The position numbers and the translations under genes were made by a program. The notes beneath the pieces were generated by a model. That model was not told where the DNA came from, made no database searches, and saw nothing but the letters and a program-made list of their open reading frames with translations. This document shows, one piece after another, positions 1 through 64,000 of a DNA stretch of 64,000 nucleotides. How positions within the stretch are numbered: the stretch's first letter is position 1; every line of letters starts with the position of its first letter. This DNA is from Bacteroidales bacterium UBA1176. GTDB taxonomy: Bacteria; Bacteroidota; Bacteroidia; Bacteroidales; WCHB1-69. The stretch lies in NCBI GenBank assembly GCA_002311645.1, contig DBYW01000035.1, forward strand, positions 26,306 to 90,305. Reading direction: 5' to 3'.

Positions 1-2
1 TG

Positions 3-491
3 TTGGTAAACAACCGCAAGTTGGCGAAAACTTCTTCAAAACCCGGCAAAACACAAACCATCAACCATTTCCTCATCAACAAGGACTGGTATCTGGTTGA
101 CCTGCCCGGCTACGGCTATGCCTCCATATCCAAAGCCATGCGCGAAAAATGGCAGAAAATGATCGACGACTACTTGACAAAACGCGAGAACCTGCAACTC
201 GTCTTCGTCCTCATCGACTCCCGACTGGAACCTCAGAAAATAGACTTGGCCTTCATTTCCAACCTCGGTGAACGCGGCATACCCTTTTCGATTATTTTCA
301 CCAAAACCGACAAGGTGTCGCAGGCCAAGGTGCAGAGCAATGTGCAGAAATTTTACAACAAGCTGGCCGAAGAGTGGGAAGAAATGCCGTTCCGGCTGCT
401 TTCGTCGGCTGAAACAGGCAAAGGCAAGGAAGAGATCCTCAACTATATTGAACAAATCAATCTTCAGTTCCACCATAATCCCGAATCATGA
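3..491 (+). CDS. engB: Ribosome-biogenesis GTPase EngB/YsxC (YihA family), 5' end cut by window edge
   Basis: Translation shows TQTINHF (G2), DLPGYGYA (G3) and TKTDK (G4). The P-loop would lie upstream of the window. The stop overlaps the next ATG (ATGA at 488-491). Confidence 0.8.
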   Translation: MVNNRKLAKTSSKPGKTQTINHFLINKDWYLVDLPGYGYASISKAMREKWQKMIDDYLTKRENLQLVFVLIDSRLEPQKIDLAFISNLGERGIPFSIIFTKTDKVSQAKVQSNVQKFYNKLAEEWEEMPFRLLSSAETGKGKEEILNYIEQINLQFHHNPES

Positions 492-937
492 CAAAAAAAC
501 TACTTCTTCTGGCCATTGCGGCCATTATCGTACTGGCTCTTGCAGGTTGCAAAACATCCAAAAAAGCGGCCGAAGGAAAACAAATTTCCCTGGTCAACAC
601 CGTATGGTACTTGGAATCCATATACCAAAAGCCTATTGACCCGGAAACATACATGTCACAACCTCACCTTGTGTTCAACAACGAAGGACAATTCAGTGGG
701 AACCTGGGATGTAACACCTTTTTCGGTAAGTATTATCAGAAGAAAAAGAAACTCCAGATGGAATTCTCGGGCGCCACGAAGAAGCTCTGTCCTCAAATGG
801 ATACCGAACGTCTTTTCCTCAAAGGACTAAAAGAGAACATAACCTCATTCAGCATCAAGGACAGTGTGTTGATCATCTATGCTGACAAAGAGGAAATTTT
901 CAGATTCAAAGTCCGGGAAGAGTCCTCCGACAAATAA
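488..937 (+). CDS. META/HslJ-like domain lipoprotein
   Basis: 149 aa. It has a lipoprotein signal (LALAGC). WYLESI...GNLGCNTFFGKYY resembles the META (DUF306) domain. Confidence 0.6.
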   Translation: MTKKLLLLAIAAIIVLALAGCKTSKKAAEGKQISLVNTVWYLESIYQKPIDPETYMSQPHLVFNNEGQFSGNLGCNTFFGKYYQKKKKLQMEFSGATKKLCPQMDTERLFLKGLKENITSFSIKDSVLIIYADKEEIFRFKVREESSDK

Positions 938-961
938 CCAGATTGAACAATAATCCAGTAT

Positions 962-1001
962 AAAGAACAAGGCCGCTTCTTACGAGGCGGCCTTGTTCTT
1001 T
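962..1001. terminator. Bidirectional intrinsic terminator between convergent META-domain gene and gldJ
   Basis: 15-bp perfect stem AAAGAACAAGGCCGC / GCGGCCTTGTTCTTT with a 10-nt loop, flanked by A/T runs. Confidence 0.75.
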
Positions 1002-1019
1002 ATACTATATTATATATTG

Positions 1020-2522
<1,503 letters not shown>

Positions 2523-2571
2523 TATGAAAGTTGTTTAATATCGTTATGAAAAGAGTTGTTTGATTTTACGA

Positions 2572-3693
2572 TTAGAATGACGGGCACTTGAGATCCTTGA
2601 TGGCCTTGCGTTTCTTGGGGCAAGGCAGGAGCAGTTGGAGGGAGACCTCGTGGCTGCCACCGGTAGTGGCGCTGGCCAGTCTGCTGATAGTCAAATCATA
2701 GGAATACGCGATCTTGAACATGTTGTATTCAAGCCCGAACATGAAAATAAGAGCATCGGTGTTAAACGCCTTGGAGATTTGCATTTGTGGGATACCAAGG
2801 GTGTCTCTCACGATGGTGCCATTTTCGTCACGCACAAAATCGTTGTACTTGTATATGAGTCCATGACGGAACCACACACCGAGAGTGAAAGGATAGAATT
2901 TCATATAGAGGCCCTCGTTGAAATAATTGAAGCCCAGTTGGTGTTCGAAGATGAAATTGGGGCTGATGGAGATATCGCCGAAGGAGGTCTCTTTCTTGCT
3001 CTTGCGCTTAAGGTCGAAGTTTGCACCCACGTGGGCGGTGAATTTCAACATGTCATAGAACTTGCCGTCGGCATTGCCGGTGAGGAAGCTATAGGGGGTT
3101 GAGGACGACGAGAGGCTGAGCGTTGCGATGTGCTTGGCTGCGAAGCCAAAGTACACATGCGGGGTATAGCCCAAGAATCCAAAGGAAAAGTCAAGCGTGT
3201 TAATCTGATTGATGTAGTTCCCGATATTCTCGTTGGTCGTATACACGAAACCATATCTTGGGTCGATCATGTCGCCGAAGGTGAGTTTTGTCCAGTCGAG
3301 CGATTTGTTTTGGAATGCGGCTTGCAGGGCGAAACGCATGTTGAATTTCTTGGACACTTTGACCTTGAAGGAGTACATCAGGCTTGCGTTGTAGGTGTTG
3401 AGAATGCCACCTTCGCCCGCACGGTCACCCCAGAACTGCACGCCGATACCGCCATAGATTTTGTCGAAATGCTCGTCGTATGAAGCGGCGTAAGTCAGAA
3501 ATGTGCCCGGCATTGACGGCCATTGGTCGCGGAAATTGAAAGCGAGACGAGGACATATATTCGTGCCAGCCATGGCGGGGTTGAGGAAGAGCGGATTGGC
3601 GTAGAACTGCGAAAACATGGGGTCTTGCGCCTGAACCCGCGCTGTGGACAATCCCAGCAGGGCAACCAATAGTATGAGGATTCTTTTCTGCAT
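2572..3693 (-). CDS. PorP/SprF-family T9SS outer-membrane protein
   Basis: 373 aa. A signal peptide is followed by QDPMFSQFYANPLFLNPAMAG, the hallmark N-terminus of PorP/SprF proteins. The rest is beta-rich with a C-terminal aromatic residue. Confidence 0.75.
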   Translation of the reverse strand: MQKRILILLVALLGLSTARVQAQDPMFSQFYANPLFLNPAMAGTNICPRLAFNFRDQWPSMPGTFLTYAASYDEHFDKIYGGIGVQFWGDRAGEGGILNTYNASLMYSFKVKVSKKFNMRFALQAAFQNKSLDWTKLTFGDMIDPRYGFVYTTNENIGNYINQINTLDFSFGFLGYTPHVYFGFAAKHIATLSLSSSSTPYSFLTGNADGKFYDMLKFTAHVGANFDLKRKSKKETSFGDISISPNFIFEHQLGFNYFNEGLYMKFYPFTLGVWFRHGLIYKYNDFVRDENGTIVRDTLGIPQMQISKAFNTDALIFMFGLEYNMFKIAYSYDLTISRLASATTGGSHEVSLQLLLPCPKKRKAIKDLKCPSF

Positions 3694-3716
3694 AGCGTAC
3701 TGTGTTTTATAGCGGG

Positions 3717-3724
3717 CAAAAATA
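3717..3724 (-). promoter_or_regulatory. -7 promoter element (TATTTTTG on minus strand) for the porP/sprF-like gene and gldJ
   Basis: The minus strand reads TGTATTTTTGCCCGC, 23 nt upstream of ATG 3693. Confidence 0.6.
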
Positions 3725-3737
3725 CAAAAATATTTAT

Positions 3738-3745
3738 TATGTTTG
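3738..3745 (+). promoter_or_regulatory. -7 promoter element TATGTTTG, candidate for porU
   Basis: Matches TAnnTTTG, 93 nt upstream of ATG 3839. Confidence 0.4.
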
Positions 3746-3838
3746 CAACCCTAATTTTTATAATTACGAGCACGGCAATAATCACAACGGAAAAACGTTT
3801 GGAAAATTGCACACGTGCATTTTTTAAAACAACGACAA

Positions 3839-6800
3839 ATGACGAATAAATCTTGGGCATACTGCTGCATTTTTTTTGCATTCATTCTGCAAGTATCTCA
3901 TATTCAAGGACAAAGAATCGAGAAAAAAGTGGTTCTTTCTTGGGGTGACAACATTGTCCGAACCATTTCCGAAGACGAGACACGCGAATTCCTCCATTTT
4001 GACGGAGCTGTCTATCCCCTCTCCTTTCCCACCTTGCCCTCCTATTACGAACAAATTCCGATCGCACAATTCTACGACAAGTATGACATCACGGTCTCCA
4101 ACGTCGAGTATGCGGCAATGAGCGCGAGTGACGCGGCGCTCGTGCCCGCCAACTATCACAGCCGCACTCTTGACGTACAAGCTCACTCCGCACATGCGCG
4201 CACATCCACGTACCTGATGCTGTCGTTTATCCCCATTGTGGAGGTCGGCGACGGCCAATACCGGCGGGTCGTTTCGGCAACCATAACGTTGGAAGGCAAA
4301 ACAGCCGCAAGCGGAACAACCTCTCACCACGACAGCAAAAGCCACGCCACGCAGTCTGTGCTCGCATCCGGGCAATGGTACAATTTCGCCGTAGAGAAGA
4401 CAGGCATCTACAAAGTCACTTACGAAGACCTTGTCGCAATGGGCATGCCCACGCCCATCTCATCGTCGCAGATAGCGTTGTTCGGCAATGGCGGCAAGAT
4501 GCTGCCGGAGGCTAACGCCACCCCGCGAACCGATGACCTGTTGGAACTGCCCATCACCATCGTGGACGGCAACGACGGCACGATAAACGCAGGCGACTAC
4601 TTCATCTTTTACGGCCAGTCGCCGCATTCCTGGACCTATCAACCCGACTTGCACCAGTTCTCCCACACCACCAACCTTTACTCTGATGTCTCGTGGTATT
4701 TTGTCACCTCCACGCCGGGCGTGGGATCAAAAAAACGCGTGGAAAACAGCAACGATGGGGCCTTGACCCCCACTGTCACTGTGAGCAGATACACGCATTA
4801 CGATTTTTACGAGACAGACAGCCACAATTTCGGCGAATCGGGCAAAGAGTGGTTTGGGGATGTTTTCGATGCCACCACGGAGCGCAGCTACACATTTTCC
4901 GTGCCAGGGTATGAGTCCGTGCCATCGCGGATTTCCGTGGCCGGGGCCTGCGCCTCGAGTGCACACTCCTCCATGAGCATAACCGTCAACGGCACCAGCG
5001 CGGGGAGTCTGCACTTCCCCTCCATCAGCGGCAACATTATTGCCACCATGAGCCGTAATGATTTCACCTTCACGCCAAGTTCCTCAACCCTAAACGTAAC
5101 ATTGAGCTACAGTAAGCCGACCACCTCCTCCGCAGCTTACCTCGACTGGATTGAGATTGAGATTCCATGCCGGCTGACGATGCATTCGGCGCAGTTTCCA
5201 TTCTGCAACACCAGCACCGTGGGTGCCGGCAGCGTCACGCGATTCAACATTGCCAACGCGAACGGAAACACTGTGGTTTGGGATGTTACGGACCCTTCGC
5301 GCACCACGCGCCAGGTGCTCACGCAAGACAACGGCCAATACGGATTCACCGTCCGCACAGACTCCCTGCGCCACTTCTATGCCTTCAACGGCACATCCTA
5401 CCTCAGTGTGACACGCGGCGGTGCCGTCGAGAACCAGAACCTGCATGCCACGGGCAATGTGGACATGGTGATTGTCACCCATTCCAAATTTCTCGCACAA
5501 GCCAACGAATTAGCCAAGTTCCGTCGCGAAAACGACGGCCTGTCCGTCCATGTGGCCACTATCCAGCAGGTATACAACGAATTTTCCAGCGGCTCGCAGG
5601 ATCCCATCGCCATCCGCGACTATATGAAGATGATCTACGACCGCAGCAACAAGCAATACCCCAAATACTTATTGTTGGTGGGCCGGCCTTGTTACGACTA
5701 TCGGGGCAGGGTCAGCGGCACCGAGATTTTCGTGCCAAACTATCAAGGGCACTCCGACGGCAGCACCATTTCCGAGATCAGTTTCTACGCCAATGACGAC
5801 GCTTTCGGCCTACTCGACGACGAGGAGGGAAACTCCACCTACGGACTTTACGACATCTCCATTGGCCGTTTCCCGTGCAGCACGGTCTCACAAGCCCGAA
5901 ACGCCGTGGAAAAGAGCATCAACTACACACAGCACAAGAGTTTAGTGAGTGAAAACGCCACGCAGATTTCCAATTTCGGAGACTGGCGCAACATGATGGC
6001 TTTCGTGGCCGATGACGAAGAGTACAACGACTTCCTTTCCAATGCGGACAATTTCTCGACTATTGTGAAAAATACCAACCCCAACATCAACTTCGACAAA
6101 ATCTACTTGGATGCCTTCCAGCAAATTTCCAATGCAGGCGGGCAGCGTTACCCCGATGTCACGGCAGCCATCAACAACCGCATGAACCGTGGTTCGCTGT
6201 TTTTCACCTACATCGGGCACAGCGGCAAAGACGGCTGGGCTGCCGAGCGCATTATCGAGAACTCCGACATCAACCGCTGGAACAACAAATACAACTTGCC
6301 GGCGATGTTGACGTTGTCTTGCACATTCGGTTTCTACGACCGGCCTGTGCTTTCGCCTGCGGACATGGTGCTGTTCAGCGGGATCGGCGGCGTGAGCGCC
6401 ATCATCACGGCCACACGCGAGGCATGGTCGTCGCCCAACAACGCCTACGGACGCCACATCTTCAACACAATGTTCTCCACCACGGACGGGCACTACCCAA
6501 CCATCGGCGACATAGAGCGACGCGCCAAGAACTCATACGGCGGCAATTCCACCTCGTTGGCCATGTTCGTACTTTTAGGGGATCCCTCCATGCCATTGGC
6601 CATCCCCCAATATCGCATCGTCACCGACTCTATCAACCACAAAGCGGTCGGAGAGCAACAAGACACTATACGCGCACTCTCCCTGATGAGCGTCAGTGGA
6701 CGTGTTGTCGACGAGAACGGCCAGACCCTCACGAATTTCAACGGCTCGGTGTACCCCTCCGTCTACGACAAGGCCGTCACCGTGACGACTCTATCCAACG

Positions 6801-7687
6801 ACCCCAGTAGTCCACCATTCGACTTCCAGCAACAAAAAAGCATCCTCTTCAAGGGCAACAACAGCGTGAAAGACGGTCGTTTCAGCTTCTCCTTTTATGT
6901 GCCCAAGGACATTGACTACGACTACGGCGCGGGCAAAATCAGCTACTATGCATGCAGTCAGAACCAAGATGGCGCGGGTGCATTTACGGAATTCATCATC
7001 GGCGGCACCGACACCAACGGCGTGGACGACAAAGAGGGGCCCACCATCGAGCTCTATCTCAACGACGAACAGTTTGTCAACGGCGGTATCGTAAATCCCG
7101 ACCCCACTCTTATCGTCAAGGTGCATGACAACTTCGGCATCAACACCACGGGCAACGGCATCGGACACGACCTCACGGCCATCCTCGACAACGCCTCCGA
7201 ATCGCAAATCGTGCTCAACGACTATTTCCAGAACGACAAGGACAGTTCCAATTCCGGCACGGCACGCTATAGTCTCAACGACCTTGCCGTCGGCAAACAC
7301 TCCCTGCTGGTCCGCGCCTGGGATATCAACAATAACCCTTCGGAAAGCACCCTCGAGTTCGAGGTTGTTTCCGACACAAAGCTGACACTCAGCCATGTGC
7401 TCAACTACCCCAACCCCTTTACCACGCACACCGACTTCTTCTTCGAGCACAACCAAAACGGCGGGCTTTTCGATATCCAGGTACAGATTTACACCATCTC
7501 GGGCAAACTCGTCAAAACCATCACGACTTCACAGTATCTGGAGGGCAACCGCAGCATGGCCATCCCCTGGGACGGCCTCGACGACTATGGCGACAAGATT
7601 GGCAAGGGTGTCTACATGTACAAGTTGCGCGTCCGAAACAGCGAAAATGCAACAGCCGAAGTTGTGGAGAAGCTGGTGATTTTGTAA
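3839..7687 (+). CDS. porU: T9SS C-terminal-signal peptidase PorU (C25 gingipain-like)
   Basis: ATG at 3839; the track ORF begins at an upstream GTG at 3815. 1282 aa. His and Cys blocks YIGHSGKDGW and LTLSCTFG are present. It has its own C-terminal CTD (LNYPNPF...GVYMYKLRV) and is followed by porV. Confidence 0.85.
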   Translation: MTNKSWAYCCIFFAFILQVSHIQGQRIEKKVVLSWGDNIVRTISEDETREFLHFDGAVYPLSFPTLPSYYEQIPIAQFYDKYDITVSNVEYAAMSASDAALVPANYHSRTLDVQAHSAHARTSTYLMLSFIPIVEVGDGQYRRVVSATITLEGKTAASGTTSHHDSKSHATQSVLASGQWYNFAVEKTGIYKVTYEDLVAMGMPTPISSSQIALFGNGGKMLPEANATPRTDDLLELPITIVDGNDGTINAGDYFIFYGQSPHSWTYQPDLHQFSHTTNLYSDVSWYFVTSTPGVGSKKRVENSNDGALTPTVTVSRYTHYDFYETDSHNFGESGKEWFGDVFDATTERSYTFSVPGYESVPSRISVAGACASSAHSSMSITVNGTSAGSLHFPSISGNIIATMSRNDFTFTPSSSTLNVTLSYSKPTTSSAAYLDWIEIEIPCRLTMHSAQFPFCNTSTVGAGSVTRFNIANANGNTVVWDVTDPSRTTRQVLTQDNGQYGFTVRTDSLRHFYAFNGTSYLSVTRGGAVENQNLHATGNVDMVIVTHSKFLAQANELAKFRRENDGLSVHVATIQQVYNEFSSGSQDPIAIRDYMKMIYDRSNKQYPKYLLLVGRPCYDYRGRVSGTEIFVPNYQGHSDGSTISEISFYANDDAFGLLDDEEGNSTYGLYDISIGRFPCSTVSQARNAVEKSINYTQHKSLVSENATQISNFGDWRNMMAFVADDEEYNDFLSNADNFSTIVKNTNPNINFDKIYLDAFQQISNAGGQRYPDVTAAINNRMNRGSLFFTYIGHSGKDGWAAERIIENSDINRWNNKYNLPAMLTLSCTFGFYDRPVLSPADMVLFSGIGGVSAIITATREAWSSPNNAYGRHIFNTMFSTTDGHYPTIGDIERRAKNSYGGNSTSLAMFVLLGDPSMPLAIPQYRIVTDSINHKAVGEQQDTIRALSLMSVSGRVVDENGQTLTNFNGSVYPSVYDKAVTVTTLSNDPSSPPFDFQQQKSILFKGNNSVKDGRFSFSFYVPKDIDYDYGAGKISYYACSQNQDGAGAFTEFIIGGTDTNGVDDKEGPTIELYLNDEQFVNGGIVNPDPTLIVKVHDNFGINTTGNGIGHDLTAILDNASESQIVLNDYFQNDKDSSNSGTARYSLNDLAVGKHSLLVRAWDINNNPSESTLEFEVVSDTKLTLSHVLNYPNPFTTHTDFFFEHNQNGGLFDIQVQIYTISGKLVKTITTSQYLEGNRSMAIPWDGLDDYGDKIGKGVYMYKLRVRNSENATAEVVEKLVIL

Positions 7688-7813
7688 AACCGACGCATAG
7701 GTCGCCTATATAGATCATTTTTTTGAAAAAAATTTTTTCTGTATAAAAATAAAGTTAGAAATCACACGTTACCATCTTTTGTGTTAAAGAAAAGAGAAAC
7801 GTACATCATCGAC

Positions 7814-9088
7814 ATGAAAAAGAAAGTTTTCCTCCCAGCACTGATCGTGCTATTCACTATCTCACAGCAACTTAATGCTCAATCCATTAATCCGAGCCAG
7901 CTTGGCGGCAAGGAATTGAACACCATCACCACGGCAGTGCCATTCCTCAATATTGCGCCCGACTCGCGCGCTGGCGGCATGGGCGACATGGGCTGCGCCA
8001 CCTCCGCCGACATCAACTCGCAGGCATACAACCCCTCCAAATACGTCTTCAACAAGAACACCTTCGGTGTCAGCGTCTCCTACAGCCCTTGGCTGCGCAA
8101 TTTAGTCAACGACATCAACTTAGCCTATCTCAGCTCCTACTGGCGCATTACAGAAATGGATGCCATCGCCTTTTCGCTGCGTTATTTCTCGTTAGGTGAC
8201 ATCCAGTTCACCGACGACCAGGGAAATATGATTTCCGAGCAGAATCCCAACGAGTTCGCTCTCGACTTCACCTACTCACGCAAGTTGGTGGACCATTTTT
8301 CGATCGCGTTGACACCCCGTTTCATTTATTCCAACCTCACAGCCGGCCAATACGTAGCGGGTGAGGAGACCAATGCAGGTCTTGCAGGCGCTGCCGACCT
8401 TTCCTTCTTCTACGAGCAGGATTTCAAAGCGAAAAACCTGGAAAGCAGCACATTGCGTGCAGGTTTATGTATTTCCAACATGGGTAACAAGATGTCCTAC
8501 TCTTCGGGAACGCTTCGCCGTGACTTCCTGCCCACAAACTTGCGCCTCGGTTTAGGCTACGAAATGGGCTTCGACAGCTACAACAAGCTGGCCATCACAG
8601 GCGAAGTCAACAAGTTGTTAGTACCGACAAACCCCGTGTACGCCACCGACTCCATCACGGGACGCATCTTATACGACGAATATAACAACCCGATCATCCT
8701 GTCGGGCAAGGATCCGGACGTCTCCGTGCCACAGGGCATGATCCAATCCTTTTACGACGCCCCGGGCATCGGACAGAACGGTGCCACCGGCAGCGTCTTC
8801 CGCGAAGAAATGGCCGAAATTGCATGGGCGTTGGGTGCGGAGTACAGCTATCGTGACCTCTTCTTTGTGAGACTCGGATATTTCCACGAGAGCAAATACA
8901 AAGGCAACCGCCAGTTCCTCACCATTGGCGCAGGCATCAAATACAACGTCTTCAACATCGACGTGGCCTATTTGTTCACCACCAACGGACAGAAGCACCC
9001 ATTATCCAACACGCTGCGCTTCACCCTCTCCTTCGATTTCACATCCTTCAACAAGGACGAGATCAAACAACAAGGCCGTCTCCGCTAA
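7814..9088 (+). CDS. porV: T9SS outer-membrane shuttle/channel protein PorV (LptO)
   Basis: ATG at 7814 gives the signal peptide MKKKVFLPALIVLFTISQQLNAQ. The motif TAVPFLNIAPDSRAGGMGD is present. 424 aa, barrel-like. Confidence 0.85.
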   Translation: MKKKVFLPALIVLFTISQQLNAQSINPSQLGGKELNTITTAVPFLNIAPDSRAGGMGDMGCATSADINSQAYNPSKYVFNKNTFGVSVSYSPWLRNLVNDINLAYLSSYWRITEMDAIAFSLRYFSLGDIQFTDDQGNMISEQNPNEFALDFTYSRKLVDHFSIALTPRFIYSNLTAGQYVAGEETNAGLAGAADLSFFYEQDFKAKNLESSTLRAGLCISNMGNKMSYSSGTLRRDFLPTNLRLGLGYEMGFDSYNKLAITGEVNKLLVPTNPVYATDSITGRILYDEYNNPIILSGKDPDVSVPQGMIQSFYDAPGIGQNGATGSVFREEMAEIAWALGAEYSYRDLFFVRLGYFHESKYKGNRQFLTIGAGIKYNVFNIDVAYLFTTNGQKHPLSNTLRFTLSFDFTSFNKDEIKQQGRLR

Positions 9089-9092
9089 TAAT

Positions 9093-9575
9093 ATGGACAA
9101 GGATTTCCGCGTGGGCATAGGATACGATTCCCATCGTTTCACGGCAGGCAGACCGCTTGTCTTGGGTGGGATACACATTCCCTACGAATTAGGTTTGCAT
9201 GCCCATTCCGACGGCGACGTGCTCATTCACGCGATTTGTGACGCCCTTCTTGGGGCCGCCGCCCTCAAGGACATCGGCACACACTTTCCCGACAACGACG
9301 GCGCATACGCCAACATTGACAGCACATGCCTGCTCACCCAAGTGGTGGATCTGCTTTACCAACAAGGCTGGAACGTCCATAACGTGGACTGCACCCTTGT
9401 TTTGGAGAAACCTAAGATGAAATCATACATCGACGAGATGACGACCACCCTGTCAAAACTCCTTCACATAGATCCCGCCAATCTCTCCATCAAGGCGAAG
9501 ACCAACGAGGGCATGGGGTTCACCGGCCAAGGCGAAGGCATTGCCGCCATGGTCGTCGCTACGATTAAACAATAA
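9093..9575 (+). CDS. ispF: 2-C-methyl-D-erythritol 2,4-cyclodiphosphate synthase
   Basis: The internal ATG at 9093 lies 4 nt after the porV stop. The product is 160 aa with GIGYDSHRF and HAHSDGDVLIHAICDALLGA signatures. Confidence 0.9.
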   Translation: MDKDFRVGIGYDSHRFTAGRPLVLGGIHIPYELGLHAHSDGDVLIHAICDALLGAAALKDIGTHFPDNDGAYANIDSTCLLTQVVDLLYQQGWNVHNVDCTLVLEKPKMKSYIDEMTTTLSKLLHIDPANLSIKAKTNEGMGFTGQGEGIAAMVVATIKQ

Positions 9576-9585
9576 CATTTTCCAC

Positions 9586-11631
9586 ATGACCACACAAGAT
9601 CCCAACCTGTCCAACCCCCTCCTGCAAGAGTGGGGCACACCTTACGCAACCCCTCCTTTTGACCTCATCCGCCCGGAACATTACGTGCCGGCCTTCACCG
9701 CTGCCATTGAGATGGCACGTGAAGAGGTGGAGCGCATCAAGCACAATCCGGAGGCTGCATCTTTCGAAAATACCATTGCAGCCCTTGACCGCACTGGCGA
9801 GACGCTGGGCCGAGCCGCCGGACTGTTCTTCAATCTCATCGAATGCGATGCCACACCCGAGATGCAGGAGATGGCCAACACCATCCAACCGATGGTCACC
9901 CAATATTACAATGAACTATATCTCGACGACACGCTTTTCGAGCGTGTGCGCCAAGTGTACGAACATGAACTGGACACCCTTTCGGGCGAAGACCGCATGT
10001 TGCTGAAACTGACATACGATGCCTTCGAGAGCAACGGTGCCACTCTGCCCGCCGACAAGAAGCCCCTCTTCCAGGAACTTTCCATCAGGCTCTCCAACCT
10101 GACCCTGCAGTTCGGGCAGAACGCCTTGGCCGCCACCAATGAGTGGCAGTTGCATGTCACCGATGCGGCACGCCTGCAGGGAATTCCCGAAGGGGACATG
10201 GAGATAGCGGCCCAAAAGGCTCGTGACAAAAAGCTCGAAGGCTATCTTTTCGACCTTTCCCATCCCAGCCGCCGCGCCGTGCTCACCTATGCCAACGACA
10301 GGACCCTGCGCAAAGAGATGTACGACCATTCCTGCTGCATCGCCCACGGCGGCCCCCACGACAACAGCGACAACATCCGTCAGATTCTCTCCTGCCGCCA
10401 GCAAATCGCGCATTTGCTCGGCTACGAGAACTATGCGCAGTATGTGCTGCACAATCGCATGGCGCAAAACGCCGAAGAGGTCTACAAACTGCTCGACGAG
10501 CTAAAAAGACACTCCTTGCCCGCCGCCCGCCGTGAGGTGTCCGCACTGACAGACTACGCACACGCCCTCGGCTTTGAAGGCGAGCTTCAACCTTGGGATT
10601 TCTCCTATTATTCCGAAAAACAAAAAGACGCACTCTTCCAGCTCAGTGCCGAGACACTCAAGCCTTATTTTAAGCTCGAGAATGTCATTGACGGCATTTT
10701 TTCGTTGGCCGCCCATCTCTATGACCTGCGTTTTGTGGAGACATCAAGCATTGCGGTCTACCACAAGGATGTGAAGGTTTACGAAGTGTACCGAAACGAC
10801 CGCTTCATGGCAGTGCTCTATCTGGACTTCCACCCGCGCGCCACCAAGCGCAGTGGCGCCTGGATGACCACCTTCCGTGAGCAGTGGATAAACGCAGAAG
10901 GACACGACGTGCGCCCGCTCGTGAGCCTTGTGATGAATTTCACTCCCTCCACGGCCAAGCGTCCTTCGCTGCTCACCTTTGACGAAGTCACCACTTTCCT
11001 CCACGAGTTTGGCCACGCCTTGAACGGCATGCTTTCCGATGTGCATTACGCTTCCTTGTCCTGCACCAATTCACAGCATGATTTTGTGGAACTGCCCTCG
11101 CAACTGAATGAAAACTGGGCGGTGGAAATGGAATTTCTCAAGACTTTCGCGCACCACTACCAGACAGGCGACCTTATTCCGGAAACATACGTAAAGCAAC
11201 TCAAAAAGATGCGCCAATACATGGCGGGCTACGCTTCGGCGCGACAACTGTGCTTCGGCTACCTCGACATGGACTGGCACACCACCGAGTTCGGCAACGA
11301 CATGGATGTGCGCGCCGAGGAGCAACGCGTTTTTGCGCCGCTATCCACGCTCCCCGCACATCCCGACGCTTGCATGTGTACCAGTTTCAACCACATCTTC
11401 TCGGGCGGATACGCCGCCGGTTACTACGGATACAAGTGGGCGGAAATGCTGGAAGCCGACGCCTTCTCGCTTTTTAAAGAAAAAGGAGTGATGAACAAAG
11501 TGGTGGCCCGACACTATTTGGAGACTATCCTATCAAGGGGCGGCTCCAAGCCTGCGATGGAGATGTTCACCGATTTCCGGGGACGCGCGCCTAAACTTGA
11601 CGCCCTCCTCGAAAGGGAAGGACTGAAATAA
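9586..11631 (+). CDS. dcp: M3-family peptidyl-dipeptidase / oligopeptidase (Dcp-like)
   Basis: ATG at 9586; the track ORF begins at an upstream TTG. 681 aa with zinc motif HEFGH, and M3-like along its length. Confidence 0.8.
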   Translation: MTTQDPNLSNPLLQEWGTPYATPPFDLIRPEHYVPAFTAAIEMAREEVERIKHNPEAASFENTIAALDRTGETLGRAAGLFFNLIECDATPEMQEMANTIQPMVTQYYNELYLDDTLFERVRQVYEHELDTLSGEDRMLLKLTYDAFESNGATLPADKKPLFQELSIRLSNLTLQFGQNALAATNEWQLHVTDAARLQGIPEGDMEIAAQKARDKKLEGYLFDLSHPSRRAVLTYANDRTLRKEMYDHSCCIAHGGPHDNSDNIRQILSCRQQIAHLLGYENYAQYVLHNRMAQNAEEVYKLLDELKRHSLPAARREVSALTDYAHALGFEGELQPWDFSYYSEKQKDALFQLSAETLKPYFKLENVIDGIFSLAAHLYDLRFVETSSIAVYHKDVKVYEVYRNDRFMAVLYLDFHPRATKRSGAWMTTFREQWINAEGHDVRPLVSLVMNFTPSTAKRPSLLTFDEVTTFLHEFGHALNGMLSDVHYASLSCTNSQHDFVELPSQLNENWAVEMEFLKTFAHHYQTGDLIPETYVKQLKKMRQYMAGYASARQLCFGYLDMDWHTTEFGNDMDVRAEEQRVFAPLSTLPAHPDACMCTSFNHIFSGGYAAGYYGYKWAEMLEADAFSLFKEKGVMNKVVARHYLETILSRGGSKPAMEMFTDFRGRAPKLDALLEREGLK

Positions 11632-11636
11632 AAAAG

Positions 11637-11669
11637 AAGAGGGGCTTCAAACGGAGTCCCTCTTTTTTT
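11637..11669. terminator. Intrinsic terminator after dcp, shared with the convergent CTD-protein gene
   Basis: Stem AAGAGGG / CCCTCTT followed by T7, with an A-run upstream. Confidence 0.65.
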
Positions 11670-11698
11670 ATCATAATTTGCCTGAATACAACTATTCC

Positions 11699-13462
11699 CT
11701 ATTTCACAACAATTTTCTTCGTAACACTGTTGTTCACACGCACCATGTATGTGCCGACAGACCAGTTGCGGACATCCACATCGTATTCGCTTTCCATTCC
11801 TTTTGCAGACCACACCATTTTGCCATTCATGTCGAAAACCTCGACGCAATTGATTGCATCGCCAGTGACTTTCAAATAATCAGAGGCAGGATTGGGATAG
11901 AGAGAAATGTGCATGATCTGGTTTTCGTCAATACCGACAGTGTGGAATGAGACAGAGACATCAAGGACATTCTCTTGATTGGTGATATCATTGGAATAGA
12001 GCGCAATGTGGGCTGTCTTGGTACACTCGGCAGGATGATCCGGGTTGACAAATGTTATGGTCTCCGTGACTTGTCCGCCCGCATTGATGGTGCCAGACGG
12101 GGAGGAAACGGTTATCCAGGGTTCGATGGGGGTGCCGTCGACAATGGCGGAAAGCATCCAGTTGCCTGTAAGGTCGGGATTGCCATTGAGTTCATTCCAC
12201 GCCACACCCGTCTTGTACCAGTTGCCATACGGATGTGGTGTGACGGCGTCGTCGAGCCCGATGGAGGGAAGGGTAGTTTGCGTCGGATCCTGCTCATAAT
12301 AGATGCCGAACCAGAAATCGCGACCGTTCAGCACGTATGGAGTGGTGAGATTGATTGTATTCACGCCCTCCACAGGGACAAAATTCTGTTCATAGACCAT
12401 ATCGCCAGGGCCATCGACCAAAATGCCTCCCATGTCGTAGATGCGAATCTTAGCAACGTTTATATAGTCGCTATTATTGATGGACACATTAATGGCATTG
12501 ATTTGCTTGCCTACCAGGTCCATGGACACGACCTCCTCGGCGGTGAATCCTGCGGCCACCTGGATAGCTTCCGTGTTGTTGAAGAGCACACCCGTGTACT
12601 CCGTTCCGGCGCGGGTAAGCTCCTGCGATCCCGTTGACGTGGTGTTGGGAGTGAACTCGTAATACGGCACCAGGCGATAGTTGACGGGAGCGCCGCCAGG
12701 ATTGCTCAGCGTCAGGGCATAGGTGCCTGTTGCGGCATTGTCCACCGTCACATTGATGTCGCTGGTCGGAGAGAAGGAGAACTGCCCGTCATTGGCCGAG
12801 GTGATCTCCGTAAAGACAAAATTGTCCACATAATAGGTTCCTGTTGCATTGTTGGGAGCTCCCGCATAAAAATTGATGGAACCCAACTGGTTGATACCGT
12901 TTGCGCTATTGGATTCGTTGGAGAAAGGCCATGACTGCACCACCACATTGTTGACAGTCATCGTGATGAGATCCTGGTCAAGATCAATGTGAGCCTTGAC
13001 GTGGAACCAGGCATTGTTGGGCATTGTGAAGTTGTAGGTCGTGCCAGCCACGCTGAAATAACCAGTTCCAGAGGTGGTGAAATAGCATTCGAACGCCCAT
13101 TGCACGCCCGGGTTGTAGTAGTGCTGGATGTTGAAATAGGCACCACTGCCGGTGGTCGGGACATAGTAGTCGAAATCAACATCGAACACACCCGTGGTCT
13201 GATTGGAAAACCGGTAGATGATGTCGTTGGTACCGGTCACCTTCAAGGAGTTGGAGCCACTGGAGGCCTGTTCCGTGGAGATGACGGCATCCTCGGCCGT
13301 GCCGGGAGCATTGCTCCACGTGGTCCAGTCCGTGTTGTTCTGCGAGCAGAGTTGCTGTCCAGCCGTGTAGGAATCGAAGTTGTCACTGAAGACAACGGTC
13401 TGCGCCTGCAATGCGGCCATCATACCGCACATCAGACATACAAAAAATAAAAATTTCTTCAT
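11699..13462 (-). CDS. Secreted protein with T9SS type-A C-terminal sorting domain (probable lectin/LamG-like N-terminal domain)
   Basis: The signal peptide is MKKFLFFVCLMCGMMAALQAQ. The C-terminal ~75 aa LYPNPASDYLKV...GTYMVRVNN...KIVVK matches the Por secretion tail. An alternative ATG lies at 13471. Confidence 0.7.
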   Translation of the reverse strand: MKKFLFFVCLMCGMMAALQAQTVVFSDNFDSYTAGQQLCSQNNTDWTTWSNAPGTAEDAVISTEQASSGSNSLKVTGTNDIIYRFSNQTTGVFDVDFDYYVPTTGSGAYFNIQHYYNPGVQWAFECYFTTSGTGYFSVAGTTYNFTMPNNAWFHVKAHIDLDQDLITMTVNNVVVQSWPFSNESNSANGINQLGSINFYAGAPNNATGTYYVDNFVFTEITSANDGQFSFSPTSDINVTVDNAATGTYALTLSNPGGAPVNYRLVPYYEFTPNTTSTGSQELTRAGTEYTGVLFNNTEAIQVAAGFTAEEVVSMDLVGKQINAINVSINNSDYINVAKIRIYDMGGILVDGPGDMVYEQNFVPVEGVNTINLTTPYVLNGRDFWFGIYYEQDPTQTTLPSIGLDDAVTPHPYGNWYKTGVAWNELNGNPDLTGNWMLSAIVDGTPIEPWITVSSPSGTINAGGQVTETITFVNPDHPAECTKTAHIALYSNDITNQENVLDVSVSFHTVGIDENQIMHISLYPNPASDYLKVTGDAINCVEVFDMNGKMVWSAKGMESEYDVDVRNWSVGTYMVRVNNSVTKKIVVK

Positions 13463-13532
13463 AACATACAATTTTAGTTTGACATTAGTTTTGCTTATTT
13501 TCTTGTTTTAACCTTTTTTACAAAAGATGCCG

Positions 13533-13540
13533 CAAACATA
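13533..13540 (-). promoter_or_regulatory. -7 element (TATGTTTG on minus strand) for the CTD-protein gene
   Basis: CAAACATA on the plus strand, 61-70 nt upstream of the start. Confidence 0.45.
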
Positions 13541-13635
13541 CATAATTTAATCCATACGCGCAAGGGCTAACCGTGAAAAAAAGTTAAAAAACATCATTGT
13601 TCCACAACACTCCCCTGCTATATCAGGGAAAAAAG

Positions 13636-13643
13636 TATTTTTG
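13636..13643 (+). promoter_or_regulatory. -7 element TATTTTTG for the lipoprotein-rSAM operon
   Basis: GGGAAAAAAGTATTTTTGCC, 16 nt upstream of ATG 13660. Confidence 0.6.
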
Positions 13644-13659
13644 CCAAAATTTAAAAACA

Positions 13660-14067
13660 ATGTTGTCAAAACTAAAAGAGAAGAAAAGAGCGTGGAAACG
13701 CGCCTTGTTCGGCTCCTTCGCCGCCACATCCGTCATGTTCACTTTCTGCGCCTGCTACGGCATGCCAAAGGAATACATTAATTTAGATGAAATAAGCGGT
13801 ACGGTCGTCGATGCCGAGACCGGCAGTCCCGTAGCTGGAGTGCAGGTGCAGTCCAGAGGGTTGATAGATGCCATCACCGACAGCACCGGCTATTTTGTCG
13901 ATTCCACCGACAGGACTGTGGATTCATGGCAGCCGATAGACTTCGCCGTTCGCGACATTGACGGTGCCGAGAACGGAATCTATGAAGACTTGGACACTTC
14001 CGTACTTGCTGCCGACCTTCTCTCACCCCTGCATTTGCAGGTCAAGCCGAAACACGATGACCGATAA
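13660..14067 (+). CDS. Radical-SAM-associated putative lipoprotein (carboxypeptidase-regulatory-like fold)
   Basis: ATG at 13660 lies 16 nt after a -7 promoter element. 135 aa with signal plus lipobox (MFTFCACYGMP) and ISGTVVDAETGSPVAGVQVQ. Its stop overlaps the rSAM gene start by 11 nt. Confidence 0.65.
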   Translation: MLSKLKEKKRAWKRALFGSFAATSVMFTFCACYGMPKEYINLDEISGTVVDAETGSPVAGVQVQSRGLIDAITDSTGYFVDSTDRTVDSWQPIDFAVRDIDGAENGIYEDLDTSVLAADLLSPLHLQVKPKHDDR

Positions 14068-15109
14068 AAGGCCTCTCAGGCGCTGGCTGTTCCGCAGTTT
14101 CAGGAAAAACGAGACGGAGATCCACGAGCTGAACTATCTCTTTTGGGAGTGCACATGGCGCTGCAATCTCTCGTGTCGCCATTGCGGATCCGACTGCAAG
14201 GCGGACGCCATAGCATCCGACATGCCCTTCCAAGACTTCCTGAGAGCCATCGAGCCTTTGGAACAGCGCTATCCCCGCGACACGGTCATCATTGCCATCA
14301 CAGGTGGGGAGCCGCTGTTGCGCCCTGATTTGGCGGAATGCGGACGGCAGTTGCGAGAGCACGGTTTCCGCTGGGGTATCGTTTCCAACGGAATGTTGTA
14401 CGATGAATCTCGTCACCGTGAACTCTTAGCGGCTGGTCTCAACTCCGTCACCATCAGCTTGGACGGACTTGAAGAGACGCACAACTGGCTGCGTGGCAAC
14501 CTGCAGAGTTTCCAGCGAGCCTTAGCCGCCCTCAAGCTCATCGCCGCCACCCCGCAGCTCGCCTACGATGTGGTGACCTGCGTACATCCCCGCAACCTGT
14601 CGGTCCTGCCAGCACTCAAGGAGATCCTCCTCGCCAACGGCATCCAGCACTGGCGCTTGTTCACCATCGCCCCCATCGGACGCGCCACACAAGACGACAA
14701 CCTGCAACTTTCCCGCCCGCAAGTCGAACAGATGCTGCAATTCATCGCCGACACCCGCAAGGAGGGGCACATCGACCTTTCATTCAGTTGCGAGGCCTAT
14801 ACGGGCAAATACGAGGAAAACATCCGTAACAGCTACTTCTTCTGCCGTGCTGGAATCAACATCGGCAGCGTCCTGATAAACGGTGACATCTGCGCCTGCC
14901 CCAACGTGAACCGTTCCTACGTGCAAGGCAACATCTACCACGACAACCTCCTGGATGTCTGGGACAACAGATTCCAGGTCATGCGCGACCGGCAATGGAT
15001 GAAACGCGGTCCCTGCGAGCATTGCAAGGAGTTCAAGCAATGCCTCGGCGGAGCCTTACACCTCCGCCCAAATCCAACAAGCGACATATTAAGATGCTAT
15101 CGTTTCTAA
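14057..15109 (+). CDS. Radical SAM / SPASM-domain enzyme (lipoprotein-associated family)
   Basis: ATG at 14057. 350 aa. The CxxxCxxC motif is CNLSCRHC. The C-terminal Cys cluster (FFCRAG...GDICACP...CEHCKEFKQC) is typical of SPASM/twitch auxiliary clusters. Confidence 0.8.
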   Translation: MTDKRPLRRWLFRSFRKNETEIHELNYLFWECTWRCNLSCRHCGSDCKADAIASDMPFQDFLRAIEPLEQRYPRDTVIIAITGGEPLLRPDLAECGRQLREHGFRWGIVSNGMLYDESRHRELLAAGLNSVTISLDGLEETHNWLRGNLQSFQRALAALKLIAATPQLAYDVVTCVHPRNLSVLPALKEILLANGIQHWRLFTIAPIGRATQDDNLQLSRPQVEQMLQFIADTRKEGHIDLSFSCEAYTGKYEENIRNSYFFCRAGINIGSVLINGDICACPNVNRSYVQGNIYHDNLLDVWDNRFQVMRDRQWMKRGPCEHCKEFKQCLGGALHLRPNPTSDILRCYRF

Positions 15110-15170
15110 CCCGTTAATTGCCCTTTTAACTTTTAATATTTTTTAAGACGCACAGTTGTTCATTTTTTTT

Positions 15171-15178
15171 TACTTTTG
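15171..15178 (+). promoter_or_regulatory. -7 element TACTTTTG for mini-lipoprotein A
   Basis: Preceded by a T-run, 38 nt upstream of ATG 15217. Confidence 0.5.
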
Positions 15179-15216
15179 CCACATCAAAATTCATTAACCC
15201 ATAAAGTTTTGAAATT

Positions 15217-15444
15217 ATGAAAAAAATTATTTGCGTATGCGCTGCCTGCCTCATGATGGCGGCCCTCACAACCTCCTGCAACAAAAGATGCGAATGCAAG
15301 TCCTACCTCGCCGGACATGTGACCACGACGGAATTCGATCTTGACAAAGACAACTACAAAAAATGTTCCGACATGAACATTACCACGACAGAGATCAACG
15401 GCACCATCATGACGGGCATGGAATGCCGGAGTGTTTTGTTTTAA
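15217..15444 (+). CDS. Cys-patterned mini-lipoprotein, paralog A
   Basis: 75 aa. Signal plus lipobox LTTSC. Cys at 21, 25, 27, 50 and 70. Own TACTTTTG promoter. Confidence 0.6.
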   Translation: MKKIICVCAACLMMAALTTSCNKRCECKSYLAGHVTTTEFDLDKDNYKKCSDMNITTTEINGTIMTGMECRSVLF

Positions 15445-15473
15445 TTTTTTTTCCTTCCATATTAAAAAAAATG

Positions 15474-15481
15474 TATTTTTG
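15474..15481 (+). promoter_or_regulatory. -7 element TATTTTTG (strong-cassette variant) for mini-lipoprotein B
   Basis: AAAAAAAATGTATTTTTGCCGCG, 34 nt upstream of ATG 15516. Confidence 0.65.
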
Positions 15482-15515
15482 CCGCGAATTTAGTACTAAC
15501 TTAAAAACCTTAAAA

Positions 15516-15755
15516 ATGAAAAAATTAATGGCTATTTGCGCTGCAACTTTGATGTTGGCAGCTGTTGCAAGCTCTTGCAGCAAGATTTGTACCTGCACTG
15601 TTGAATACGGTATTGGTGGCAGTACTGTGTCTACCACTCTTAATGACATTGACCTGAAAGGCACCAGTTACAAGAACTGCAACGCTTACGGTGATGCTTT
15701 GCAAGCCACCTACAACATGTACAGCGATGTCAAAATTGACTGCAAGAAACAATAA
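15516..15755 (+). CDS. Cys-patterned mini-lipoprotein, paralog B
   Basis: 79 aa, starting at the internal ATG 15516. Signal plus lipobox VASSC. Cys at 21, 25, 27, 55 and 76. It has a strong promoter cassette upstream and a hairpin terminator downstream. Confidence 0.65.
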   Translation: MKKLMAICAATLMLAAVASSCSKICTCTVEYGIGGSTVSTTLNDIDLKGTSYKNCNAYGDALQATYNMYSDVKIDCKKQ

Positions 15756-15776
15756 TTTTTTGCATTCGGAAACCAA

Positions 15777-15803
15777 AAGCCCCTCAATCAGGGGCTTTTT
15801 TTA
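15777..15803 (+). terminator. Intrinsic terminator after mini-lipoprotein B
   Basis: Stem AAGCCCCT / AGGGGCTT, loop CAATC, then a T-run. Confidence 0.75.
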
Positions 15804-15809
15804 TTTTTG
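15802..15809 (+). promoter_or_regulatory. -7 element TATTTTTG for rimO(-hydF)
   Basis: 23 nt upstream of ATG 15833. Confidence 0.55.
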
Positions 15810-15832
15810 CACCCCCTTACAAAACATCGGCT

Positions 15833-17110
15833 ATGACCATCAACATCATCACTTTGGGATGCTCCAAGAACATCGTCGACTCGGAAGTGTTAGCCGCCCA
15901 ACTGCAGAAGCAGGGGCACCAACTCCTCTTCGAAAGCGCCATGCGCAGCGACATCGTGATTCTCAACACCTGCAGCTTCATTGGAGACGCACGCGAGGAG
16001 TCCGTGGACGAGATTCTGCAGCAACTGGAACGCAAACACCGCGGCCAGGTCAAGAAAGTCTACGTGGTGGGCTGCCTTGCCCAACGCAGCAAGGACGAGT
16101 TAGCGGAGGCCCTGCCCGAAGTGGACGGTATCTTCACCTTCGCGGAGCTGCGCAACCTCGTACAGAAGAACGACTTTCAGCTGTTGGGGACCTCCGAGCG
16201 ACTGCTCTCCACCCCGAAGCATTACGCCTATCTGAAAGTCTCGGAGGGTTGCGACCACCAATGCTCCTACTGCGCCATCCCGCTCATTCGTGACCGTCAG
16301 GTCTCCAAGCCGATTCCGCTATTGGTAGAAGAGGCCCACAAGCTCGCCGACGAGGGCGTCAAGGAGGTGATGCTCATCGCCCAAGACCTCACCTACTACG
16401 GTATAGACCTCACCGGCAAGCGCGAGCTCGCCCCGCTGATGGAGGCTCTCGCGGAAGTGCGCGGCATCGAGTGGATACGCCTGCACTACGCCTACCCGCT
16501 CAACTTCCCCTTCGAGATCCTTGACGTGATGAACCGGCACCCGCAATATTGCCATTACCTCGACATCCCCATCCAGCACATCAGCGACGAGATTCTCAAG
16601 AGCATGCGACGCGGCGGCAGCGCGGCCTACATTTACGACATGGTGGCCCGCATCCGTGAAACCGTGCCCGACATAGCCCTGCGCACCACCCTCATCTCCG
16701 GATATCCCACCGAAACCCGCGAACAGCACCAGGAGCTGGTCGAGTTTGTGCGCAAGACACGATTCGACCGCCTCGGGGTCTTCACCTACTCACAAGAGGA
16801 GGACACGCCCGCCTTTCCACTCGGAGACCCCATCAAGGCTTCCGAAAAAAACCGCCGCCAGCGCGAGATCATGCGACTGCAGGAGAAAATCTCCCAGGAG
16901 CTCAACCAAGCCAAGGTGGGCAAAACTTTCAAAGTCATCATCGACAACGAGGAACAGGATGCCTACGTGGGCCGCACCGAATACGACTCCCCCGACGTGG
17001 ACAACTGCGTACTCATTTCCAAGACAAAAGCCCTTACCATCGGAGATTTCTACCAAGTGCGCATCACCGAGGCCGGGCCATACGATCTTTTCGGCGAGGT
17101 GTTTTCGTAA
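15833..17110 (+). CDS. rimO: Ribosomal protein S12 methylthiotransferase RimO
   Basis: 425 aa. The N-terminus reads INIITLGCSKNIVDSE. The radical SAM motif is CDHQCSYCAIP, and the C-terminus is TRAM-like. Confidence 0.85.
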   Translation: MTINIITLGCSKNIVDSEVLAAQLQKQGHQLLFESAMRSDIVILNTCSFIGDAREESVDEILQQLERKHRGQVKKVYVVGCLAQRSKDELAEALPEVDGIFTFAELRNLVQKNDFQLLGTSERLLSTPKHYAYLKVSEGCDHQCSYCAIPLIRDRQVSKPIPLLVEEAHKLADEGVKEVMLIAQDLTYYGIDLTGKRELAPLMEALAEVRGIEWIRLHYAYPLNFPFEILDVMNRHPQYCHYLDIPIQHISDEILKSMRRGGSAAYIYDMVARIRETVPDIALRTTLISGYPTETREQHQELVEFVRKTRFDRLGVFTYSQEEDTPAFPLGDPIKASEKNRRQREIMRLQEKISQELNQAKVGKTFKVIIDNEEQDAYVGRTEYDSPDVDNCVLISKTKALTIGDFYQVRITEAGPYDLFGEVFS

Positions 17111-17131
17111 TCGTTAATAAATCAAATCATC

Positions 17132-18304
17132 ATGAAGGGGAAAGAAAACAAACCGCATATCGGCATTTTTGGACGGCGCAACAACGGCAAGAGTTCGCTC
17201 ATCAATGCCATCACGGGGCAGGAGACGGCCATCGTGGACGCCACCGCCGGCACCACCACCGACCCTGTGCGCAAGTCCATCGAGATTTTCGGCATCGGCC
17301 CTGTGGTGCTTATCGACACTGCCGGCATCGACGACGAAGGTCCCGTCGGGCAGAAGCGCGTGCAGAAGTCGATGAACGTGCTCACGACCATAGACTTTGC
17401 CCTGATAGTCATCACCAACCGCGAGTTCGGTGCACCCGAACAGATGTTAACGGAAAAGCTCCGACAGTATGACATTCCCTTCCTGATGGTGAACAACAAG
17501 GCCGACCTGCCACAATCCCCTGAAGAGGTCACCCTGCCCTGTCCGGTCATCGACGTGAGCGCCAAGACGGGCGCAGGTATCGAGGACATGCTCGCAGAGA
17601 TGGTGCGCCTCATGCCGCCGTCGGCTTATATTTCGCACTCGCTGCTCGGTGACATCATCGACGAAGGCGACACCGTGGTGCTGGTCACGCCCATCGACTC
17701 CGAAGCCCCAGAAGGACGACTCATCCTGCCGCAGGTGCAGCTCATCCGCGACGTGCTTGACAACGACGCCGTGGCGGTAGTGCTCAAGGAGGACAAAGTA
17801 GGCGATTGGTTGAAATGCAATCCCGCACCGCGCCTCGTGGTCACCGACAGCCAGATGTTCGCGCGCGTAGCCCGGGACGTGCCCGAGGAGGTGCCGCTCA
17901 CGGGCTTCAGCATCGTGCTTGCCCACCACAAGGGAGCTTTCGAGCAATACCTGCAAGGCACCCCCCACCTTGACAAGCTCCAAGACGGGGACCGCATCCT
18001 GATGTTGGAGTCGTGTACCCACCTCACCTCGTGTGAGGACATCGGGCGCGGCAAGTTGCCCCGCTGGATACGGCAGCACACAGGCAAAGAGCTCCACTTC
18101 GACTTTGTGACGGGCCTCGATGCCCTGCCCGATATCGGCCAATATGCAATGGTCATCCAGTGCGGGGGCTGCATGGTGACACGACGCCAACTCCTCAACC
18201 GCCTCAAGCCCGCCATCGACCGCGGCATCCCCGTCAGCAACTATGGCATGACGATTGCCTACTTGAACGGCATCTTCGACAGAGCGGTGAAGGTTTGGAG
18301 ATAA
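17132..18304 (+). CDS. hydF: [FeFe]-hydrogenase maturation GTPase HydF
   Basis: 390 aa. P-loop GRRNNGKSSLINAITGQ. The C-terminal cluster region reads CTH...QCGGC. It starts 21 nt after the rimO stop. Confidence 0.75.
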   Translation: MKGKENKPHIGIFGRRNNGKSSLINAITGQETAIVDATAGTTTDPVRKSIEIFGIGPVVLIDTAGIDDEGPVGQKRVQKSMNVLTTIDFALIVITNREFGAPEQMLTEKLRQYDIPFLMVNNKADLPQSPEEVTLPCPVIDVSAKTGAGIEDMLAEMVRLMPPSAYISHSLLGDIIDEGDTVVLVTPIDSEAPEGRLILPQVQLIRDVLDNDAVAVVLKEDKVGDWLKCNPAPRLVVTDSQMFARVARDVPEEVPLTGFSIVLAHHKGAFEQYLQGTPHLDKLQDGDRILMLESCTHLTSCEDIGRGKLPRWIRQHTGKELHFDFVTGLDALPDIGQYAMVIQCGGCMVTRRQLLNRLKPAIDRGIPVSNYGMTIAYLNGIFDRAVKVWR

Positions 18305-18330
18305 CCATCCAAACTGTATCTATTTTTTTT

Positions 18331-18338
18331 TATCTTTG
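18331..18338 (+). promoter_or_regulatory. -7 element TATCTTTG for gcvP
   Basis: 50 nt upstream of ATG 18389. It is embedded in the palindrome at 18333-18354. Confidence 0.5.
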
Positions 18339-18354
18339 CAGCCATCTGCAAAGA
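18333..18354. promoter_or_regulatory. Perfect 9-bp inverted repeat overlapping the gcvP -7 element (operator candidate or hydF terminator)
   Basis: TCTTTGCAG-CCAT-CTGCAAAGA. The left arm contains the TTTG of TATCTTTG (18331-18338). A T8 run begins 6 nt after the right arm. Confidence 0.45.
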
Positions 18355-18388
18355 AAGATATTTTTTTTATAACTAATTTATAACCACT

Positions 18389-21244
18389 ATGATAATCAAA
18401 GACGACTTTGTCAATAGACACAATGGCCCGAGCAATGAGGAACGCCAGCACATGCTGGACGTTATCGGTGTCAAAACGATGGATGAACTGATCGAGAAAA
18501 CCGTGCCGGCGGCCATCCGCCTGGCCAAGCCTTTAGACCTTCCTGCTGGACTGACCGAGGGCGAGTACCTCAACGCGGTACATGCGGTGATGGCCAAGAA
18601 CAAGGTATACCGCTCCTTCATCGGCATGGGCTACTACAACACCTTCACTCCTGCCGTGATCCTGCGCAACATCTTTGAGAACCCGGGTTGGTACACCTCC
18701 TACACCCCGTACCAAGCCGAGATTTCCCAAGGCCGCATAGAGGCGCTGCTCAATTACCAGACCATGATCAGCTCCCTGACCGCCATGCCGTTGGCCAACG
18801 CCTCCATGTTGGACGACGCCACCGCCGCCGGCGAGATGATGCTCATGTTCTTCCGCAGCCGCAACCGCGACCAGCAAAAGAACAATGTCTGCAAGTACTT
18901 CGTTGCCGACGACGTGTTCGCGCACAGCATCGGCGTGATGAAGACCAACGCAGCCCCGCAAGGCATCGAGCTGGTGATTGGCAAGGTCGGCGAAGTGCAA
19001 CTCGACGAGACCTTCTTCGGTGCCATGGTGCAATATCCCAACCAGTATGGCGGCATCGGCGACTTCCGCAAGTTCGTGGAAGAGGCCCATGCCAAGAACA
19101 TCTTCGTGGGCGTGGCCACCGACCTGTTAGCCCTGACGCTGCTCACCCCTCCGGGCGAGTGGGGTGCCGACTGTGTGGTCGGTTCCACCCAGCGCTTCGG
19201 TCTGCCCCTCGGCTACGGCAGCCCCGCTGCCGGCTTCTACGCCTGCCGCGACACGTTCCTTCGTCAGATGCCTGGCCGTATCATCGGTGTCACCGTGGAC
19301 GCCCAAGGCAACCGCGCCGTCCGGATGGCCTTGCAGACCCGCGAGCAGCACATCAAGCGTGACCGCGCAACTTCCAACATCTGCACCGCCAGCGCCCTCA
19401 CCGCCATCATGGCCGGATTCTACGGCATGTGGCACGGAGCCGAAGGATTGAAAAACAAGGCTGTCAAGATCAACGTGCTCGCCGGCGTCCTCGCCGAAGA
19501 GTCCAAGAAATACGGCTACGACCCCACCGACACCTTCTTCGACACGGTCTGCATGTCCGTGCCCGCCGGAATCACCACCAAGGATGTGGAAAAAGTCGCC
19601 TTGGCCAAGAAAGTCAACCTCCGCTACTGGTGCGAGAGCTGCCTGAGTATCTCCCTCGACGAGACGGTCACCCACGACGACGTGAACATGATTCTCGAGA
19701 TCTTAGCCACCGCCGCCGGCAAGCCTTTCACACCGCACGTGTGCGACGGCAAATGCGGCATCCCCGACCTGCACATTCCCACTGAATTAGCTCGTAAGAG
19801 CCCCTTCATGCAACAGTCCATTTTCCAGAAATACCACTCCGAAACGGAGATGATGCGCTATATGAAGATGCTGGAGGTGAAGGATCTCTCTCTGAACCGT
19901 GCCATGATTCCGCTGGGTTCCTGCACCATGAAGCTGAACGCTGCCGCCGAGATGCTGCCGCTGAGCTGGCCTGAGGCATGCAACATCCACCCATACGCCC
20001 CCGCCGACCAAGCCGAGGGCTATCGTCAAATCATCGAAGAGGTGAGCCAATGGCTCTGCACCATCACGGGCTTCAAGGCCGTGTCGTTGCAACCCAACTC
20101 CGGTGCCGCAGGCGAGTATGCCGGCATGACCGTCATCCGCAACTACCACCTCAGCCGCGGCGAGGGGCACCGCAACATCTGCCTCATCCCCGCCTCCGCA
20201 CACGGCACCAACCCCGCCTCCTCCGCCAAGGCCGGCAATAAGATCGTGGTCATCAAATCAACGGAAAATGGCGAAGTCGATGTTGAAGACCTGCGCGCCA
20301 AGGCCGAGCAGTACCGCGACAACCTCTCCTGCCTGATGATCACCTATCCTTCCACGCACGGTGCCTTCGAGGAGAAAATTCTCGACATCATCAAGATCAT
20401 CCACGACAATGGTGGTCTCGTTTATATGGACGGTGCCAACATGAACGCCCAAGTGGGTCTCACCTCGCCGGGCAGCATGGGTGCCGACGTCTGCCACCTC
20501 AATCTGCACAAGACCTTCGCCATGCCCCACGGCGGCGGCGGTCCCGGTGTCGGCCCGATTGCAGTCTGCGAGAAGCTGGTCGACTTCCTGCCCAACCACG
20601 CCTTCGTTACCACGGGTGGCAGCAAGGGCAGCCAAGTGGCCTCCACACCGTTCGGCAGCGCCTACCTTCTGCCTATCACTTACGGCTACCTCAAGATGCT
20701 CGGCGGTGCCGGTCTGACCGAGGTCACCAAGGGTGCCATCCTGAACGCCAACTACCTGCGTGCCCGTTTGCAGGATCACTACAAAATCCTCTATACGGGG
20801 GCTCAAGGCATGTGCGCACATGAGATGATCCTCGACTGCAACGCATTCGACCGCAGTGCCGGCATACAAGTCGGCGACATTGCCAAGCGTCTCATGGACT
20901 ACGGTTTTCACGCTCCCACCGTGGCCTTCCCAGTTCACGGCACGCTGATGGTGGAACCCACCGAGAGCGAGCCACTCAGCGAACTTGACCGCTTCTGCGA
21001 CGCCATGATCGCCATCCGCCAAGAGATCCGCGACATCGAGGAGGGACGCGCTGACCGCGACAACAACCTCATCAAAAACGCACCGCACACGATGAATGTG
21101 GTTTGCGCCGACGAATGGACACGCCCGTACACCCGTCAGCAAGCCGCCTTCCCGCTTGCCCACACCGAGAAATACTGGCCCACTGTCGGCAAGATCGACG
21201 ACGCCTACGGCGACCGCAACTTGGTGTGCGTGGTGAATGAATAA
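18389..21244 (+). CDS. gcvP: Glycine dehydrogenase (decarboxylating), single-chain P protein
   Basis: 951 aa. The PLP-lysine context is NLHKTFAMPHGGGGPG. It looks like GcvP along its full length. Confidence 0.95.
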   Translation: MIIKDDFVNRHNGPSNEERQHMLDVIGVKTMDELIEKTVPAAIRLAKPLDLPAGLTEGEYLNAVHAVMAKNKVYRSFIGMGYYNTFTPAVILRNIFENPGWYTSYTPYQAEISQGRIEALLNYQTMISSLTAMPLANASMLDDATAAGEMMLMFFRSRNRDQQKNNVCKYFVADDVFAHSIGVMKTNAAPQGIELVIGKVGEVQLDETFFGAMVQYPNQYGGIGDFRKFVEEAHAKNIFVGVATDLLALTLLTPPGEWGADCVVGSTQRFGLPLGYGSPAAGFYACRDTFLRQMPGRIIGVTVDAQGNRAVRMALQTREQHIKRDRATSNICTASALTAIMAGFYGMWHGAEGLKNKAVKINVLAGVLAEESKKYGYDPTDTFFDTVCMSVPAGITTKDVEKVALAKKVNLRYWCESCLSISLDETVTHDDVNMILEILATAAGKPFTPHVCDGKCGIPDLHIPTELARKSPFMQQSIFQKYHSETEMMRYMKMLEVKDLSLNRAMIPLGSCTMKLNAAAEMLPLSWPEACNIHPYAPADQAEGYRQIIEEVSQWLCTITGFKAVSLQPNSGAAGEYAGMTVIRNYHLSRGEGHRNICLIPASAHGTNPASSAKAGNKIVVIKSTENGEVDVEDLRAKAEQYRDNLSCLMITYPSTHGAFEEKILDIIKIIHDNGGLVYMDGANMNAQVGLTSPGSMGADVCHLNLHKTFAMPHGGGGPGVGPIAVCEKLVDFLPNHAFVTTGGSKGSQVASTPFGSAYLLPITYGYLKMLGGAGLTEVTKGAILNANYLRARLQDHYKILYTGAQGMCAHEMILDCNAFDRSAGIQVGDIAKRLMDYGFHAPTVAFPVHGTLMVEPTESEPLSELDRFCDAMIAIRQEIRDIEEGRADRDNNLIKNAPHTMNVVCADEWTRPYTRQQAAFPLAHTEKYWPTVGKIDDAYGDRNLVCVVNE

Positions 21245-21300
21245 CATTCCACACCGACCGAGTGGGATTCCACCCACTTGGCGACTTTGCAACAATTTAT

Positions 21301-21341
21301 GTAGGAGCATCTTTCAATGGTGCTCCTACATTGTTTTTTTT
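21301..21341 (+). terminator. Intrinsic terminator after gcvP
   Basis: Stem GTAGGAGCA / TGCTCCTAC with an 11-nt loop, followed by ATTGTTTTTTTT. Confidence 0.7.
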
Positions 21342-21343
21342 CG

Positions 21344-21351
21344 TACCTTTG
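21344..21351 (+). promoter_or_regulatory. -7 element TACCTTTG for gldF-gldG
   Basis: 19 nt upstream of ATG 21371, just after the gcvP terminator. Confidence 0.55.
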
Positions 21352-21370
21352 CGCCCTAAATACAGATTGC

Positions 21371-22102
21371 ATGTACAGCTTGTATATCAAAGAGATAAAA
21401 TCATTTCTAAGCTCCATTATCGGCTATATCTTCGTAGGGGTGTTCCTAATCATCTCCGGATTGTTCCTGTGGGTGTTCCCCAACGTGGACAACGTGATGG
21501 AGGCAGGGCTGGCCGACCTGCACGGGCTTTTCAACCTGTCGCAGTTCCTTTTCCTCTTCTTGGTGCCCGCCATCACCATGCGTTCTTTTGCCGAGGAACG
21601 TCGCACCGGCACCATGGACCTTTTGCTCACAAAGCCCCTGACAGACATACAGATCATCTGGGCCAAGTTCCTGTCCTGCCTCACCCTGCTCGTCATCGCC
21701 CTGATCCCCACCCTGGTCTATGTCGTCTCCATTGTTCTGTTGGGCAACCCCGTGGGCAACATGGATATGGGCAGCACCTGGGGATCTTATCTCGGCCTCA
21801 TCCTCCTCGGTGCCACCTACATCTCCATCGGCATCTTCTCCTCGGCATTGACCAACAACCAGATCATCGCCTTCATCATCGCCGCCCCGCTCTGCTTCAT
21901 CCTCTCCTTCGGATTCGCTTTCATTTATTCATTCGAGTCGCTCGGAGCGTTCGGCTATTACATCAAGTCCATCGGCATCGAACATCACTACGCCTCCATC
22001 AGCAAAGGCGTGATTGACAGTCGGGACATCGTCTATTTCTGCAGTGTCATATTCATCTTCCTCTTCGGCACGCGCATCGTACTTCTCAAACGCAAATGGT
22101 AA
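21371..22102 (+). CDS. gldF: Gliding-motility-associated ABC transporter permease GldF
   Basis: ATG at 21371, 19 nt after TACCTTTG. 243 aa multi-pass ABC-2 type permease, immediately followed by gldG. Confidence 0.7.
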   Translation: MYSLYIKEIKSFLSSIIGYIFVGVFLIISGLFLWVFPNVDNVMEAGLADLHGLFNLSQFLFLFLVPAITMRSFAEERRTGTMDLLLTKPLTDIQIIWAKFLSCLTLLVIALIPTLVYVVSIVLLGNPVGNMDMGSTWGSYLGLILLGATYISIGIFSSALTNNQIIAFIIAAPLCFILSFGFAFIYSFESLGAFGYYIKSIGIEHHYASISKGVIDSRDIVYFCSVIFIFLFGTRIVLLKRKW

Positions 22103-22103
22103 A

Positions 22104-23891
22104 ATGAAAAGGAACGGCACTATGAAAAAAAACACTGGCAGCAAGAGCAGCATGCAATTCAAAAGGAACACCCTCCTCGGGCTTCTCGTGGCAGTGGCGA
22201 TTCTCGTCGTTGTCAACATACTCTCCTCGTTTCTTTTCTTCCGCATCGACCTGACGAAGGACAAACGGCACTCGTTGTCGCCCTCGACCATCGAGATGCT
22301 GAAAAACCTGGACGACCGCGTTTATTTCCGGGTTTATCTCAAAGGAAAAAACCAACCAGCTGATTATCAATTATTTGCAAAACAAGTGGAACAGATGCTG
22401 CAAGATTTCCGCAGCTATTCCAAGAATGTCTATTTCGAGTTCATCGACCCCATGGAGGGCAAGAGCGGCGAAGAGGTCAACTCCATATTGGCCGAGTTCG
22501 TCCGGAAGGGGCTGGAGCCGATTCCCATCAGCCGCGAAGATGCGTCGGGCTACTCCACGCACATGGTGATTCCAGGGGCCATCGTTTCCTATCGCGGCAA
22601 GGAGTACCCTGCTCAGGTGGTCGTTGCCGACCCGTCGGGAGCAGACTGGCTTCAGTACTCCATACAAGAGCTGGAGTACAATCTTGTCTCCCCCATCCGA
22701 CGGCTCATGAAGACGGAGAAGCCGGTTGTGGCATATCTTGAAGGCCACGGCGAACTGGACTTCTACAACACCTGCTGGACCGCCATGCAACTGCAGCGTT
22801 TCTACAACGTCACCCGCATCGTGCTCGACGGGAAGATCAACGCGCTGCGCGACATCAGCATAGCCGACTCTGCGACACAGACTCTCAAATTGGGCGACAA
22901 CAAGTACGACGTGCTCATCATCGCGCAACCCACCCAACCGTTCAAGGAATTCGACAAATACATCCTCGACCAGTTCGTGATGCGCGGCGGCAAGATTCTC
23001 TGGCTCGTTGACAACACCACGGCCGCATTGGACAGTCTGCAGAGCACGCCAGAGTTCTTCGCGACTCCGCGCTCGCTCTACATCAACGACCTCTTCTTCA
23101 CCTACGGCGTGCGCCTCAACCCCAACCTCATCCAAGACCTCAGCTGCCTGCCCATCCCGCAGCAGGTCGGCATGTTGGGCGACCAGCCGCAGTACAAGTT
23201 CATGGCCTTCCCATACAGTCTGGACATCGTTAATTTCAGCGACCATCCCATCGTGCGTAACATCAAAGAGGTAAAGTCCGACTTTGCCGGCTCCATCGAC
23301 ATGGTGGGCAAGTCTGAGAATCTCACCAAGACCCCGTTGATGTTCAGCTCCGAGCGCTCCAAGTTGGTGCCCGCGCCCTCTATTGTTTCGCTGCGCGTGG
23401 CGCTCACCAAACCCAACATGCAGGAGTACGCCTTCCACAACCTGCCCGTCGCGGTACTGGTGGAAGGCTCTTTCGAATCCGCCTTCAAAGGCATCCTTCC
23501 CATCGAGTTTGACACCATCAAAGAACTCGACTACCGCGACCATAGCGTGCCCACCCGCCAGATCTTCGTGGCAGACGGTGACATCATCCGCAATCCCTTC
23601 GACCGCAAACGCAACCAGCCCTATCCAGCCGGCTACGACATCTATACCCGCACCATGTACGATAACACCCAATTTATCGTTAATTGTGTCAACTATCTTT
23701 GTGACGACGATGACCTGCTGCAACTGCGCGCCAAGAACTTCAAAATCGGTTCCCTCAACCAAGAAAAAATCAGAGGCAAAAAAGTCAAACTCGCCCTCCT
23801 CAACATCGGCATACCGCTCCTGTTGATTTCCCTGCTCGGCATCGTGCTTATCGTGACCCGCAAGGTGCGTTTTTCCAAAAAAGACAAATAA
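22104..23891 (+). CDS. gldG: Gliding-associated ABC transporter substrate-binding/auxiliary component GldG
   Basis: ATG at 22104, 1 nt after the gldF stop. It has N- and C-terminal TM helices and FFRIDLTKDKRHSLSPSTIEMLKNLDDRVYFRVYL, typical of GldG. Confidence 0.75.
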   Translation: MKRNGTMKKNTGSKSSMQFKRNTLLGLLVAVAILVVVNILSSFLFFRIDLTKDKRHSLSPSTIEMLKNLDDRVYFRVYLKGKNQPADYQLFAKQVEQMLQDFRSYSKNVYFEFIDPMEGKSGEEVNSILAEFVRKGLEPIPISREDASGYSTHMVIPGAIVSYRGKEYPAQVVVADPSGADWLQYSIQELEYNLVSPIRRLMKTEKPVVAYLEGHGELDFYNTCWTAMQLQRFYNVTRIVLDGKINALRDISIADSATQTLKLGDNKYDVLIIAQPTQPFKEFDKYILDQFVMRGGKILWLVDNTTAALDSLQSTPEFFATPRSLYINDLFFTYGVRLNPNLIQDLSCLPIPQQVGMLGDQPQYKFMAFPYSLDIVNFSDHPIVRNIKEVKSDFAGSIDMVGKSENLTKTPLMFSSERSKLVPAPSIVSLRVALTKPNMQEYAFHNLPVAVLVEGSFESAFKGILPIEFDTIKELDYRDHSVPTRQIFVADGDIIRNPFDRKRNQPYPAGYDIYTRTMYDNTQFIVNCVNYLCDDDDLLQLRAKNFKIGSLNQEKIRGKKVKLALLNIGIPLLLISLLGIVLIVTRKVRFSKKDK

Positions 23892-23924
23892 TTTCAATTA
23901 TTCATTAAAAACACCATCACTCAA

Positions 23925-26732
23925 ATGAAAAAGCTCTTTCTTATCCTCAGTATTGTCCTCACGGCAATCTTTGCTTTCGGCCAGGACGTAAAACTGAACG
24001 AAAGCATCAAGAACGACCCGCGTGTCCGCATCGGCAAGTTGGACAATGGCCTGACCTACTACATTCGCCAAAACGCCCAACCCAAGAAAGTTGTGGAATT
24101 CCGCTTGGCCGTGAACGCCGGATCCAACCAGGAGAACGACAACCAGCGCGGCCTGGCTCACTTCACCGAGCACATGGCCTTCAACGGCATTGAAGGAATG
24201 CCTGGCAACACTATGATTGACAAGCTGCAAAGCCTCGGTGTGGTTTTTGGTGCTGACCTCAACGCCTACACCTCCTTTGACGAGACAGTCTATATGATCC
24301 CCATGCCGCTCGACGATCCCAAGAACCTCGACCTTGGACTTCAAATCCTGCGCGGCTGGGCCCACGGTCTGCTCTACGACCACAAGGAAATCGACGCTGA
24401 AAGAGGCGTCATCACCGAAGAGTACCGTCTCGGCCTCGGCGCCGACGACCGCATGCGCAAAGAATACTGGCCCATCCTCATGAAAGACTCCCGCTATGCC
24501 GACCGCATGCCCATCGGCCTGCTGGACATCATACAAAACTTCGACTACCAAGTCATCAAAGATTTCTACAACGACTGGTATCGCCCCGATCTGCAAGCCG
24601 TCATCGTGGTAGGCGACATCAACGCCGACGAGGTTGAGGGCAAAATCAAGAAACTTTTCAGCGACATTCCTGCCGTGCAGAACCCCCGCGTCAAGGAGAG
24701 ATACCAAATCGCGGGCAACAAGGAACCGCTCGTGGCCGTCTGCACTGACAAGGAGGCTGCCGGCAACAGTGTGATGCTCATCCGCAAATTTCCCCATTTC
24801 GCCATCCAATCCAACGGCGACTTCCGCAAACAACTCATCATCGACCTCTACAATGAAATGTACGAGGCACGTCTTGACGAGATGACCCAAGACACCAAAT
24901 GTCCGTTCATCGGCGCTTCTGCCGGTTACTCCCAATTCATCGGCCTCACCGACATGTACGGTTCCCAAGCCGCCAGCAAGGAGAACAAAATTCTTGAGAG
25001 CATTGAAATCCTGATGCGCGAAGACTACCGCGTACTGCAACACGGCTTCCTCCAAACCGAACTTGACCGTGCAAAAGTCTCCCTGCTCGAACGTTACGAA
25101 CGCGCCTCCAACGAAGTCGACAAGACCGAATCTTCCCGCTACGCATCCGAATACGTCAGCAATTTCCTTTATGGCGACCCTATCCCGGGCGCAAAGCGTG
25201 AATACACCCTCGCCAAGAAACTGCTCGACGGCATCAAACTTGCCGAAGTCAACGGCATGGCAAAAAGATGGATCACGCCTGAAAATCTCGTCGTGATTGT
25301 CACCGCCCCCGAAAAAGAAGGTGTGTCCGTGCCCGCCAAAGAGGAGATTCTCAAAGTCATCAAGAACGAGAACTTGAAGAATGTCCAACCTTACGTCGAC
25401 ACCTACAAAGAGCAAGAGATTGTGGAAAGAAGTTCCCTCAAGCCAGGTTCCATTCTCAGAACCGAAGAAATCCCCGCCATCAAGGCTCAAAAGGTGATCC
25501 TCTCCAACGGCATCGAGGTTATCCTCAAAAAGACCGATTACAAGAACGACGAGATTCTCTTCACCGCCACCAGCAAGGGTGGGCTGAGCCTTTGCAAGGT
25601 GGAAGATCTCCCCTCCGCTTACTTTGCCACCAACATCATTGACCGCAGCGGCATTGCCGACATCGACTACAACTCCCTGCTCAAAAAACTCAAGACCAAG
25701 CAAGCAGGTGTCACCCCCGACATCGGATCCATGACCGAGAGCCTCGATGGTTCCTCCACCCCGAAAGACCTTGAATTCTTTTTCCAGTACCTCAACGCCT
25801 TCTTCACAAACCCACGCGCCGACAAAAACGCCTGCGAATTGGTGATCAACGAGACTAAGGAACAGATCAAGATGCTCCAAGCCAACGTGATGTACCACTT
25901 CATCGGTGCCCTTCTCGAAAAAGCGACCCAAAACGACCCCTACAAGGTAAACCCGATCTCCATGACCCCCGAATTCCTCGACAAAGTCGACTTCGACAAG
26001 GCCGTCAAAATCTACAAGGAACGCTTCGCCAACCCTGCCGACTTCACCTACGTCTTCGTAGGCAACTTCGATGAAAAAATGATGAACGAACTGCTCTGCG
26101 TCTACCTCGGCTCCATGAACACCAGCAAGGGAAAAGAGAATTTCAAGGATGTTTTTAAAGGACCCGCCACCGGAATCCAAAAAGCCGAAGTAAAATACGG
26201 ACAAGAAGATCAAGGTTGGATGGGCCTCTATTTCGAGCAGCCTTACGACTACAACGCCAAGAACAACATGACCGTCACCGTGCTCGGCGAAGTGGTGAAC
26301 CAATACCTGCTTGAGATTGTCCGCGAAAAGATGGGTGACGTTTACTCCCCGATGTCCCAGATGGGCTATGAGAAACTTCCGACCCCCACATACACATTGC
26401 TGATCATGTTGAGTTGCAGTCCCGAGAAAACAGACAAACTCGCCAATGTCTGCATCGACATCCTCAAGAACATCGGCAAGAAGGGCTGCGACAAGAAGAG
26501 ACTCGCCAAAATCAAAAAGCAACTGATTGCCACCCGCGAAAAGAATATCCAAACCAACCGTTTCTGGCTCAACTACATCAACGGGAAGGTGCTTAACAAC
26601 GACGAAATGAACGCCGTCAACGAATATGCAGACATGGTGAACTCCGTGACGAGTAAAGACATTGTCAACTTCATGAAGAAATATTTCAAATACGACAATT
26701 ACGTGCGTGTTGACCTGAAACCTGAGAAATAA
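23925..26732 (+). CDS. M16-family (pitrilysin/insulinase-like) zinc peptidase, two-module
   Basis: 935 aa with a signal peptide and the inverted zinc motif HFTEH ([13 protein letters not shown]). Confidence 0.85.
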
Positions 26733-26773
26733 ACATAACCCATCACATTTGTTACACGAAAACCTATACAGAA

Positions 26774-28183
26774 ATGACTGATTACGAATTGAAAAACAAA
26801 GTGGCCGATATGTCGTTGGCCGACTGGGGCCGCAAGGACATTGACGTTTCACAAAAAGAGATGCCCGGCCTGTTAGCGCTGAGAGAAAAATATGGCGACA
26901 CCAAGCCCCTGAATGGTGTGCGCATCATGGGTTCGCTGCACATGACCATCCAAACCGCCGTCCTGATCGAGACGTTAGTGCATCTGGGTGCAGAAGTGCG
27001 CTGGTGCAGTTGCAACATCTTCTCCACACAGGACCACGCAGCCGCGGCTATCGCTGCCACGGGCGTATCTGTGTTCGCCTGGAAGGGCGAAACCCTTGAA
27101 GACTATTGGTGGTGCACCAACCAGGCCCTATCGTTCCCCGGCGGCAAAGGCCCGCAACTCATCGTGGACGACGGCGGCGACGCAACCCTGCTCATCCACC
27201 TTGGCTACAAGGCGGAAGAAGATCCCACCATCCTCGACAAGACCCCCGAGAACCACGAACAAGCTGTCATCTTCCATACCCTCAAGGAGATTTTGAAAGA
27301 AGACCCGCACAAATGGCATAACATGGTCAAGGAAATCAAGGGCGTCTCTGAAGAGACCACCACGGGCGTACACCGTCTCTACCAAATGATGGAGCGCGGT
27401 GAGCTGCTCTTCCCCGCCATCAATGTCAACGACTCCGTCACGAAGTCCAAGTTCGACAACAAATACGGCTGCCGCGAGTCCTTGGCCGACGGCATCAAGC
27501 GTGCCACCGACATCATGCTCGCCGGCAAGGTGGTGTGCGTGTGCGGCTATGGTGACGTGGGCAAAGGCTGTGCTCAGTCCATGAAATCCTACGGTGCACG
27601 TGTCATCGTCACTGAAGTCGACCCCATCTGTGCATTGCAGGCCGCCATGGAAGGCTTTGAGGTTAAGACTGTGGAGGACGCCCTCCCCGAAGCCAACCTC
27701 TATGTCACCACCACTGGCAACTGCGATGTCATCACCGTGGAACACCTCAACAAGATGAAGGACCAGGCCATCGTCTGCAACATCGGACACTTCGACAACG
27801 AAATCCAAGTGAGTGCATTTGAACGCCAGCCCGGCATCACCAAGCGCAACATCAAGCCGCAAGTTGACGAGTACATTTTCCCCGACGGGCACTCCATCTT
27901 CATCTTGGCGGAAGGCCGCTTAGTGAACCTCGGATGCGCCACGGGACATCCCTCTTTCGTCATGAGCAACTCCTTCACCAATCAGACCATGGCACAACTC
28001 GACCTGTGGCAACACGACTACAAGGTCGGTGTTTACAACCTGCCCAAGGAACTGGACGAAGAGGTCGCCCGCCTGCATCTCGGCAAGATCGGAGCCAAGC
28101 TCACCAAACTCACCCAGAAGCAGGCCGACTACATCGGCGTTCCTATCGACGGTCCGTTCAAATCAGATTTCTATCGATACTAA
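26774..28183 (+). CDS. ahcY: Adenosylhomocysteinase
   Basis: 469 aa with DDGGDAT, the NAD site GYGDVGKG, and HFDNEI. Confidence 0.95.
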
Positions 28184-28186
28184 CCA

Positions 28187-28212
28187 AAATCCCGCAGAAA
28201 TGCGGGATTTTT
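28187..28212. terminator. Intrinsic terminator after ahcY (usable from both strands)
   Basis: Stem AAATCCCGCA / TGCGGGATTT, loop GAAA, with a T-run on both strands. Confidence 0.8.
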
Positions 28213-28266
28213 CATATAAAGCCCGAGCTCAACTGCACGGATATCCGATGATGTCCAGCTATAGGA

Positions 28267-28677
28267 TCACCTTACCGCCACAAACAACACCTCTTGGTAG
28301 TCACCGCTTATGGCCCGCAAGCGACAGACCTCCCCGGAGTGGTAGAGCGTGTCGCTGAAAGACATACTGAACACCGCAGTCAGCACTCTCCCATTTCCAT
28401 AAGTATCCGTGATCCAGTGGAAATTCTCATCACCATCGTGCAACTCCATAGTATAACCTGGCGGCTGTTGCCAGTAGAATCGCCAATCCTCACCTGAGTT
28501 GATCGCTTCGACACCTATTTCCTGATAGGTGTTCAAGGACACTGTCACAGTGTCAGCTGTGATTTCCTGACCATCCATATAAAACCGCACATCAGAATTC
28601 GGACGTTGCCATGGCCATTCACATGACACAAGACCGATGGTCATTACCAACAAAATCAACAAACCAATTTTCTTCAT
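28267..28677 (-). CDS. Hypothetical lipoprotein
   Basis: 136 aa starting MKKIGLLILLVMTIGLVSC (lipobox). I recognise no domain. Confidence 0.5.
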   Translation of the reverse strand: MKKIGLLILLVMTIGLVSCEWPWQRPNSDVRFYMDGQEITADTVTVSLNTYQEIGVEAINSGEDWRFYWQQPPGYTMELHDGDENFHWITDTYGNGRVLTAVFSMSFSDTLYHSGEVCRLRAISGDYQEVLFVAVR

Positions 28678-28734
28678 ATTAATTATCAACTAAAATTCGC
28701 ATCCAATTCAACACTGCCGGGCACCTGCTTGGGC

Positions 28735-29286
28735 TTAAAAATCCGAAAATTTCTCTATGGCTTCCGTCTTGGAATTCCTGCCGTCCAAATAGGAAATGAC
28801 ATACGCGGAGGTGCTTCTGTAACTGCATTTCGACAACACCACCTTGTTACAGTCGCCCGTAACCGTATCGATGGCATTTTTCCATTCTGCATAATCAGTC
28901 ACATACTTGACGTAACCGCCCTCCTCCTTTAAACCTGTATATTCCTGATAATCGGAGCCATATTTTTCGGAAAGCATTTTTTTCAAGCCCTCGTAAGTGT
29001 AACTTGTACTTCTATTGAAACAGACAAAGACACTACTCACCATGTGGGTTTTGGCGGCACAAGTCACCTCGAGTCTCACCTTCTCGCCGGCAAAGAGGCC
29101 CTTCATCACCATGAAATTATCGCGGCTGCCATTGGCTTCGGGCACAAAGCCCTTCCCTTTCAGTTTGGACGTAAAGGTGGACATTGTGCAATTCAGGCTG
29201 ATGCCCATAAATTTCATCGGCTGTGTTTGGGCAAAGCCCACACAAAACATCAGCAGAAGCATTGTGGATAGTACCAGTTTTTTCAT
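28735..29286 (-). CDS. Hypothetical secreted protein
   Basis: 183 aa. Signal peptide MKKLVLSTMLLLMFCVGFAQ. Own CAAAAATA (minus-strand TATTTTTG) element. I recognise no domain. Confidence 0.5.
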   Translation of the reverse strand: MKKLVLSTMLLLMFCVGFAQTQPMKFMGISLNCTMSTFTSKLKGKGFVPEANGSRDNFMVMKGLFAGEKVRLEVTCAAKTHMVSSVFVCFNRSTSYTYEGLKKMLSEKYGSDYQEYTGLKEEGGYVKYVTDYAEWKNAIDTVTGDCNKVVLSKCSYRSTSAYVISYLDGRNSKTEAIEKFSDF

Positions 29287-29314
29287 CGCATTTCAAAATA
29301 ATCTAAACAGGCAG

Positions 29315-29322
29315 CAAAAATA
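29315..29322 (-). promoter_or_regulatory. -7 element (TATTTTTG on minus strand) for gene 28735-29286
   Basis: 28 nt upstream of ATG 29286. Confidence 0.5.
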
Positions 29323-29327
29323 ATCAT

Positions 29328-30209
29328 TTATCGCACACGCCCGACACGACTGTCGACGACATACAAAATATTGGAAACCGTGCGTTCCCCGTCGTGGTCA
29401 AACCGTCCGTTGTCGGAGGGGTGATTGACAATGCCGTCGTGGGGGTAGTCCCTGAGATAGAGCGTTGTGGAGCCGCCGCCGTCGAGGTTGAGCGCATCAC
29501 AGCATCCTAACCAGTGCAAGGTGGAGGAAAGCTCGTCCAATGTCATTCCCTCAGATTGTTTGGTGCGGCCATCCACAACGAGCAGCAGCACCGTGCCGTC
29601 GGGCTTGACCCCCACGGCCGTACGGTTGTGTCGTTTGTTGACGAAAGAGAGGTCATTGCGCATGGGCTGCAGCGTGTCGCCATAGATGAGCAGGGGGCCG
29701 GCAGTCATGATGTTGCTGTCGGGCAGCATGCGTTCCCACAGCCGCGCGCTGTCCGTGCGCAGAATGACGGGTCTGCCATGGCGCAGCACCAACGTACCGT
29801 ATTGGTAATACTTCCTGTTGACGGTGTCCTTGCCCGGCGTGTTGATACCGTATTCCTCCCCGTCAATGCGCAGATGACAGATGGGCTTGTGCCTGTCCAT
29901 GTCGAAAAAAGAACCATTCACGGCAGCTACTGCATCATGCGCTTTCGCAATGGCCGACGTGCGGGTGCGCTTCGGTGCATAGCCCAAATGAAATTCCAAG
30001 CCAGGAGATGCGGGAATTTCCAACACGGCAATATACTGGTTGCTGGCAAAATACTCCTGCCGTTCAAATTGCACAGTATGCAGCACCATGCCACCCAAGG
30101 TGTCGCGAGACCAGGCCGCATGCACCAAGGTCAGCGAATCCCGCTGCCCGAAAAGGGTTCCTCCAACGAACAAAAACAAGAGAATTGATGTCCTTTTTAG
30201 CCAACGCAT
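29328..30209 (-). CDS. Phosphodiester glycosidase family protein (DUF2233/NAGPA-like)
   Basis: 293 aa with VNGSFFDM, RTAVGVKPDGTVLLLVVDGR and ALNLDGGGSTTLY blocks. Confidence 0.7.
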   Translation of the reverse strand: MRWLKRTSILLFLFVGGTLFGQRDSLTLVHAAWSRDTLGGMVLHTVQFERQEYFASNQYIAVLEIPASPGLEFHLGYAPKRTRTSAIAKAHDAVAAVNGSFFDMDRHKPICHLRIDGEEYGINTPGKDTVNRKYYQYGTLVLRHGRPVILRTDSARLWERMLPDSNIMTAGPLLIYGDTLQPMRNDLSFVNKRHNRTAVGVKPDGTVLLLVVDGRTKQSEGMTLDELSSTLHWLGCCDALNLDGGGSTTLYLRDYPHDGIVNHPSDNGRFDHDGERTVSNILYVVDSRVGRVR

Positions 30210-30230
30210 TTTTTTTAAAATTTATCGGGG

Positions 30231-30238
30231 CAAAAATA
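30231..30238 (-). promoter_or_regulatory. -7 element (TATTTTTG on minus strand) for the phosphodiester glycosidase gene
   Basis: The minus strand reads CGTATTTTTGCCCC, 21 nt upstream of ATG 30209. Confidence 0.55.
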
Positions 30239-30260
30239 CGAAATCCTGTCATTTTTTTGT

Positions 30261-30268
30261 TATCTTTG
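30261..30268 (+). promoter_or_regulatory. -7 element TATCTTTG for the FISUMP gene
   Basis: 15 nt upstream of ATG 30284. Confidence 0.55.
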
Positions 30269-30283
30269 CAACTTCTTTTTCAG

Positions 30284-31015
30284 ATGAAAAAAATCGGTTT
30301 ATTATTATTATTAATCATTGCAACACAGGTTGTTACAGCGCAGACCTCTATGGTAGGACGGCCATGCCCTGACATGCCGACCGTCTCAGACCACCAAGGC
30401 AACGTCTACCAGACCGTGCAGTTCGGCAATCAGTGTTGGATGGCCGAGAATATGCGATGCACAACTTCGCCATCTGGAAAAAGTTGGGCGCACAACCCCG
30501 TTTTCACCATCATGAATCCCATTTTCAGATCCTATTACATCACCGTGCGCAATGCCAATTACGGGAATCTCTACAATTGGTCTGCCGCCATGGATCTGGA
30601 CATCAACGAATACAGTTTCTTTTCGACGGACAAGTACCATCGTGGCATTTGTCCCGAAGGCTGGCATCTCCCAAGCAATGACGAATGGATGTTGCTGCTT
30701 GAAATGTTAGGAGGTTCCAATTACGCGGGCGCCGTGATGAAGAGCCGCGCCTCCAACTGGATTCAACCCGTCATAGCCCAACAGGTGAGCGGCTTTTCGG
30801 CCTTGCCTGCCGGCATCTACACAGAAGACGGGCTGCGCCATACGGGCAACTACGCCTATTTCTGGAGTTCCACTACCTACGACCGCCAAAACGCATGGGG
30901 TTGCGGCTTGTTCAGCTACAACAGCGACTGCTACAACATCCTCGACTACAAGTGTTACGGCCGTTCTGTAAGATGTTTGCGCGACGAACCGACTGAAGAA
31001 ATCGTCAAACTGTAG
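30284..31015 (+). CDS. Fibrobacter succinogenes major paralogous (FISUMP) domain protein
   Basis: ATG at 30284, 15 nt after TATCTTTG. Blocks are QCWMAENM, YGNLYNWSAA, CPEGWHLPSNDEW, GFSALPAG, YFWSST and SVRCLRD. Confidence 0.75.
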   Translation: MKKIGLLLLLIIATQVVTAQTSMVGRPCPDMPTVSDHQGNVYQTVQFGNQCWMAENMRCTTSPSGKSWAHNPVFTIMNPIFRSYYITVRNANYGNLYNWSAAMDLDINEYSFFSTDKYHRGICPEGWHLPSNDEWMLLLEMLGGSNYAGAVMKSRASNWIQPVIAQQVSGFSALPAGIYTEDGLRHTGNYAYFWSSTTYDRQNAWGCGLFSYNSDCYNILDYKCYGRSVRCLRDEPTEEIVKL

Positions 31016-32097
31016 ACCTTTCCAGGCCTGCATTCAATCACATCCTTGAGTTCCAAACCCAACAACAATCCAGCAAGCTTGGAGGGTGAAAAATCTGTCA
31101 ATGCTTCTGACAACGCATCAACAGGGGCGCTCCCCGAAGTGCGGATAAAGTCCACCACCTTCTGCTCTTCGTCCGTAAGTTCCACAAACAGTGAAGTTTG
31201 TACACCCGCAGCGTGTGATTCCCAGTTCATCATCTCTAATAAGTCCGCGCCAGAGGTGACCATCGCGGCTATATTTTTGCGGATAAGCGCGTGGCACCCC
31301 TCGAAATGAGGGTCGAATATGGAGCCTGGAATGGCGAATACGTCACGATTATAGGATTGCGCAATGTGTGCCGTGATGATGCTGCCGCCCTTTTCGGCGG
31401 TCTCGGCCACCAATACGGCATCGGCCATGCCCGCCACAATGCGGTTGCGGCGGGGAAAGTTGAGACGGTCGGGTTGCGTCTGATAGCTATATTCACTGAC
31501 CAACGAACCGCCTTGTTCCACAATCTGGGCGGCTAACCGGCGATTTTGGCTGGGGTAAACCGTACCGAGGCCACAGCCCATCACAGCCAGGGTGCGCAGG
31601 CCATACTCCAAGGAGCGGCTGTGCGCCTCTGTGTCAATGCCGTAGGCCAGGCCGCTCACGGTGGTCACATCGGCATCCCCCAAATCCGAAAGCACCTTGC
31701 GAACGGCGGAGCGCCCATACTCCGTAGCCTCGCGCGTGCCAACCACCGCCAACATCCGCGGCGCATTGAAATCGCACGACCCCTGATAATAGAACGCAAG
31801 CGGACCATCCGTGCAACTCTTCAGCCGATATGGATAATCACCATCCAGATAGAAGCACTGCCGCACACCGTTGCGATCCATCAGCCGCAACTCCTCGTCC
31901 ACCCTTCGCCGCAACGCGTCATTGACACTCAGGACAAGCGCAGCCTTGCCCCGCTTCCTCACCTGGCTCATCCATAAATCCTTCTTGACAAACACATTCT
32001 CCGCAGAACCTGCCAAACGAAGCATCTTTTTCATGGTAGCCGGGCCATAACCCTCCATCATGGTCAATGCAACTCTATAAAACTCTTCCGAATACAT
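30955..32097 (-). CDS. dprA: DNA-processing protein DprA (Smf)
   Basis: 380 aa with the core GLAYGIDTEAH...FPRRNRIVAGMADAVLVAETAEKGGSIITA...GRDVFAIPG-like. The last ~17 codons run antisense through the 3' end of the FISUMP gene. Confidence 0.85.
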   Translation of the reverse strand: MYSEEFYRVALTMMEGYGPATMKKMLRLAGSAENVFVKKDLWMSQVRKRGKAALVLSVNDALRRRVDEELRLMDRNGVRQCFYLDGDYPYRLKSCTDGPLAFYYQGSCDFNAPRMLAVVGTREATEYGRSAVRKVLSDLGDADVTTVSGLAYGIDTEAHSRSLEYGLRTLAVMGCGLGTVYPSQNRRLAAQIVEQGGSLVSEYSYQTQPDRLNFPRRNRIVAGMADAVLVAETAEKGGSIITAHIAQSYNRDVFAIPGSIFDPHFEGCHALIRKNIAAMVTSGADLLEMMNWESHAAGVQTSLFVELTDEEQKVVDFIRTSGSAPVDALSEALTDFSPSKLAGLLLGLELKDVIECRPGKVYSLTISSVGSSRKHLTERP

Positions 32098-32157
32098 CTT
32101 GTTTTTTTATTCATAATAATACGAATCTGCCATTTTTCACGTTATTCATAATGGTTG

Positions 32158-32165
32158 CAAAAATA
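32158..32165 (-). promoter_or_regulatory. -7 element (TATTTTTG on minus strand) for dprA
   Basis: 60 nt upstream of ATG 32097. Confidence 0.45.
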
Positions 32166-32220
32166 CTATATTTTTCAATTACAAACAAAGATTTAATAAT
32201 TTTAACAAATAATAGTAAAA

Positions 32221-33201
32221 ATGAAAAAAAATATTTATCTTCTTTTGGTGTTTGCCCTGGCACTTCTGGTTGGCTGCAAGCAGAAATCCACACCCGCATT
32301 CAAGGCGGACAATTTCTCCACCGGCAAGGCGGGCGAGATGATTTTGGCCATTGACACAAGCTATTGGACTCCGGCGGCGCGCACGCGCATCTATCAGGTG
32401 CTGCAGCAACCACAACCGGCCATCAACCAGGTGGAACCGCTATTCGACATCATCCAATGCAGCAACAAGGACTTTTTGGCATCCTTCACGCGCCATCGCA
32501 ACATTGTGCAATTCGACTACAACCCTAATTATTCCCAGAATTTCCTCGACTTGAAACGCGACCCGTACACCAAGCCCCAAATTCAAGCGGTGATTCGTGG
32601 CAACAACCAGGACTCCCTGCTTGCAATCTTCCTGGAACATCAAGACGAGATCGTGGAGGCCCTGTACGAAAACGACATCGCGCGGCTGCAAAATGCACAC
32701 CGCAAGCTCAACAACCCCAACGTGGAGAAGAAAATCAAGGAAAAATTCGGGCTCACCATGACTATCCCTGACGGCTATTTCGTAGGCCGCGAAGAGGATG
32801 ATTTCCTCTGGCTCTGTTTCCGCACCCCGAAAAACGATCGTTTTATCATGATTTACAAGTCACCCGCCTACGAACTGACCACTGAGAACATCGTTTACGA
32901 GCGCAATCGCATCACCAAGGCCTATATCCAAGGTGCGGTGCAGGGAGCCTACCCCATCGTGGCCGACCTTGATGGATTCCCGTTGATGCACGAATACAAG
33001 CTGCATTATCACAACGGCATTGAGCTCCGAGGATTGTGGGCGTCCGTGCGCGACAAGATGGGCGGCCCCTTCTACAGCTATACCATGCTCTCCCCCGACC
33101 AATCATCCTGCATCACGGTGGACGGCTTTGTCTATGCCCCGCAAGAGAAAAAACGCGACTACCTGCGCGAGGTGGAATCCATCGTGAAATCCATCAACTG
33201 A
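32221..33201 (+). CDS. Lipoprotein, DUF4837-like (tentative family call)
   Basis: 326 aa with lipobox LLVGC. GEMILAID..W......I..VLQQPQPAINQVEPLFDI...NKDF...RHRNIV resembles the DUF4837 pattern as I remember it. Confidence 0.55.
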   Translation: MKKNIYLLLVFALALLVGCKQKSTPAFKADNFSTGKAGEMILAIDTSYWTPAARTRIYQVLQQPQPAINQVEPLFDIIQCSNKDFLASFTRHRNIVQFDYNPNYSQNFLDLKRDPYTKPQIQAVIRGNNQDSLLAIFLEHQDEIVEALYENDIARLQNAHRKLNNPNVEKKIKEKFGLTMTIPDGYFVGREEDDFLWLCFRTPKNDRFIMIYKSPAYELTTENIVYERNRITKAYIQGAVQGAYPIVADLDGFPLMHEYKLHYHNGIELRGLWASVRDKMGGPFYSYTMLSPDQSSCITVDGFVYAPQEKKRDYLREVESIVKSIN

Positions 33202-33254
33202 TTTTTTTCTATTCCTTGTAACACTTTTTGGAAAAAGTGCATCTATAGGTTACC

Positions 33255-33809
33255 ATGCACGGTGACAATGAAACGAAAAAGCTCATCGAGGGATGCCTGA
33301 ACAACGATAGGCAGTCGCAGCGCGCGCTATACGACAAATATGCGCCGCAGATGTACCCCGTATGCATCCGCTACGCGGGCAACGAGACCGAAGCAGAGGA
33401 CATCCTCGTAGATGCTTTTCTCAACGTTTTCACCCACCTGCAGGAGCTGAAGAAGCACAGTTCATTGAAGAGTTGGATCTATGCCACTGTCGTGCGGACA
33501 TCGCTCATGCATCTCCGCGCAAAACGGCAGCATCCCTTCATGGAGTCTTTCGACGACATGGACGATAGCTACAACTGCCCCGCACCTGATGGGGAAGCAG
33601 CGATTGTCGCGAAGATGGAAGCCCAGCAAGCGATGAAAATCATCGCCCGATTGCCGGAAACACAACGCACCATCTTCAACATGTACGCTATCGACGGCTT
33701 CGGCTATAAGGAGATCGCGGAGACGCTGGAAATGAACGAAAGCTCCGTCAGGGTGTATTATCAACGCGCAAGGCATTGGATTCTATCTGTAATGAACAAA
33801 CAGAAATAA
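33255..33809 (+). CDS. ECF (sigma-70 group IV) RNA polymerase sigma factor
   Basis: 184 aa. Region 2 (YAPQMYPVCIRYAGNETEAEDILVDAFLNVF) and region 4 (LPETQRTIFNMYAIDGFGYKEIAETLEMNESSVRVYYQRAR) are both present. Confidence 0.85.
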   Translation: MHGDNETKKLIEGCLNNDRQSQRALYDKYAPQMYPVCIRYAGNETEAEDILVDAFLNVFTHLQELKKHSSLKSWIYATVVRTSLMHLRAKRQHPFMESFDDMDDSYNCPAPDGEAAIVAKMEAQQAMKIIARLPETQRTIFNMYAIDGFGYKEIAETLEMNESSVRVYYQRARHWILSVMNKQK

Positions 33810-33816
33810 CTGGGAA

Positions 33817-34764
33817 ATGAAAGAGATCAAGGACATATTGGAAAACTATACGCAACAGCCGCCCGCCAGTGGCTGGGAACGGCTCAGCAGCCAGTTGGAC
33901 GCGCTCGCCCCCATGGGCGGCGAGTCTGCTGCGACGTCTTCCACCGGCGCATCGGCAGCCGGCACGGCAGCTAAAGGAGCGGCTTTCTCCGTCTCCAAGG
34001 CACTGCTCGTCGCAGCCGCAGGCCTGCTGACCACCGCCGCTGTAGTCACTGCCGTAATAATTCATAATGAAAAATCCGATATACAAAGCACAGAATTGCC
34101 CAACGGACAAACCGCTGACAACTCCACGATCGTTTTGACGGACAGCACCATCACAACCACACCCGAGGAGGAAAGATCCTTGGCTGTCCAAGACAACACT
34201 CCATCCGAAGAACCCGCTCCTGCTGCTCCATCCGACAATGCGCCTGTTGCCAACCCTGTCACGACACCCATTGTTGACAACACTCCTTCAACACCTGCTG
34301 CCATCCCTGCCACCACTTCTCCCAAGATGTCCGTATCGCCAGCTAAGACGCCCACGCCCACCCTTTCGCTCCAGCGTCCGAACGTCACCCCCACCCTCTC
34401 ACACATCGCCCTTCCACAGCAGTCCACTATACTCCACCAACAACAAGAAGACCCTGTGGTCCAAAGCATGGATCCTGACGAGATGGATTGGAGTGCACCC
34501 GTAAAAATCGAGATTCCGAACGTCTTCACCCCTAACGGCGATGGATTCAACGACCAATTTGTCATCCAAGGCATCGAAAATTGTGACAAACACGAACTGA
34601 TTGTCCGTAATCGTGGCGGAAACGTCGTCTTCCGCAGCAATTCGTATGAAAACAATTGGAACGGCGACAACTGTCCCGACGGAACATACACCTACCAATT
34701 CCTGTACAGCAGCCACGGCATCTCACAGGAGATGAAAGGCAATGTGATGATAATTCGGAAATAG
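33817..34764 (+). CDS. Single-pass membrane protein: anti-sigma-like N-terminus, Thr/Pro-rich linker, T9SS type-B C-terminal sorting domain
   Basis: Starts 7 nt after the sigma stop. 315 aa. The N-terminal ~58 aa are hydrophilic, followed by one helix ALLVAAAGLLTTAAVVTAVII and a low-complexity linker. The C-terminus reads IPNVFTPNGDGFNDQFVI...NWNGD..DGTYTYQF...GNVMIIRK. Confidence 0.7.
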   Translation: MKEIKDILENYTQQPPASGWERLSSQLDALAPMGGESAATSSTGASAAGTAAKGAAFSVSKALLVAAAGLLTTAAVVTAVIIHNEKSDIQSTELPNGQTADNSTIVLTDSTITTTPEEERSLAVQDNTPSEEPAPAAPSDNAPVANPVTTPIVDNTPSTPAAIPATTSPKMSVSPAKTPTPTLSLQRPNVTPTLSHIALPQQSTILHQQQEDPVVQSMDPDEMDWSAPVKIEIPNVFTPNGDGFNDQFVIQGIENCDKHELIVRNRGGNVVFRSNSYENNWNGDNCPDGTYTYQFLYSSHGISQEMKGNVMIIRK

Positions 34765-34769
34765 GGTCT

Positions 34770-37376
34770 TTATTTCTTCCCCTTCGTCAGCAGTTGCTGA
34801 ATCTCATTGAGTTTCATAAGGGCCTCCACCGGCGTGAGCCCGTTAATGTTGAGTCCTACAATCAAATCTTTCACTTCCAAGAGCAAAGGATCATCCAAGT
34901 TAATGAAGCTCAGTTGATAGCCGGGCGATGACTTCTCGATGGTCATCTTGTTTCCATTGGCATCGGAGCGTGACTTTTCAAGCTGCTTCAGTATCTCCTC
35001 AGCACGGCGCAACACCTGCTGGGGCATACCTGCCATACGGGCCACGTGGATGCCGAAACTGTGTTCGCTGCCGCCCTTTTCCAATTTACGCAGGAAGAAG
35101 ACCTTGTTGTCGATTTCCTTGACGGAAACATGGTAGTTCTTGATACGGGAGAACTGGCCAGCCATATCGTTAAGTTCATGATAGTGGGTGGCAAAGAGCA
35201 CCTTGGCACGATAGTAAGCATTTTCGTGGAGATATTCCGCAATAGACCACGCGATGGAAACACCATCGTATGTACTGGTCCCGCGCCCGATTTCATCGAG
35301 CAGAATCAAGCTGCGATCGGAGATATTGTTGAGGATGCTGGCCGTTTCGTTCATCTCGACCATGAAGGTGGACTCGCCCGTAGAGATGTTGTCGGAAGCC
35401 CCCACGCGGGTGAAGACCTTGTCGACGATGCCGATGTCGGCACAGCGCGCGGACACGAAGCAGCCCATTTGCGCCATCAGAACAATAAGGGCCGTTTGCC
35501 GTAACAAAGCCGATTTACCCGACATATTGGGACCTGTAATGATGATGATTTGCTGCTTGTTGTTGTCAAGATGGACATCATTGGCGATATAAGGCTCGCC
35601 AGGCGGCAGCTGCCGTTCAATGACGGGGTGACGTCCTCCCTTGATATCGAGTGCTGTACCCTCGTTGATAGTGGGCTTGACGTAATTGTTTTCCGCCGAG
35701 ACTGCGGCGAAGCAGAGCAGCACATCAAGCCGCGCCGCCAGACGAGCATCGAGCTGAATCATCGGTATATAATCCAACAAGCTCACCAACAATTTATTGT
35801 AAAGGCGTGTCTCGATTTCGAGCATCTTGTCCTGCGCACCCAAAATCTTAGATTCAAGCTCTTTGAGTTCCTCCGTAATGTAACGTTCGCCATTGGTGAG
35901 TGTCTGCTTGCGTGTCCACTCAGGCGGCACTTTGGACTTGTGTGTATTGGTAACCTCAATATAATAGCCGAAGACGTTGTTGAATCCGATTTTAAGGGAG
36001 GGGATGCCGGTGCGATCCGATTCGCGGCGCTGGATGTCAACTAGGATATCGCGACTGTTGGTTGCAAGGGTGAACAGTTCATCAAGTTCGGAATCCACAC
36101 CGCGGTTAAAGATGCCGCCTTTGCTAACCACAACGGGTGCTTCTTCCTGGATCTCTTTCTCGATGCGTGTGCAGATGGTGAGGCAGGGGTTCAGTTGTTC
36201 GGCAATCTTGGCCAAGGCGGGATGTTCGGCTTGCGCACAGAGTCCTTTCATGTGTTCGACGGCGCGCAGGGCGCGGGCGAGCTGCAGCACCTCGCGCGGG
36301 TTGATCTTGCCCGTGGCAATCTTGGACACCATCCTTTCGAGGTCGCCGATGCGCTTGAGCGAACTGCCCAACTCATCAGCCAACTCCTCGTGAGCCATAA
36401 AGAATTCCACCATTGAGAGACGCTCGTCGATCAAAACCTTCTCCTTGAGGGGCATGAGCATCCACTTGCGCAGCATGCGCGAGCCCATCGGTGTCTGGGT
36501 CTGGTCGAGGACTTGCAGGAGTGTAACGGCGTTCTCATTGGCACTGCTTACCAATTCAAGATTGCGGATGGTGAAGCGATCGAGCCAGACGTAGTGTTCC
36601 TCTTCGATGCGATTGATCTTGTTGATATGCTGAATCTTGTGATTCTGTGTCTCATAGACATAATGCAGGGCGGCGCCGGCGGCGATGATGCCTTGTGTCA
36701 GATTGTCCACACCGAAGCCCTTGAGCGAAGCGGTTTGAAAATGTTTGAGCAGAAGCTCGTGGGCAAAATCAGTGGTAAAAACCCAATCTTCAAGGGGTGT
36801 GAGCAGCATCTTTTCGCCGAAATGCTCCTTGAAGGCATTGGTCTTGCCCTTTTGGATAACTAATTCGGAGGGTTTGAAGTTCTGGAAAAGCTTGTCAACA
36901 TAGTCATAGTCGCCTTCCGCCACGTAGAACTCACCCGTAGAGATGTCAAGGAATGCGATGCCGCATATTTTTTCATTGAACTGGATGGCGGCGAGGAAGT
37001 TGTTCTCCCTTTGTTCGAGGACCTTGTCGTTGATGGAGACGCCGGGCGTAACCATCTCGGTGATGCCACGTTTGACAAGTTTCTTGGCAAATTTCGGGTC
37101 TTCAAGCTGTTCGCAGATGGCAACACGCATGCCAGCACGCACAAGTTTGGGCAAATAGACATCCAGCGCGTGGTGGGGAAACCCGGCCAACTGTGTCTGG
37201 GTAAGCCCCTTGCCATGCTTGGTCAGGGTAATGCCCAAAATCTTGGAGGAGGTAACAGCATCCTCTCCGTACGTCTCGTAAAAATCGCCCACCCGGAACA
37301 AGAGGATGGCATCGGGATGCTGCGCCTTAAAGCGATTATATTGCTGCATCAGAGGGGTCTCTTTCGTCTTTTCCAT
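34770..37376 (-). CDS. mutS: DNA mismatch repair protein MutS
   Basis: 868 aa. N-terminus TPLMQQY. Walker A GPNMSGKS. ATPase block ST(F/Y)xxEM and [12 protein letters not shown]. Confidence 0.95.
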
Positions 37377-37395
37377 AGTGTCTCCAAATAGTTGG

Positions 37396-37403
37396 CAAAG
37401 GTA
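37396..37403 (-). promoter_or_regulatory. -7 element (TACCTTTG on minus strand) for mutS
   Basis: 19 nt upstream of ATG 37376. Confidence 0.55.
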
Positions 37404-37514
37404 TGATTTTTATTCGAAACAAAGCGCGTTTTTTTTTCAAAGATTCTTTAACTTTATTGGATTTTTCTTGTCAATAAAAATTTTGAAGACGGGCAGGTAC
37501 ATATAAAAAAAGTG

Positions 37515-37522
37515 TATTTTTG
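37515..37522 (+). promoter_or_regulatory. Strong promoter cassette for ferredoxin
   Basis: AAAAAAAGTGTATTTTTGCCGCC, 34 nt upstream of ATG 37557. TTTG at 37492-37495 leaves a 19-nt gap. Confidence 0.7.
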
Positions 37523-37556
37523 CCGCCAGATAAAACAACAACTAAAACTTAAAAAA

Positions 37557-37727
37557 ATGGCTTACAAAATCAATCCGGATCTCTGCGCCGCTTGTGGCAC
37601 TTGCATTGGCGAATGCCCGCAAGAAGCTATCTCTGAAGGCGCCGCTTACTCTATCAACCCCGATCTCTGCATCGAATGCGGAGCTTGTGCGGATGTTTGT
37701 CCTTGCGAAGCTATCAGCTTGGAGTAG
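37557..37727 (+). CDS. 2x[4Fe-4S] ferredoxin
   Basis: 56 aa from the internal ATG 37557. Two CxxCxxCxxxCP motifs (CAACGTCIGECP, CIECGACADVCP). Strong promoter cassette upstream and terminator downstream. Confidence 0.85.
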   Translation: MAYKINPDLCAACGTCIGECPQEAISEGAAYSINPDLCIECGACADVCPCEAISLE

Positions 37728-37741
37728 TAAGTGAAAATCTG

Positions 37742-37778
37742 AAAAAAAAACGGGTGCGAATTCGCATCCGTTTTTTTT
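37742..37778. terminator. Bidirectional terminator between ferredoxin and the ompH operon
   Basis: A9 run, then stem ACGGGTGCGAA / TTCGCATCCGT (one G-T pair), then a T8 run. Confidence 0.8.
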
Positions 37779-37827
37779 GCTTTTACTGAAAAACAGTCAG
37801 GATGAACTAACCCATCACAAGAAAGGG

Positions 37828-38325
37828 CTACTTCCCGATCTCCTTCTTTACCTCCGCCGTCAAGTCATCGGCACTGCCGTGGAAAGCAAGTGTCGAGATG
37901 TCGAACACGTAAGTATAGTTGCCGGCGGCGGCGACTTTCTTGACAGCCGCGAGCAATTTGTCTTGGAACGGCTGCAACAACTCAAGCTGTTTTCTCTGCA
38001 AATCCTGCTCGCTCATCGAAGCGAAATCCTGAATGCGCGTGTAAAGCTTGGTCATCTCATCTTCCTTCACCTTCAGGATGGCGGAAGAGGCGCCCGAGTT
38101 GGCCAACTGCATGTATGCGGCCTGTTTTTCCTTGAATTCGTTCACCATCTGCTGACCGGTCGCTTCCAGCTCCTGCTGGTATTCCATCAACTTGGCCTGT
38201 GCCGTGTCGATGCCGGGCATCTCTTTCATCAAGGCGCCGTAGTCCACATGCCCGAATTTGGCTTTCTGCGAAAAGCCGGACAGCGTGGCAAGGAGACACA
38301 ATAGGATAAGAATCAGTCTTTTCAT
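37828..38325 (-). CDS. OmpH/Skp-family periplasmic chaperone (third copy)
   Basis: 165 aa with a signal peptide. It is coiled-coil rich (QQELEATGQQMVNEFKEKQAAY) and ends ...YTYVFD.... Confidence 0.75.
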   Translation of the reverse strand: MKRLILILLCLLATLSGFSQKAKFGHVDYGALMKEMPGIDTAQAKLMEYQQELEATGQQMVNEFKEKQAAYMQLANSGASSAILKVKEDEMTKLYTRIQDFASMSEQDLQRKQLELLQPFQDKLLAAVKKVAAAGNYTYVFDISTLAFHGSADDLTAEVKKEIGK

Positions 38326-38337
38326 CGTCGCGTCCTC

Positions 38338-38835
38338 CTATTTGATGCCTAATTCTTTCTTCACTAACGGAGTGATATCGTCACCATTTTCGTAATAGAG
38401 CAAGATCTTGGTGTCGAAGATGTATGCATAGCCATTCGCCTTGGCGACCTTGTCGATGGCGTTTTGGATGGCATCCTGGAACGGCTTGGCCAGCTCATAC
38501 TGTTTTTCCTCAAGATCGTCTTGGGCATTGGCCTGGAATTCCTGAATACGGAGACCGAGATCCTCAAGTTCCTTCTCACGCACTTGGCGCACGGCGGAAG
38601 ACATGGTGCCCACCTCGCGGTCAAACTTGTCCTTCTTCGTCTGATATTCATTCATCATGCTTTCATACATGGCCTGCAGGTCTTTTTGAAAAGCTTGAAG
38701 TTTAAATTGAAGGGAATCCACGCCAGGCATCACTTCCAGAATCGAGCTGGAATTGACATGGCCGTACTTCTGGGCATTTGCCGGTACCACAGCTGCAAAA
38801 AGGGCTACGGCAACAAATAACAAAATCTTTTTCAT
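38338..38835 (-). CDS. OmpH/Skp-family periplasmic chaperone (second copy)
   Basis: 165 aa with a signal peptide and the same architecture (KYGHVNSSSILEVMP...YAYIFD). Confidence 0.75.
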   Translation of the reverse strand: MKKILLFVAVALFAAVVPANAQKYGHVNSSSILEVMPGVDSLQFKLQAFQKDLQAMYESMMNEYQTKKDKFDREVGTMSSAVRQVREKELEDLGLRIQEFQANAQDDLEEKQYELAKPFQDAIQNAIDKVAKANGYAYIFDTKILLYYENGDDITPLVKKELGIK

Positions 38836-38874
38836 CTTTATCTTTACTATATTATATTATTGTATAATCGAAAA

Positions 38875-39405
38875 CTAATCGTCCAACTCATTGTTGACGG
38901 AGATGCCGAGTTTTTGAAGGATGGCATTGTTGATATCCCATTTGGGGTCGGCATAGATGATGGTCATCTCGCCAGCCGTGTCGAAGACAAAAGCATAGCC
39001 TTTCTCCCTTGCATAGTCATTCACAGTGGAGATCACGCGGTCTTGGATGGGTTTCACCAATTCCTCCCTTTTCTTGAAAAGGTCACCATCTTGTCCGAAA
39101 CGCTTCTTCTGGAGATCCTTGGCAGCTTTCTCTTGGGCGATGATGGCATCTTCGCGGTTTTTCTTCATCTGTTCGGGCATAGTAACAGCCTCGACTTGAT
39201 ATTTACGGTACATGGAGTCGATGGAAGCAAATTTGGCCTCAATTTCTTTTTGCCACAACACAGCCACACGGTTCAGTTCTGCCTGTGCCTCTTTGTACTC
39301 AGACATGTTGGAGAGGATGTACTCGGAGTTGATGTAAGCATATTTCTGAGCGAATCCAGCGAGGGACAGAAGGACAATCATTGCGGATAAGATTATTTTC
39401 TTCAT
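38875..39405 (-). CDS. OmpH/Skp-family periplasmic chaperone (first copy, next to bamA)
   Basis: 176 aa with a signal peptide (KYAYINSEYILSNM...YAFVFD). Confidence 0.75.
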   Translation of the reverse strand: MKKIILSAMIVLLSLAGFAQKYAYINSEYILSNMSEYKEAQAELNRVAVLWQKEIEAKFASIDSMYRKYQVEAVTMPEQMKKNREDAIIAQEKAAKDLQKKRFGQDGDLFKKREELVKPIQDRVISTVNDYAREKGYAFVFDTAGEMTIIYADPKWDINNAILQKLGISVNNELDD

Positions 39406-39492
39406 AGCTTTAAGTGTTAAAACGTGTGATTAACGTGACTATATGGTTTTTATTATAGTTTTTTATTGTTGAAAAAACAGATGCATAGACTA

Positions 39493-42120
39493 TCAATCTA
39501 TCGATTGGTTTATTGAGATGTGGAAATGGCTGCCCCACGCGCTCTTGGCGCGTCCAGGCACCTCGTCGAAGCCGTAGCCCCAGTCGAAGCCCAGCAAGCC
39601 GAACATCGGCAAGTAGACGCGCACGCCGAGGCCTGCGGACTTATACATGCTGAAGGGGTTGTATTCCTGAATGTTGAGCCAGCCCTTGCCCGCCTCGAGG
39701 AAGGCAAGCACATAGATGGTGGCCGATGGATTGAGCGTGATGGGATAGCGCAATTCGGCGGTGAACTTCTGATAGATGCTGGCGCCCGTGGAGCTGCCGT
39801 CGAGATAGGGGGACAGCACCTCTTCGTCATAGCCACGCATGCCTATAATCTCACGACCGTCGTAACTGAAGTTCGACAAGCCGTCGCCGCCCAGATAGAA
39901 GCGTCCGAAGGGCGGAATGCCGATGTTCTTGTTGTAACAGCCCATGAAGCCCATCTTGAGACGCACATTCAGCACCAGATTCTGCACAATGCGCGTAAAC
40001 CAGGAGGCATTGACCTTCCACTTGTGGAATTCCAGCCAACGGAATTTTTCCTGATCGGTCATGGAGGTGTAGTCCTTATGGCCAAACAGCGAGTAGGGCG
40101 GTGTGACCTGCACGCTGAAACTGATGCTGGAGCCTTCGCGCGGATAAATGGGAGCGTTGACGGAATTACGCGCCAACGTGAAGATATAGCTAAGACTGTT
40201 GGCGTTACCGTTATTGAAGAAATAGTAACCCGACCAGTTGGTCACCGTGTAGTACTCGTATGAGAGCGTGTGTGACATTTGGAAATAGTCGTCCGGCCAT
40301 TTCAGCTTGTTGACCAACGAAAGGGATGCGCCCGCGATACTGGAGGCCCGGAAGCCTGTGGTATCCGATTTCTTCATACCGTTGGTCTGGCGCTGATAAT
40401 AGACACCGACCGTAAGGGCATTGGGTTTCTTGCCACCAAGCCACGGCTCCGTAAAAGAAACGTTGTAGTATTGATAGAGGGAACCCGTCGTCGAGACGTT
40501 GAAGGCCAGGCGTTGGCCGTCGCCACCGGGAATAGGCGACCAGGCATCCTTCTTGAAGAAATTGCGCGTGGAGAAATTGTTGAAGGCGACACCCGCCGTG
40601 ATGACAAAGCCCATGGCACCATAACCCGCACTCAAGGAGAGCTGGTCGGAACTGGTCTCCTCCACCACATAGTTGATGTCCACTGTACCGTTGGCCTCGT
40701 TGGGCTTGGGCTGCACATCCATCTTCTCCTGGTTGAAATAACCGAGCGACATCAGCATCTGCTGTGTACGGATAATGTCTGCACGGTTGAAAAGCTGTCC
40801 CGGGATGGTCGTCACCTCACGCAAAATCACGTTGTCGTTGGTCTTGGTGTTACCCGACACAGTAATCTTGTTGTAGCGCGCCTGCTTGCCCTCTCGAATA
40901 CGGATTTCGATGTCGATGGAGTCGTTTTCCACTGCCACCTCCACCGGATTGGCGGAGAAGAAAAGGTAGCCGTTGTTCATATAGAGGGATGCCAAGTCTT
41001 CACCGTCCTCCTTCATGGTCAGATTCTTGTTCAGAAGCGTTTGGTTGTAGACATCGCCCTTGCTGATGCCTAAAAGTCGCGACAACACCGTAGTAGGATA
41101 GATGGTGTTGCCCACAAAAGTGATGTTTCGGAAATAATAGCGATGCCCTTCGTCCACATCAATGTCTATGTGCATGTCGCGTCCATCGAGATAGAACGTG
41201 TCACGGGTAATGATAGCGTCGCGAAAGCCAAGTTCGTTGTACTTGTTGATGAGATTGACCTTGTCGTTCTCGTAATTCTCCTTGATAAACTTGGATTTCT
41301 TGAAGATGCGCAACTTGACGCGGTCGGCGAAATAGTCGTCAAGATGCTCCTTTATATCTTTGGATTCGTAGTAGCCTTTGTGCCTGATGCTGTAGGCGAT
41401 GGCGGTGTCCAGCTTGTAGAAGGGCCTGAAGAGGAGTTTCTCCTTAGTCTCTTTCATGGAGCGCAACAACACAGCGTCGGTCACGTCCTTGTTTCCGTTG
41501 ATGGCAATCTTGGAGATACGCACGCGTTTGGATTTCTGGATATCAAAAAGGATATTCTTGGCGTTTTTGACCTTTTCGTCGGGAATTTCCTGCACGTTCA
41601 CGGAGCAGCTGTAGAAACCTTTGTCCACATAATACTTGCGTATAACATTGGCGCAGGTGGTCTTCATGTTGTCGTTGATGATATTGCCTTGGGAGATGCC
41701 GAGTTTCTCTCGCAAGTCGTTCTCCTCGGATTTGGTAGTGCCCTTGAAGCCAAAGGAGACGAGTCTCGCCCGATCTTCGAGGCGCACGTCGAGGAAAGCG
41801 ACATTGCCATTAACGCGCGTGACCGTGATTTCCACATCGTCGTAGAGTCCTGTTTTCCATAGCGACTTGATGGTTTTAGTGATCTCGTCGCCGGGGATCA
41901 TGATATGGTCGCCCACATGGAAAGAGAGTAGTCGTTGGTCGAGAGGAGCTGTTCCCGAGGAGGTAATACCGCCGATTTCGTACTCCACAGGGTTGGCATA
42001 GTCGATGGTCATCGGTTTGTCCGGGCCATCACCGCCCACCACAATCTGCCCATAACTTGCTGTATAGCAAATCACTAACAACAATACAAGGAAGAATGTC
42101 AACTGTTTTGATATTTTCAT
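39493..42120 (-). CDS. bamA: Outer-membrane protein assembly factor BamA
   Basis: ATG at 42120 gives the signal peptide MKISKQLTFFLVLLLVICYTASYGQ. 875 aa with POTRA-like repeats followed by an Omp85 barrel. The longer track ORF would overlap uppS. Confidence 0.9.
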   Translation of the reverse strand: MKISKQLTFFLVLLLVICYTASYGQIVVGGDGPDKPMTIDYANPVEYEIGGITSSGTAPLDQRLLSFHVGDHIMIPGDEITKTIKSLWKTGLYDDVEITVTRVNGNVAFLDVRLEDRARLVSFGFKGTTKSEENDLREKLGISQGNIINDNMKTTCANVIRKYYVDKGFYSCSVNVQEIPDEKVKNAKNILFDIQKSKRVRISKIAINGNKDVTDAVLLRSMKETKEKLLFRPFYKLDTAIAYSIRHKGYYESKDIKEHLDDYFADRVKLRIFKKSKFIKENYENDKVNLINKYNELGFRDAIITRDTFYLDGRDMHIDIDVDEGHRYYFRNITFVGNTIYPTTVLSRLLGISKGDVYNQTLLNKNLTMKEDGEDLASLYMNNGYLFFSANPVEVAVENDSIDIEIRIREGKQARYNKITVSGNTKTNDNVILREVTTIPGQLFNRADIIRTQQMLMSLGYFNQEKMDVQPKPNEANGTVDINYVVEETSSDQLSLSAGYGAMGFVITAGVAFNNFSTRNFFKKDAWSPIPGGDGQRLAFNVSTTGSLYQYYNVSFTEPWLGGKKPNALTVGVYYQRQTNGMKKSDTTGFRASSIAGASLSLVNKLKWPDDYFQMSHTLSYEYYTVTNWSGYYFFNNGNANSLSYIFTLARNSVNAPIYPREGSSISFSVQVTPPYSLFGHKDYTSMTDQEKFRWLEFHKWKVNASWFTRIVQNLVLNVRLKMGFMGCYNKNIGIPPFGRFYLGGDGLSNFSYDGREIIGMRGYDEEVLSPYLDGSSTGASIYQKFTAELRYPITLNPSATIYVLAFLEAGKGWLNIQEYNPFSMYKSAGLGVRVYLPMFGLLGFDWGYGFDEVPGRAKSAWGSHFHISINQSID

Positions 42121-42160
42121 TGGCGGTTTTCGGAAATTGGCGGCAAAGATAGTGAAAATA

Positions 42161-42916
42161 TCATTGTTCCAGAACTTGCTCGCCCGTTTTTCCGTAGCGG
42201 CGTTCGCGATGCTGGAAATCAAGCACGATGTCGCGGAGGTCTTCCTTCCTGAAATCAGGCCACATCGTGGGCACGAAAAAGAGTTCAGTGTATGCGATCT
42301 GCCATAGCAAAAAGTTGCTGACACGGCAGTCGCCGCCCGTGCGTATAAGGATGTCGGGGTCGGGGATTTCGCTGTGATAAAGATGTTGTTGCACGATGTC
42401 GGACGTGATTTGTCCGGGATCGAGGGTGCCCTGGGCGGCCTCGCGCGCGATGTTGCCGACCATATCCACGATTTCGGCGCGGCCACTGTAGCTGAGGGCA
42501 AGCACTACCGTAAGTCCTTTGTTGCCAGCCGTCCGGTCGATGGCGTCTTGCAAGGCAACGCGGCTCGCGGCTGGCAGATCCTTCATGCGTCCGGTGACTT
42601 GCAGGCGCACCTGGTTTTTCATCAGCCCTTCGAGTTCGTTATGGATGGCCTGCACGAGCAAACCCATAAGCATTTCGACCTCTTCGCGGGGGCGGTTCCA
42701 GTTTTCGGTGGAGAAAGCATAGAGGGTAAGGTATTGGATGCCCATTTCGCCGGCGCCCTCTATGACGCTGCGCACGGCTTCCACGCCATGTTGATGGCCG
42801 TATGTGCGCTCGCGTCCCTGGCGTTGTGCCCAGCGTCCGTTGCCATCCATGATGACAGCGACATGGCGCGGCATCTTGTCTGGGTTGAGCGTTTTATCCG
42901 TAATATTCATGCACAC
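42161..42916 (-). CDS. uppS: Isoprenyl transferase (undecaprenyl-diphosphate synthase)
   Basis: 251 aa with HVAVIMDGNGRWA and LIRTGG..RVSNFLLWQ motifs. An alternative ATG lies at 42910. Confidence 0.9.
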   Translation of the reverse strand: MCMNITDKTLNPDKMPRHVAVIMDGNGRWAQRQGRERTYGHQHGVEAVRSVIEGAGEMGIQYLTLYAFSTENWNRPREEVEMLMGLLVQAIHNELEGLMKNQVRLQVTGRMKDLPAASRVALQDAIDRTAGNKGLTVVLALSYSGRAEIVDMVGNIAREAAQGTLDPGQITSDIVQQHLYHSEIPDPDILIRTGGDCRVSNFLLWQIAYTELFFVPTMWPDFRKEDLRDIVLDFQHRERRYGKTGEQVLEQ

Positions 42917-42922
42917 AAAATT

Positions 42923-43804
42923 TTAATGTTTAGCCCGGCGAGGCTTGCGAAGGTCGCAGAATTTCGACTCGTTGCCAAACTTGACGGTAAAGAAGATACC
43001 GGCGAAGGAGTAGATGTCGGTGGTCGTGGTGTTACCCCGCTGGGTGCCGGCCTCATTGTAAGGATACGGCAGCTCTGTCTCAGGATTGATTCGTTCCGGC
43101 GTGCGATCGGCGAGGTCGGCGGGGATGCTGCCGTGTTGTTCGCGCAGGATGTCGTTGTCGTAATAATTGCCGTGAACATCGTCAAGGTAGTCGGTGAACG
43201 TGTAGCGGATGCCCCACTCGGCGCCGATGGAGATATGGCGTCCGATGGTGAACTTGAAGCCGATGCCGAAGGGGATGGCGAAGCTGGTCAAGGAGTAGCG
43301 TTTGGCGGCTACGCCCAAGGAATCCGGGATACCCTGGCCTTCGGTGCCGAGGCTCTGCAGTTCGTACCATGTGCCGTTGCGGTGCTGTGCCTGCGGATTA
43401 AAGGAAAACAGTGTGACTCCCGCGAAGATATAGGGGGAGAATCTGTTCTGCTGGGGGGCGTTGTAAAGTTTCAGGAAATTGAGTTCCGCCTGGATCGACA
43501 ATTCCGTGATGGGAGACATGAAACTCAGATTGCGCTTTGCATAGAGCGTGCCGGCGTCGGAAGCGGAGACCTTGCCGAAAAGGAAGTCTGCCTTGATGGC
43601 CCATCGCGGGGAGATATTGTAGCGATACATGAAGCCTCCGGCCAGGTGCGAGTTCTTGAAAAGGCGCGCCTGGTTGAGGTCGCCGAGATAGAACGTGGTG
43701 CCGACCAAGGCTCCGAATTCAGAACTCTGGGCGCGCACTGCCGGAGCGATGCCTTGAAGGGCTATGAGAAAGGCACAAGCCAAAACTATAGTCAGTCGTT
43801 TCAC
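42923..43804 (-). CDS. Outer-membrane beta-barrel protein, DUF6089-like (tentative)
   Basis: 293 aa with a signal peptide and alternating beta pattern. Its position directly upstream of uppS-bamA matches what I recall for DUF6089 genes in Bacteroidota. Confidence 0.5.
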   Translation of the reverse strand: MKRLTIVLACAFLIALQGIAPAVRAQSSEFGALVGTTFYLGDLNQARLFKNSHLAGGFMYRYNISPRWAIKADFLFGKVSASDAGTLYAKRNLSFMSPITELSIQAELNFLKLYNAPQQNRFSPYIFAGVTLFSFNPQAQHRNGTWYELQSLGTEGQGIPDSLGVAAKRYSLTSFAIPFGIGFKFTIGRHISIGAEWGIRYTFTDYLDDVHGNYYDNDILREQHGSIPADLADRTPERINPETELPYPYNEAGTQRGNTTTTDIYSFAGIFFTVKFGNESKFCDLRKPRRAKH

Positions 43805-43900
43805 TGTTTTTCCATTTTAACGCCGGAATGAGCATCCGGCCGGTTGAACAAATCGATTACTGAGGGAGCTGCAAAACTGCACGCATCCCTTTTAACGCGG

Positions 43901-43908
43901 CAAAAATA
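43901..43908 (-). promoter_or_regulatory. -7 element (TATTTTTG on minus strand) for the DUF6089-uppS-bamA-ompH operon
   Basis: The minus strand reads TTTATTTTTGCCGCG, 96 nt upstream of ATG 43804. Confidence 0.5.
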
Positions 43909-43948
43909 AAAAAATTTGATTAACAATCAAAATAAATTAAAAAAAGTG

Positions 43949-43956
43949 TATTTTTG
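43949..43956 (+). promoter_or_regulatory. Strong promoter cassette for infC-rpmI-rplT
   Basis: AAAAAAAGTGTATTTTTGCCGCC, 57 nt upstream of ATT 44014. Confidence 0.7.
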
Positions 43957-44013
43957 CCGCCCAAAAATTTATAAGTAAAGGATTTATAACTAACGAAAAA
44001 GAAAGGAGACCTG

Positions 44014-44580
44014 ATTATCACACCTAACTCCGGCAAGCCGCGCACCCCGGCGGGAGCGCGTCCCAAGAAAGAGAGCCAACACCGCATCAACGAGCACATT
44101 ACCGCACAGACCGTGCGCGTAGTGGGCGAAGATTTCGAACCCAGGATCGTATCCCTGCGCGAGGCATTGGCCCTCGCCGACAAATACGAACTCGACCTTG
44201 TGGAAATTTCTCCCAACGCCACACCTCCTGTCTGCAAGGTGATGGACTATCAGAAATATCTCTACGAGCAGAAGAAAAAAGCCAAGGAAATCAAGGCCAA
44301 CAGCGCCAAGACTGTCGTGAAGGAGATTCATCTGGGTCCTCAGACCGACGATCATGACTTCGACTTCAAGTGCAACCATGCCATCAAGTTCCTCCAGGAC
44401 GGCTACAAGGTCAAGCTTCAGGTTTATTTCCGTGGACGTTCCATCGTCTACAAGGACCAAGGCGAGCTGCTCCTTCTTCGCTTCGCCGAACGTCTGGCCG
44501 ATTACGGCAAGCCCGATCAAATGCCGACCCTCATGGGACGCAACATGAACATGCTCATCAGTCCCAAGTCGAAAAAATAA
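44014..44580 (+). CDS. infC: Translation initiation factor IF-3, probable non-canonical ATT start
   Basis: The conserved N-terminus RINEHITAQTVRVVGEDF lies upstream of the track GTG at 44113. In-frame stop at 43987; no ATG/GTG/TTG between. ATT at 44014 sits 5 nt after AAAGGAG. Confidence 0.7.
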   Translation: MITPNSGKPRTPAGARPKKESQHRINEHITAQTVRVVGEDFEPRIVSLREALALADKYELDLVEISPNATPPVCKVMDYQKYLYEQKKKAKEIKANSAKTVVKEIHLGPQTDDHDFDFKCNHAIKFLQDGYKVKLQVYFRGRSIVYKDQGELLLLRFAERLADYGKPDQMPTLMGRNMNMLISPKSKK

Positions 44581-44629
44581 CACACGGAACACAGCAAGCG
44601 CATCATAAAAACTTTTAAAAACTAAAGAA

Positions 44630-44827
44630 ATGCCAAAAATTAAATCCAAGTCCGCCGCCAAGAAGAGATTTACTCTGACCGGCACCGGCAAAATCAAGAG
44701 ACATCACGCTTATCACAGCCACATTCTCACCAAAAAATCAACCAAGAGAAAACGCAACCTGGCCTACAGCGCCATCGTTGAGCACAACTTGGATCGCACC
44801 GTCCGTCAAATGCTCGGAATGTGCTAA
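44630..44827 (+). CDS. rpmI: 50S ribosomal protein L35
   Basis: 65 aa, [22 protein letters not shown]. Confidence 0.95.
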
Positions 44828-44924
44828 CAATTAACATCATCTATTAACAAAAACAAAAAGTTCACGCTCAGCCAACCAAGAGTTTAAAAATTAAACCGCT
44901 GACGGGAAATGAAAGGAACCAATT

Positions 44925-45269
44925 ATGCCAAGATCAGTAAATCACGTTGCTTCCAAAGCAAGAAGAAAAAAGATTTTGAAACGTACCCGTGGGTACTTCG
45001 GCAAACGTAAGAACGTTTGGACCGTTGCAGTCAATTCGTGGGAGAAGGGCCAACAATACGCCTACCGCGACAGAAAAGCCAAAAAGAGAAACTTCCGCAG
45101 TTTGTGGATCACCCGTATCAACGCCGGTGCCCGCATCAACGGAATGTCCTATTCTGTCCTCATGGGCAATCTGGCCAAGAAGGGTGTCGCGCTCAACCGC
45201 AAAGCCCTCGCCGACCTCGCGATGAACAATCCTGAGGCATTCAAGGCTATCGTCGACTTAGTAAAATAG
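44925..45269 (+). CDS. rplT: 50S ribosomal protein L20
   Basis: 114 aa, [22 protein letters not shown]. Confidence 0.95.
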
Positions 45270-45315
45270 TCCATAGTCCGATTTTTAATTAGAAATTTGC
45301 GTTTACTGTATAAAG

Positions 45316-45347
45316 AATGGCACCTTGACGGGTGCCATTTCTTTTTC
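45316..45347 (+). terminator. Intrinsic terminator after rplT
   Basis: Stem AATGGCACC / GGTGCCATT, loop TTGACG, then TCTTTTTC. Confidence 0.7.
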
Positions 45348-45436
45348 ATATACACCAAAAACAGACAAACGGAGGTGTGTGATTACATTGTTGAAAAAAA
45401 CTTGAAATGAGCAAGTTGAGCAAATCAAAAAAAGTG

Positions 45437-45444
45437 TATTTTTG
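45437..45444 (+). promoter_or_regulatory. Strong promoter cassette for rpsF-rpsR-rplI
   Basis: AAAAAAAGTGTATTTTTGCCGCC, 49 nt upstream of ATG 45494. Confidence 0.7.
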
Positions 45445-45493
45445 CCGCCCCAAAAAATAAACACTTTTTTATAATAAAAACAACTAAAAAACT

Positions 45494-45922
45494 ATGGTTA
45501 ATCAGTACGAAACCGTTTTCATTATGACGCCCGTTTTATCTGAAGATCAGATGAAGGAAACGGTACAAAAGTTTGAGAAGATTCTCACCGACAAAGGCGC
45601 TGAGATCGTTCATCAAGAGAACTGGGGCCTCCGCAAGCTGGAGTATCCCATCCAGAAGAAATCTTCCGGATTCTATCATTTATTTGAATTCAAAGCCGAC
45701 GGCGACGTTGTGGCCAACCTCGAGCTGCAATACCGTCGTGACGAGCGCATCATCCGCTTCCTCACGGTGAGCATGGACAAATACGCCATCGCCTACGCCG
45801 AGAAGCGCCGCGCCAACCGCAAAGAACAGCCCGCCGCCGAAGCTCCCGTCGAGCAACCCGCTCCCGAGCCCCAAGTGGAAGAAGTAAACAACGAAGAGTC
45901 TAACATCGAAACAGCAGAATAA
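45494..45922 (+). CDS. rpsF: 30S ribosomal protein S6 (acidic C-terminal tail)
   Basis: 142 aa, [15 protein letters not shown]...[10 protein letters not shown]. Confidence 0.9.
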
Positions 45923-45924
45923 TT

Positions 45925-46200
45925 ATGGCACAACAATCCGACATCAAATACATCGCCCCCGTTGCGATCGACATCAAGAAAAAGAAATACTGCCGTTTCA
46001 AGAAGAGCGGTATCAAATACATCGACTACAAGGATGGCGAGTTCCTCAAGAAATTCGTCAACGAGCAAGGCAAGATCCTGCCCCGCCGCCTCACCGGCAC
46101 CTCCCTCAAATATCAGAAAAAGGTAGCCCAGGCCGTCAAGAGAGCACGTCACCTCGCCCTGCTGCCCTTCGTGACCGACAACCTCAAGTCTAACTACTAA
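45925..46200 (+). CDS. rpsR: 30S ribosomal protein S18
   Basis: 91 aa, KKKYCRF...IDYKD...LKKF..E.GKILPRR.TG. Confidence 0.9.
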
Positions 46201-46215
46201 AAGAGAATCACAATT

Positions 46216-46725
46216 ATGGAAATCATACTGAAACAAGACGTCAACAACTTGGGCTATGCCGACGACCTCGTTAAGGTGAAGGACGGTTACGCCCGCAACT
46301 ATCTCATCCCGAAAGGCTTGGCCGAACTCGCAACCCCTGCCAAGAAGAAAATGCTGGCCGAGACCATCCGCCAACGCGCCTTCAAGGCTGAAAAGATCCG
46401 CAAGGAAGCCGAATTCCTCGCCGGTAAGATCGAAGGCCTCGAAATCACCATCCCCGTGAAGGCTTCCGAAAAGGGCACCATCTTCGGTTCCGTCAACAAC
46501 ATCCTCGTCGCCGAAGCACTCAAGGCTCAGCACGACATCGACGTTGACCGCCGCAAGATCGTCCTCCAAGAAGACCACATCAAGGAATTGGGCGAATACA
46601 AGGCCGTTGTCAACTTGCACAAGGATTTCAACAAGGTCACCCTCAACCTGAAGGTTGTCGACGAGAATTCTCCCGCTGCTCCTGCCGCTCCCGCTGCAGA
46701 AGTTGCCGAGACCCCCGCTGAATAA
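46216..46725 (+). CDS. rplI: 50S ribosomal protein L9 (Ala/Pro/Glu C-terminal tail)
   Basis: 169 aa, MEIILKQDVNNLGYADDLVKVKDGYARNYLIP. Confidence 0.9.
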   Translation: MEIILKQDVNNLGYADDLVKVKDGYARNYLIPKGLAELATPAKKKMLAETIRQRAFKAEKIRKEAEFLAGKIEGLEITIPVKASEKGTIFGSVNNILVAEALKAQHDIDVDRRKIVLQEDHIKELGEYKAVVNLHKDFNKVTLNLKVVDENSPAAPAAPAAEVAETPAE

Positions 46726-46753
46726 TTCCGGTTTAACTTTCAACATAAAAAAG

Positions 46754-46782
46754 TCCTGCTCACACAAGCAGGATTTTTTTTT
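46754..46782 (+). terminator. Intrinsic terminator after rplI
   Basis: Stem TCCTGCT / AGCAGGA, loop CACACA, then T9. Confidence 0.75.
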
Positions 46783-46881
46783 AACGTGCAGATGCCCTGG
46801 TTTGTGCCATCAGGTATATAATTCCATTTCCCCTTCTGCTCTGATGAAACCTTGCATTCCGGACGGGAAATGCACATCAAA

Positions 46882-49800
46882 TCAGAAGTCTGTTCCCAAT
46901 GAGAACAAGAACATCCCTTTCTTGTTGGTAATCTTCAGATCCTCCACACCCCACGCATAATCGAAGCGCAGCAGATAACCCAGGACAGAGACACGCAGGC
47001 CCAAACCGATTCCGCCCACAAAGGGGTCGACCTGCCGACGAATCATCGCATGGATGGGGCCGGAATCGATATAACGGGTATACAGACAGTTGTCCTTGGA
47101 ATAGGGCGTGATGCCCGTCCAAGCCGTGCCAAAGTCTCCAAACAGGTTGAGTTGCAAAGAGTTCAGGAGTTCAAAACCAATCTGATGGCCAGCGATGAGC
47201 TGCACAAAGGGTATGCGCAATTCGCCGCTCAAGAGCACAAAGGAGGTGCCGTTGCGGATGTTCTGCTGGAATCCCCGCATATTGGTGGCCAACGTCTGAT
47301 AGGCATAGTCTTTGGTCTGATCGACCCAAATGGTACGGTCGAACTTGGCGTTAATCCAGTTGTCGACGCCGCCCATAAAGTACACCAAGCGCGCGGAGCC
47401 GACATTGGTGGAGGCTGCAGCGCGCAAGGCAAACGTCATATTCCGATAAATCTTAAAGGATCGGCGGGCGTCGAGGCCAACCACCAAAAGATTGCGCGTG
47501 TCGCGCTCGGCACGCTGCTCGTACTCGGCGAAAATCTTCACCTTGCTTCCGCGCCACAAGTTCGTATAAAGGGTCTTCGAATCGTCATAGATGTATTCCA
47601 ACTTCACGCCCGCCCATAAGTGACGCGTGTCGGGTTCTCGCAACGTGTTGTCACTCAACGAGCCCACCACATTGGTCTCGTAGCGCCCCTTCAGGGACAG
47701 CCGCAAGCTGTTGACTTTGTTGAACGGGTATTTCAAGATATAGAAGATGCTGTTGGCGCTTTGCTTGTACACATTGTCGCCATCCTGCGAGGTGATGGAC
47801 TGATGGTATAGCACAATTTGCCGATCAAGGCGTCTGGCAAGGTTCTCGTAGCTGAACATCACTTCGTTGCTACGCAGATTGAAGGAGAGTCGCAAGCCGC
47901 CTGTAATGCGATAGTCCTCGAACAAGTCGGTGATGCCGAACATGACGAGCGCGTTGAAACCTGTATTGAGGTAAATAGGCGAGGTCCCGCCCTCAAACTG
48001 CTGGTATGATGTATTCAGGAAACTGAAGTCGGCCTGCGTCACCACCTTGTTGACGGTATATTGCACACGATAGCCACTCCCCACGGGGATATAGAATTCC
48101 TCTTTTCTGTTGTTAGCCGAGGCACTGTCCGCATCGGAATGCCCATAGCGTGCATCCCGTTCGTACACCTGCACAAAACCATGCTCTTGAGGCTTCTCCT
48201 TGGTACCTAATCGCACACTGTCCTCCGTCATAAAAGCGCGCGTGCGGGCAATTTCCTCGTTGCGCAACTTGTTGCGATAAACGGAGAACGAAGGCTCAGC
48301 CCTATTCGACAAGTCAAGCTCAGAAATGCTGATACGCTTGGCCTTCCCCTTGAGCGTAATGTCGGCCACGCGGTTGGAGTATGGCTCATAATCTTGCTCC
48401 AAAATACTATAGGAACGGTCGGTCAAGGGGTGCGTCTTGGCGAAATGGGCATAGTGAATGGCAGTGTCGATGCGGCTGATGGCACTGTCGAATTGCGCCA
48501 CATAGCGGTTGACAAGGCCATCGTTGTCGCTGAGGTAGACGAACTGCTGTTTACCCGTGCGACGCGCGGCGTACTCATCGGCATAGCGGGTGTCTGTCAC
48601 GCGCAACACGCCCGGATCCTTTGTGCCGTAATCGTACAGAAAGAGGTCGTAGTGTTTCCGGGGCGTGGCTTCCATAAAGTCATCGTCCAACCCGATCGTG
48701 TCTATGGGTCGGTTGGAAGAAAAGACTATCTGCTTGGGATTAAGGAAAATGGGGTCGTAATCGTCGTAAAAATCTTGCGTGAGATTGGTGAAAGAGCGGG
48801 CGAGAAAACTATAAAGGTAGATATCGGACTGGCCATTTTTGAAGCCGGAAAAGAGCATCATCCGTCCATCCGGAGAATAACTCCATGATGTGATTTTCTC
48901 GACATCGACGAGGAAGCGTTTCTCCCACTTGCGGTTTTCAAGATTATAAGGATAGTAATAGCAGTGGCCCTTGTCTTCGAGGGTCATGCCCAGGACACCG
49001 CCGTCAGGGTGCCAGGCGATGAGCGGGAAGGATAGGTCGGGGTTCTCCTCGGTCTTGGCATAGCGGCGGAAGATGCAGCGCGGTCTGTCTTTGTCCGGGC
49101 TTTTGAGCCAAACGCGGATTTGTCCCAACTCGTTGGTCACGTATGCGTAGCTCTCATCATACGGGGAGAGGCGGATATTGCCGTAGTTCCGGCGCGGACG
49201 CGGCCTCTTCACGACCCCCTCGTCATTGAGCTGCTCGCGCTTGGTATCCGGATGGTACATCACATAATAATATTTGTACCAGTTGACGAGCAATTCCCGG
49301 AAACGGACGTTGGTGGCGTAGGCAAAGCCACGCTCGATGGTCTTGGTGGTGCGGGTGCGGTAAAGCACCTGCGCGATGGCGTTCTCCCCATAGATGTCCA
49401 CGATGTATTTCCAAAAAGAGTGGCCGGCGTAGGTGGCGTCGAGGGGTGAAAGTTCCTCGAAGTCGGCGTAACGCTGGGTGAGGATGCCGTTTTTGACATG
49501 GGCGTCGATATCGCTGCTCCACGACTGCCCGAAATAGGACGAGAGTCCGTTGTAGAACCAGTTGGGCACGTTAATGAGGTAGTCGGAAGACATATTGGAG
49601 GACACAGTGGCGCCCTGCACGAGCCAATGGGCGTAGACATTCATGATGCCGGCGCGGATCATGGCGTCGAAATGCGCGCGATTGCCGTCGAAATAGAGAT
49701 AGATCTTGGTGCCGTAGATGTTGGTCACGCCGCCCTGGTTGTAGAACTCCTCATCGTCGTAAGCGAAGTTGGATTCGCAGAAGTCCTGTTGTGTGTTGTA

Positions 49801-50118
49801 GACGATAAACTGGAGCTTGCGCCGGGAGGTATAGTTGAGCAGTTTCTCAATTTCGCGGATATATTCGGGCACCTTGTAATAGGTATACTGCGCCAGGGCC
49901 TTGCCGGTCGGATAGAAATAGACGTCGTACTGGTCGGCGCGCAGGTATTGCCAGTTGAAATTCTGGTGCTGCACGCGGTTCTTGCCGAAGGTAAGCTGGG
50001 AGCCGTTATAGAATTGGGCATGCAAGGAAGAGGCCGCGCCCAAAGCGAGCAAGGCCACTGTCAGCAAGCCCATCAGGGCGTTGCGTCGCATTTTCCGGAG
50101 TAAGGGACGTTTCGTCAT
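46882..50118 (-). CDS. Large outer-membrane protein: N-terminal domain + PD40/TolB-like beta-propeller repeats + Omp85 (surface antigen D15) barrel
   Basis: ATG at 50118 (MTKRPLLRKMRRNALMGLLTVALLALGAASSLHAQ). 1078 aa. PD40-like stretches (SWSYSPDGRMMLFSG..NGQSDIYLY, VFSSNRP). The C-terminus reads GGIGLGLRVSVLGYLLRFDYAWG...FLFSLGTDF. Confidence 0.65.
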   Translation of the reverse strand: MTKRPLLRKMRRNALMGLLTVALLALGAASSLHAQFYNGSQLTFGKNRVQHQNFNWQYLRADQYDVYFYPTGKALAQYTYYKVPEYIREIEKLLNYTSRRKLQFIVYNTQQDFCESNFAYDDEEFYNQGGVTNIYGTKIYLYFDGNRAHFDAMIRAGIMNVYAHWLVQGATVSSNMSSDYLINVPNWFYNGLSSYFGQSWSSDIDAHVKNGILTQRYADFEELSPLDATYAGHSFWKYIVDIYGENAIAQVLYRTRTTKTIERGFAYATNVRFRELLVNWYKYYYVMYHPDTKREQLNDEGVVKRPRPRRNYGNIRLSPYDESYAYVTNELGQIRVWLKSPDKDRPRCIFRRYAKTEENPDLSFPLIAWHPDGGVLGMTLEDKGHCYYYPYNLENRKWEKRFLVDVEKITSWSYSPDGRMMLFSGFKNGQSDIYLYSFLARSFTNLTQDFYDDYDPIFLNPKQIVFSSNRPIDTIGLDDDFMEATPRKHYDLFLYDYGTKDPGVLRVTDTRYADEYAARRTGKQQFVYLSDNDGLVNRYVAQFDSAISRIDTAIHYAHFAKTHPLTDRSYSILEQDYEPYSNRVADITLKGKAKRISISELDLSNRAEPSFSVYRNKLRNEEIARTRAFMTEDSVRLGTKEKPQEHGFVQVYERDARYGHSDADSASANNRKEEFYIPVGSGYRVQYTVNKVVTQADFSFLNTSYQQFEGGTSPIYLNTGFNALVMFGITDLFEDYRITGGLRLSFNLRSNEVMFSYENLARRLDRQIVLYHQSITSQDGDNVYKQSANSIFYILKYPFNKVNSLRLSLKGRYETNVVGSLSDNTLREPDTRHLWAGVKLEYIYDDSKTLYTNLWRGSKVKIFAEYEQRAERDTRNLLVVGLDARRSFKIYRNMTFALRAAASTNVGSARLVYFMGGVDNWINAKFDRTIWVDQTKDYAYQTLATNMRGFQQNIRNGTSFVLLSGELRIPFVQLIAGHQIGFELLNSLQLNLFGDFGTAWTGITPYSKDNCLYTRYIDSGPIHAMIRRQVDPFVGGIGLGLRVSVLGYLLRFDYAWGVEDLKITNKKGMFLFSLGTDF

Positions 50119-50182
50119 AAGGGCGGCGCCAAAGTTGTGGAAAAAGTTTCCCGGAAGAAATCCGTCCGCATTTTTCCGACCG

Positions 50183-50190
50183 CAAAAATA
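50183..50190 (-). promoter_or_regulatory. -7 element (TATTTTTG on minus strand) for the PD40-Omp85 gene
   Basis: 64 nt upstream of ATG 50118, divergent from the rpsP promoter. Confidence 0.5.
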
Positions 50191-50226
50191 ATAAAAACAA
50201 GGACTTGCAGGGAAAGGAAATTTTTG

Positions 50227-50234
50227 TATTTTTG
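50227..50234 (+). promoter_or_regulatory. -7 element TATTTTTG for rpsP-rimM
   Basis: TTTTTGTATTTTTGCCGCCCC, 88 nt upstream of ATG 50323. Confidence 0.65.
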
Positions 50235-50322
50235 CCGCCCCTTGGAAACACCCTGCGAACAGCCTTTCAAAGGGATGTGAAAAGGCAATTATTTTATTAA
50301 CTAACAACACATTAAAAAATTT

Positions 50323-50916
50323 ATGGCAACAAGAATCAGATTACAAAGAAGAGGTAAGAAGAACCAACCTTTCTACCACCTTGTAATTGCGGATGGTCGA
50401 GCACCACGTGACGGACGTTTCATTGAGGACCTTGGAACCTACAACCCGCTGACCAATCCTGCAACTCTCAACATCAACTTTGACCGTGCGCTGTATTGGC
50501 TTGAGGCTGGTGCATCCCCCTCTGAAACGGCTCGTGCGATTCTCAGACGCGAAGGCGTTTACATGATGAAGCATCTCAGAGGCGGTGTCGCCAAGGGTGC
50601 TTTCACCGAAAATGAAGCCCAGGTCAGATTTGAGGCTTGGAAGAAGGAAAAAGACAGCAAGCTCAAGAACATCGTTCTCGAGGAGGTCAACAAGGCACGC
50701 GAAATCAAGAAAGAGCGTTTGGCTGCCGAGACCAAGGTGAAGGAAGCCATGTCGGCCAAGATTGCCGCCCGTTTGGCAGAGATTGCCGCCGCTGAAGCCA
50801 AGGCCGCTCAGGAAGCCGCCGAAGCCGCAGCAGCAGAACAAGCCGCAGCAGAGGCCGCAGCCGCCGCTGAAACAGCAGAACCGGCAGCTGAAGAAGCCGC
50901 TCCCGCCGAAGCATAA
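50323..50916 (+). CDS. rpsP: 30S ribosomal protein S16 with ~110-aa Ala/Glu/Lys-rich C-terminal extension
   Basis: 197 aa. The N-terminus reads MATRIRLQRRGKKNQPFYHLVIADGRAPRDGRFIEDLGTYNP. Confidence 0.9.
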   Translation: MATRIRLQRRGKKNQPFYHLVIADGRAPRDGRFIEDLGTYNPLTNPATLNINFDRALYWLEAGASPSETARAILRREGVYMMKHLRGGVAKGAFTENEAQVRFEAWKKEKDSKLKNIVLEEVNKAREIKKERLAAETKVKEAMSAKIAARLAEIAAAEAKAAQEAAEAAAAEQAAAEAAAAAETAEPAAEEAAPAEA

Positions 50917-51440
50917 TGAAAGACCAATTCTTCTATTTAGGCACACTAACCCGACCTTTCGGACTGAAAGGAGAGTTGTGTGCCTTTTTTGAAACCGACA
51001 ATCCCGAGAGGTATACCGCCCTCGACGCCGTTTTCCTCGAGCTCGACGGCGAGAAAATCCCTTATACCATCGAACATATAACCTACAGGGGGAACAACCA
51101 GTTCATCATCAAGTTCGACGCCATCGGCCCCGACGAATGCCGCGAATTTGCCGCCGTCGAGCTATATCTCCCCCTCGACCAACTGCCGCCCCTCACGGGC
51201 AACCGGTTTTACTTCCACGAGGTCATCGGCTTCACCGTCATCGACCAACGGCTTGGCGAAATCGGCACCTGCAAGGAGTTCCTCGAAGTGAGCAACAACC
51301 CCATCATGCAGGTTGACCACGACGGCACCGAAATCCTCATCCCCGCCTCCCAACAATTCGTAACCCAAGTGGACCGCGAAAACCACATCCTATACGTCAA
51401 CACACCCGAAGGACTGGTCGAGATTTACCTCGACAGATAA
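50916..51440 (+). CDS. rimM: 16S rRNA processing protein RimM
   Basis: 174 aa. Its ATG overlaps the rpsP stop (TAATG). LGTLTRPFGLKGEL and a PRC-barrel-like C-terminus. Confidence 0.85.
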   Translation: MKDQFFYLGTLTRPFGLKGELCAFFETDNPERYTALDAVFLELDGEKIPYTIEHITYRGNNQFIIKFDAIGPDECREFAAVELYLPLDQLPPLTGNRFYFHEVIGFTVIDQRLGEIGTCKEFLEVSNNPIMQVDHDGTEILIPASQQFVTQVDRENHILYVNTPEGLVEIYLDR

Positions 51441-51482
51441 CCAACGGCCGACGCCTGCGCCGGCCCCCAAACAAAAACAAAA

Positions 51483-53762
51483 ATGAAGCGCATTCTCCTT
51501 CTGCTCACAACACTTGCCTTGACCATAGTGTCTTTCGCCCAGAACACCGTCTTGAAAGGTTTCACCTACGACGACTCCAACGGCGAAACGCTGCCCTACT
51601 GCACCATCCAGTTGATGGGGACCTCCTTCGGTGCCCTGTCCGACGGCGACGGCGCATTCATGATCAACAAGATTCCACGCGGCACCTACGTGGTGAAGGT
51701 CGCCTTTCTCGGCTACACCGACATCATGGACACCATCGTGGTGGACAAGGACAAGACCATCACCAAGCGGTACTCGCTGAAGCCCTCTTCCACGGTGCTC
51801 GACGCCGTGCAGATTGTGGGCGAGGGACAGCGCCGCGAGCAGGAGACCCGCACTTCCGTCGTCAGCGTCACGCCGAAGGACATGAGCAAGATGCCCGCCA
51901 TCGGCGGCCAACCTGACTTCGCGCAATACTTGCAGGTGCTCCCTGGTGTCATCTCCACCGGTGACCAGGGCGGACAGCTCTACATCCGTGGCGGCACACC
52001 TGTCCAGAACATGCTCCTGCTGGATGGCGTCATCCTCTACAGCCCCTTCCACTCCATCGGCATCTTCTCGGTCTTCGACATGGACATCATGAGCAGCGCC
52101 GACATTTACACTGGCGGCTATGGCGCCGAATTCGGCGGACGCATCTCCTCCGTGATGGACATCAAGACGCGCGACGGCAACAAGAAAAGGCTTTCCGGCA
52201 AGGTCGACGTCAGCAACATCTCCTCGCAAGTGCTCCTGGAAGGCCCGTTAGTCAAGCTTAAAGATGACCGCAAGACCTCGCTGAGCTTCATCCTCTCCGG
52301 CAAAGGCTCCTACCTGAAACAATCCGCAAAAGCTTTCTACCCTTACGTGGGTGAGGACGGACTGCCCTTCAATTTCTACGACCTCTACGGCAAAATCACG
52401 CTCGCCACCCAAAACGGCACCAAGCTCAACCTCTTCGGGTTCCGCTTCGACGACCGCGTCAACTATGAGAAAGTGGCCGAGTATGGATGGCAGAACTGGG
52501 GTGTGGGCGCCAATTTCCTCATCGTGCCCGGCGACGTGCCCACCACCATCGAGGGTTCCTTAGCCTATTCCGACTACGACTGCATGCTGAACGACAAGTT
52601 CGCCACGCCGCGCAAGAGCTCCATGAACGGTTTCACTTTCAATCTCGGCTTCAACTACTATATCGGGCGCAGCCTGCTCAACGTGGGCATGGAGGCCGTG
52701 GGCTTCAACACCAACTACAACTACACCACCCGCTTCGGTTCCGAAAGGATTGTGGAGGACCACACCACCGACTTGTCTATCTTTGCCAAGTTCAAATACA
52801 ACTTCCGCAACAAACTCCTCATCGAACCCAGCTTCCGCCTCCAATACTACTACTCCCTCGGAGAGGCATCCCCCGAACCGAGACTGGCTCTCAAATACAA
52901 CATCCTCAAAAACCTGCGCCTCAAGTTGGCGGGCGGCCTCTATTCGCAGAACCTCGTCGCCGTGACCTCCGACCAAGACGTGGTCAGCCTCTTCTCGGGC
53001 TTCATCTCCTCTCCGTTGGAAGGTTCCATGCTTTCCGACTACCGCTACAACAGCGAGGATGAGGTCAAGGGGCGCCTGCAAAAAGCCCAGCATATCATTC
53101 TGGGTCTTGAATACGACCCCATACCAGAAGTCAACATCAACGTGGAAGGTTATTACAAGCATTTCTCGCAACTCATCTCCGTGAACCGCTACAAGATGTT
53201 CGACAGCGACGAGGATTTCATCTGGGAGAAGGGTTCCGCATACGGCGGGGATGTCACCGTCAAGTATGAGCACAAAGGCTTCTATGCGTGGTTCGTTTAC
53301 TCGTTGGGATGGGTGAAGCGCGATGACAACGTCATCCAGTACGCGCCCCATTTCGACCGTCGTCACAACATCAACCTCATCGCATCCTACGCCTTCGGCA
53401 AACGCAAATCATGGCAGGTCGACGCCCGCTGGAACTTCGGAACAGGCTTCCCCTTCACGCAGACACAGGCCTTCTATCCGCACTACAACCCGACAAATAT
53501 CAACGATGACTACGTGACCGCCAACGAGGACCTCTACTTCCTGCTCGCCGACTACAACCAAGCGCGCCTGCCGCACTACCACCGCCTCGACATCGGCGCC
53601 AAAAAGAAATTCTTCATCGGCGAAAGGAACTCACTCGAACTTAGCATCTCCTTCTCCAACATCTATAATTACAAGAACGTCTTCTACGTCAACCGCACCA
53701 CGAATGACATCATTTACCAACTTCCGTTCCTCTATTATTTCGGTTTGACGTGGAGATTCTGA
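51483..53762 (+). CDS. TonB-dependent receptor with carboxypeptidase-regulatory-like N-terminal domain
   Basis: 759 aa with a signal peptide, CarbopepD_reg-like VLKGFTYDDSNGETLPYCTIQL and a plug region. The barrel ends ...GLTWRF. Confidence 0.8.
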   Translation: MKRILLLLTTLALTIVSFAQNTVLKGFTYDDSNGETLPYCTIQLMGTSFGALSDGDGAFMINKIPRGTYVVKVAFLGYTDIMDTIVVDKDKTITKRYSLKPSSTVLDAVQIVGEGQRREQETRTSVVSVTPKDMSKMPAIGGQPDFAQYLQVLPGVISTGDQGGQLYIRGGTPVQNMLLLDGVILYSPFHSIGIFSVFDMDIMSSADIYTGGYGAEFGGRISSVMDIKTRDGNKKRLSGKVDVSNISSQVLLEGPLVKLKDDRKTSLSFILSGKGSYLKQSAKAFYPYVGEDGLPFNFYDLYGKITLATQNGTKLNLFGFRFDDRVNYEKVAEYGWQNWGVGANFLIVPGDVPTTIEGSLAYSDYDCMLNDKFATPRKSSMNGFTFNLGFNYYIGRSLLNVGMEAVGFNTNYNYTTRFGSERIVEDHTTDLSIFAKFKYNFRNKLLIEPSFRLQYYYSLGEASPEPRLALKYNILKNLRLKLAGGLYSQNLVAVTSDQDVVSLFSGFISSPLEGSMLSDYRYNSEDEVKGRLQKAQHIILGLEYDPIPEVNINVEGYYKHFSQLISVNRYKMFDSDEDFIWEKGSAYGGDVTVKYEHKGFYAWFVYSLGWVKRDDNVIQYAPHFDRRHNINLIASYAFGKRKSWQVDARWNFGTGFPFTQTQAFYPHYNPTNINDDYVTANEDLYFLLADYNQARLPHYHRLDIGAKKKFFIGERNSLELSISFSNIYNYKNVFYVNRTTNDIIYQLPFLYYFGLTWRF

Positions 53763-53763
53763 T

Positions 53764-53909
53764 GTTGGACGTTAGCTGTTGGATTTTGGATTTTGAACGA
53801 TGGCGATGAACTATGACTATGAACTATAAAGGTCTATGGTAGTTGGACGTTAGCTGTTGGATTTTGCATTTTGGATTTTGAACGATGACGATGAACTATG
53901 ACTATGAAC
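53764..53909. repeat. Imperfect direct repeat, two copies (61 nt at 53764-53824; 68 nt at 53842-53909), period 78 nt
   Basis: The copies differ by one substitution (GATGGCG vs GATGACG) and a 7-nt insertion (CATTTTG). Internal GGATTTT and ATGA(A)CT sub-repeats are present. The repeat lies between the TonB-receptor stop and tRNA-Asp. Confidence 0.9.
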
Positions 53910-54098
53910 GATTGGTTTTCAGTATATAATCTCTGGGGATCGCGACATAGATATGAATTGTGTGAAATTTAGGCTATGCCATCAACAAGGGTGACGGGGG
54001 TTGAAGAAATGTAACAATAATATATTCCACTAAAATTCAACAACATACAAACATCAAAAAAAATATTTCAGAAACTGACGGAGTATTGAAAAAAAGTG

Positions 54099-54106
54099 TA
54101 TTTTTG
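54099..54106 (+). promoter_or_regulatory. Strong promoter cassette for tRNA-Asp
   Basis: AAAAAAAGTGTATTTTTGCACC, 19 nt upstream of tRNA position 1. Confidence 0.7.
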
Positions 54107-54125
54107 CACCGTCAAAACGACAAAC

Positions 54126-54203
54126 GGATCGGTAGTTCAGTTTGGTTAGAATACATGCCTGTCACGCATGGGGTCGCGAGTTCGAGTCTCGTCCGGTCCG
54201 CCA
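54126..54203 (+). tRNA. tRNA-Asp (anticodon GUC), CCA encoded
   Basis: Manual fold. Acceptor GGATCGG/CCGGTCC. Anticodon stem CATGC/GCATG with loop CTGTCAC. T-arm GCGAG-TTCGAGT-CTCGT. Discriminator G followed by CCA. Confidence 0.9.
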
Positions 54204-54208
54204 ACAAA

Positions 54209-54249
54209 AACTCATAAGTCATTAGAAACCAGACTTATGAGTTTTTTTT
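54209..54249 (+). terminator. Intrinsic terminator after tRNA-Asp
   Basis: 12-bp stem AACTCATAAGTC / GACTTATGAGTT with an 11-nt loop, then a T-run. Confidence 0.8.
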
Positions 54250-54360
54250 ATGTCCAAAAAAATGCACCAAAAATGCACCGAACTTGCTGACAGACAAAAA
54301 AATAAGGAGACAACAACGCTATCTTAGTGAGTTGGGATAATATCATATTCATAAATTTTG

Positions 54361-54368
54361 TATTTTTG
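54361..54368 (+). promoter_or_regulatory. -7 element TATTTTTG for the AAA ATPase gene
   Basis: TTTTGTATTTTTGCAGCG, 54 nt upstream of ATG 54423. Confidence 0.55.
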
Positions 54369-54422
54369 CAGCGAACAATGTTGTTTGTTTCAAATGAACA
54401 ACTTTACAACAAACTGATAAAT

Positions 54423-55637
54423 ATGATATTACAACAGACTATCGAACAAGTAATACAAGAATGGCACGATAGAATCTCTACGGATGAGACAGGAATCGTA
54501 CGAGAAAAGACTATCCCATTGGATAGTATTGCTTCACACGCCACCGTCATTAGCGGCATCAGGCGTTGTGGGAAAAGTACCCTGCTTGCCCAACTCTACC
54601 GTCAACTTTCCGAACCTGCATTGTACATCAACTTTGAGCATCCTCTGCTGATGGACTTCGCCACGAACGATTATGCCCGCCTTGATAATGTCATCGCGAA
54701 ATATAATGCCCAATGGCTCCTGTTCGACGAGATTCAATCATTGCCTAATTGGGAGGTTTATGTGCGACAGAAATTGGATAACCATCATAAAATTGTGATT
54801 ACCGGTTCCAATGCTTCCCTGTTAAGTCGGGAGTTGGGCACTCACCTTACCGGCAGGCACATTCAGATGGAACTTTTCCCATTCTCATATATCGAATTTC
54901 TGAAACTGAAATTTCAAACTGCTTCCTACGAATCCTTCCACGAATATCTGTTTGCCGGAGGTTTTCCCGAATATTTGAAGACTGGAGACATACAGCAACT
55001 CTCAACATTGTTTCAGGACATTCTTTATCGCGACATTATTGTGCGCTACAGTATCAAGGAAGTGTCATCCCTGCAAAGGTTGGCAAATTTCCTTATGCAG
55101 AATGTCGGCAACAAATTCTCCGCTTCAAAAATCAAACAGGCAATCTCCGTAAATGCCACCAATACCGTTTTAAACTGGTGTAATTATTTTGCAAACAGCT
55201 ACTTGTTCTCGTTTGTTGAGAAATACAGTTACTCTGTCCGCTCGCAAATGGTTAGTCCCAAAAAGATTTACGCCGCTGACACTGGACTCGCCTACTCGCT
55301 TTCCACCCATTCCATGACAGACGAAGGACACCTTTTGGAAAATCTTGTTTACATAGCATTGAGAAACCAATATCCGCACATCTGTTATTTTGAAGGGAAA
55401 GGTGAATGTGATTTTGTGGTGGTGGAAAAAGGTACTCCCACGCAATTGTTACAAGTATGTGCCGAACTAAATCCTGATAACCTGCATCGTGAAACGGCAG
55501 GCATAGAAGAAGCAATGCGTACATTCTCCATTCATAATGGGCTGATTATCACAGAAAACCAAACCGACACCATCCAAACTGATATAGGTACAATTGAGGT
55601 ACTGCCATTTTGGAAATGGAATATAGGTAATCTGTAA
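54423..55637 (+). CDS. AAA-superfamily ATPase (AAA_14 + DUF4143-type)
   Basis: 404 aa from ATG 54423 (alternative ATG at 54378). P-loop GIRRCGKSTLL and Walker B LLFDEIQ. The composition is AT-rich. Confidence 0.65.
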   Translation: MILQQTIEQVIQEWHDRISTDETGIVREKTIPLDSIASHATVISGIRRCGKSTLLAQLYRQLSEPALYINFEHPLLMDFATNDYARLDNVIAKYNAQWLLFDEIQSLPNWEVYVRQKLDNHHKIVITGSNASLLSRELGTHLTGRHIQMELFPFSYIEFLKLKFQTASYESFHEYLFAGGFPEYLKTGDIQQLSTLFQDILYRDIIVRYSIKEVSSLQRLANFLMQNVGNKFSASKIKQAISVNATNTVLNWCNYFANSYLFSFVEKYSYSVRSQMVSPKKIYAADTGLAYSLSTHSMTDEGHLLENLVYIALRNQYPHICYFEGKGECDFVVVEKGTPTQLLQVCAELNPDNLHRETAGIEEAMRTFSIHNGLIITENQTDTIQTDIGTIEVLPFWKWNIGNL

Positions 55638-55646
55638 TTTAAGTAG

Positions 55647-55742
55647 AGGCTGGGCGTGATTGAAATGACGCAACCCCATTCGCCCAACAGTTCTACGCAG
55701 CGATATGTGCTCACGGAGGAAGGACAGAAGTTGCTCAAATAA
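55647..55742 (+). pseudogene. Possible 3' remnant of a wHTH-tailed (Fic- or AlbA_2/ATPase-type) gene
   Basis: A 31-codon open stretch with no credible start ends ...IEMTQPHSPNSSTQRYVLTEEGQKLLK*. It resembles a C-terminal tail (..IP.KP.S..QKY.LT..G..LL) that I recall from Bacteroidales proteins. Confidence 0.3.
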
Positions 55743-55846
55743 AACTTGACTTACAAGAAATCCAAAGAAAGAGAAAATCTAATGAGAACCTTGTGCTGTC
55801 TTTTAAACATCAATAGTCAAAGTCAAAGAATACAACAAAATACACA

Positions 55847-57526
55847 ATGATGAAACGTCTGATATTGTTATGTATCCTTTTCGGACTGGCCATTTCCCTC
55901 TTCGGCCAAAACCCAACACCGACCTGTTATCGGGTCTATCTGAGTGACAAAAATAACTCGCCATACTCCATAAACAATCCTTTGGAGTATCTTTCGCAAC
56001 GGGCCATTGACAAGCGCACCCGGTTCAACATTCTGGTTACGGAACAGGATTTTCCCATCAATCCCCAGTATAAGCAACAGATTTTGGCTCTAGACCCGCA
56101 GATGAGGCCGTTGGCCGTGTCCAAATGGATGAACACGTTCACGGTCTATTGTCCCGACAGTACGATTGTTCCTCAAATATTGAACCTGCCCTTCGTGGAT
56201 TCTGTGATGGCAGTGGCCGCGTACCATTTAAAGGATTCCCTTGTGGCAGAACCTGTACCGGAGAATCCGACGCCGATGGTTTACAGCACACCGACATTCA
56301 GCAAAGATACGCTGAACTATGGTCCCGGTTTTGCACAGATTGCCTTGCACAACGGTCATCTGTTACATGCGGAAGGTTTTCACGGTGAAGGAATGCTCAT
56401 TGCTGTCATAGACTGTGGTTTTGGATTGATTGAGGATATTCCTTTTTTCCAGGAGATTGTAGATGACGGACGTTTTTTGGGAAAGTATTCATTGTTGCCT
56501 AATTTGGATTCGCTATCAGCAGGAGAAGTTGTTGAAGAACCTGATCATGGTACAGCTGTTACATCCGCGATGGCGGCAAATATTCCTGGAGAATTGATTG
56601 GGACAGCCCCCGCCTCCTCTTACGTTTTCATAATATCGGAAGTCGCAGGAACAGAGCAACCTATTGAAGAGGATTTTTGGGCCAATGGCGCGGAAATTGC
56701 TGACAGTATTGGAGCAGATATTGTCAATTCCTCGTTGATCTATCACAGTTTTCCAGATTTCCCGCAAGTCAGTATTGGCTACGAGCAGATGGATGGCGTA
56801 TGGAGTATAGCCTCCAGAGCCGCCACCATTTTAGGACAAAAGGGCGTGGTAGTTTGTGTAAGCGCCGGAAATACAGGAGATTATATAGGACATCCTGCCG
56901 ATGCCTTTGATGTTCTTTGTGTAGGAGCCACCTCTGATAGTGTTATTCTCAGTATTTCTTCACACGGTCCAACTTATGACGGACGCGTGAAGCCTGATGT
57001 CGTGGCCGAAGGAGAGAGTGTATATTGCTATAGTATGGCCCCTCCTTATTATCATTACGCTAGTTATTGGCTTAGACCTTTGGCAGGTACCAGCATGGCA
57101 AGTCCCATCATAGCTGGTCTCAGTGCCTGTCTTTGGCAAGCAATGCCATGCTATACTTCTTCCCAAATCATGCAGATCATTCGCGAGAGCGGCCATCTCT
57201 ACAATAACCCTAATCCGGAGTATGGCTACGGCATTCCCGATTTCTACAGGGCGTACACCAGCCACGTCGGCATTAATGACTACAAACCACAGAATCTCAG
57301 TATCTATCCTAACCCCGTCACCGACCGTTTGAATATCCTCAACCCCGAAACCAACATTCAAGCTGTTTCCGTCTATAACGCCGCTGGTCAGCTCGTCCTG
57401 CAGACCACCGTCCCCAACTCCCCAATTCTTGAAGTCAATGTAGCTGGCTTGCCCAATGGATTCTACATGGGAATGGCAACGCTTGATAATCACCAAATTG
57501 CCACATTTAAATTTATGAAACAATAA
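55847..57526 (+). CDS. S8 (subtilisin-family) serine peptidase with T9SS type-A C-terminal sorting domain
   Basis: 559 aa with a signal peptide. Catalytic blocks VIDCGF (Asp), HGTAVTS (His) and GTSMASP (Ser). The C-terminus reads LSIYPNPVTDRLNI...GFYMGMATL...FKFMKQ. Confidence 0.85.
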   Translation: MMKRLILLCILFGLAISLFGQNPTPTCYRVYLSDKNNSPYSINNPLEYLSQRAIDKRTRFNILVTEQDFPINPQYKQQILALDPQMRPLAVSKWMNTFTVYCPDSTIVPQILNLPFVDSVMAVAAYHLKDSLVAEPVPENPTPMVYSTPTFSKDTLNYGPGFAQIALHNGHLLHAEGFHGEGMLIAVIDCGFGLIEDIPFFQEIVDDGRFLGKYSLLPNLDSLSAGEVVEEPDHGTAVTSAMAANIPGELIGTAPASSYVFIISEVAGTEQPIEEDFWANGAEIADSIGADIVNSSLIYHSFPDFPQVSIGYEQMDGVWSIASRAATILGQKGVVVCVSAGNTGDYIGHPADAFDVLCVGATSDSVILSISSHGPTYDGRVKPDVVAEGESVYCYSMAPPYYHYASYWLRPLAGTSMASPIIAGLSACLWQAMPCYTSSQIMQIIRESGHLYNNPNPEYGYGIPDFYRAYTSHVGINDYKPQNLSIYPNPVTDRLNILNPETNIQAVSVYNAAGQLVLQTTVPNSPILEVNVAGLPNGFYMGMATLDNHQIATFKFMKQ

Positions 57527-57939
57527 TTCCCTGCCGAACTTTTGCCCCAGTCGGGCACTAAAATAGAGGCAATGATATAGATGTTGACCTATAGTTTTGG
57601 GGGTTATCACGAATTAACATAGCAGATTACATGTGTAGTTGCAGTCTTTGTTATGATCAGATGCACATTGTTTCCCTTGTCCGCACACCCGTGCGTCTTG
57701 CGATGCGGCACCTCCGGGGCAACTTCTATATCATTGCCAATAAAAATGTGTACTTTTGAAGACAAAATCAAATCCTGATAGTCTTTGCGTTGTCTTTTTA
57801 GACCGGCCGGGCATTCGCTTTATTCATCTCTGATTCCAGATAGGAATACACGTAACCCGGACAATCAAACCAATTTCAGCTGATTACCACATAGCTTTTC
57901 ACAAGAAAACCAGAAGTGAATGCATGTCACTTTTTTTTC

Positions 57940-57947
57940 TATTTTTG
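57940..57947 (+). promoter_or_regulatory. -7 element TATTTTTG for the AddA-like helicase gene
   Basis: 26 nt upstream of ATG 57974. Confidence 0.55.
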
Positions 57948-57973
57948 CCTTCTTAAAAAGAAGACTTCAAAGC

Positions 57974-60900
57974 ATGTTCACGACATATTCCGCATCGGCA
58001 GGTTCTGGCAAGACCACCCATCTGGTTGCCGACTTCATCGCGCTTTGTTTCAAGCACGACAGTCGCAATCTTTCGCAGGCGCGCCCCGACACGGGCACGT
58101 TCCGGCGCATCTTGGCCATCACCTTCACCAACAATGCGGCTGCCGAAATGAAAGAGCGCATCATACAAACCCTCGACGAATTCGCCTTTACGCCATTTGA
58201 CGGGATGAAATCACGCTCGCAAGCCATCTACCAGATGGTGGTGGACAAACTTTTCCAGTCCGACCGCGAGGATGCCGACAGTATCGCCGCCTTCATGCGA
58301 CGCGAGTCGCTCGAACTCCTCCGCAACATCCTTTACGACTACGCCCGTTTCTCGCTCAGCACCATCGACAGCTTCTTCCAGCGGGTGATCCGCTCGGCCG
58401 CACTCTCGCTCAACCTCAACCTCAACTATTCGGTCCAAATCGACCTCAACGAGTTCTTCATCCAAGCCATCGACCAACTGCTCAACGAACTCACGGCGGG
58501 CGGCGAGCTCTCCAAAAAGCTCGTCTTCATGCTCAACAACAGCATGGAAGACTCCGGAAACATCAAAGTGGACAAAGAACTGCGCCAAGTGCTCGACATC
58601 CTCTACGCCAATGCGGAGAAAAACTACGACTATCTGCAAATCATGCAGACATTTGCACCTGAAGAATATCGCAAAACCATTTCAAAATGGCGCAACATAA
58701 GGAAAGAGACCCCCGACAAGCTTAGAAACGCCATCAAAGACATCGCCGCCGAAGGCCAAAGGCATATCGACAACCTGCAAGGCCTCAACTTCCAGAAACC
58801 CACCTTGGGCAACTGGTTCAAAAAGGTGATGGAAGACCCCATCGCCAATTTCGAGTCCGACATCGAAGTGTTTGTGAACGAAAAAACGGGATCCTATTTC
58901 AAGAAAATGACGCTCACCGGAGACGAGCAGGCGAGAGCCGATGCTGAAATGCCCGGTATCATCGATTGTTTCAACCAAATCCGAGACATCCAAAAACAGT
59001 ATCGCACGGAATACCTCGATGCCTGTCTGCTGCTGAAAAACGCCGACAAACTGCTGCTGCTCTTCGACCTCAAGCAAAAGATGGACGAAATAAAGGAACA
59101 ACGCAACATCTTCATCCTGAGCGAATCCAACACCTTCATCTACGATCACATCAAAGGCAAGGACACACCCGAGCTTTTCGACCGCATACCCTACACGCAC
59201 TATTTCATCGACGAGTTTCAAGACACGTCCGACCTGCAATGGAAAGACCTCAAGCCCTTGATTGCCAACAAAGCCCTTTCCTCTAACGGACAAGTCACGC
59301 TTTTCGGGGACGTCAAGCAAGCCATCTACCGCTTCCGGAACGGAGAGGCGGATCTCTTCTACAATCTCATCGACTACACGCGACTGAAAAGCGACCCCGA
59401 CCTGGCCGCCGTGAGTCCCGAAAGCTACGAAAACGAAAGTCTCGACTACAACTTCCGCTCTTCCGCACCCGTCATCCGCTTCAACAACACATTCTTTGAA
59501 CGATACAGCCAAGATTTGGGATTGAGTCATTTTTATTCCGACGTGGAACAGAAAATCATGAAAGAAAGACCTGGTTTGGTTGAGGTGTTCGTGGCTGGAG
59601 TTGAAAATCCCGACGAGAAAAAGAAAAAAACGGATCAGGAAACGAAGACCCATTACTCCCCCACCCAACGCACCTGCCAACGCCAGGACAAGAATGTAGA
59701 GGCTTTTTGCAAGGGCACCGACGGACTCGCCACGGAAGATATCGAAGTGCTGCGCGCCGTCGCCGACGCCCTGAGCCGCGGCTATGACTTTGGCGACATC
59801 GCCATTCTCTATGCCGGCAACGACAAAAACACGCGCATGGCCAACCTGCTCATGGAATTGGGCTACCCCGTCGTGACGGAGAAATCCCTCGTGCTCAGCG
59901 CCTCGCCGGCAGTCAACCTTATCATCCAGGTGCTGCGGTGGCTCACACAACCTGACGACCGCGTGGCGCAAACCACCATCCTCCACCATGTCGCCAAACA
60001 AAAAAACAAGGAAACGGATTTGAACCAAGCCCTGCTCAACCTCCCTGATCTTCAATTCCAGAAGTTGATGAAGGATATCCAGGGCGAGGAGATGCCCCCC
60101 GAATGGAAATCGGAACCACTTTTCCCCTTGGTCAAAAAAATCATACACTTCTTCGACCTCGACGCCTCTCAAGACCCGTTCATCGTCGATTTTGAGAATG
60201 TTGTACTCCAATACATCCAGGACCGCAATGGCGAGCCTTCGCAATTCCTGGCTTGGTGGCAAATGCTGACAGACACGAACATGATGTTCTCCTTGACCCT
60301 GCCGACGGATGTCAATGCCATAAAAATCAGCACCATACATAAATCCAAGGGGCTTGAATACCCTGTAGTCATCTTGCCGTACAGAAGCACCACGAAAAGG
60401 GCACATTCCACATGGATCATCACGCCCGACCACCATGTTGCATACATCCCGCTGACCCAAAAAGACTGCATCGGCTCCTCCTTCGAAGCCTTGTACGAAG
60501 ACGAGGTGCGGCGCATGGAGTTGGACACGCTCAACTTGCTCTATGTGGCGCACACCCGTGCAGGTGACATGCTTTACGTTGTTACGGAGAACGCCAAAAG
60601 CGGGTATGGACACATCCTCTACGACCTCATCCTCAAGAACGAGAGGGAAACCACACCGTCCGACCCACTCCATTTCACATGCGACCCAGAAGATTCTCGC
60701 ATCCACTACACCGGCCAACCCGACTGGAGGAAAAAAAGCTCCACTGAAAGTCCCAAGGCTCCTATCACGCCTCCCATCAAGACCTCCCCGTTTTCCATCG
60801 GTGCCATCTCCAATCTCATCAACACGGACACCCAAAACAGTCAACAACTCACGGGCACGGCCGTCCATGACTTTCTGGCACACATAGAGCAATTTCCACA

Positions 60901-61231
60901 AAGCATGGAGGAGGTGGAGCCTCTCATAACGCACATGGAAGAGGCCCAACAGCAACGATTACGCGAAGTATTCCAGAAAATCTTGGAAAACGAGGAGTTG
61001 CGCCCATGTTTTGCGCCCGGTGTCCAGGCTCTCAACGAGACCACTATTGTCGACTGCGAAGGCGTGGAGCACCGCCCTGACAGAGTGGTGATATTGCCTG
61101 ACAAGGTGATGGTCATCGACTATAAGACGGGAAAACGTCACGATTCGTACCAAGAGCAGGTCGACGAATACTGCAACCTGCTGCGCGAAATGGGCTATCG
61201 GAATGTGACAGGGAGAATACTCTATATTTAG
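57974..61231 (+). CDS. UvrD/AddA-like helicase with C-terminal PD-(D/E)xK nuclease
   Basis: ATG at 57974, 26 nt after TATTTTTG. 1085 aa. N-terminal Walker A MFTTYSASAGSGKTT. Blocks IDEFQDTS and STIHKSKGLEYPVV. Nuclease motif RPDRVV...VIDYKTGK. Confidence 0.8.
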   Translation: MFTTYSASAGSGKTTHLVADFIALCFKHDSRNLSQARPDTGTFRRILAITFTNNAAAEMKERIIQTLDEFAFTPFDGMKSRSQAIYQMVVDKLFQSDREDADSIAAFMRRESLELLRNILYDYARFSLSTIDSFFQRVIRSAALSLNLNLNYSVQIDLNEFFIQAIDQLLNELTAGGELSKKLVFMLNNSMEDSGNIKVDKELRQVLDILYANAEKNYDYLQIMQTFAPEEYRKTISKWRNIRKETPDKLRNAIKDIAAEGQRHIDNLQGLNFQKPTLGNWFKKVMEDPIANFESDIEVFVNEKTGSYFKKMTLTGDEQARADAEMPGIIDCFNQIRDIQKQYRTEYLDACLLLKNADKLLLLFDLKQKMDEIKEQRNIFILSESNTFIYDHIKGKDTPELFDRIPYTHYFIDEFQDTSDLQWKDLKPLIANKALSSNGQVTLFGDVKQAIYRFRNGEADLFYNLIDYTRLKSDPDLAAVSPESYENESLDYNFRSSAPVIRFNNTFFERYSQDLGLSHFYSDVEQKIMKERPGLVEVFVAGVENPDEKKKKTDQETKTHYSPTQRTCQRQDKNVEAFCKGTDGLATEDIEVLRAVADALSRGYDFGDIAILYAGNDKNTRMANLLMELGYPVVTEKSLVLSASPAVNLIIQVLRWLTQPDDRVAQTTILHHVAKQKNKETDLNQALLNLPDLQFQKLMKDIQGEEMPPEWKSEPLFPLVKKIIHFFDLDASQDPFIVDFENVVLQYIQDRNGEPSQFLAWWQMLTDTNMMFSLTLPTDVNAIKISTIHKSKGLEYPVVILPYRSTTKRAHSTWIITPDHHVAYIPLTQKDCIGSSFEALYEDEVRRMELDTLNLLYVAHTRAGDMLYVVTENAKSGYGHILYDLILKNERETTPSDPLHFTCDPEDSRIHYTGQPDWRKKSSTESPKAPITPPIKTSPFSIGAISNLINTDTQNSQQLTGTAVHDFLAHIEQFPQSMEEVEPLITHMEEAQQQRLREVFQKILENEELRPCFAPGVQALNETTIVDCEGVEHRPDRVVILPDKVMVIDYKTGKRHDSYQEQVDEYCNLLREMGYRNVTGRILYI

Positions 61232-62307
61232 ACGATTTCCTCTTTGAGGCGTTCGGCGTTCTCAGCCACCTGCAGAGCCTGGAGCACCTCCTCGATGTCG
61301 CCGTTCATGAAGTTGGCGAGATTGTACATCGTGAAGTTGATGCGATGGTCGGTGACGCGGTTTTGCGGATAGTTGTAGGTCCTGATCTTGGCGGAACGGT
61401 CACCGGTAGAGACCATGGTCTTGCGCTTGGAGGCTATTTCGTCCAAATATTTCTTGTATTCCATTTCAAAAAGGCGTGTACGCAGCACGCGCATGGCCTT
61501 CTCAAGGTTCTTGATTTGGGATTTCTCGTCCTGGATGGAGACAACGATACCCGTGGGGATGTGTGTGAGACGGACGGCGGAATAGGTGGTGTTGACGCAC
61601 TGGCCGCCAGGACCGGAGGCGCAGAAGGTCTCCTTCTTGATGTCGCTTTGCTTGAGCTCGACATCAAACTCATCGGCTTCGGGAAGCACCACCACGGAGG
61701 CGGCGGAGGTGTGGACGCGGCCTTGCGACTCGGTTTGCGGCACGCGCTGCACACGGTGCACACCCGACTCGTATTTCATGATGCCGTAGGCTCCATCGCC
61801 GTTGACGGCGAAAACGATTTCCTTGTAACCGCCCACCGTGCCTTCCGTCATCGAGATGACCTCTATCTTCCAGCCCTTCTTGTCGCAGTAATGCTGGTAC
61901 ATGCGGAACAGGTCGCCGGCGAAGATGCTGGCCTCGTCACCGCCCGTGCCAGCGCGAATCTCCATCTGGGCATTTTTGCCGTCCTGCGGATCCTGCGGCA
62001 ACAGCAACAGGCGGATGTCCTCCTCCAATTTCTCTTTCTCTTCGGAGAAATTATCCAACTCCAGCTTGGCCATTTCGCGAAACTCCTCATCCTTCTCGTT
62101 GGCGAGGATTTCCTTGGCACTGGCGATGTTGCCGATGACGTCCTTGTAACGTTTGTAAGCTTCCACCACAGGCTGCAGATCCTTGTAGTCCTTGCTCTGC
62201 TTGATGAACTTCTTCATGTCGTTCATGGCGTCGGGCTGCGCGATGTCTTCGCCTATTTGCTGCCAGCGCTGGTATATAAGTTGCAGTTTTTCAAGTAAAT
62301 CATTCAT
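61228..62307 (-). CDS. prfA: Peptide chain release factor 1
   Basis: ATG at 62307. 359 aa. The decoding tripeptide context is RVPQTESQGR and the GGQ motif reads SGPGGQCVNTT. The stop overlaps the helicase stop (TTTAG / TAA). Confidence 0.9.
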   Translation of the reverse strand: MNDLLEKLQLIYQRWQQIGEDIAQPDAMNDMKKFIKQSKDYKDLQPVVEAYKRYKDVIGNIASAKEILANEKDEEFREMAKLELDNFSEEKEKLEEDIRLLLLPQDPQDGKNAQMEIRAGTGGDEASIFAGDLFRMYQHYCDKKGWKIEVISMTEGTVGGYKEIVFAVNGDGAYGIMKYESGVHRVQRVPQTESQGRVHTSAASVVVLPEADEFDVELKQSDIKKETFCASGPGGQCVNTTYSAVRLTHIPTGIVVSIQDEKSQIKNLEKAMRVLRTRLFEMEYKKYLDEIASKRKTMVSTGDRSAKIRTYNYPQNRVTDHRINFTMYNLANFMNGDIEEVLQALQVAENAERLKEEIV

Positions 62308-62333
62308 ATTTTTCCTCTCTCTTATAAGGGCGG

Positions 62334-62341
62334 CAAAGATA
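62334..62341 (-). promoter_or_regulatory. -7 element (TATCTTTG on minus strand) for prfA
   Basis: The minus strand reads TTTTTTGTATCTTTGCCGCCC, 26 nt upstream of ATG 62307. Confidence 0.6.
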
Positions 62342-62364
62342 CAAAAAAGTATGACTGAATTTTG

Positions 62365-62372
62365 TATTTTTG
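62365..62372 (+). promoter_or_regulatory. -7 element TATTTTTG for sufC-sufD
   Basis: ATTTTGTATTTTTGCACCCC, 19 nt upstream of ATG 62392. Confidence 0.6.
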
Positions 62373-62391
62373 CACCCCAAAACAAACCGTC

Positions 62392-63156
62392 ATGTTAAAA
62401 ATAGAAAATCTGCACGTTACCATCAAGGAGCGTGAAATATTGAAGGGTGTGAACCTTGAGGTGAAGGCCGGCGAGGTGCATGCCATCATGGGACCCAACG
62501 GCACGGGCAAGAGCACGTTGGCCTCCGTGGTTGCCGGCAAGGAGGGCTACGACGTCACCGCCGGCAGCATCACCTTCAACGGCAAGAACCTGTTAGAGCT
62601 GTCTGTGGAGGACCGTGCCCGCGAGGGCATCTTCATCGGCTTCCAGTATCCCGTGGAGATTCCCGGCGTGAGCATCGCCAACTTCATGCGCACCGCCCTG
62701 AACGAGATTCGCCAATACCGTGGCCTGGATCCGCTCAACGGCGCCCAGTTCATGCGCCTCATGAGCGAGAAGCAGAAGGTGGTCGAGCTGACCGACAAGC
62801 TCAAGGGCCGCTCCGTGAACGAGGGCTTCTCCGGCGGCGAGAAAAAACGCAACGAGATTTTCCAGATGGCCATGCTCGAACCCAAACTCGCCATCCTCGA
62901 CGAGACAGACTCCGGCCTTGACATCGACGCCCTCCGCATTGTCGCCAACGGCGTCAACCAACTCAAACGCCCCGATAACGCCACCATCGTCATCACCCAC
63001 TACCAGCGCCTCCTCGACTACATCGTGCCCGACGTGGTCCACGTCCTCTTCGACGGCAAGATCGTCAAGTCCGGCCCCAAAGAACTGGCCCTGGAGCTTG
63101 AGAAGCGCGGCTATGACTGGATCAAGGACGAGTACGAACAAGGAAAACTGGAATAA
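62392..63156 (+). CDS. sufC: Fe-S cluster assembly ATPase SufC
   Basis: ATG at 62392. 254 aa with GPNGTGKST, FSGGEKKRNEI and LAILDETDSGLD. Confidence 0.9.
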   Translation: MLKIENLHVTIKEREILKGVNLEVKAGEVHAIMGPNGTGKSTLASVVAGKEGYDVTAGSITFNGKNLLELSVEDRAREGIFIGFQYPVEIPGVSIANFMRTALNEIRQYRGLDPLNGAQFMRLMSEKQKVVELTDKLKGRSVNEGFSGGEKKRNEIFQMAMLEPKLAILDETDSGLDIDALRIVANGVNQLKRPDNATIVITHYQRLLDYIVPDVVHVLFDGKIVKSGPKELALELEKRGYDWIKDEYEQGKLE

Positions 63157-64000
63157 TGAAATCTTTTGCAGAAGCTTTAAAAACGCTGTCCGGCTTCCGG
63201 CAGCAGACCGCCCCCGACCCCTACCGGCCTGTGGAGGAGTATTTCAAATGCCAGGTCAGCCAGATGGGCTCCGAAATGCTGCCCATCCTCAACGGCTGGT
63301 ACGTACACGACAACGACGAACTTACCACCTACGACAACGGCGTGGTGGCGGGCAGCCTCAAGACCGCCCTCCAGCGTTGCCCCGAACTGGTGCGCCCCTC
63401 CCTTTCCCGCATCTCCGACAAGGAACGCAACGAGCTGACCGACAGCAACGAGCAGCAGTTCAACGACGGCATCTTCATCTATGTACCCGATGACGTGCGC
63501 GTGGAACGCCCCTTCCAGATCGTCTCCTTAGTCGACTCCCGCGACGACCTGTTAGTGCAAAACCGCCACGTCATCCGCGTGGGACGCAACGCCACCCTGT
63601 CGCTTATCCAATGCGACGACTCCATCCGCAATGCCAGCCATTTCCTCAACATCGTCACGGAAATCTCCCTCTCCGAGAACGCCACCCTGCACTACTACAA
63701 GACCGAGAACAAGGAAGCCGACTCGCACCTCTTCCACCACGTTTTCGTGAACCAGCAGGCTTTTTCGTTGTTCCAGTCCAACGCCATCACCTTCAATGCG
63801 GGTTATGTATGCAACAACATCCACGTCAACCTCAACGAGCCGTTCGCCGAGACGCGCCTCTATGGACTTTACCTCGTGGACAAGACCCAGCAGTGCGACA
63901 ACCATATCAAAATCAACCATATAGCCACAGATTGCAAGAGCTACCAGCTCTACAAGGGCATCTTGGACGACGAGGCGAAGGCCGGCTTCCACGGACATGT
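63156..64000 (+). CDS. sufD: Fe-S cluster assembly protein SufD, 3' end cut by window edge
   Basis: Not in the ORF track because there is no stop inside the window. My own translation from ATG 63156 (TAATG overlap with sufC) stays open to position 64000. It shows ...NDGIFIYVPDDV...LVQNRHVIRVG.NA.L..I...HYYK... and SYQLYKGILDDEAKAGFHG, which are SufD-like. Confidence 0.8.
   Translation, partial: MKSFAEALKTLSGFRQQTAPDPYRPVEEYFKCQVSQMGSEMLPILNGWYVHDNDELTTYDNGVVAGSLKTALQRCPELVRPSLSRISDKERNELTDSNEQQFNDGIFIYVPDDVRVERPFQIVSLVDSRDDLLVQNRHVIRVGRNATLSLIQCDDSIRNASHFLNIVTEISLSENATLHYYKTENKEADSHLFHHVFVNQQAFSLFQSNAITFNAGYVCNNIHVNLNEPFAETRLYGLYLVDKTQQCDNHIKINHIATDCKSYQLYKGILDDEAKAGFHGH

Follow-up and report, generated by a model that had tools for sequence, protein, structure and literature searches.

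A radical SAM/SPASM enzyme and its overlapping lipoprotein-like partner: a candidate two-gene precursor-maturase cassette with an invariant Tyr-Gly site

The two genes described here overlap on the forward (+) strand of a 64,000-nt window, by which we mean the whole stretch of DNA that was analysed. The first (13660..14067, +, ATG to TAA) encodes the partner, a putative lipoprotein of 135 aa that is also the proposed substrate and whose N-terminal residues are MLSKLKEKKRAWKRALFGSFAATSVMFTFCACYGMPKEYINLDEISGTVVDAETGSPVAGVQVQ..., and the second (14057..15109, +, ATG to TAA) encodes a radical SAM/SPASM enzyme of 350 aa. The 11 nt that they share (14057..14067, +) are read in different frames, and translational coupling of the two is proposed. 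A preliminary description of the locus had given the same lengths, the same end and start positions and the same overlap, all of which hold in the sequence, and the enzyme start is Met at ATG 14057, where the N-termini of the homologues align in the family alignment. Because the gene preceding the pair sits on the opposite strand, the pair needs a promoter of its own, and the string put forward earlier is present as AAAAAAGTATTTTTGCC at 13629-13645. It includes TATTTTTG (13636..13643, +), ending 17 nt 5' of the partner ATG, which matches TAnnTTTG, a sequence that we take to be the Bacteroidota -7 promoter consensus. In the window TAnnTTTG was observed 40 times against 25.7 expected, and it also lies closely 5' of four subsequent gene starts; TATTTTTG is thus named as the candidate promoter of the pair from its match to the consensus.

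The enzyme was assigned to the TIGR04133 family with 473.5 bits against a cut-off of 425 (E 3.4e-142; residues 10-348 on positions 8-345 of the 350-position model), and its homologues are named "radical SAM enzyme (rSAM/lipoprotein system)" by their JGI source. The Pfam families Radical_SAM (61.4 bits) and SPASM (26.9 bits, residues 263-324) both exceed their thresholds. The motif CNLSCRHC and the C-terminal cysteine cluster, both pointed out previously, are borne out by the family alignment, where the cysteines of the radical SAM [4Fe-4S] motif (C36-x3-C40-x2-C43; 14162..14185, +) and seven cysteines of the SPASM region (C245, C263, C281, C320-x2-C323-x5-C329 and C347; 14789..15097, +) are invariant. 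By contrast with its neighbour C281, C279 of the "CAC" varies in this alignment, and Ala333 occupies the usual position of the fourth Cys of Cx3C. Neither a signal peptide or hydrophobic N-terminus nor an RRE domain was found in the sequence or the alignment, and the enzyme is, judged in this way, a cytoplasmic-type radical SAM/SPASM protein.

The partner begins with a Lys/Arg-rich N-region and a hydrophobic helix (residues 1-31; 13660..13752, +), which the lipobox rule, the AlphaFold model and conservation mark as a lipoprotein-type signal peptide and which is proposed to act as a leader or activator helix. The rule applied was {DERK}(6)-[LIVMFWSTAG](2)-[LIVMFYSTAGCQ]-[AGS]-C together with a K or R within the first 7 residues, our own version of what we take to be a rule of the PROSITE PS51257 type. 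The window partner fits it, as checked by hand, with the Cys at position 32, and lipidation is predicted from this lipobox Cys; the rule is satisfied by 74 of the 89 partner family members, and Tyr stands at +2 in 67. In the AlphaFold model the helix spans residues 2-33. The alignments show conservation that is unusually strong for a signal peptide, with 11 of the 21 invariant columns falling in the first 36 residues. Residues 39-128 (13774..14043, +) form a variable transthyretin-like or CarboxypepD_reg-like beta-sandwich domain (AlphaFold pLDDT ~90), for which Foldseek returned the transthyretin-like domain of carboxypeptidase D and the SusC NTE domain, and Pfam returned weak matches to PF13620 and PF13715. 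In partners of 58-78 aa this beta-sandwich is swapped for an acidic tail while the signal peptide and YGxP are kept, and the domain is dispensable in these short forms. When a partner profile was run against 1.84 billion proteins, the generic beta-sandwich also drew giant repeat proteins, and only full-length matches of 120-250 aa were kept.

The preliminary description had named two paired families, TIGR04133 and TIGR04134. This assignment held for the enzyme, while the partner is a significant match to TIGR04134 (28.7 bits, E 1.1e-6) that stays under the cut-off of 39.8. We therefore file it as a divergent relative of TIGR04134 and not as a curated member. Among six other partners tested, four were at or under the cut-off (0-38 bits, with zero for the short form), and only the ACDSKDEYGTPS subtype scored high (119 bits). 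The model fits the minority "AC-DSKDE-YGTPS" subtype (119 bits) and barely detects the majority "FQACYG" subtype (28-44 bits), to which the window partner belongs. Thus, curated TIGR04134 detects too little of the major partner subtype, and neither these partners nor the short form would get the family name from it. We also noticed that TIGR04134 has been cited in one paper as a model of the T9SS type B C-terminal domain, which is a family other than this one; we think that this is a slip.

The pairing of the two genes is retained across species. An ORF of the partner family adjoins the enzyme gene in 80 of 81 loci, each from a different species, and lies directly upstream on the same strand in nearly all of them, two (L077 and L078) being adjacent but divergent. 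In 64 of 70 loci the enzyme gene begins between -14 and +4 nt from the end of the partner gene. This retention in 80 other species, together with the TIGR04133 score of the enzyme, shows that neither gene is a chance ORF. Genomes of at least 594 species carry the pair, which is widespread in anaerobic Bacteroidia and has cultured carriers in Draconibacterium sediminis and Geofilum rhodophaeum, and in this adjacent, co-oriented and lipoprotein-like partner the window pair resembles the TIGR04133/TIGR04134 rSAM/lipoprotein system. The system had been called restricted to Bacteroidota, which is mostly right, but several loci come from termite-gut MAGs labelled Treponema or Spirochaetia, labels that rest on MAG binning. 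A recurrent third component, which the preliminary description had suggested looking for, did not appear when all ORFs neighbouring the enzyme genes were clustered: the next real cluster was present in at most 20 loci. Apparent third-component clusters were antisense ORFs within the enzyme gene or reflected clade-specific synteny, and were rejected. The same clustering revealed no conserved dedicated protease or transporter gene and no conserved tetrapyrrole or lipid genes nearby. Two Cys-rich small lipoproteins encoded downstream in the window were considered as the true substrates and rejected because they are not conserved beside the enzyme elsewhere.

The conservation of the partner is concentrated at C32-Y33-G34-M35-P36 (13753..13767, +), where the lipobox Cys is followed by an invariant Tyr-Gly, a stretch that we propose as the site of modification, X-Y-G. 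Tyr and Gly, C-terminal to the signal-peptide-like helix, are the sole invariant residues among ~150 diverged partners, and both occur in all 84 unique partner sequences taken from the loci and in all 60 independent representatives at 50% identity. The usual form of the site is F-Q-A-C-Y-G-x-P, with Pro at +3 in 72 of the 84 (86%). The residue X is Cys in 66 of the 84 (79%), and the remaining partners have a Cys 2-14 residues upstream of Tyr-Gly or none; over all partners X may be C, A, E, K, M, L, I or G, and many different residues are found at +2 (T, M, A, P, S, V, I, D, Q). At some loci the partner gene is repeated in tandem, and YGxP can be doubled. The invariant Tyr-Gly, the movable Cys, the replaceable domain and the duplicated partners together form a pattern typical of a precursor with its maturase. 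Tyr-Gly, whose invariance points towards one particular chemistry, did not figure in the preliminary description; the relation of enzyme and substrate that was suggested there has been strengthened by the obligate adjacency, the conserved overlap and the pattern of partner conservation. We consider it highly probable that the Tyr-Gly region of the partner is the substrate of the enzyme, although a single YG per partner is a short motif that could have a different role, for example in lipoprotein sorting.

Two readings place the substrate outside the partner. In one, the partner would be a membrane-anchored accessory that serves as an anchor, chaperone or sensor, while tetrapyrroles, lipids or other small molecules would be what the enzyme converts, in the manner of AhbD/NirJ or Tes. 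This has some basis in the relatives of the enzyme, since its best non-self NCBIfam matches include the heme b synthase AhbD (116.8 bits), NirJ2 and NirJ, and its nearest solved structures in PDB sequence and fold searches, BlsE and tetraether synthase, are small-molecule or lipid enzymes. These scores are far under the family cut-offs (117 vs 500), and several points argue the other way: conservation of the partner is centred on its signal peptide and a short linear motif, outside the folded domain; the domain can be dispensed with, and partner genes are duplicated beside one enzyme gene; once exported, the partner would be separated by the membrane from an Fe-S enzyme that stays in the cytoplasm; and the lack of conserved tetrapyrrole or lipid genes at the loci counts against it as well. 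We regard this reading as improbable. In the other, which the preliminary description had allowed for, the enzyme would be of the generic anaerobic sulfatase-maturase (anSME) type and have its substrates at a distance, the lipoprotein beside it being incidental. A radical SAM enzyme with a minimal SPASM architecture, anSME modifies unfolded, Sec-exported sulfatases in the cytoplasm, and the window enzyme is like it in size and architecture (about 350-370 aa, SPASM, without RRE) and is its detectable but distant structural relative (PDB search, E 1.9e-6). However, no anSME family is among the best 25 NCBIfam matches of the enzyme, whereas TIGR04133 passes its own cut-off, and an incidental neighbour is hard to reconcile with partner adjacency in 80 of 81 species and a conserved overlap. 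Moreover, anSME serves many unlinked substrates through the motif C/S-x-P/A-x-R, which is absent from the sequence of the window partner. An anSME-type enzyme is thus very improbable here.

The best explanation in our view, to which we give a probability of about one half, is that the two genes are a self-contained precursor-maturase cassette, a radical-SAM "RiPP-lipoprotein" with its site at Tyr-Gly and with tyramine splicing as the leading candidate chemistry. That NCBIfam (June 2026) carries no assigned function for TIGR04133 is counted against it. Spliceases act on X-Y-G motifs, and the two-component spliceases work with no accessory protein, the leader helix being the activator (PMC11414181, PMC11626197, PMC9811515). 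The window pair has, in its adjacent candidate precursor, a conserved X-Tyr-Gly of the kind that is obligatory in spliceotide precursors, and the PlpA2 core ...RPLYGLPI (L-Y-G-L-P) and the window site C-Y-G-M-P are both X-Y-G-x-P. Like PlpX and the two-component RhaX and RasX, the window enzyme is of the radical SAM/SPASM kind and lacks an RRE domain, and as with RhaX/RasX there are two genes and a precursor with an N-terminal helix (PMC11414181). The sequence of PlpX was taken from the genomic context of PlpA3 and verified with TIGR04103 (824 bits); it matches the TIGR04133 model over its full length with 147.6 bits, which is rank 5 among all NCBIfam families. The family profile gave PlpX 120.5 bits, compared with 67.8 for BlsE, 39.6 for PqqE and 30.3 for anSME among the best solved structures, and BLASTP aligned the window enzyme with PlpX at 24% identity across 329 residues (E 2e-27). 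PlpX is the closest functionally characterised enzyme among those compared.

The differences from known spliceases are also clear. The window enzyme scores 94.4 bits on TIGR04103, the PlpX family, far below the cut-off of 725, and its auxiliary-cluster Cys pattern differs from that of PlpX, with the Ala in place of the Cx3C Cys and an extra upstream Cys. Unlike spliceotide precursors, whose leaders are of the Nif11/NHLP type, the window partner has a lipoprotein signal peptide as its leader and a single site at the signal-peptide junction, and the window locus has no PCAT transporter. A PDB sequence search with the enzyme returned neither splicease structures nor close relatives. By NCBIfam profile scores, the enzyme is about as near to AhbD, NirJ, TIGR04053 and MftC as to TIGR04103, and since these are equally close, its similarity gives a subgroup and not a chemistry. 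The AlphaFold model of the enzyme is of low confidence across the Fe-S regions (pLDDT 65), and its fold cannot separate the chemistries because fold searches give just generic radical SAM/SPASM neighbours. We know of no precedent for a ketoamide on a residue that needs lipidation and signal peptidase II cleavage, which counts against splicing. Tyramine splicing as the specific chemistry is put forward tentatively, and the broader proposal that TIGR04133 comprises previously unrecognised, Bacteroidia-wide spliceases that excise tyramine from the Tyr after the lipobox Cys is possible but doubtful. Among the papers considered here that cite the splicease survey (Scott et al., Chem 2022), none mentions a type from Bacteroidota or one with a lipoprotein.

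The same pair and the same Tyr-Gly site could also be used for another radical chemistry, such as a carbon-carbon or ether cross-link between Tyr33 and a neighbour (a three-residue cyclophane or a Tyr reaction like that of PqqE/MftC), a Cys-Tyr thioether, epimerisation or beta-hydroxylation. When the SPASM region was searched alone, the nearest non-self families were the peptide maturases MftC (Tyr-modifying), GeoRSP and the KxxxW cyclase, with WgkB also found, which is a set of cross-linking peptide maturases, and several other families are as near to the enzyme as a whole as the splicease family is. The frequent Cys beside the Tyr and Pro at +3 fit such a chemistry, as does the auxiliary cluster I site of the enzyme, which has just three Cys; in CteB, a three-Cys auxiliary site binds the substrate Cys. 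Against this, the Cys moves or vanishes and the +2 residue varies, and because Y and G alone are invariant, no fixed cross-link partner is conserved. To our knowledge, a strict Tyr-Gly requirement has been described for spliceases only (PMC9811515, PMC11414181). We consider another radical chemistry at this site rather unlikely.

For the precursor-maturase cassette, we propose that the enzyme would bind the N-terminal helix of the translated partner ahead of its Sec export and modify the C-Y-G-x-P site, most likely by excising a tyramine unit, in the manner of spliceases, from Tyr33 of X-Y-G. The lipoprotein pathway would then lipidate Cys32 and remove the signal peptide, and the product would be a lipid-anchored protein with the modification beside its anchor, or, in short-form species, an acidic lipopeptide of ~40 residues. 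The preliminary description had called it an unusual route for an enzyme of the cytoplasm to mature a lipoprotein that is then exported. The anSME enzymes likewise act on Sec-exported sulfatases. A precedent now exists in the DAG-RiPPs, RiPP-lipoprotein hybrids with lipoprotein-signal precursors modified by MNIO enzymes (chryseobasin-like DybA, and NedA), which were demonstrated experimentally in 2026 (PMC13056109). In that route modification by the cytoplasmic enzyme precedes lipidation, which is left to the housekeeping lipoprotein pathway; a dedicated protease or exporter is not needed, Bacteroidota are prominent hosts, and substrates can be of peptide or protein size (PMC13056109). The missing protease and transporter genes at our loci fit this route (PMC13056109), and the window partner, like the DAG-RiPP precursors, carries a predicted signal peptidase II signal and is encoded beside a cytoplasmic-type enzyme. 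Two differences stand out: the modified motif of DAG-RiPPs is C-terminal, whereas the site proposed here abuts the lipobox Cys, and all DAG-RiPP maturases characterised so far are MNIO enzymes. As its maturase is a radical SAM/SPASM enzyme and not an MNIO, the window pair would add a new enzyme class to the route, and the DAG-RiPP study mined MNIO neighbourhoods only (PMC13056109).

The rSAM/lipoprotein pair has been catalogued without a function for more than a decade, and this analysis narrows its chemistry to one Tyr-Gly site. Our reading links tyramine-splicing radical SAM enzymes with RiPPs that use the lipoprotein pathway, two recent discoveries. If it is true, the products would be the first radical-SAM DAG-RiPPs and the first beta-amino-acid lipoproteins, and the pair would offer a compact two-gene tool to install beta-amino acids. 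Abundant gut and rumen Bacteroidia would then make lipid-anchored proteins or peptides with an electrophilic ketoamide beside the anchor, possibly as membrane- or vesicle-borne protease inhibitors, which would bear on envelope biology, on the cargo of outer-membrane vesicles and on the inhibition of host or competitor proteases.

Scanning a single genome for each species gave at least 594 stretches encoding an enzyme relative, and we retained 80 loci; these come from Bacteroidales and Marinilabiliales, plus a few MAGs from termite guts that carry the label Treponema or Spirochaetia. A partner profile found a homologous partner ORF in 80 of 81 loci, nearly always on the same strand and directly upstream of the enzyme gene. 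The gap from partner stop to enzyme start was -14 to +4 nt in 64 of 70 loci; therefore, translational coupling is a conserved property of the system. In the window, the partner ORF (135 aa, ATG 13660 to TAA 14067, + strand; protein start MLSKLKEKKRAWKRALFGSFAATSVMFTFCACYGMP) overlaps the enzyme ORF (350 aa, ATG 14057 to TAA 15109, + strand) by 11 nt in a different frame, and the enzyme carries C36-x3-C40-x2-C43 and a cysteine cluster toward its C-terminus; when the sequence was re-read, everything the preliminary description had said of the two ORFs, their overlap and these motifs held. The partner adjoins the enzyme but is divergently oriented in two loci (L077 and L078), and the 420-bp spacer of L077 (~620-1240) translates in several frames into near-identical repeated peptide strings, indicating that the DNA of this spacer is tandemly repeated. 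L006 is the sole locus lacking a partner gene (enzyme at 6158-7222); at the partner position, two small ORFs of 148 and 108 aa (5281-6001, - strand) look toxin-antitoxin-like. A survey for recurrent third components, proposed earlier, was run by clustering all neighbouring ORFs of the loci, and no conserved third gene was found.

The pair had also been credited with its own promoter. The quoted string is present at 13629-13645 and contains TATTTTTG (13636-13643), which ends 17 nt 5' of the partner ATG and matches TAnnTTTG, which we take to be the Bacteroidota -7 promoter consensus; the gene 5' of the partner, encoding a T9SS cargo protein, lies on the opposite strand, and there is no such box between the two ORFs in the window motif scan. 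By consensus match, TATTTTTG is a candidate promoter for the pair. TAnnTTTG occurred 40 times in the window where 25.7 matches were expected, a count that none of 100 shuffles reached; the matches include boxes (15171, 15474, 15802 and 18331, + strand) directly 5' of the next four gene starts and one at 13533 (- strand). It lies 17-50 nt 5' of many window start codons, which fits Bacteroidota-type promoters with very short leaders.

The window neighbours (PorP, PorU, PorV, peptidyl-dipeptidase, two small lipoproteins, RimO, HydF and GcvP) are housekeeping or T9SS genes unrelated to the pair. A type IX secretion cluster (PorP/SprF on the - strand, PorU sortase and PorV; 2572-9088) lies just upstream, and the 590-aa cargo protein with a C-terminal sorting domain (11699-13471, - strand) follows a Dcp-like M3 peptidase; the association with the enzyme-partner pair is not kept in more distant species, although the close relative L082 retains the cargo gene. 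Downstream, the [FeFe]-hydrogenase maturation GTPase HydF (17132-18304, + strand; 473 bits) sits between RimO and GcvP, each over its own NCBIfam cut-off. The two small Cys-rich putative lipoproteins, of 75 aa (15217-15444, + strand; start MKKIICVCAACLMMAALTTSCNKRCECK) and 80 aa (15513-15755, + strand; start MKKLMAICAATLMLAAVASSCSKICTCTVEYGIGG), each with its own TAnnTTTG box, are paralogues without an NCBIfam match, and both EYG and AYG occur in the second; they are not kept beside the enzyme in other species.

The suggested assignment to the TIGR04133/TIGR04134 pair stood for the enzyme (473.5 bits against a cut-off of 425, with Pfam Radical_SAM and SPASM domains both over threshold), but the partner reached only 28.7 bits (E 1.1e-6) against TIGR04134, below the cut-off of 39.8, with weak Pfam matches to CarboxypepD_reg-like domains. 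Re-testing TIGR04134 with seven partners from other species gave 119 bits for a minority subtype that has DSKDE-YGTPS after the lipobox Cys, 28-44 bits for majority-type partners, and no score for the one short form tried. The low score of the window partner arises because the curated model fits the minority subtype, and we treat this partner as a divergent relative of TIGR04134 rather than a curated member.

When 84 unique partner sequences were anchored on the motif, the sole invariant residues were Tyr (position 0) and Gly (+1), in 84/84. Position -4 is Phe or Met, -3 is Gln in 61/84, -2 is Ala in 71/84, -1 is Cys in 66/84 (otherwise A, E, K, M, L, I or G), and +3 is Pro in 72/84. Partners with another residue at -1 have a Cys 2-14 residues upstream, except for four sequences without any upstream Cys. 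Partner-length cluster representatives sampled independently from a library of 1.84 billion proteins carried YG in 60/60 cases and FQACYG in 51/60. Of 89 partners, 74 matched our own version of the PROSITE-type lipobox pattern, 67 of them with Tyr at +2. Within the first 36 residues lie 11 of the 21 invariant partner columns, the signal-peptide-like region being better conserved than the folded domain. AlphaFold models the window partner as a helix (residues 2-33) that stops at Cys32-Tyr33 and is joined by a short linker to a confident transthyretin-like beta-sandwich resembling SusC N-terminal extension domains, a generic module also present in giant repeat proteins.

Many rumen Bacteroidales have a partner of only 58-78 aa, comprising the signal peptide, CYGxP and a highly acidic low-complexity tail; partners of this size lie immediately 5' of the enzyme gene in L008, L010, L012-L015, L017, L019, L020, L024, L026, L029, L032, L037, L057 and L067. 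Because the short form tried scores nothing, such peptide-sized partners would miss the family name if TIGR04134 alone assigned it. Several loci have two partner genes or one partner with two YGxP motifs, and L026, L011 and L023 hold a short or variant copy beside a long-form copy. Partners also occur in MAGs from termite guts whose labels are Spirochaetaceae or Spirochaetia (L025, 3690-4386; L036, 5541-6321 and 6321-7011, in tandem); they read IHAAYGM and VHAGYGQ at the motif, lack a lipobox Cys (…LIHAAYGMREPD, …VHAGYGQRQPD) and have two beta-sandwich domains, which reflects either misbinning or a horizontal transfer in which the signal changed to a non-lipoprotein type. Taken together, the strict short motif, the conserved N-terminal helix, the dispensability of the C-terminal part and the presence of more than one partner gene beside a single enzyme gene look like a RiPP-type precursor rather than an accessory protein. 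This pattern speaks against the partner assisting a small-molecule enzyme, an improbable reading for which the AhbD/NirJ and BlsE/Tes matches, the nearest hints, fall far under their cut-offs.

We favour, at roughly even odds overall, modification of the partner before export at Tyr33-Gly34, the probable substrate region, with tyramine splicing as the leading candidate, though itself somewhat less likely than not. To our knowledge, no radical SAM chemistry other than tyramine splicing requires a Tyr-Gly. The authentic plp locus (L081) was found via PlpA3, and its PlpX (L081:10754-12013) scores 824 bits against TIGR04103; TIGR04133 is the fifth-best NCBIfam family of PlpX, full-length at 147.6 bits. 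The window enzyme aligns with PlpX over 329 residues (24% identity, E 2e-27), the enzyme-family profile gives PlpX 120.5 bits against 39.6 for PqqE and 30.3 for anSME, and its best solved structure is BlsE (67.8 bits). The PlpA2 core end, ...RPLYGLPI, is X-Y-G-x-P, with the spacing of the C-Y-G-M-P in the window partner. However, the window enzyme lies outside the PlpX family (94 bits against a TIGR04103 cut-off of 725), is equally close to AhbD, NirJ, TIGR04053 and MftC, and differs in auxiliary-cluster cysteines, with Ala333 for the Cx3C Cys and an extra upstream Cys245. Thus, the similarity supports a shared subgroup and not a shared reaction, and the splicing assignment rests mainly on the substrate motif. 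A different Tyr-centred reaction at the same site is rather unlikely: the SPASM region alone is nearest to cross-linking maturases, but no conserved residue offers itself as cross-link partner. That the enzyme is a generic sulfatase maturase is hardly credible, given its obligate adjacency to the partner, the lack of a sulfatase motif, and the lack of any anSME family among its best 25 NCBIfam matches. Most known splicease types consist of two genes without an accessory Y protein, and their leader helix is the enzyme activator (PMC11414181, PMC9811515, PMC11626197, PMC10533398).

The enzyme would act in the cytoplasm, ahead of Sec export of the partner, because it is an Fe-S protein without a signal peptide. 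The preliminary description had called this an unusual maturation route, yet it has a precedent in DAG-RiPPs, described in 2026, whose precursors carry signal peptidase II signals, are modified by an MNIO in the cytoplasm first, are triacylated by the housekeeping lipoprotein pathway, and yield products found in vesicles (PMC13056109). That study mined only MNIO neighbourhoods; here the proposed maturase is a radical SAM enzyme and the proposed site abuts the Cys predicted to be lipidated, so that a radical SAM version would be a new variant. Clustering of neighbouring ORFs across the loci found no protease or transporter gene conserved beside the pair, which fits the logic of the DAG-RiPP route.

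The pair is catalogued as a family in TIGRFAMs/NCBIfam, and the June 2026 NCBIfam release assigns it no function. The splicease survey of Scott et al. 2022 arrived at 939 predicted systems spread over 189 genera (PMC10533398, PMC10849128), and the TIGR04133-type pair may already be among them; the citing papers covered here mention no Bacteroidota or lipoprotein splicease type. What is new here is the invariant Tyr-Gly of the partners, their subtype structure, peptide-sized forms included, the under-detection of partners by the curated TIGR04134 model, and a specific hypothesis tying the system to spliceases and DAG-RiPPs.

Follow-up and report, generated by a model that had tools for sequence, protein, structure and literature searches.

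Tandem cysteine-patterned mini-lipoproteins beside a radical SAM/SPASM gene in a Bacteroidales genome are members of a large unnamed family that accompanies MauE-thioredoxin fusion proteins

The window (the whole 64,000-nucleotide stretch of DNA that was analysed) carries a run of genes on the + strand in which two small lipoprotein genes, here called A and B, lie between a radical SAM (rSAM)/SPASM gene and rimO. The run begins with a TIGR04134-like lipoprotein gene (13660..14067, +), which scored 28 bits against NCBIfam TIGR04134, below the cut-off of 39.8; its ATG at 13660 was picked since it is downstream of a TAnnTTTG -7 element at 13636–13643. The rSAM gene (14057..15109, +) encodes a protein with Pfam Radical_SAM and SPASM domains that scored 473 bits against TIGR04133 (rSAM_w_lipo), for which the NCBIfam cut-off is 425. 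This enzyme had been described as an orphan from the sequence, which it is not, being a TIGR04133 member above cut-off with a TIGR04134-like lipoprotein encoded directly upstream. A homologue of that lipoprotein was found by tblastn directly upstream of the rSAM gene at 47 of 77 loci, and was undetected by the same search at 24 loci of a divergent, higher-scoring rSAM clade and at 6 others. A literature search on TIGR04133 and TIGR04134 found nothing relevant. On the far side of A and B, rimO (15833..17110, +) encodes the ribosomal protein S12 methylthiotransferase (TIGR01125, 461 bits).

Mini-lipoprotein A (15217..15444, +) has 75 amino acids and mini-lipoprotein B (15516..15755, +) has 79, and both match a profile of the family described below, with E-values of 1.4e-19 and 2e-14, respectively. 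B has relatives that are 92% and 68% identical to it, and A and B align with each other by BLASTP (E = 8e-11; 41% identity over residues 1–56). The tandem paralogous lipoprotein genes suggested by the sequence-only reading are thus real, as two mutually homologous + strand ORFs. Their signal peptides have an MKK n-region and a hydrophobic core, followed by the lipobox LTTSC in A and VASSC in B, in which S20 and C21 show little or no variation across relatives; from this lipobox both are predicted to be lipoproteins of the Lgt/LspA type. A longer ORF that starts at 15363, in the frame of B and overlapping the 3' end of A, was rejected as an upstream extension, as homologues begin MKKLMAI. That A and B are chance reading frames, or are unexpressed, is hardly credible: small size and nothing else speaks for it, against which stand full-length conservation over ~197 clusters with invariant cysteines, a promoter and terminator of their own, and a confident fold prediction in the case of B. 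A and B are real genes, as the conservation contradicts chance frames.

The motif TAnnTTTG is the -7 element of Bacteroidota promoters, and a pattern scan located a separate one for each gene, in agreement with what had been read from the sequence. The promoter-like element of A, TACTTTTG (15171..15178, +), ends 39 nt before the ATG, and that of B, TATTTTTG at 15474–15481, is included in a promoter cassette, AAAAAATGTATTTTTGCCGC (15466..15485, +). This 20-mer recurs with 19 of 20 bases at 37507, 43941 and 45429 and with 17 of 20 at 54091, sites that we take to be upstream of ferredoxin, infC, rpsF and tRNA-Asp genes, whilst 100 shuffles produced no comparable match. The near-identity of the B promoter to a housekeeping cassette, also noted earlier, is therefore borne out, with 19 of 20 bases shared at three sites. 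Gene B is followed by an intrinsic terminator (15775..15809, +; terminator scan), in which a hairpin at 15775–15799 with a 10-bp stem and 5-nt loop precedes a T-run. Its predicted RNA fold of -17.9 kcal/mol (z = -2.77) agrees with the clean hairpin terminator already described after B, and its T-run reaches into the TATTTTTG element of rimO (15802–15809; motif scan). An Rfam scan of 14900–16000 returned sub-threshold matches only, over this terminator. A and B are probably highly expressed. Between the rSAM stop codon and gene A there is no terminator-like hairpin (z = -0.08), and so read-through, with partial co-transcription of A and the rSAM gene, is possible.

The cysteines of A are C21, C25, C27, C50 and C70, and those of B are C21, C25, C27, C55 and C76. 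These positions had been given correctly for both proteins, and none of the five columns varies in an alignment of 104 diverse relatives. The Y-K-(K/N)-C motif that had been described around the fourth cysteine does occur in A and B but does not hold family-wide, some members retaining the cysteine alone. The family, which numbers ~197 clusters at 50% identity (matches with E <= 0.001), can be defined by a lipobox cysteine within C-x3-C-x-C, exactly two further cysteines and a length of 65–80 residues, as found in A and B; the cysteine part of this definition fits 130 of 148 cluster representatives. The lysine two residues past the lipid cysteine is kept in at least 90% of members. The family alignment shows fast-diverging mature parts, with the signal peptide and cysteines constant. 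Copy number is variable, including tandem arrays of two to four fast-diverging copies ahead of a single MauE-thioredoxin (MauE-Trx) gene, and a profile search of the contigs of the source genome found four copies. One of these paralogues, on another contig (C45), adjoins genes for an APS kinase and a sulfotransferase; among 60 genomes of the taxonomic family, no orthologue of this sulfotransferase-linked copy was found at E <= 1e-8.

A and B are members of a large Bacteroidales family of mini-lipoproteins, of ~65–80 residues, that is without a name. Neither Pfam nor NCBIfam has a family model for A, B or the 104 relatives, no source gave a family name to the clusters of ten diverse members, and a search of the literature on small Cys-rich Bacteroidetes lipoproteins found nothing relevant. 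Every relative found comes from an uncultured metagenome-assembled genome or a metagenome. The named host genomes are mostly from ruminants, with one from the human gut, and are labelled as Bacteroidales or Bacteroidetes with a single exception, Oscillospiraceae. Several models, among them PG1828, BamI/BamK, ExtJ and LptM, gave sub-threshold matches that were mostly driven by the signal peptide. The PG1828 family (NF050142) also consists of small lipoproteins from Bacteroidales, and its MKK...SC signal peptides are very similar to those of the mini-lipoproteins; 34 of the 104 mini-lipoprotein family members gave weak matches to NF050142, whereas A and B gave none. Single relatives reached at most 27 bits against a cut-off of 50, mostly over the signal peptide and first mature residues. 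True PG1828 members are rich in Ala, Thr, Val and Asp with no cysteine after the lipobox, unlike the mini-lipoproteins, which have four. Identity with PG1828 was rejected, as the scores fall far below the cut-off and true members lack the cysteine pattern.

AlphaFold2 models of the mature proteins had pLDDT values of ~71–84 for A, with a beta-hairpin at residues 24–41 and a second at 55–73, and of ~85 for B, with strands at 24–33 and 36–46, a helix at 55–65 and a strand at 73–78. In both models the cysteines lie within or beside secondary-structure elements. A Foldseek search of the B model against the PDB gave no match at E <= 0.001, the top TM-score being ~0.4. The earlier description of small lipoproteins with two potential disulfides agrees with the four post-lipobox cysteines of A and B, which are invariant columns in relatives. 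The surface exposure that had been offered as one option is unlikely for A and B. The lipoprotein export signal of Bacteroidota is C-X-K-(D/E)2 (PMC5080379), and the lipid cysteine is followed by S-K-I-C in A and N-K-R-C in B, so that the lysine is present but the acidic pair is absent.

The place of A and B directly downstream of the rSAM gene had led to the suggestion that they are substrates of this enzyme, with the caveat that the link could be coincidental. According to this suggestion, A and/or B would receive thioether or other cross-links from the TIGR04133 enzyme before export, as QhpC does from QhpD. Gene A does begin 108 nt past the rSAM stop with no terminator in between, the order lipoprotein, rSAM, mini-lipoprotein is found in seven other genomes of the genus, and Cys-rich peptides are frequent targets of SPASM enzymes. 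Among 151 genomes of the same taxonomic family, however, the mini-lipoprotein was present in 52 of 64 genomes with the rSAM (81%) and in 70 of 87 without it (80%; odds ratio 1.05), so that homologues are equally frequent with and without the enzyme, and the caveat of coincidence is the part of the suggestion that this distribution upholds. The family occurs in genera g14, g22, g9 and g15, where none of 42 sampled genomes has the rSAM; conversely, the rSAM occurs in genera g17 and g20, where none of 8 sampled genomes has a family member. A family member lies within 3 kb of the TIGR04133 gene at 8 of 77 loci, all from one genus and all followed directly by rimO, leaving 69 loci with none. The mini-lipoprotein gene is still next to rimO where the rSAM gene is found 9–12 kb away or on a different contig. 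The gene that usually precedes the rSAM encodes the TIGR04134-like lipoprotein, and the conserved partner of the mini-lipoprotein family is a disulfide-forming enzyme, both of which also argue against A and B as substrates.

QhpC and QhpD, with which the pair at this locus shares a small, Cys-containing exported protein near a gene for a SPASM-domain rSAM enzyme, are an obligate pair; the A/B family and TIGR04133 are, by contrast, phyletically independent, and adjacent in one genus only. The rSAM and its upstream TIGR04134-like lipoprotein do fit the TIGR04133/TIGR04134 pair, but A and B do not, as neither matches TIGR04134 at E <= 1 and their family is missing from 69 of the 77 loci. With neither co-occurrence nor conserved adjacency, a substrate role for A or B comparable to that of QhpC is not supported and appears very improbable; the distribution brings it close to refuted. 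That A and B adjoin the rSAM gene is accidental, a product of local gene order within a single genus. Within that genus rimO is directly downstream of the mini-lipoprotein gene at 22 of the 29 best loci, and in the genome of the closest relative (G128) a homologue 91% identical to B lies between genes for a T9SS protein and RimO, with the rSAM pair absent. A functional tie to rimO was also rejected, since this adjacency is confined to one genus and no RimO gene was beside the mini-lipoprotein gene at 20 loci in further genera and families.

A different gene accompanies the family across the order. In a sample of 201 genomes, with one or two from each family, 26 had both the mini-lipoprotein and a MauE-Trx fusion, 4 had the mini-lipoprotein alone, 7 had MauE-Trx alone and 164 had neither, giving an odds ratio of 152, although the genomes are related and a Fisher p-value would overstate the strength of the association. 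Of the 26 genomes that have both, 18 carry the two genes side by side, usually with the mini-lipoprotein gene first, on the same strand and separated by a few tens to ~230 nt, and they also adjoin each other in some species of the same genus as the source genome. This adjacency shows a functional link, in which the lipoprotein could be a passive client, a partner or a regulator. The source genome encodes one full-length MauE-Trx (C49:7885-8808; E = 1.6e-129) with CHC and CxxC motifs, yet none of its four mini-lipoprotein genes is adjacent to it, the window being on contig C23 and the enzyme on C49. For A and B the link to MauE-Trx thus rests on relatives, and since MauE-Trx is near-universal in the taxonomic family (136 of 151 genomes), co-occurrence at that level is uninformative.

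The fusions found here contain a Pfam MauE domain and have as invariant features K27, E60, C-H-C-x-G, C-x-x-C and a later proline. A profile comparison of MauE-Trx with the PDB gave 12 weak matches, all to thioredoxin-fold proteins and aligned at the CxxC. [quoted passage not shown] MauE together with MauD has been described as forming disulfides in the manner of DsbB (Gonzalez et al. 2026, bioRxiv 10.64898/2026.03.05.709764); MauE stands in for DsbB in E. coli, the CXC of its active site precedes F-G, and among MauE entries 8.2% have a thioredoxin-family fusion (bioRxiv 10.64898/2026.03.05.709764). The fusions in the present study share the CXC-(F/M)-G site and the conserved lysine and glutamate of MauE (bioRxiv 10.64898/2026.03.05.709764), and in both systems a Cys-rich exported protein is encoded beside a MauE-type oxidase with a thioredoxin-fold partner. 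The putative client differs from MauA in being a lipoprotein of 55–59 residues with four cysteines, from an unnamed family. Unlike the methylamine dehydrogenase system, no mau genes were beside any locus examined, and the host organisms are anaerobic Bacteroidales of rumen and gut; neither Bacteroidota nor lipoproteins are mentioned by Gonzalez et al. 2026 (bioRxiv 10.64898/2026.03.05.709764). The unlinked enzyme and lipoprotein genes of the source genome are a further difference from adjacent MauE pairings.

On this evidence A and B are probably disulfide-locked periplasmic lipoproteins and clients of MauE-Trx, their position beside the rSAM gene being accidental. For expression, lipidation, location, disulfides and oxidant alike, we infer the following. 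Each gene would be its own transcription unit, with B served by a strong promoter close to the consensus and ending in a clean terminator. The precursors would be exported by the Sec pathway, lipidated and cleaved at Cys21, and the mature chains of 55 (A) and 59 (B) residues would remain on the periplasmic side, because the acidic surface-export signal is absent. The four remaining cysteines, two in the C-x-C of the first beta-strand and two later, would then pair into two disulfides and thereby hold together a very small, beta-rich fold. As the family is accompanied by MauE-Trx across the Bacteroidales, the cysteines most likely form ordinary disulfides, and the likely oxidant is the MauE-Trx membrane protein of this genome, a putative DsbB/DsbA-like module. 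In most other families of the order MauE-Trx is encoded directly downstream of the mini-lipoprotein genes. In the genus of the source genome the slot of the mini-lipoprotein gene is just upstream of rimO, with the rSAM pair variably in front.

These findings remove a misleading lead, in that A and B are very probably not the substrate still sought for the uncharacterised TIGR04133 rSAM/SPASM family, and they place two probably abundant products in a large family with no public-database name, whose conserved partner is a fusion of MauE, recently shown to be a DsbB-like oxidase. Bacteroidota have long been believed to make few periplasmic disulfides, and to our knowledge no natural MauE client has been described in this phylum. 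A 55-residue lipoprotein with two disulfides would make a simple natural reporter for the MauE pathway. What the locus itself adds is a strongly promoted pair that is unlinked to the MauE-Trx gene, together with a clear negative result for the rSAM link.

The mini-lipoproteins might instead be redox-active or metal-binding partners of MauE-Trx, such as a membrane-tethered disulfide relay based on C-x-C, a regulator of the oxidase or a thiol buffer. In favour of this, the MauE active site is a motif of the same type as the invariant C-x-C, the gene is almost always upstream of the enzyme gene in the same direction, and at least 90% of members share the lysine two residues past the lipid cysteine. 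Arrays of two to four fast-diverging copies for one enzyme are, however, what would be expected of clients and not of stoichiometric partners, copies are also found at a distance from the enzyme gene and in unrelated settings, of which the source genome is an example, and the modelled position of C-x-C in a beta-strand would favour two structural disulfides. A role as redox partners is for these reasons considered unlikely. Fast-evolving, tailored lipopeptides with an outward function, as antimicrobials, signals or vesicle cargo, and with disulfides for stability only, would also agree with the tandem arrays of varying copy number, the rapid change of the mature part around a fixed signal peptide and cysteines, the strong promoter and the paralogue beside the APS kinase and sulfotransferase genes. 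Against such an outward function, the acidic lipoprotein export signal is absent, the neighbourhood has no transporter, immunity gene or peptidase, and the slot upstream of rimO is stable in the genus, unlike typical bacteriocin loci; it is accordingly rather doubtful. There is also a small chance that the mini-lipoproteins are more than folding clients and act with the newly recognised MauE oxidative-folding pathway of anaerobic Bacteroidales as a new class of membrane-tethered C-x-C redox relays or of enzyme-tailored lipopeptides, disulfide-locked and in some paralogues perhaps sulfated, in which case the strongly promoted copies A and B would be the main cellular pool.

The two small forward-strand genes at 15217–15444 (A, 75 aa) and 15516–15755 (B, 79 aa) encode paralogous mini-lipoproteins with 41% identity across their first 56 residues (BLASTP, E = 8e-11). 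In both proteins an MKK start leads into a hydrophobic core and then a lipobox, LTTSC in A and VASSC in B; cysteines stand at positions 21, 25 and 27, followed by C50 and C70 in A and by C55 and C76 in B. The sequence-only reading had described this paralogous pair, its lipoboxes and its cysteine positions correctly, and its description of the surrounding signals was also confirmed. Each gene has its own promoter-like TAnnTTTG (-7) element, placed by a motif scan at 15171 ahead of A and at 15474 ahead of B, with similar elements ahead of the radical SAM (rSAM) operon (13636) and of rimO (15802), the gene downstream of B. The 20-mer upstream of B, called almost identical to the cassette of rpsF, infC and tRNA-Asp, shares 19 of 20 bases with sites at 37507, 43941 and 45429 and 17 of 20 with one at 54091, and shuffled sequence gave no comparable match; these sites are attributed to the fronts of ferredoxin, infC, rpsF and tRNA-Asp, an assignment carried over from earlier readings of the window. 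Such a promoter suggests that B, and probably A, is produced in large amounts.

The clean terminator claimed for B is a 10-bp hairpin followed by a T-run (-17.9 kcal/mol, z = -2.8). At 15795–15809 this T-run merges with the TATTTTTG element of rimO, so that ∼15 bases are common to B termination and rimO initiation. The interval from the rSAM stop codon to gene A held no fold better than chance. In alignments of the close family, no part is better conserved than the signal peptide MKKLMAICAATLMLAGVATSC (15217–15279 and 15516–15578), which stays nearly identical even where the mature parts share only 40–50% identity, unusually for a signal that is cleaved.

A and B are a real pair within a large unnamed family. 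When 1.84 billion cluster representatives were searched with a profile, 197 clusters matched at E ≤ 0.001, all of proteins of ∼60–95 aa, and 130 of the 148 representatives examined have C-x3-C-x-C and then exactly two more cysteines. When 104 diverse members are aligned, only these five Cys columns show no variation, and the Ser that precedes the lipid Cys and the Lys at the second position after it are each conserved in at least 90%. The family is without a Pfam or NCBIfam model, and the sources checked gave no functional name for any member, the sole recorded name being "hypothetical protein." The named genomes with relatives are all uncultured metagenome-assembled genomes, mostly from ruminants. 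Some members match the PG1828 lipoprotein model weakly; this assignment was rejected, as most of the matches hardly extend past the signal peptide and true PG1828 members have no Cys after the lipobox. The window's genome holds four copies (A, B, C45:26884–27108 and C2:5206–5430, the latter two on other contigs); elsewhere the gene is often arrayed in tandem, in two to four copies.

With a 33-sequence alignment, AlphaFold2 modelled the mature part of B (pLDDT ∼85) as a beta-hairpin (24–46), a helix (55–65) and a final strand (73–78); in the model of A (pLDDT ∼71–84) the first hairpin is as in B, and a second hairpin (55–73) replaces the long helix. Both models place C-x-C in the first strand; of the later two cysteines, one is where the middle element begins and the other in the last strand, and the cysteines of the family may pair into disulfides. 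A Foldseek search with the model of B found no similar structure in the PDB. On a shared Cys scaffold, the family appears to fall into two types, "KNC.AY..AL" and "KKCSDMN...G.EC".

The headline proposal of the sequence-only reading was that A and B are candidate substrates of the SPASM enzyme encoded just upstream of A, which it took to be an orphan. The enzyme is instead a member of TIGR04133 ("rSAM_w_lipo"; 473 bits, cut-off 425), and the ORF overlapping its start (13660–14067) resembles, at 28 bits and below the cut-off, TIGR04134, the lipoprotein named by NCBIfam as partner of the TIGR04133 enzyme. Among 77 loci (the window and 76 other TIGR04133 loci, taken with 3 kb on either side), 47 have a homologue of this TIGR04134-like lipoprotein immediately ahead of the rSAM, and none was detected in 24 loci of a divergent, higher-scoring rSAM clade and 6 others. 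A separate cassette-like promoter, AAAAAAGTATTTTTGCCAAA (13627–13646), precedes the lipoprotein/rSAM operon and is close to the housekeeping cassette.

The co-occurrence check that the same reading had suggested was run with a mini-lipoprotein profile in 151 genomes from the taxonomic family of the window's organism; 122 of them have the mini-lipoprotein and 64 have TIGR04133. The family is as frequent without the rSAM as with it, being present in 52 of 64 rSAM-positive genomes (81%) vs. 70 of 87 rSAM-negative ones (80%; odds ratio 1.05), the very outcome that the sequence-only reading had named as refuting the link. Of 42 genomes sampled from four genera (g14, g22, g9 and g15), 40 carry the mini-lipoprotein and none the rSAM; in two other genera (g17 and g20), seven of eight sampled genomes carry the rSAM and none the mini-lipoprotein. 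Within the 3-kb flanks, a family member is near the rSAM in only 8 of the 77 loci, all eight in the window's genus and all in the order lipoprotein, rSAM, mini-lipoprotein, rimO. An odds ratio so close to one, and adjacency in so few loci of a single genus, make a substrate role very improbable; A and B are very probably not rSAM substrates, and the caveat that their proximity to the enzyme could be coincidental is borne out by both sets of counts.

Among the genus's best 29 loci, the mini-lipoprotein is directly upstream of rimO in 22, with or without the rSAM in front, and in several genomes the rSAM is 9–12 kb off on the same contig or on another one, the mini-lipoprotein remaining beside rimO. 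The closest relative (G128, RimO 95% identical) has a T9SS protein, B (91%) and rimO, with neither the rSAM pair nor A, and two further genomes (G096 and G121) have the lipoprotein, rSAM, A (80%) and rimO, with no B. The slot from the T9SS-tagged protein to rimO (13400–15833), filled by lipoprotein-rSAM-A-B in the window's genome, is therefore variable among close relatives. In 20 mini-lipoprotein loci taken from further genera and families, RimO was never a neighbour; the rimO link is synteny at genus level only.

The real conserved partner of the mini-lipoprotein family is MauE-Trx, a MauE membrane domain fused to a thioredoxin domain. In a scan of the genes around 20 family loci from beyond the window's genus, Pfam MauE was the commonest neighbour family, these neighbours being ∼300–314 aa with the MauE domain N-terminal. 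In 17 of 23 loci from the order's other taxonomic families the fusion gene is directly beside the mini-lipoprotein gene(s), mostly downstream and on the same strand. Among 201 genomes sampled across the order, with one or two from each family, the mini-lipoprotein is present in 30 and full-length MauE-Trx in 33: 26 have both, 4 the former alone, 7 the latter alone and 164 neither (odds ratio 152; the p-value overstates the association because the genomes are related). In 18 of the 26 genomes with both, the genes lie next to each other. MauE-Trx is nearly universal within the taxonomic family (136 of 151 genomes). The one MauE-Trx gene of the window's genome (C49:7885–8808) is beside none of its four copies, and by their coordinates some species of the genus have a further copy beside MauE-Trx. 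The MauE oxidative-folding pathway is the interesting biological link of A and B, only indirect in the window.

MauE proteins replace DsbB in E. coli; their active site is CXC followed by a conserved Phe-Gly, the first two helices contain a conserved Lys and Glu, and a thioredoxin-family domain is fused to 8.2% of MauE entries (10.64898/2026.03.05.709764, 2026 preprint). The fusion proteins here show every one of these features: Lys27, Glu60, C-H-C-x-G, a C-terminal C-x-x-C and a later Pro are invariant in their alignment, and all 12 weak profile matches in the PDB are thioredoxin-fold proteins aligned at CxxC. That A and B are redox-active or metal-binding partners of this oxidase seems unlikely. 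Sequence and gene context make it fairly probable that they are its folding clients, which would be exported by Sec, lipidated at Cys21, retained on the periplasmic side and locked in their fold by two disulfides introduced by MauE-Trx. The Bacteroidota surface-export signal is C-X-K-(D/E)2 (PMC5080379), and the residues after the lipid Cys are S-K-I-C in A and N-K-R-C in B, with the Lys present and the acidic pair absent, which argues for periplasmic retention; it is quite improbable that A and B are outward-acting tailored lipopeptides.

Further thiol-redox neighbours occur in two genera. The mini-lipoprotein genes of g22 (L146, L152, L153 and L154) face a 140-aa RseC/MucC-like membrane protein, and a four-copy array in g14 (L148 and L150) is flanked by a secreted thioredoxin and a shorter protein matching the MauE-Trx profile. 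A genome of another taxonomic family (G239) has seven copies, four in tandem (L159, C1:200858–202008), with its MauE-Trx gene 620 kb from this array on the same contig.

The third paralogue of the window's genome (75 aa, SSCKKNCFC...KKEC...VNCTRQ; L003 1501–1728) lies in the region C45:26884–28645 and has a mature part rich in Tyr and acidic residues. An APS kinase gene (C45:27187–27807, forward strand) starts 79 nt after it, and a Sulfotransfer_1 gene (C45:27797–28645, reverse strand) converges on it; this composition and these neighbours suggest that the third copy is sulfated. Orthologues of it were not found at E ≤ 1e-8 in 60 genomes of the taxonomic family. The fourth paralogue (C2:5206–5430; L004 1501–1728; 75 aa, AGCKKTCHC...KGKC...IKCEQE) has unrelated neighbours, a small membrane protein on one side and a T9SS-type secreted protein on the other.

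Follow-up and report, generated by a model that had tools for sequence, protein, structure and literature searches.

What is the signal of a type IX secretion system (T9SS) doing at the end of a protein encoded directly behind the gene of an ECF sigma factor, a sigma factor of the stress type? The pair in question comes from a rumen Bacteroidales bacterium and lies in a 64-kb stretch of DNA that was analysed as a whole (the window). The sigma gene occupies positions 33255..33809 of the forward strand and encodes 184 aa; its partner gene follows on the same strand at 33817..34764 (315 aa), after a gap of 7 nt (CTGGGAA) between sigma stop and partner start that is exact by ORF coordinates, as first reported. 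The initial annotation took the partner for an anti-sigma factor whose sensor domain had been replaced by a secretion tag. The partner is here treated as a candidate Dma-like single-pass anti-sigma factor, and the best reading of its sequence is that the type-B T9SS domain stands in for the C-terminal barrel of canonical Dma proteins.

The sigma factor gene and its neighbours

The sigma factor contains only regions 2 and 4 (Pfam Sigma70_r2, 43.2 bits; Sigma70_r4_2, 59.4 bits) and scores 90 bits against the NCBIfam ECF model TIGR02937 (curated cut-off 42.9), which places it in the ECF group (group 4) of the sigma-70 family. It is 28% identical (E 4e-26) to the Das1-type sigma factor encoded beside the Dma1 ortholog of Bacteroides faecium. 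The sigma partners of Dma proteins belong to the ECF21 group. The ECF superfamily model is the only NCBIfam model passed by the window sigma, by the Das1-type sigma of B. faecium and by other sigmas of the clade; their further matches, among them TIGR02985 and NF058625, stay below the cut-off, and NCBIfam does not separate the ECF groups of these proteins. The NF058625 model (sigma_PG0214) was followed as a lead to the PG0214 locus of Porphyromonas gulae, retrieved by way of a published primer. A single-pass protein is encoded downstream there too, with a different N-terminus, and the locus was set aside as another system.

How general is the pairing? An exhaustive HMMER search (E<=1e-30) returns a partner family of 232 clusters at 50% identity that share the architecture; among the best 150 matches nearly all are full-length, mostly 260-380 aa, with four shorter fragments. 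The initial annotation had proposed a survey of related genomes for such pairs, and this survey shows that the locus is not a one-off. The order DUF4837-sigma-partner, with the partner in the arrangement transmembrane (TM) helix-linker-CHU_C, is found in 67 of the 79 species genomes that carry the DUF4837 gene, and in four more of them the locus is interrupted by contig ends. Seen from the sigma side, every one of about 78-80 related sigmas has a single-pass partner gene directly downstream. Together these counts rule out a chance adjacency of sigma and partner. A common link between CHU_C proteins and sigma factors is ruled out as well, since only 2 of 80 arbitrary CHU_C loci are sigma-coupled, both with the TM-linker-CHU_C architecture. 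The partner family is widespread among uncultured Bacteroidales of herbivore guts, and all of its hosts are uncultured.

The conserved upstream neighbour (32221..33201, forward strand) encodes a DUF4837 lipoprotein (Pfam, 252.9 bits) with a lipoprotein-type signal in which C19 is invariant. This gene also stands 5' of sigma and partner in three diverged metagenomic homologs whose outer flanks differ. Nothing on DUF4837 was found in the literature, and PDB sequence searches with the DUF4837 protein and with the partner-family profile gave no matches. Between the DUF4837 and sigma genes lies a candidate ECF-type promoter, TGTAAC-17 nt-CATC (33217..33243, forward strand), 12 nt ahead of the ATG or other start of the sigma gene. 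The orthologous intergenic regions, though otherwise divergent in sequence, keep TGTAAC and, behind it, a C(G/A)(T/A)C box at the same place. Within the 64 kb, the only correctly oriented intergenic occurrence of the motif is the one 5' of the sigma gene, and a generic promoter scan finds no sigma-70-like site at 33217..33243. The candidate promoter is probably autoregulatory for the sigma operon.

Architecture of the partner and its likeness to Dma proteins

The four parts originally described for the partner (hydrophilic N-terminus, hydrophobic helix, linker rich in Thr, Pro, Ser and Ala, and C-terminal domain, CTD) are all present by sequence, hydropathy and profile matches, and a moderately conserved segment ahead of the CTD makes a fifth. 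Residues 1-31 (MKEIKDILENYTQQPPASGWERLSSQLDALA; 33817..33909, forward strand, as for all parts of the partner) form a presumed sigma-binding motif of two short helices, predicted by AF2 at 2-9 and 19-30; across the partner family W20 is invariant, and P15 and L27 nearly so. An Ala/Gly/Ser-rich low-complexity cytoplasmic segment, read directly from the sequence, occupies residues 32-61 (33910..33999; AF2 pLDDT <50; family mean pairwise identity 33%). The whole of residues 1-61 is hydrophilic and precedes a single hydrophobic helix, the predicted TM helix at residues 62-82 (ALLVAAAGLLTTAAVVTAVII; 34000..34062), with a Kyte-Doolittle hydropathy of 2.4 in the window protein and a mean of 2.2 over 55 homologs. 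On family averages the 15 residues before the helix hold 1.96 K+R and 0.02 D+E, and the 15 residues after it 1.16 and 1.87; because of this positive-inside bias the protein is predicted to lie N-in, C-out.

Beyond the membrane follows a disordered tether rich in Thr, Pro, Ser and Ala at residues 83-195 (34063..34401); in the linker these residues make up 14, 11.5, 11 and 10%. Values of AF2 pLDDT stay below 50 across most of residues 34-198, where no secondary structure is predicted. Despite a mean pairwise identity of 18% in the tether, the distance from TM helix to CTD is held to 136-165 aa in the partner family, with a median of 149. The fifth part, residues 196-230 (34402..34506), contains QQEDPVVQ (family consensus Q-x-DPV-x-QN) and short helices predicted at 204-216 (AF2, pLDDT 61-74). 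The partner has no passenger domain; the linker is modelled by AF2 as disordered only.

Could the protein nevertheless be an ordinary small T9SS cargo, with its first ~82 residues acting as a long cleaved signal peptide and the sigma factor merely controlling its expression? In T9SS cargo the signal peptide is normally cleaved and the protein is then released into the periplasm. A full-length, high-scoring CTD would suit such a cargo, and cleavage behind the helix was judged solely by inspection and hydropathy. By these, the N-terminus does not read as a cleavable Sec signal peptide: it is conserved, it runs for 61 hydrophilic residues before the helix begins, and its charges are biased towards an N-in orientation. 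Short ordinary CHU_C proteins look different, with classical signal peptides and Ig-like passengers. Also at odds with a cargo are the missing passenger, the partner start, which most relatives place right at the sigma stop or overlapping it, and the conservation of the N-terminal 31 residues, whose homologs in Dma-type anti-sigma factors are the end that binds sigma. That the partner is simply exported is very improbable.

Which anti-sigma domain, then, might hold the sigma factor? Neither a FecR nor an RseA domain is found by Pfam, a classical zinc-binding (class I) domain of the zf-HC2/RskA type gives no Pfam or NCBIfam match at E up to 1, and the H-x3-C-x2-C motif is absent from residues 1-61. 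By analogy of size only, the class II anti-sigma domains CnrY and NepR make it plausible that a short cytoplasmic segment of two helices would be enough to hold an ECF sigma factor.

The homology of the N-terminal motif points to the Dma family, which comprises Dma1/Das1 (BT_4721/BT_4720) of B. thetaiotaomicron and Reo/EcfO of B. fragilis and Phocaeicola vulgatus (PMC10927553, PMC13088901, PMC13114119). Dma1 extends through both membranes, and its N-terminus binds Das1; the protein undergoes proteolysis, and C-terminal Dma1 fragments have been observed (PMC10927553). The genes BT_4719-4721 encode NigD2, Das1 and Dma1, an arrangement of NigD, ECF sigma and OMP_b-brl_2 barrel. An HMM built from beta-barrel-type partners only matches residues 2-31 of the window partner (E 1.2e-3), the sole match among 322 ORFs of the window, and hhalign aligns the partner motif with the barrel-type motif at a probability of 96% (E 3.3e-9). 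Against the B. faecium Dma1 ortholog, which was identified by NigD-sigma-barrel synteny, 12 of 27 residues of the motif are identical, PASGWE included; the link to Dma is drawn through the orthologs of B. faecium, B. ovatus and B. finegoldii and through synteny, rather than through BT_4721 (WP_008766767.1) itself. With this homology, and with sigma coupling in every relative examined, the partner very probably is an anti-sigma factor, as had been proposed.

Like Dma proteins, the partner is a protein of Bacteroidota whose gene comes immediately behind that of an ECF sigma factor, and it has the homologous motif, a single TM helix, a long disordered tether, a C-terminal module aimed at the outer membrane and a conserved lipoprotein gene adjoining. 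The differences lie in the last three of these elements. The lipoprotein is NigD in Dma loci and DUF4837, of a different family, in the window; the tether of barrel-type relatives comes to roughly 215 aa against the median of 149 aa in the CHU_C-type family; and Dma ends in an 8-stranded OMP_b-brl_2 barrel, whereas the window partner ends in a type-B T9SS domain and would depend for its anchoring on the T9SS and on a barrel of another protein. Neither Pfam nor a barrel HMM built from relatives finds OMP_b-brl_2 in the partner. Sigma adjacency, N-terminal homology and TM helix with disordered tether are all as in Dma and the barrel is not; because its C-terminus is CHU_C without a barrel, the partner is a Dma variant and not a strict member of the family. 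Neither Dma paper mentions the T9SS.

The partners of about 78 related sigmas have the N-terminal motif in common and vary at the C-terminus. A scan of the C-terminal modules of 48 of them finds CHU_C in 14, the OMP_b-brl_2 barrel in 12 and PKD domains in 3-4; some relatives carry PKD domains plus a CTD at the position of the partner CTD. In a neighbour-joining sigma tree, drawn without support values, the sigmas of CHU_C partners and of barrel partners are interleaved, from which the partners of related sigmas appear to have swapped barrel and T9SS domain more than once. Elsewhere the barrel seems to have split off as a separate gene. These comparisons bear on the proposal of a sensor replaced by a secretion tag. 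In essence the tag does replace the usual extracytoplasmic module, a barrel or PKD plus CTD in relatives; placement in the Dma family makes the replaced part an outer-membrane anchor rather than a periplasmic sensor (PMC10927553).

The type-B domain and the secretion system

The CTD spans residues 231-315 (34507..34761) and is identified by Pfam, NCBIfam, AF2 and Foldseek. The HMM check asked for in the initial annotation bears out its type-B identity: Pfam CHU_C (PF13585) matches residues 231-312 over the whole model (1-86/86; 71.9 bits, cut-off 27, E 4.9e-20), and TIGR04131 matches with 45 bits (cut-off 35). The AF2 model of the CTD has a pLDDT of ~90, and Foldseek ranks the CTD of NucA within the T9SS translocon complex second (8glk_D, target-normalised TM-score 0.64) and PorZ third. 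No part of the partner is better conserved than the CTD, whose mean pairwise identity is 62%. As in type-B cargo, the domain sits at the extreme C-terminus, exceeds the curated cut-offs and has a fold resembling solved T9SS CTDs.

With the type-B systems described so far (SprB-SprF; PG1035-PorP-PorE; the Fjoh_1677 orphans) the partner has in common the domain family and nearly all signature positions; it differs from their cargo in having neither cleavable signal peptide nor passenger, in its inner-membrane anchor and in a changed hairpin (PMC9143113, PMC12618676). Canonical type-B positions are nearly all kept in the sigma-coupled CTDs. The hairpin that reads aromatic-N-R-W-G in cargo is RNRGG in the window CTD and (R/K)-N-R-x-G in sigma-coupled CTDs, of which 1 in 63 has an aromatic residue at the W position (76 of 82 in cargo), and the aromatic pair is missing in all sigma-coupled lineages. 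Lacking this pair, the sigma-coupled CTDs may not be competent export signals. For type-B CTDs the last 100 residues are reported not to suffice for secretion (PMC10202324), and a reporter is secreted only with all five type-B motifs (PMC12618676).

That the organism has a T9SS is shown by a core neighbourhood at 1020..9088, with genes on both strands. It holds a GldJ-like gene (1020-2522, reverse strand; Pfam FGE-sulfatase), a PorP/SprF outer-membrane beta-barrel (2572..3693, reverse strand; Pfam PorP_SprF, 171.3 bits), PorU (3815-7687, forward strand; Pfam Peptidase_C25 and Por_Secre_tail) and PorV (7781-9088, forward strand; Pfam PorV). The PorP/SprF gene in this cluster is the only one of the window, and none adjoins the sigma pair, just as the initial annotation had noted. 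Its product is a candidate docking partner for the CTD, a pairing suggested by the literature on type-B CTDs (PMC9143113, PMC12618676). Among about 90 sigma-coupled loci none has a porP/sprF gene within about 4-6 kb, and such a gene adjoins 14 of about 78 ordinary cargo loci. The missing neighbour is no objection to docking, since an orphan shuttle serves those type-B CTDs that are themselves orphans (PMC12618676). In one relative (L162) genes for a sigma factor, a short partner and a PorP_SprF protein follow each other consecutively.

Does the domain report on the T9SS by being cut? According to the initial annotation, T9SS capture and PorU-type cleavage of the CTD would be the site-1 event, and the regulon would track T9SS throughput. 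RseA-type anti-sigma factors are indeed activated by a site-1 cut, the CTD is authentic and the organism has a T9SS that includes PorU and PorV; the C-terminal fragments of Dma1 would fit as well (PMC10927553). However, the PorU sortase works at the cell surface and on type-A CTDs, and a scan of the 64-kb window for the ECF-type promoter motif does not find it upstream of the T9SS genes. The type-B CTD that has been studied, that of PG1035, is uncleaved, carries no A-LPS modification and binds PorP independently of PorU and PorV (PMC9143113; review PMC10202324), which makes cleavage of the CTD an unlikely trigger and this proposal an improbable one.

Alternatively, the CTD may stay in the periplasm, neither crossing the outer membrane nor being anchored there, and may bind some component of the T9SS or a different partner from within, much as the PorA CTD binds PorY; occupancy of that site would set the stability of the anti-sigma factor. 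The inner-membrane tether makes full export impossible, and the loss of the hairpin aromatics from an otherwise intact signature would fit docking kept and export altered. The need of reporter secretion for all five type-B motifs also speaks for this possibility (PMC12618676). The altered hairpin, on the other hand, may lie outside the motifs required for secretion; the conserved tether of ~150 aa is enough to reach the outer membrane; and in related partners the CTD is interchangeable with an outer-membrane beta-barrel, which suggests outer-membrane anchoring as the property in common. Periplasmic docking is the less favoured possibility, though one to be taken seriously.

Proposed anchoring in trans and its consequences

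The reading we prefer, at a probability of roughly 55%, is that the partner is a Dma-type anti-sigma factor for which the T9SS and a PorP/SprF barrel provide an outer-membrane anchor in trans. For it speak the curated cut-offs, the conserved synteny, the homologous N-terminal motif and the T9SS genes of the window; against it, cargo of the T9SS normally comes free in the periplasm, and a chain tethered in the inner membrane may not suit the SprA translocon. The missing aromatic pair of the sigma-coupled CTDs and the lack of a promoter match 5' of the T9SS genes in the window also count against it. The N-terminal two-helix motif of ~30 aa would hold the sigma factor at the inner membrane, judging by its homology to Dma1 and Reo. 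The single TM helix is predicted to put the remainder of the protein outside the cytoplasm, and the Thr/Pro/Ser tether of ~150 aa, with its predicted disorder and computed length constraint, would cross the periplasm. The CTD would then dock on the T9SS, most likely on a barrel of the PorP/SprF type, orphan or core; the barrel that Dma has in cis would in this way be provided in trans, and the partner would bridge both membranes. Should anchoring fail, through outer-membrane damage or through loss or saturation of the T9SS or PorP, tether and TM region would be proteolysed, as proposed for Dma1. The freed sigma factor would transcribe its own operon from the ECF-type promoter candidate at 33217-33243, and a further regulon. 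If anchoring depends on the T9SS, sigma activity would report T9SS status.

A bolder version has the CTD threaded to the surface through T9SS and PorP while the N-terminus stays in the inner membrane, so that the pull of the GldLM/PorLM motor would strain the tether of fixed length and free the sigma factor. This motor is driven by the proton motive force and also moves type-B cargo such as SprB. We regard the strain-driven version as improbable.

The partner has parallels elsewhere. As in FecR/FecA and RseA/DegS/RseP, a single-pass anti-sigma factor would couple an outer-membrane event to the freeing of an ECF sigma factor, with successive proteolytic cuts as the probable means (PMC9249621); unlike in these systems, the outer-membrane contact would be a secretion signal and not a TonB-dependent transducer or unfolded porin peptides. 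In the PorA/PorY-PorX/SigP system of Porphyromonas gingivalis, too, a near-passengerless T9SS CTD serves as a signal into an ECF sigma factor, and PorA tethered in the inner membrane remains active (PMC7712824, PMC12152298). PorA, however, is a separate protein with a type-A CTD and a cleaved signal peptide that acts as the positive ligand of a histidine kinase, whereas in the window partner the type-B CTD and the anti-sigma factor form a single chain.

The first description of Dma anti-sigma factors dates from as late as 2024, and the field asks two questions of them: what is sensed by the module at the outer membrane, and how can one protein be assembled into two membranes? The apparent repeated swaps between barrel and T9SS domain argue that what matters in the module is its hold on the outer membrane and not a specific sensing fold, and the exchange of CHU_C for barrel offers a direct test of the two views. 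A passengerless type-B CTD protein tethered in the inner membrane is a natural trapped substrate; its defined two-residue difference from exported cargo is useful to separate docking from translocation, and it may also serve to find the partner of orphan type-B signals. For the organism, the partner would be a second route of T9SS feedback on transcription, more direct than PorA-PorXY-SigP. Should the strain-driven version be true, the trigger of sigma release would be mechanical strain, not a chemical ligand, on a polypeptide reaching from cytoplasm to surface, and the protein would be a built-in gauge of force or throughput for type IX secretion and gliding.

The sigma-partner locus and its distribution

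The ECF sigma gene (33255-33809, + strand) encodes a 184-aa protein with regions 2 and 4 only, which matches TIGR02937 at 90 bits (cut-off 42.9). The gene of its partner, a 315-aa putative anti-sigma factor, follows after 7 bases (33817-34764, + strand), and both reading frames and the gap agree exactly with the initial annotation. At the C-terminal end of the partner, 85 residues form the type-B T9SS C-terminal domain (CTD) that the same annotation had suspected: they cover the whole Pfam CHU_C model at 71.9 bits (cut-off 27) and score 45 bits (cut-off 35) with TIGR04131, the model of type-B T9SS sorting domains, the check that it had suggested. Residues 1-230 gave no match to any other family in searches with curated models. 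The window contains one sigma, one CHU_C protein and, as read earlier, a single PorP/SprF gene (2572-3693), which adjoins a GldJ-like gene, PorU and PorV. Since it carries these genes, the source organism possesses a T9SS. An S8 subtilase (55847-57526) with a type-A T9SS CTD (Por_Secre_tail, 41.9 bits) is ordinary T9SS cargo. The nearest genome is the uncultured rumen Bacteroidales MAG RGIG8237, with 95% sigma identity.

Upstream (5') of the sigma gene lies a gene for a DUF4837 lipoprotein (32221-33201), a family for which no literature and no solved relative was found. The order DUF4837, ECF sigma, partner recurs in three of three diverged homologs on long contigs, where the outer neighbours differ. 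Scanning the DUF4837 protein against one genome per species yielded 79 loci, all in uncultured Bacteroidales or Lentimicrobiaceae, chiefly from herbivore gut. The full triad is present in 67 of them, four are cut by contig ends and eight have no sigma, so that the survey proposed previously for pairs of an ECF sigma and a TM-plus-type-B-CTD protein bears the pairing out. In a control set of 80 arbitrary CHU_C loci, the proteins were nearly all either long or made up of Ig-like passengers behind a classical signal peptide, with no upstream sigma; only two were sigma-coupled, both with the TM-linker-CTD layout, one of them (L049) from a separate lineage. At 14 of the loci L002-L080, a PorP/SprF gene lies directly 3' of ordinary CHU_C cargo, in agreement with the literature, which provides a positive control for its absence beside sigma-coupled CTDs. 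Searched exhaustively with HMMER, 1.84 billion cluster representatives yielded the partner architecture in 232 clusters (E<=1e-30); of the top 150, nearly all are full-length matches, mostly 260-380 aa, and four are shorter fragments. Set against the 87,348 representatives of the whole CHU_C superfamily, the architecture is a small yet real subclass.

Partner anatomy and the modified sorting domain

One layout is shared by all homologs 295-320 aa long, which reach down to about 30% identity: an N-terminal motif, an Ala/Gly/Ser-rich stretch, a hydrophobic helix, a linker, a segment of moderate conservation containing Q-x-DPV-x-QN, and the CTD. The motif consensus is M..IKDIL..Y...PS..CWE.LS.RLD, where W20 is invariant and P15 and L27 nearly so. 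Mean pairwise identity in the family is 62% for the CTD, 46% for the motif and 18% for the Thr/Pro/Ser/Ala-rich, poorly conserved linker. Despite this unconserved sequence, the helix-to-CTD distance is constrained to 136-165 aa (median 149). The N-terminus is predicted to be cytoplasmic because the 15 residues preceding the helix are net positive (K+R 1.96, D+E 0.02) and the 15 following it net negative. An AlphaFold2 model built on a 56-sequence alignment places two short helices at 2-9 and 19-30 and further short ones at 204-216, leaves most of residues 34-198 disordered and folds residues 230-315 into a confident beta-sandwich (pLDDT ~90). The top Foldseek matches in the PDB include PorZ and, from the structure of the T9SS translocon complex, the NucA CTD (8glk_D; target-normalised TM-score 0.64). 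A shorter subfamily of 257-279 aa (L178, L180, L181, L183, L184, L187, L189-L191, L193, L195, L196, L198, L202, L203, L206, L211, L229) lacks the Ala/Gly/Ser-rich cytoplasmic stretch, the motif running through a basic segment directly into the TM helix.

The partner bears a genuine type-B CTD but, in contrast to T9SS cargo, has no signal peptide by inspection and hydropathy, no passenger domain and no neighbouring shuttle gene. Alignment of 63 sigma-coupled CTDs with 82 from ordinary cargo shows that nearly all canonical positions are kept (PN.FTPNGDG.ND.F, G268, W281, G283, G289, Y291, Y293, G308 and R314), whereas two neighbouring positions of the cargo hairpin aromatic-N-R-W-G differ systematically. 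An aromatic residue fills the W position of 76 of 82 cargo domains but of only one of 63 sigma-coupled ones, which carry A, S, G or N there in every independent lineage; the preceding aromatic position is F/Y/W in 67/82 cargo and R/K/H in 50/63 sigma-coupled domains. The window partner has VRNRG at this place (aa 263-267, 34603-34617), and the form in every sigma-coupled lineage is (R/K)-N-R-(S/A/G/N)-G. Secretion of a reporter requires all five conserved type-B motifs (PMC12618676). As judged from these alignments, the pattern speaks against a domain that is generic or in decay and suggests that docking is retained and handling altered. It also keeps alive an alternative in which the CTD stays periplasmic, like that of PorA, which binds PorY in the periplasm (PMC12152298). 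Docking of the partner CTD on the T9SS through a PorP/SprF barrel is proposed here, since type-B CTDs bind outer-membrane barrels of this family (PMC9143113, PMC10202324) and orphan shuttles serve type-B substrates that have no adjacent shuttle gene (PMC12618676).

Kinship with Dma anti-sigma factors and apparent exchange of C-terminal modules

The sigma alignment was scanned against species genomes and 80 loci were analysed. Nearly every related sigma (27-95% identity) has a gene for a single-pass protein overlapping it or a few bases 3', in Bacteroidales, Rikenellaceae/Alistipes, Cyclobacteriaceae, Saprospiraceae, Crocinitomicaceae and others. These partners begin with the same motif as the window family (..LF..KL...E..PS...W..IE..L), followed by a TM helix at about residue 40-70 and a variable remainder. 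Among 48 partners searched with Pfam, 14 end in CHU_C and 12 in the outer-membrane barrel OMP_b-brl_2 (OMP_b-brl also matched in eight); three or four have PKD domains before a CHU_C-like end, and the remaining ones are short. In rumen Bacteroidales partners of 541-549 aa (L099-L101, L104, L107, L108; genes ~3860-6190), the N-terminal motif is tandemly doubled; a PKD_6 domain comes next, and the C-terminus resembles a CTD but scores significantly with no CTD model. The PG0214 cluster of Porphyromonas gulae (L245:3298-6607) comprises a sigma, a single-pass protein, a lipoprotein-like protein and two proteins whose C-termini are outer-membrane-protein-like, and so also combines a sigma with outer-membrane proteins; it was ruled out as the same system, the N-terminus of its single-pass protein being different.

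The barrel-ended partners have the architecture published for Dma anti-sigma factors, in which a sigma-binding domain at the N-terminus is followed by a TM helix, a long disordered tether and a terminal beta-barrel, and the gene adjoins that of an ECF21 sigma. Dma1, annotated OMP_b-brl_2, spans both membranes, and its ortholog Reo binds the sigma factor EcfO via its cytoplasmic N-terminus (PMC10927553, PMC13088901, PMC13114119). Three sequence comparisons tie the window protein to this family. When barrel-type partners alone were used to build an HMM of the 38-residue motif, it matched residues 2-31 of the window protein (E 1.2e-3), the only significant match among 322 six-frame ORFs of the window (next best E 6.9), and reached up to E 2e-7 in family members. 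Profile-profile comparison of the motif between the CHU_C family and barrel-type partners gives a probability of 96% (E 3.3e-9). Lastly, searching with barrel-type partners retrieves Bacteroides proteins of B. ovatus, B. finegoldii and B. faecium. The gene of the last, placed in a complete genome, stands third in a row of NigD, ECF sigma and OMP_b-brl_2 protein, an order that matches the one reported for BT_4719 (NigD2), BT_4720 (Das1, the sigma of Dma1) and BT_4721 (Dma1). The N-termini read MNKLKEKLADYSEPTPASGWEQLEKEL in the B. faecium barrel protein and MKEIKDILENYTQQPPASGWERLSSQL in the window protein, and full-length comparison of the two sigmas gives 28% identity (E 4e-26). The DUF4837 gene holds here the place of NigD2 beside das1-dma1 in Bacteroides, but is unrelated to NigD. 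Four of the five Dma defining features are found in the window protein and the fifth, the barrel, is absent; it probably works like a Dma anti-sigma factor and is therefore filed as a variant of the family rather than a member. The motif homology and the CTD in the barrel's place uphold the initial annotation's view of an anti-sigma factor with a secretion tag replacing the extracytoplasmic module; the Dma context had escaped it. The Bacteroides Dma1-type proteins P0256, P0332, P0374 and P0402 are named 'PorT family protein' in NCBI/UniRef, an annotation that files the Dma barrel with a T9SS component. Bacteroides is nevertheless regarded as a genus without T9SS.

In a neighbour-joining sigma tree, CHU_C-partnered sigmas are scattered among barrel-partnered ones in no fewer than four or five places, which suggests that the two modules were exchanged repeatedly; the count is only indicative because the tree carries no support values. 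The places are the window family, L096 beside L114/L116, L097 beside L121, a PKD + CHU_C group beside L149, and the L049/L158/L159/L164 group. Directly 3' of the short partners in Cyclobacteriaceae and relatives (157-248 aa; L098, L106, L110, L118-L120, L124-L136, L147, L148, L153), at -4 to +11 nt, there is almost always a gene (start ~5200) for a ~335-aa protein with a signal peptide and an outer-membrane-protein-like end (...NAFSFGITF). Pfam matches are weak (OMP_b-brl_2, E 0.005, one protein), and it may be the Dma barrel split into its own gene. At L162, a Flavobacteriales MAG locus (3983-6092), a clade sigma and a 185-aa single-pass partner with neither CTD nor barrel have immediately 3' a PorP_SprF gene (Pfam 208 bits; E 1.3e-69 against the window PorP), the only sigma-linked one among ~170 loci.

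A proposed tether to the outer membrane

A PorP/SprF barrel, either the core one or an orphan, is the likeliest site at which the partner CTD would dock on the T9SS. The protein would thereby span the envelope in the manner of Dma1, except that its barrel would be provided in trans. Were the anchoring lost, proteolysis would follow and the sigma would be released, as proposed for Dma1. Cleavage of the CTD itself, formerly put forward as the trigger, is unlikely, since the type-B protein PG1035 is uncleaved, lacks A-LPS modification and joins PorP and PorE in a complex that requires neither PorU nor PorV (PMC9143113, PMC10202324). The freed sigma may act on a conserved ECF-type promoter (TGTAAC-N17-CATC, 33217-33243), implying possible autoregulation. 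No match to this promoter lies 5' of the T9SS genes in the window, and thus there is no sign yet that the T9SS itself forms the regulon. Of this whole picture, the analysis shows the domain assignments and their conservation, the synteny, the homology of the motif, module exchange and a constrained tether length, whereas sigma binding, membrane topology, PorP docking, proteolysis and autoregulation are inferred.

The literature searched, which includes a minority of subscription journals, yielded no account of an anti-sigma factor that carries a T9SS sorting domain, though an earlier mention may exist. The Dma papers PMC10927553 and PMC13088901 never mention the T9SS, the T9SS effector review PMC10202324 never mentions anti-sigma factors, and general searches returned only the PorA/SigP work. 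While the Dma kind is already known, a Dma-like anti-sigma factor with a type-B T9SS domain in the barrel's place is a new variant. Over the clade as a whole, the C-terminal end of these anti-sigma factors would always be aimed at an outer-membrane barrel: one fused to it, one from a neighbouring gene or, in the case put forward here, one contacted by way of a T9SS sorting domain.
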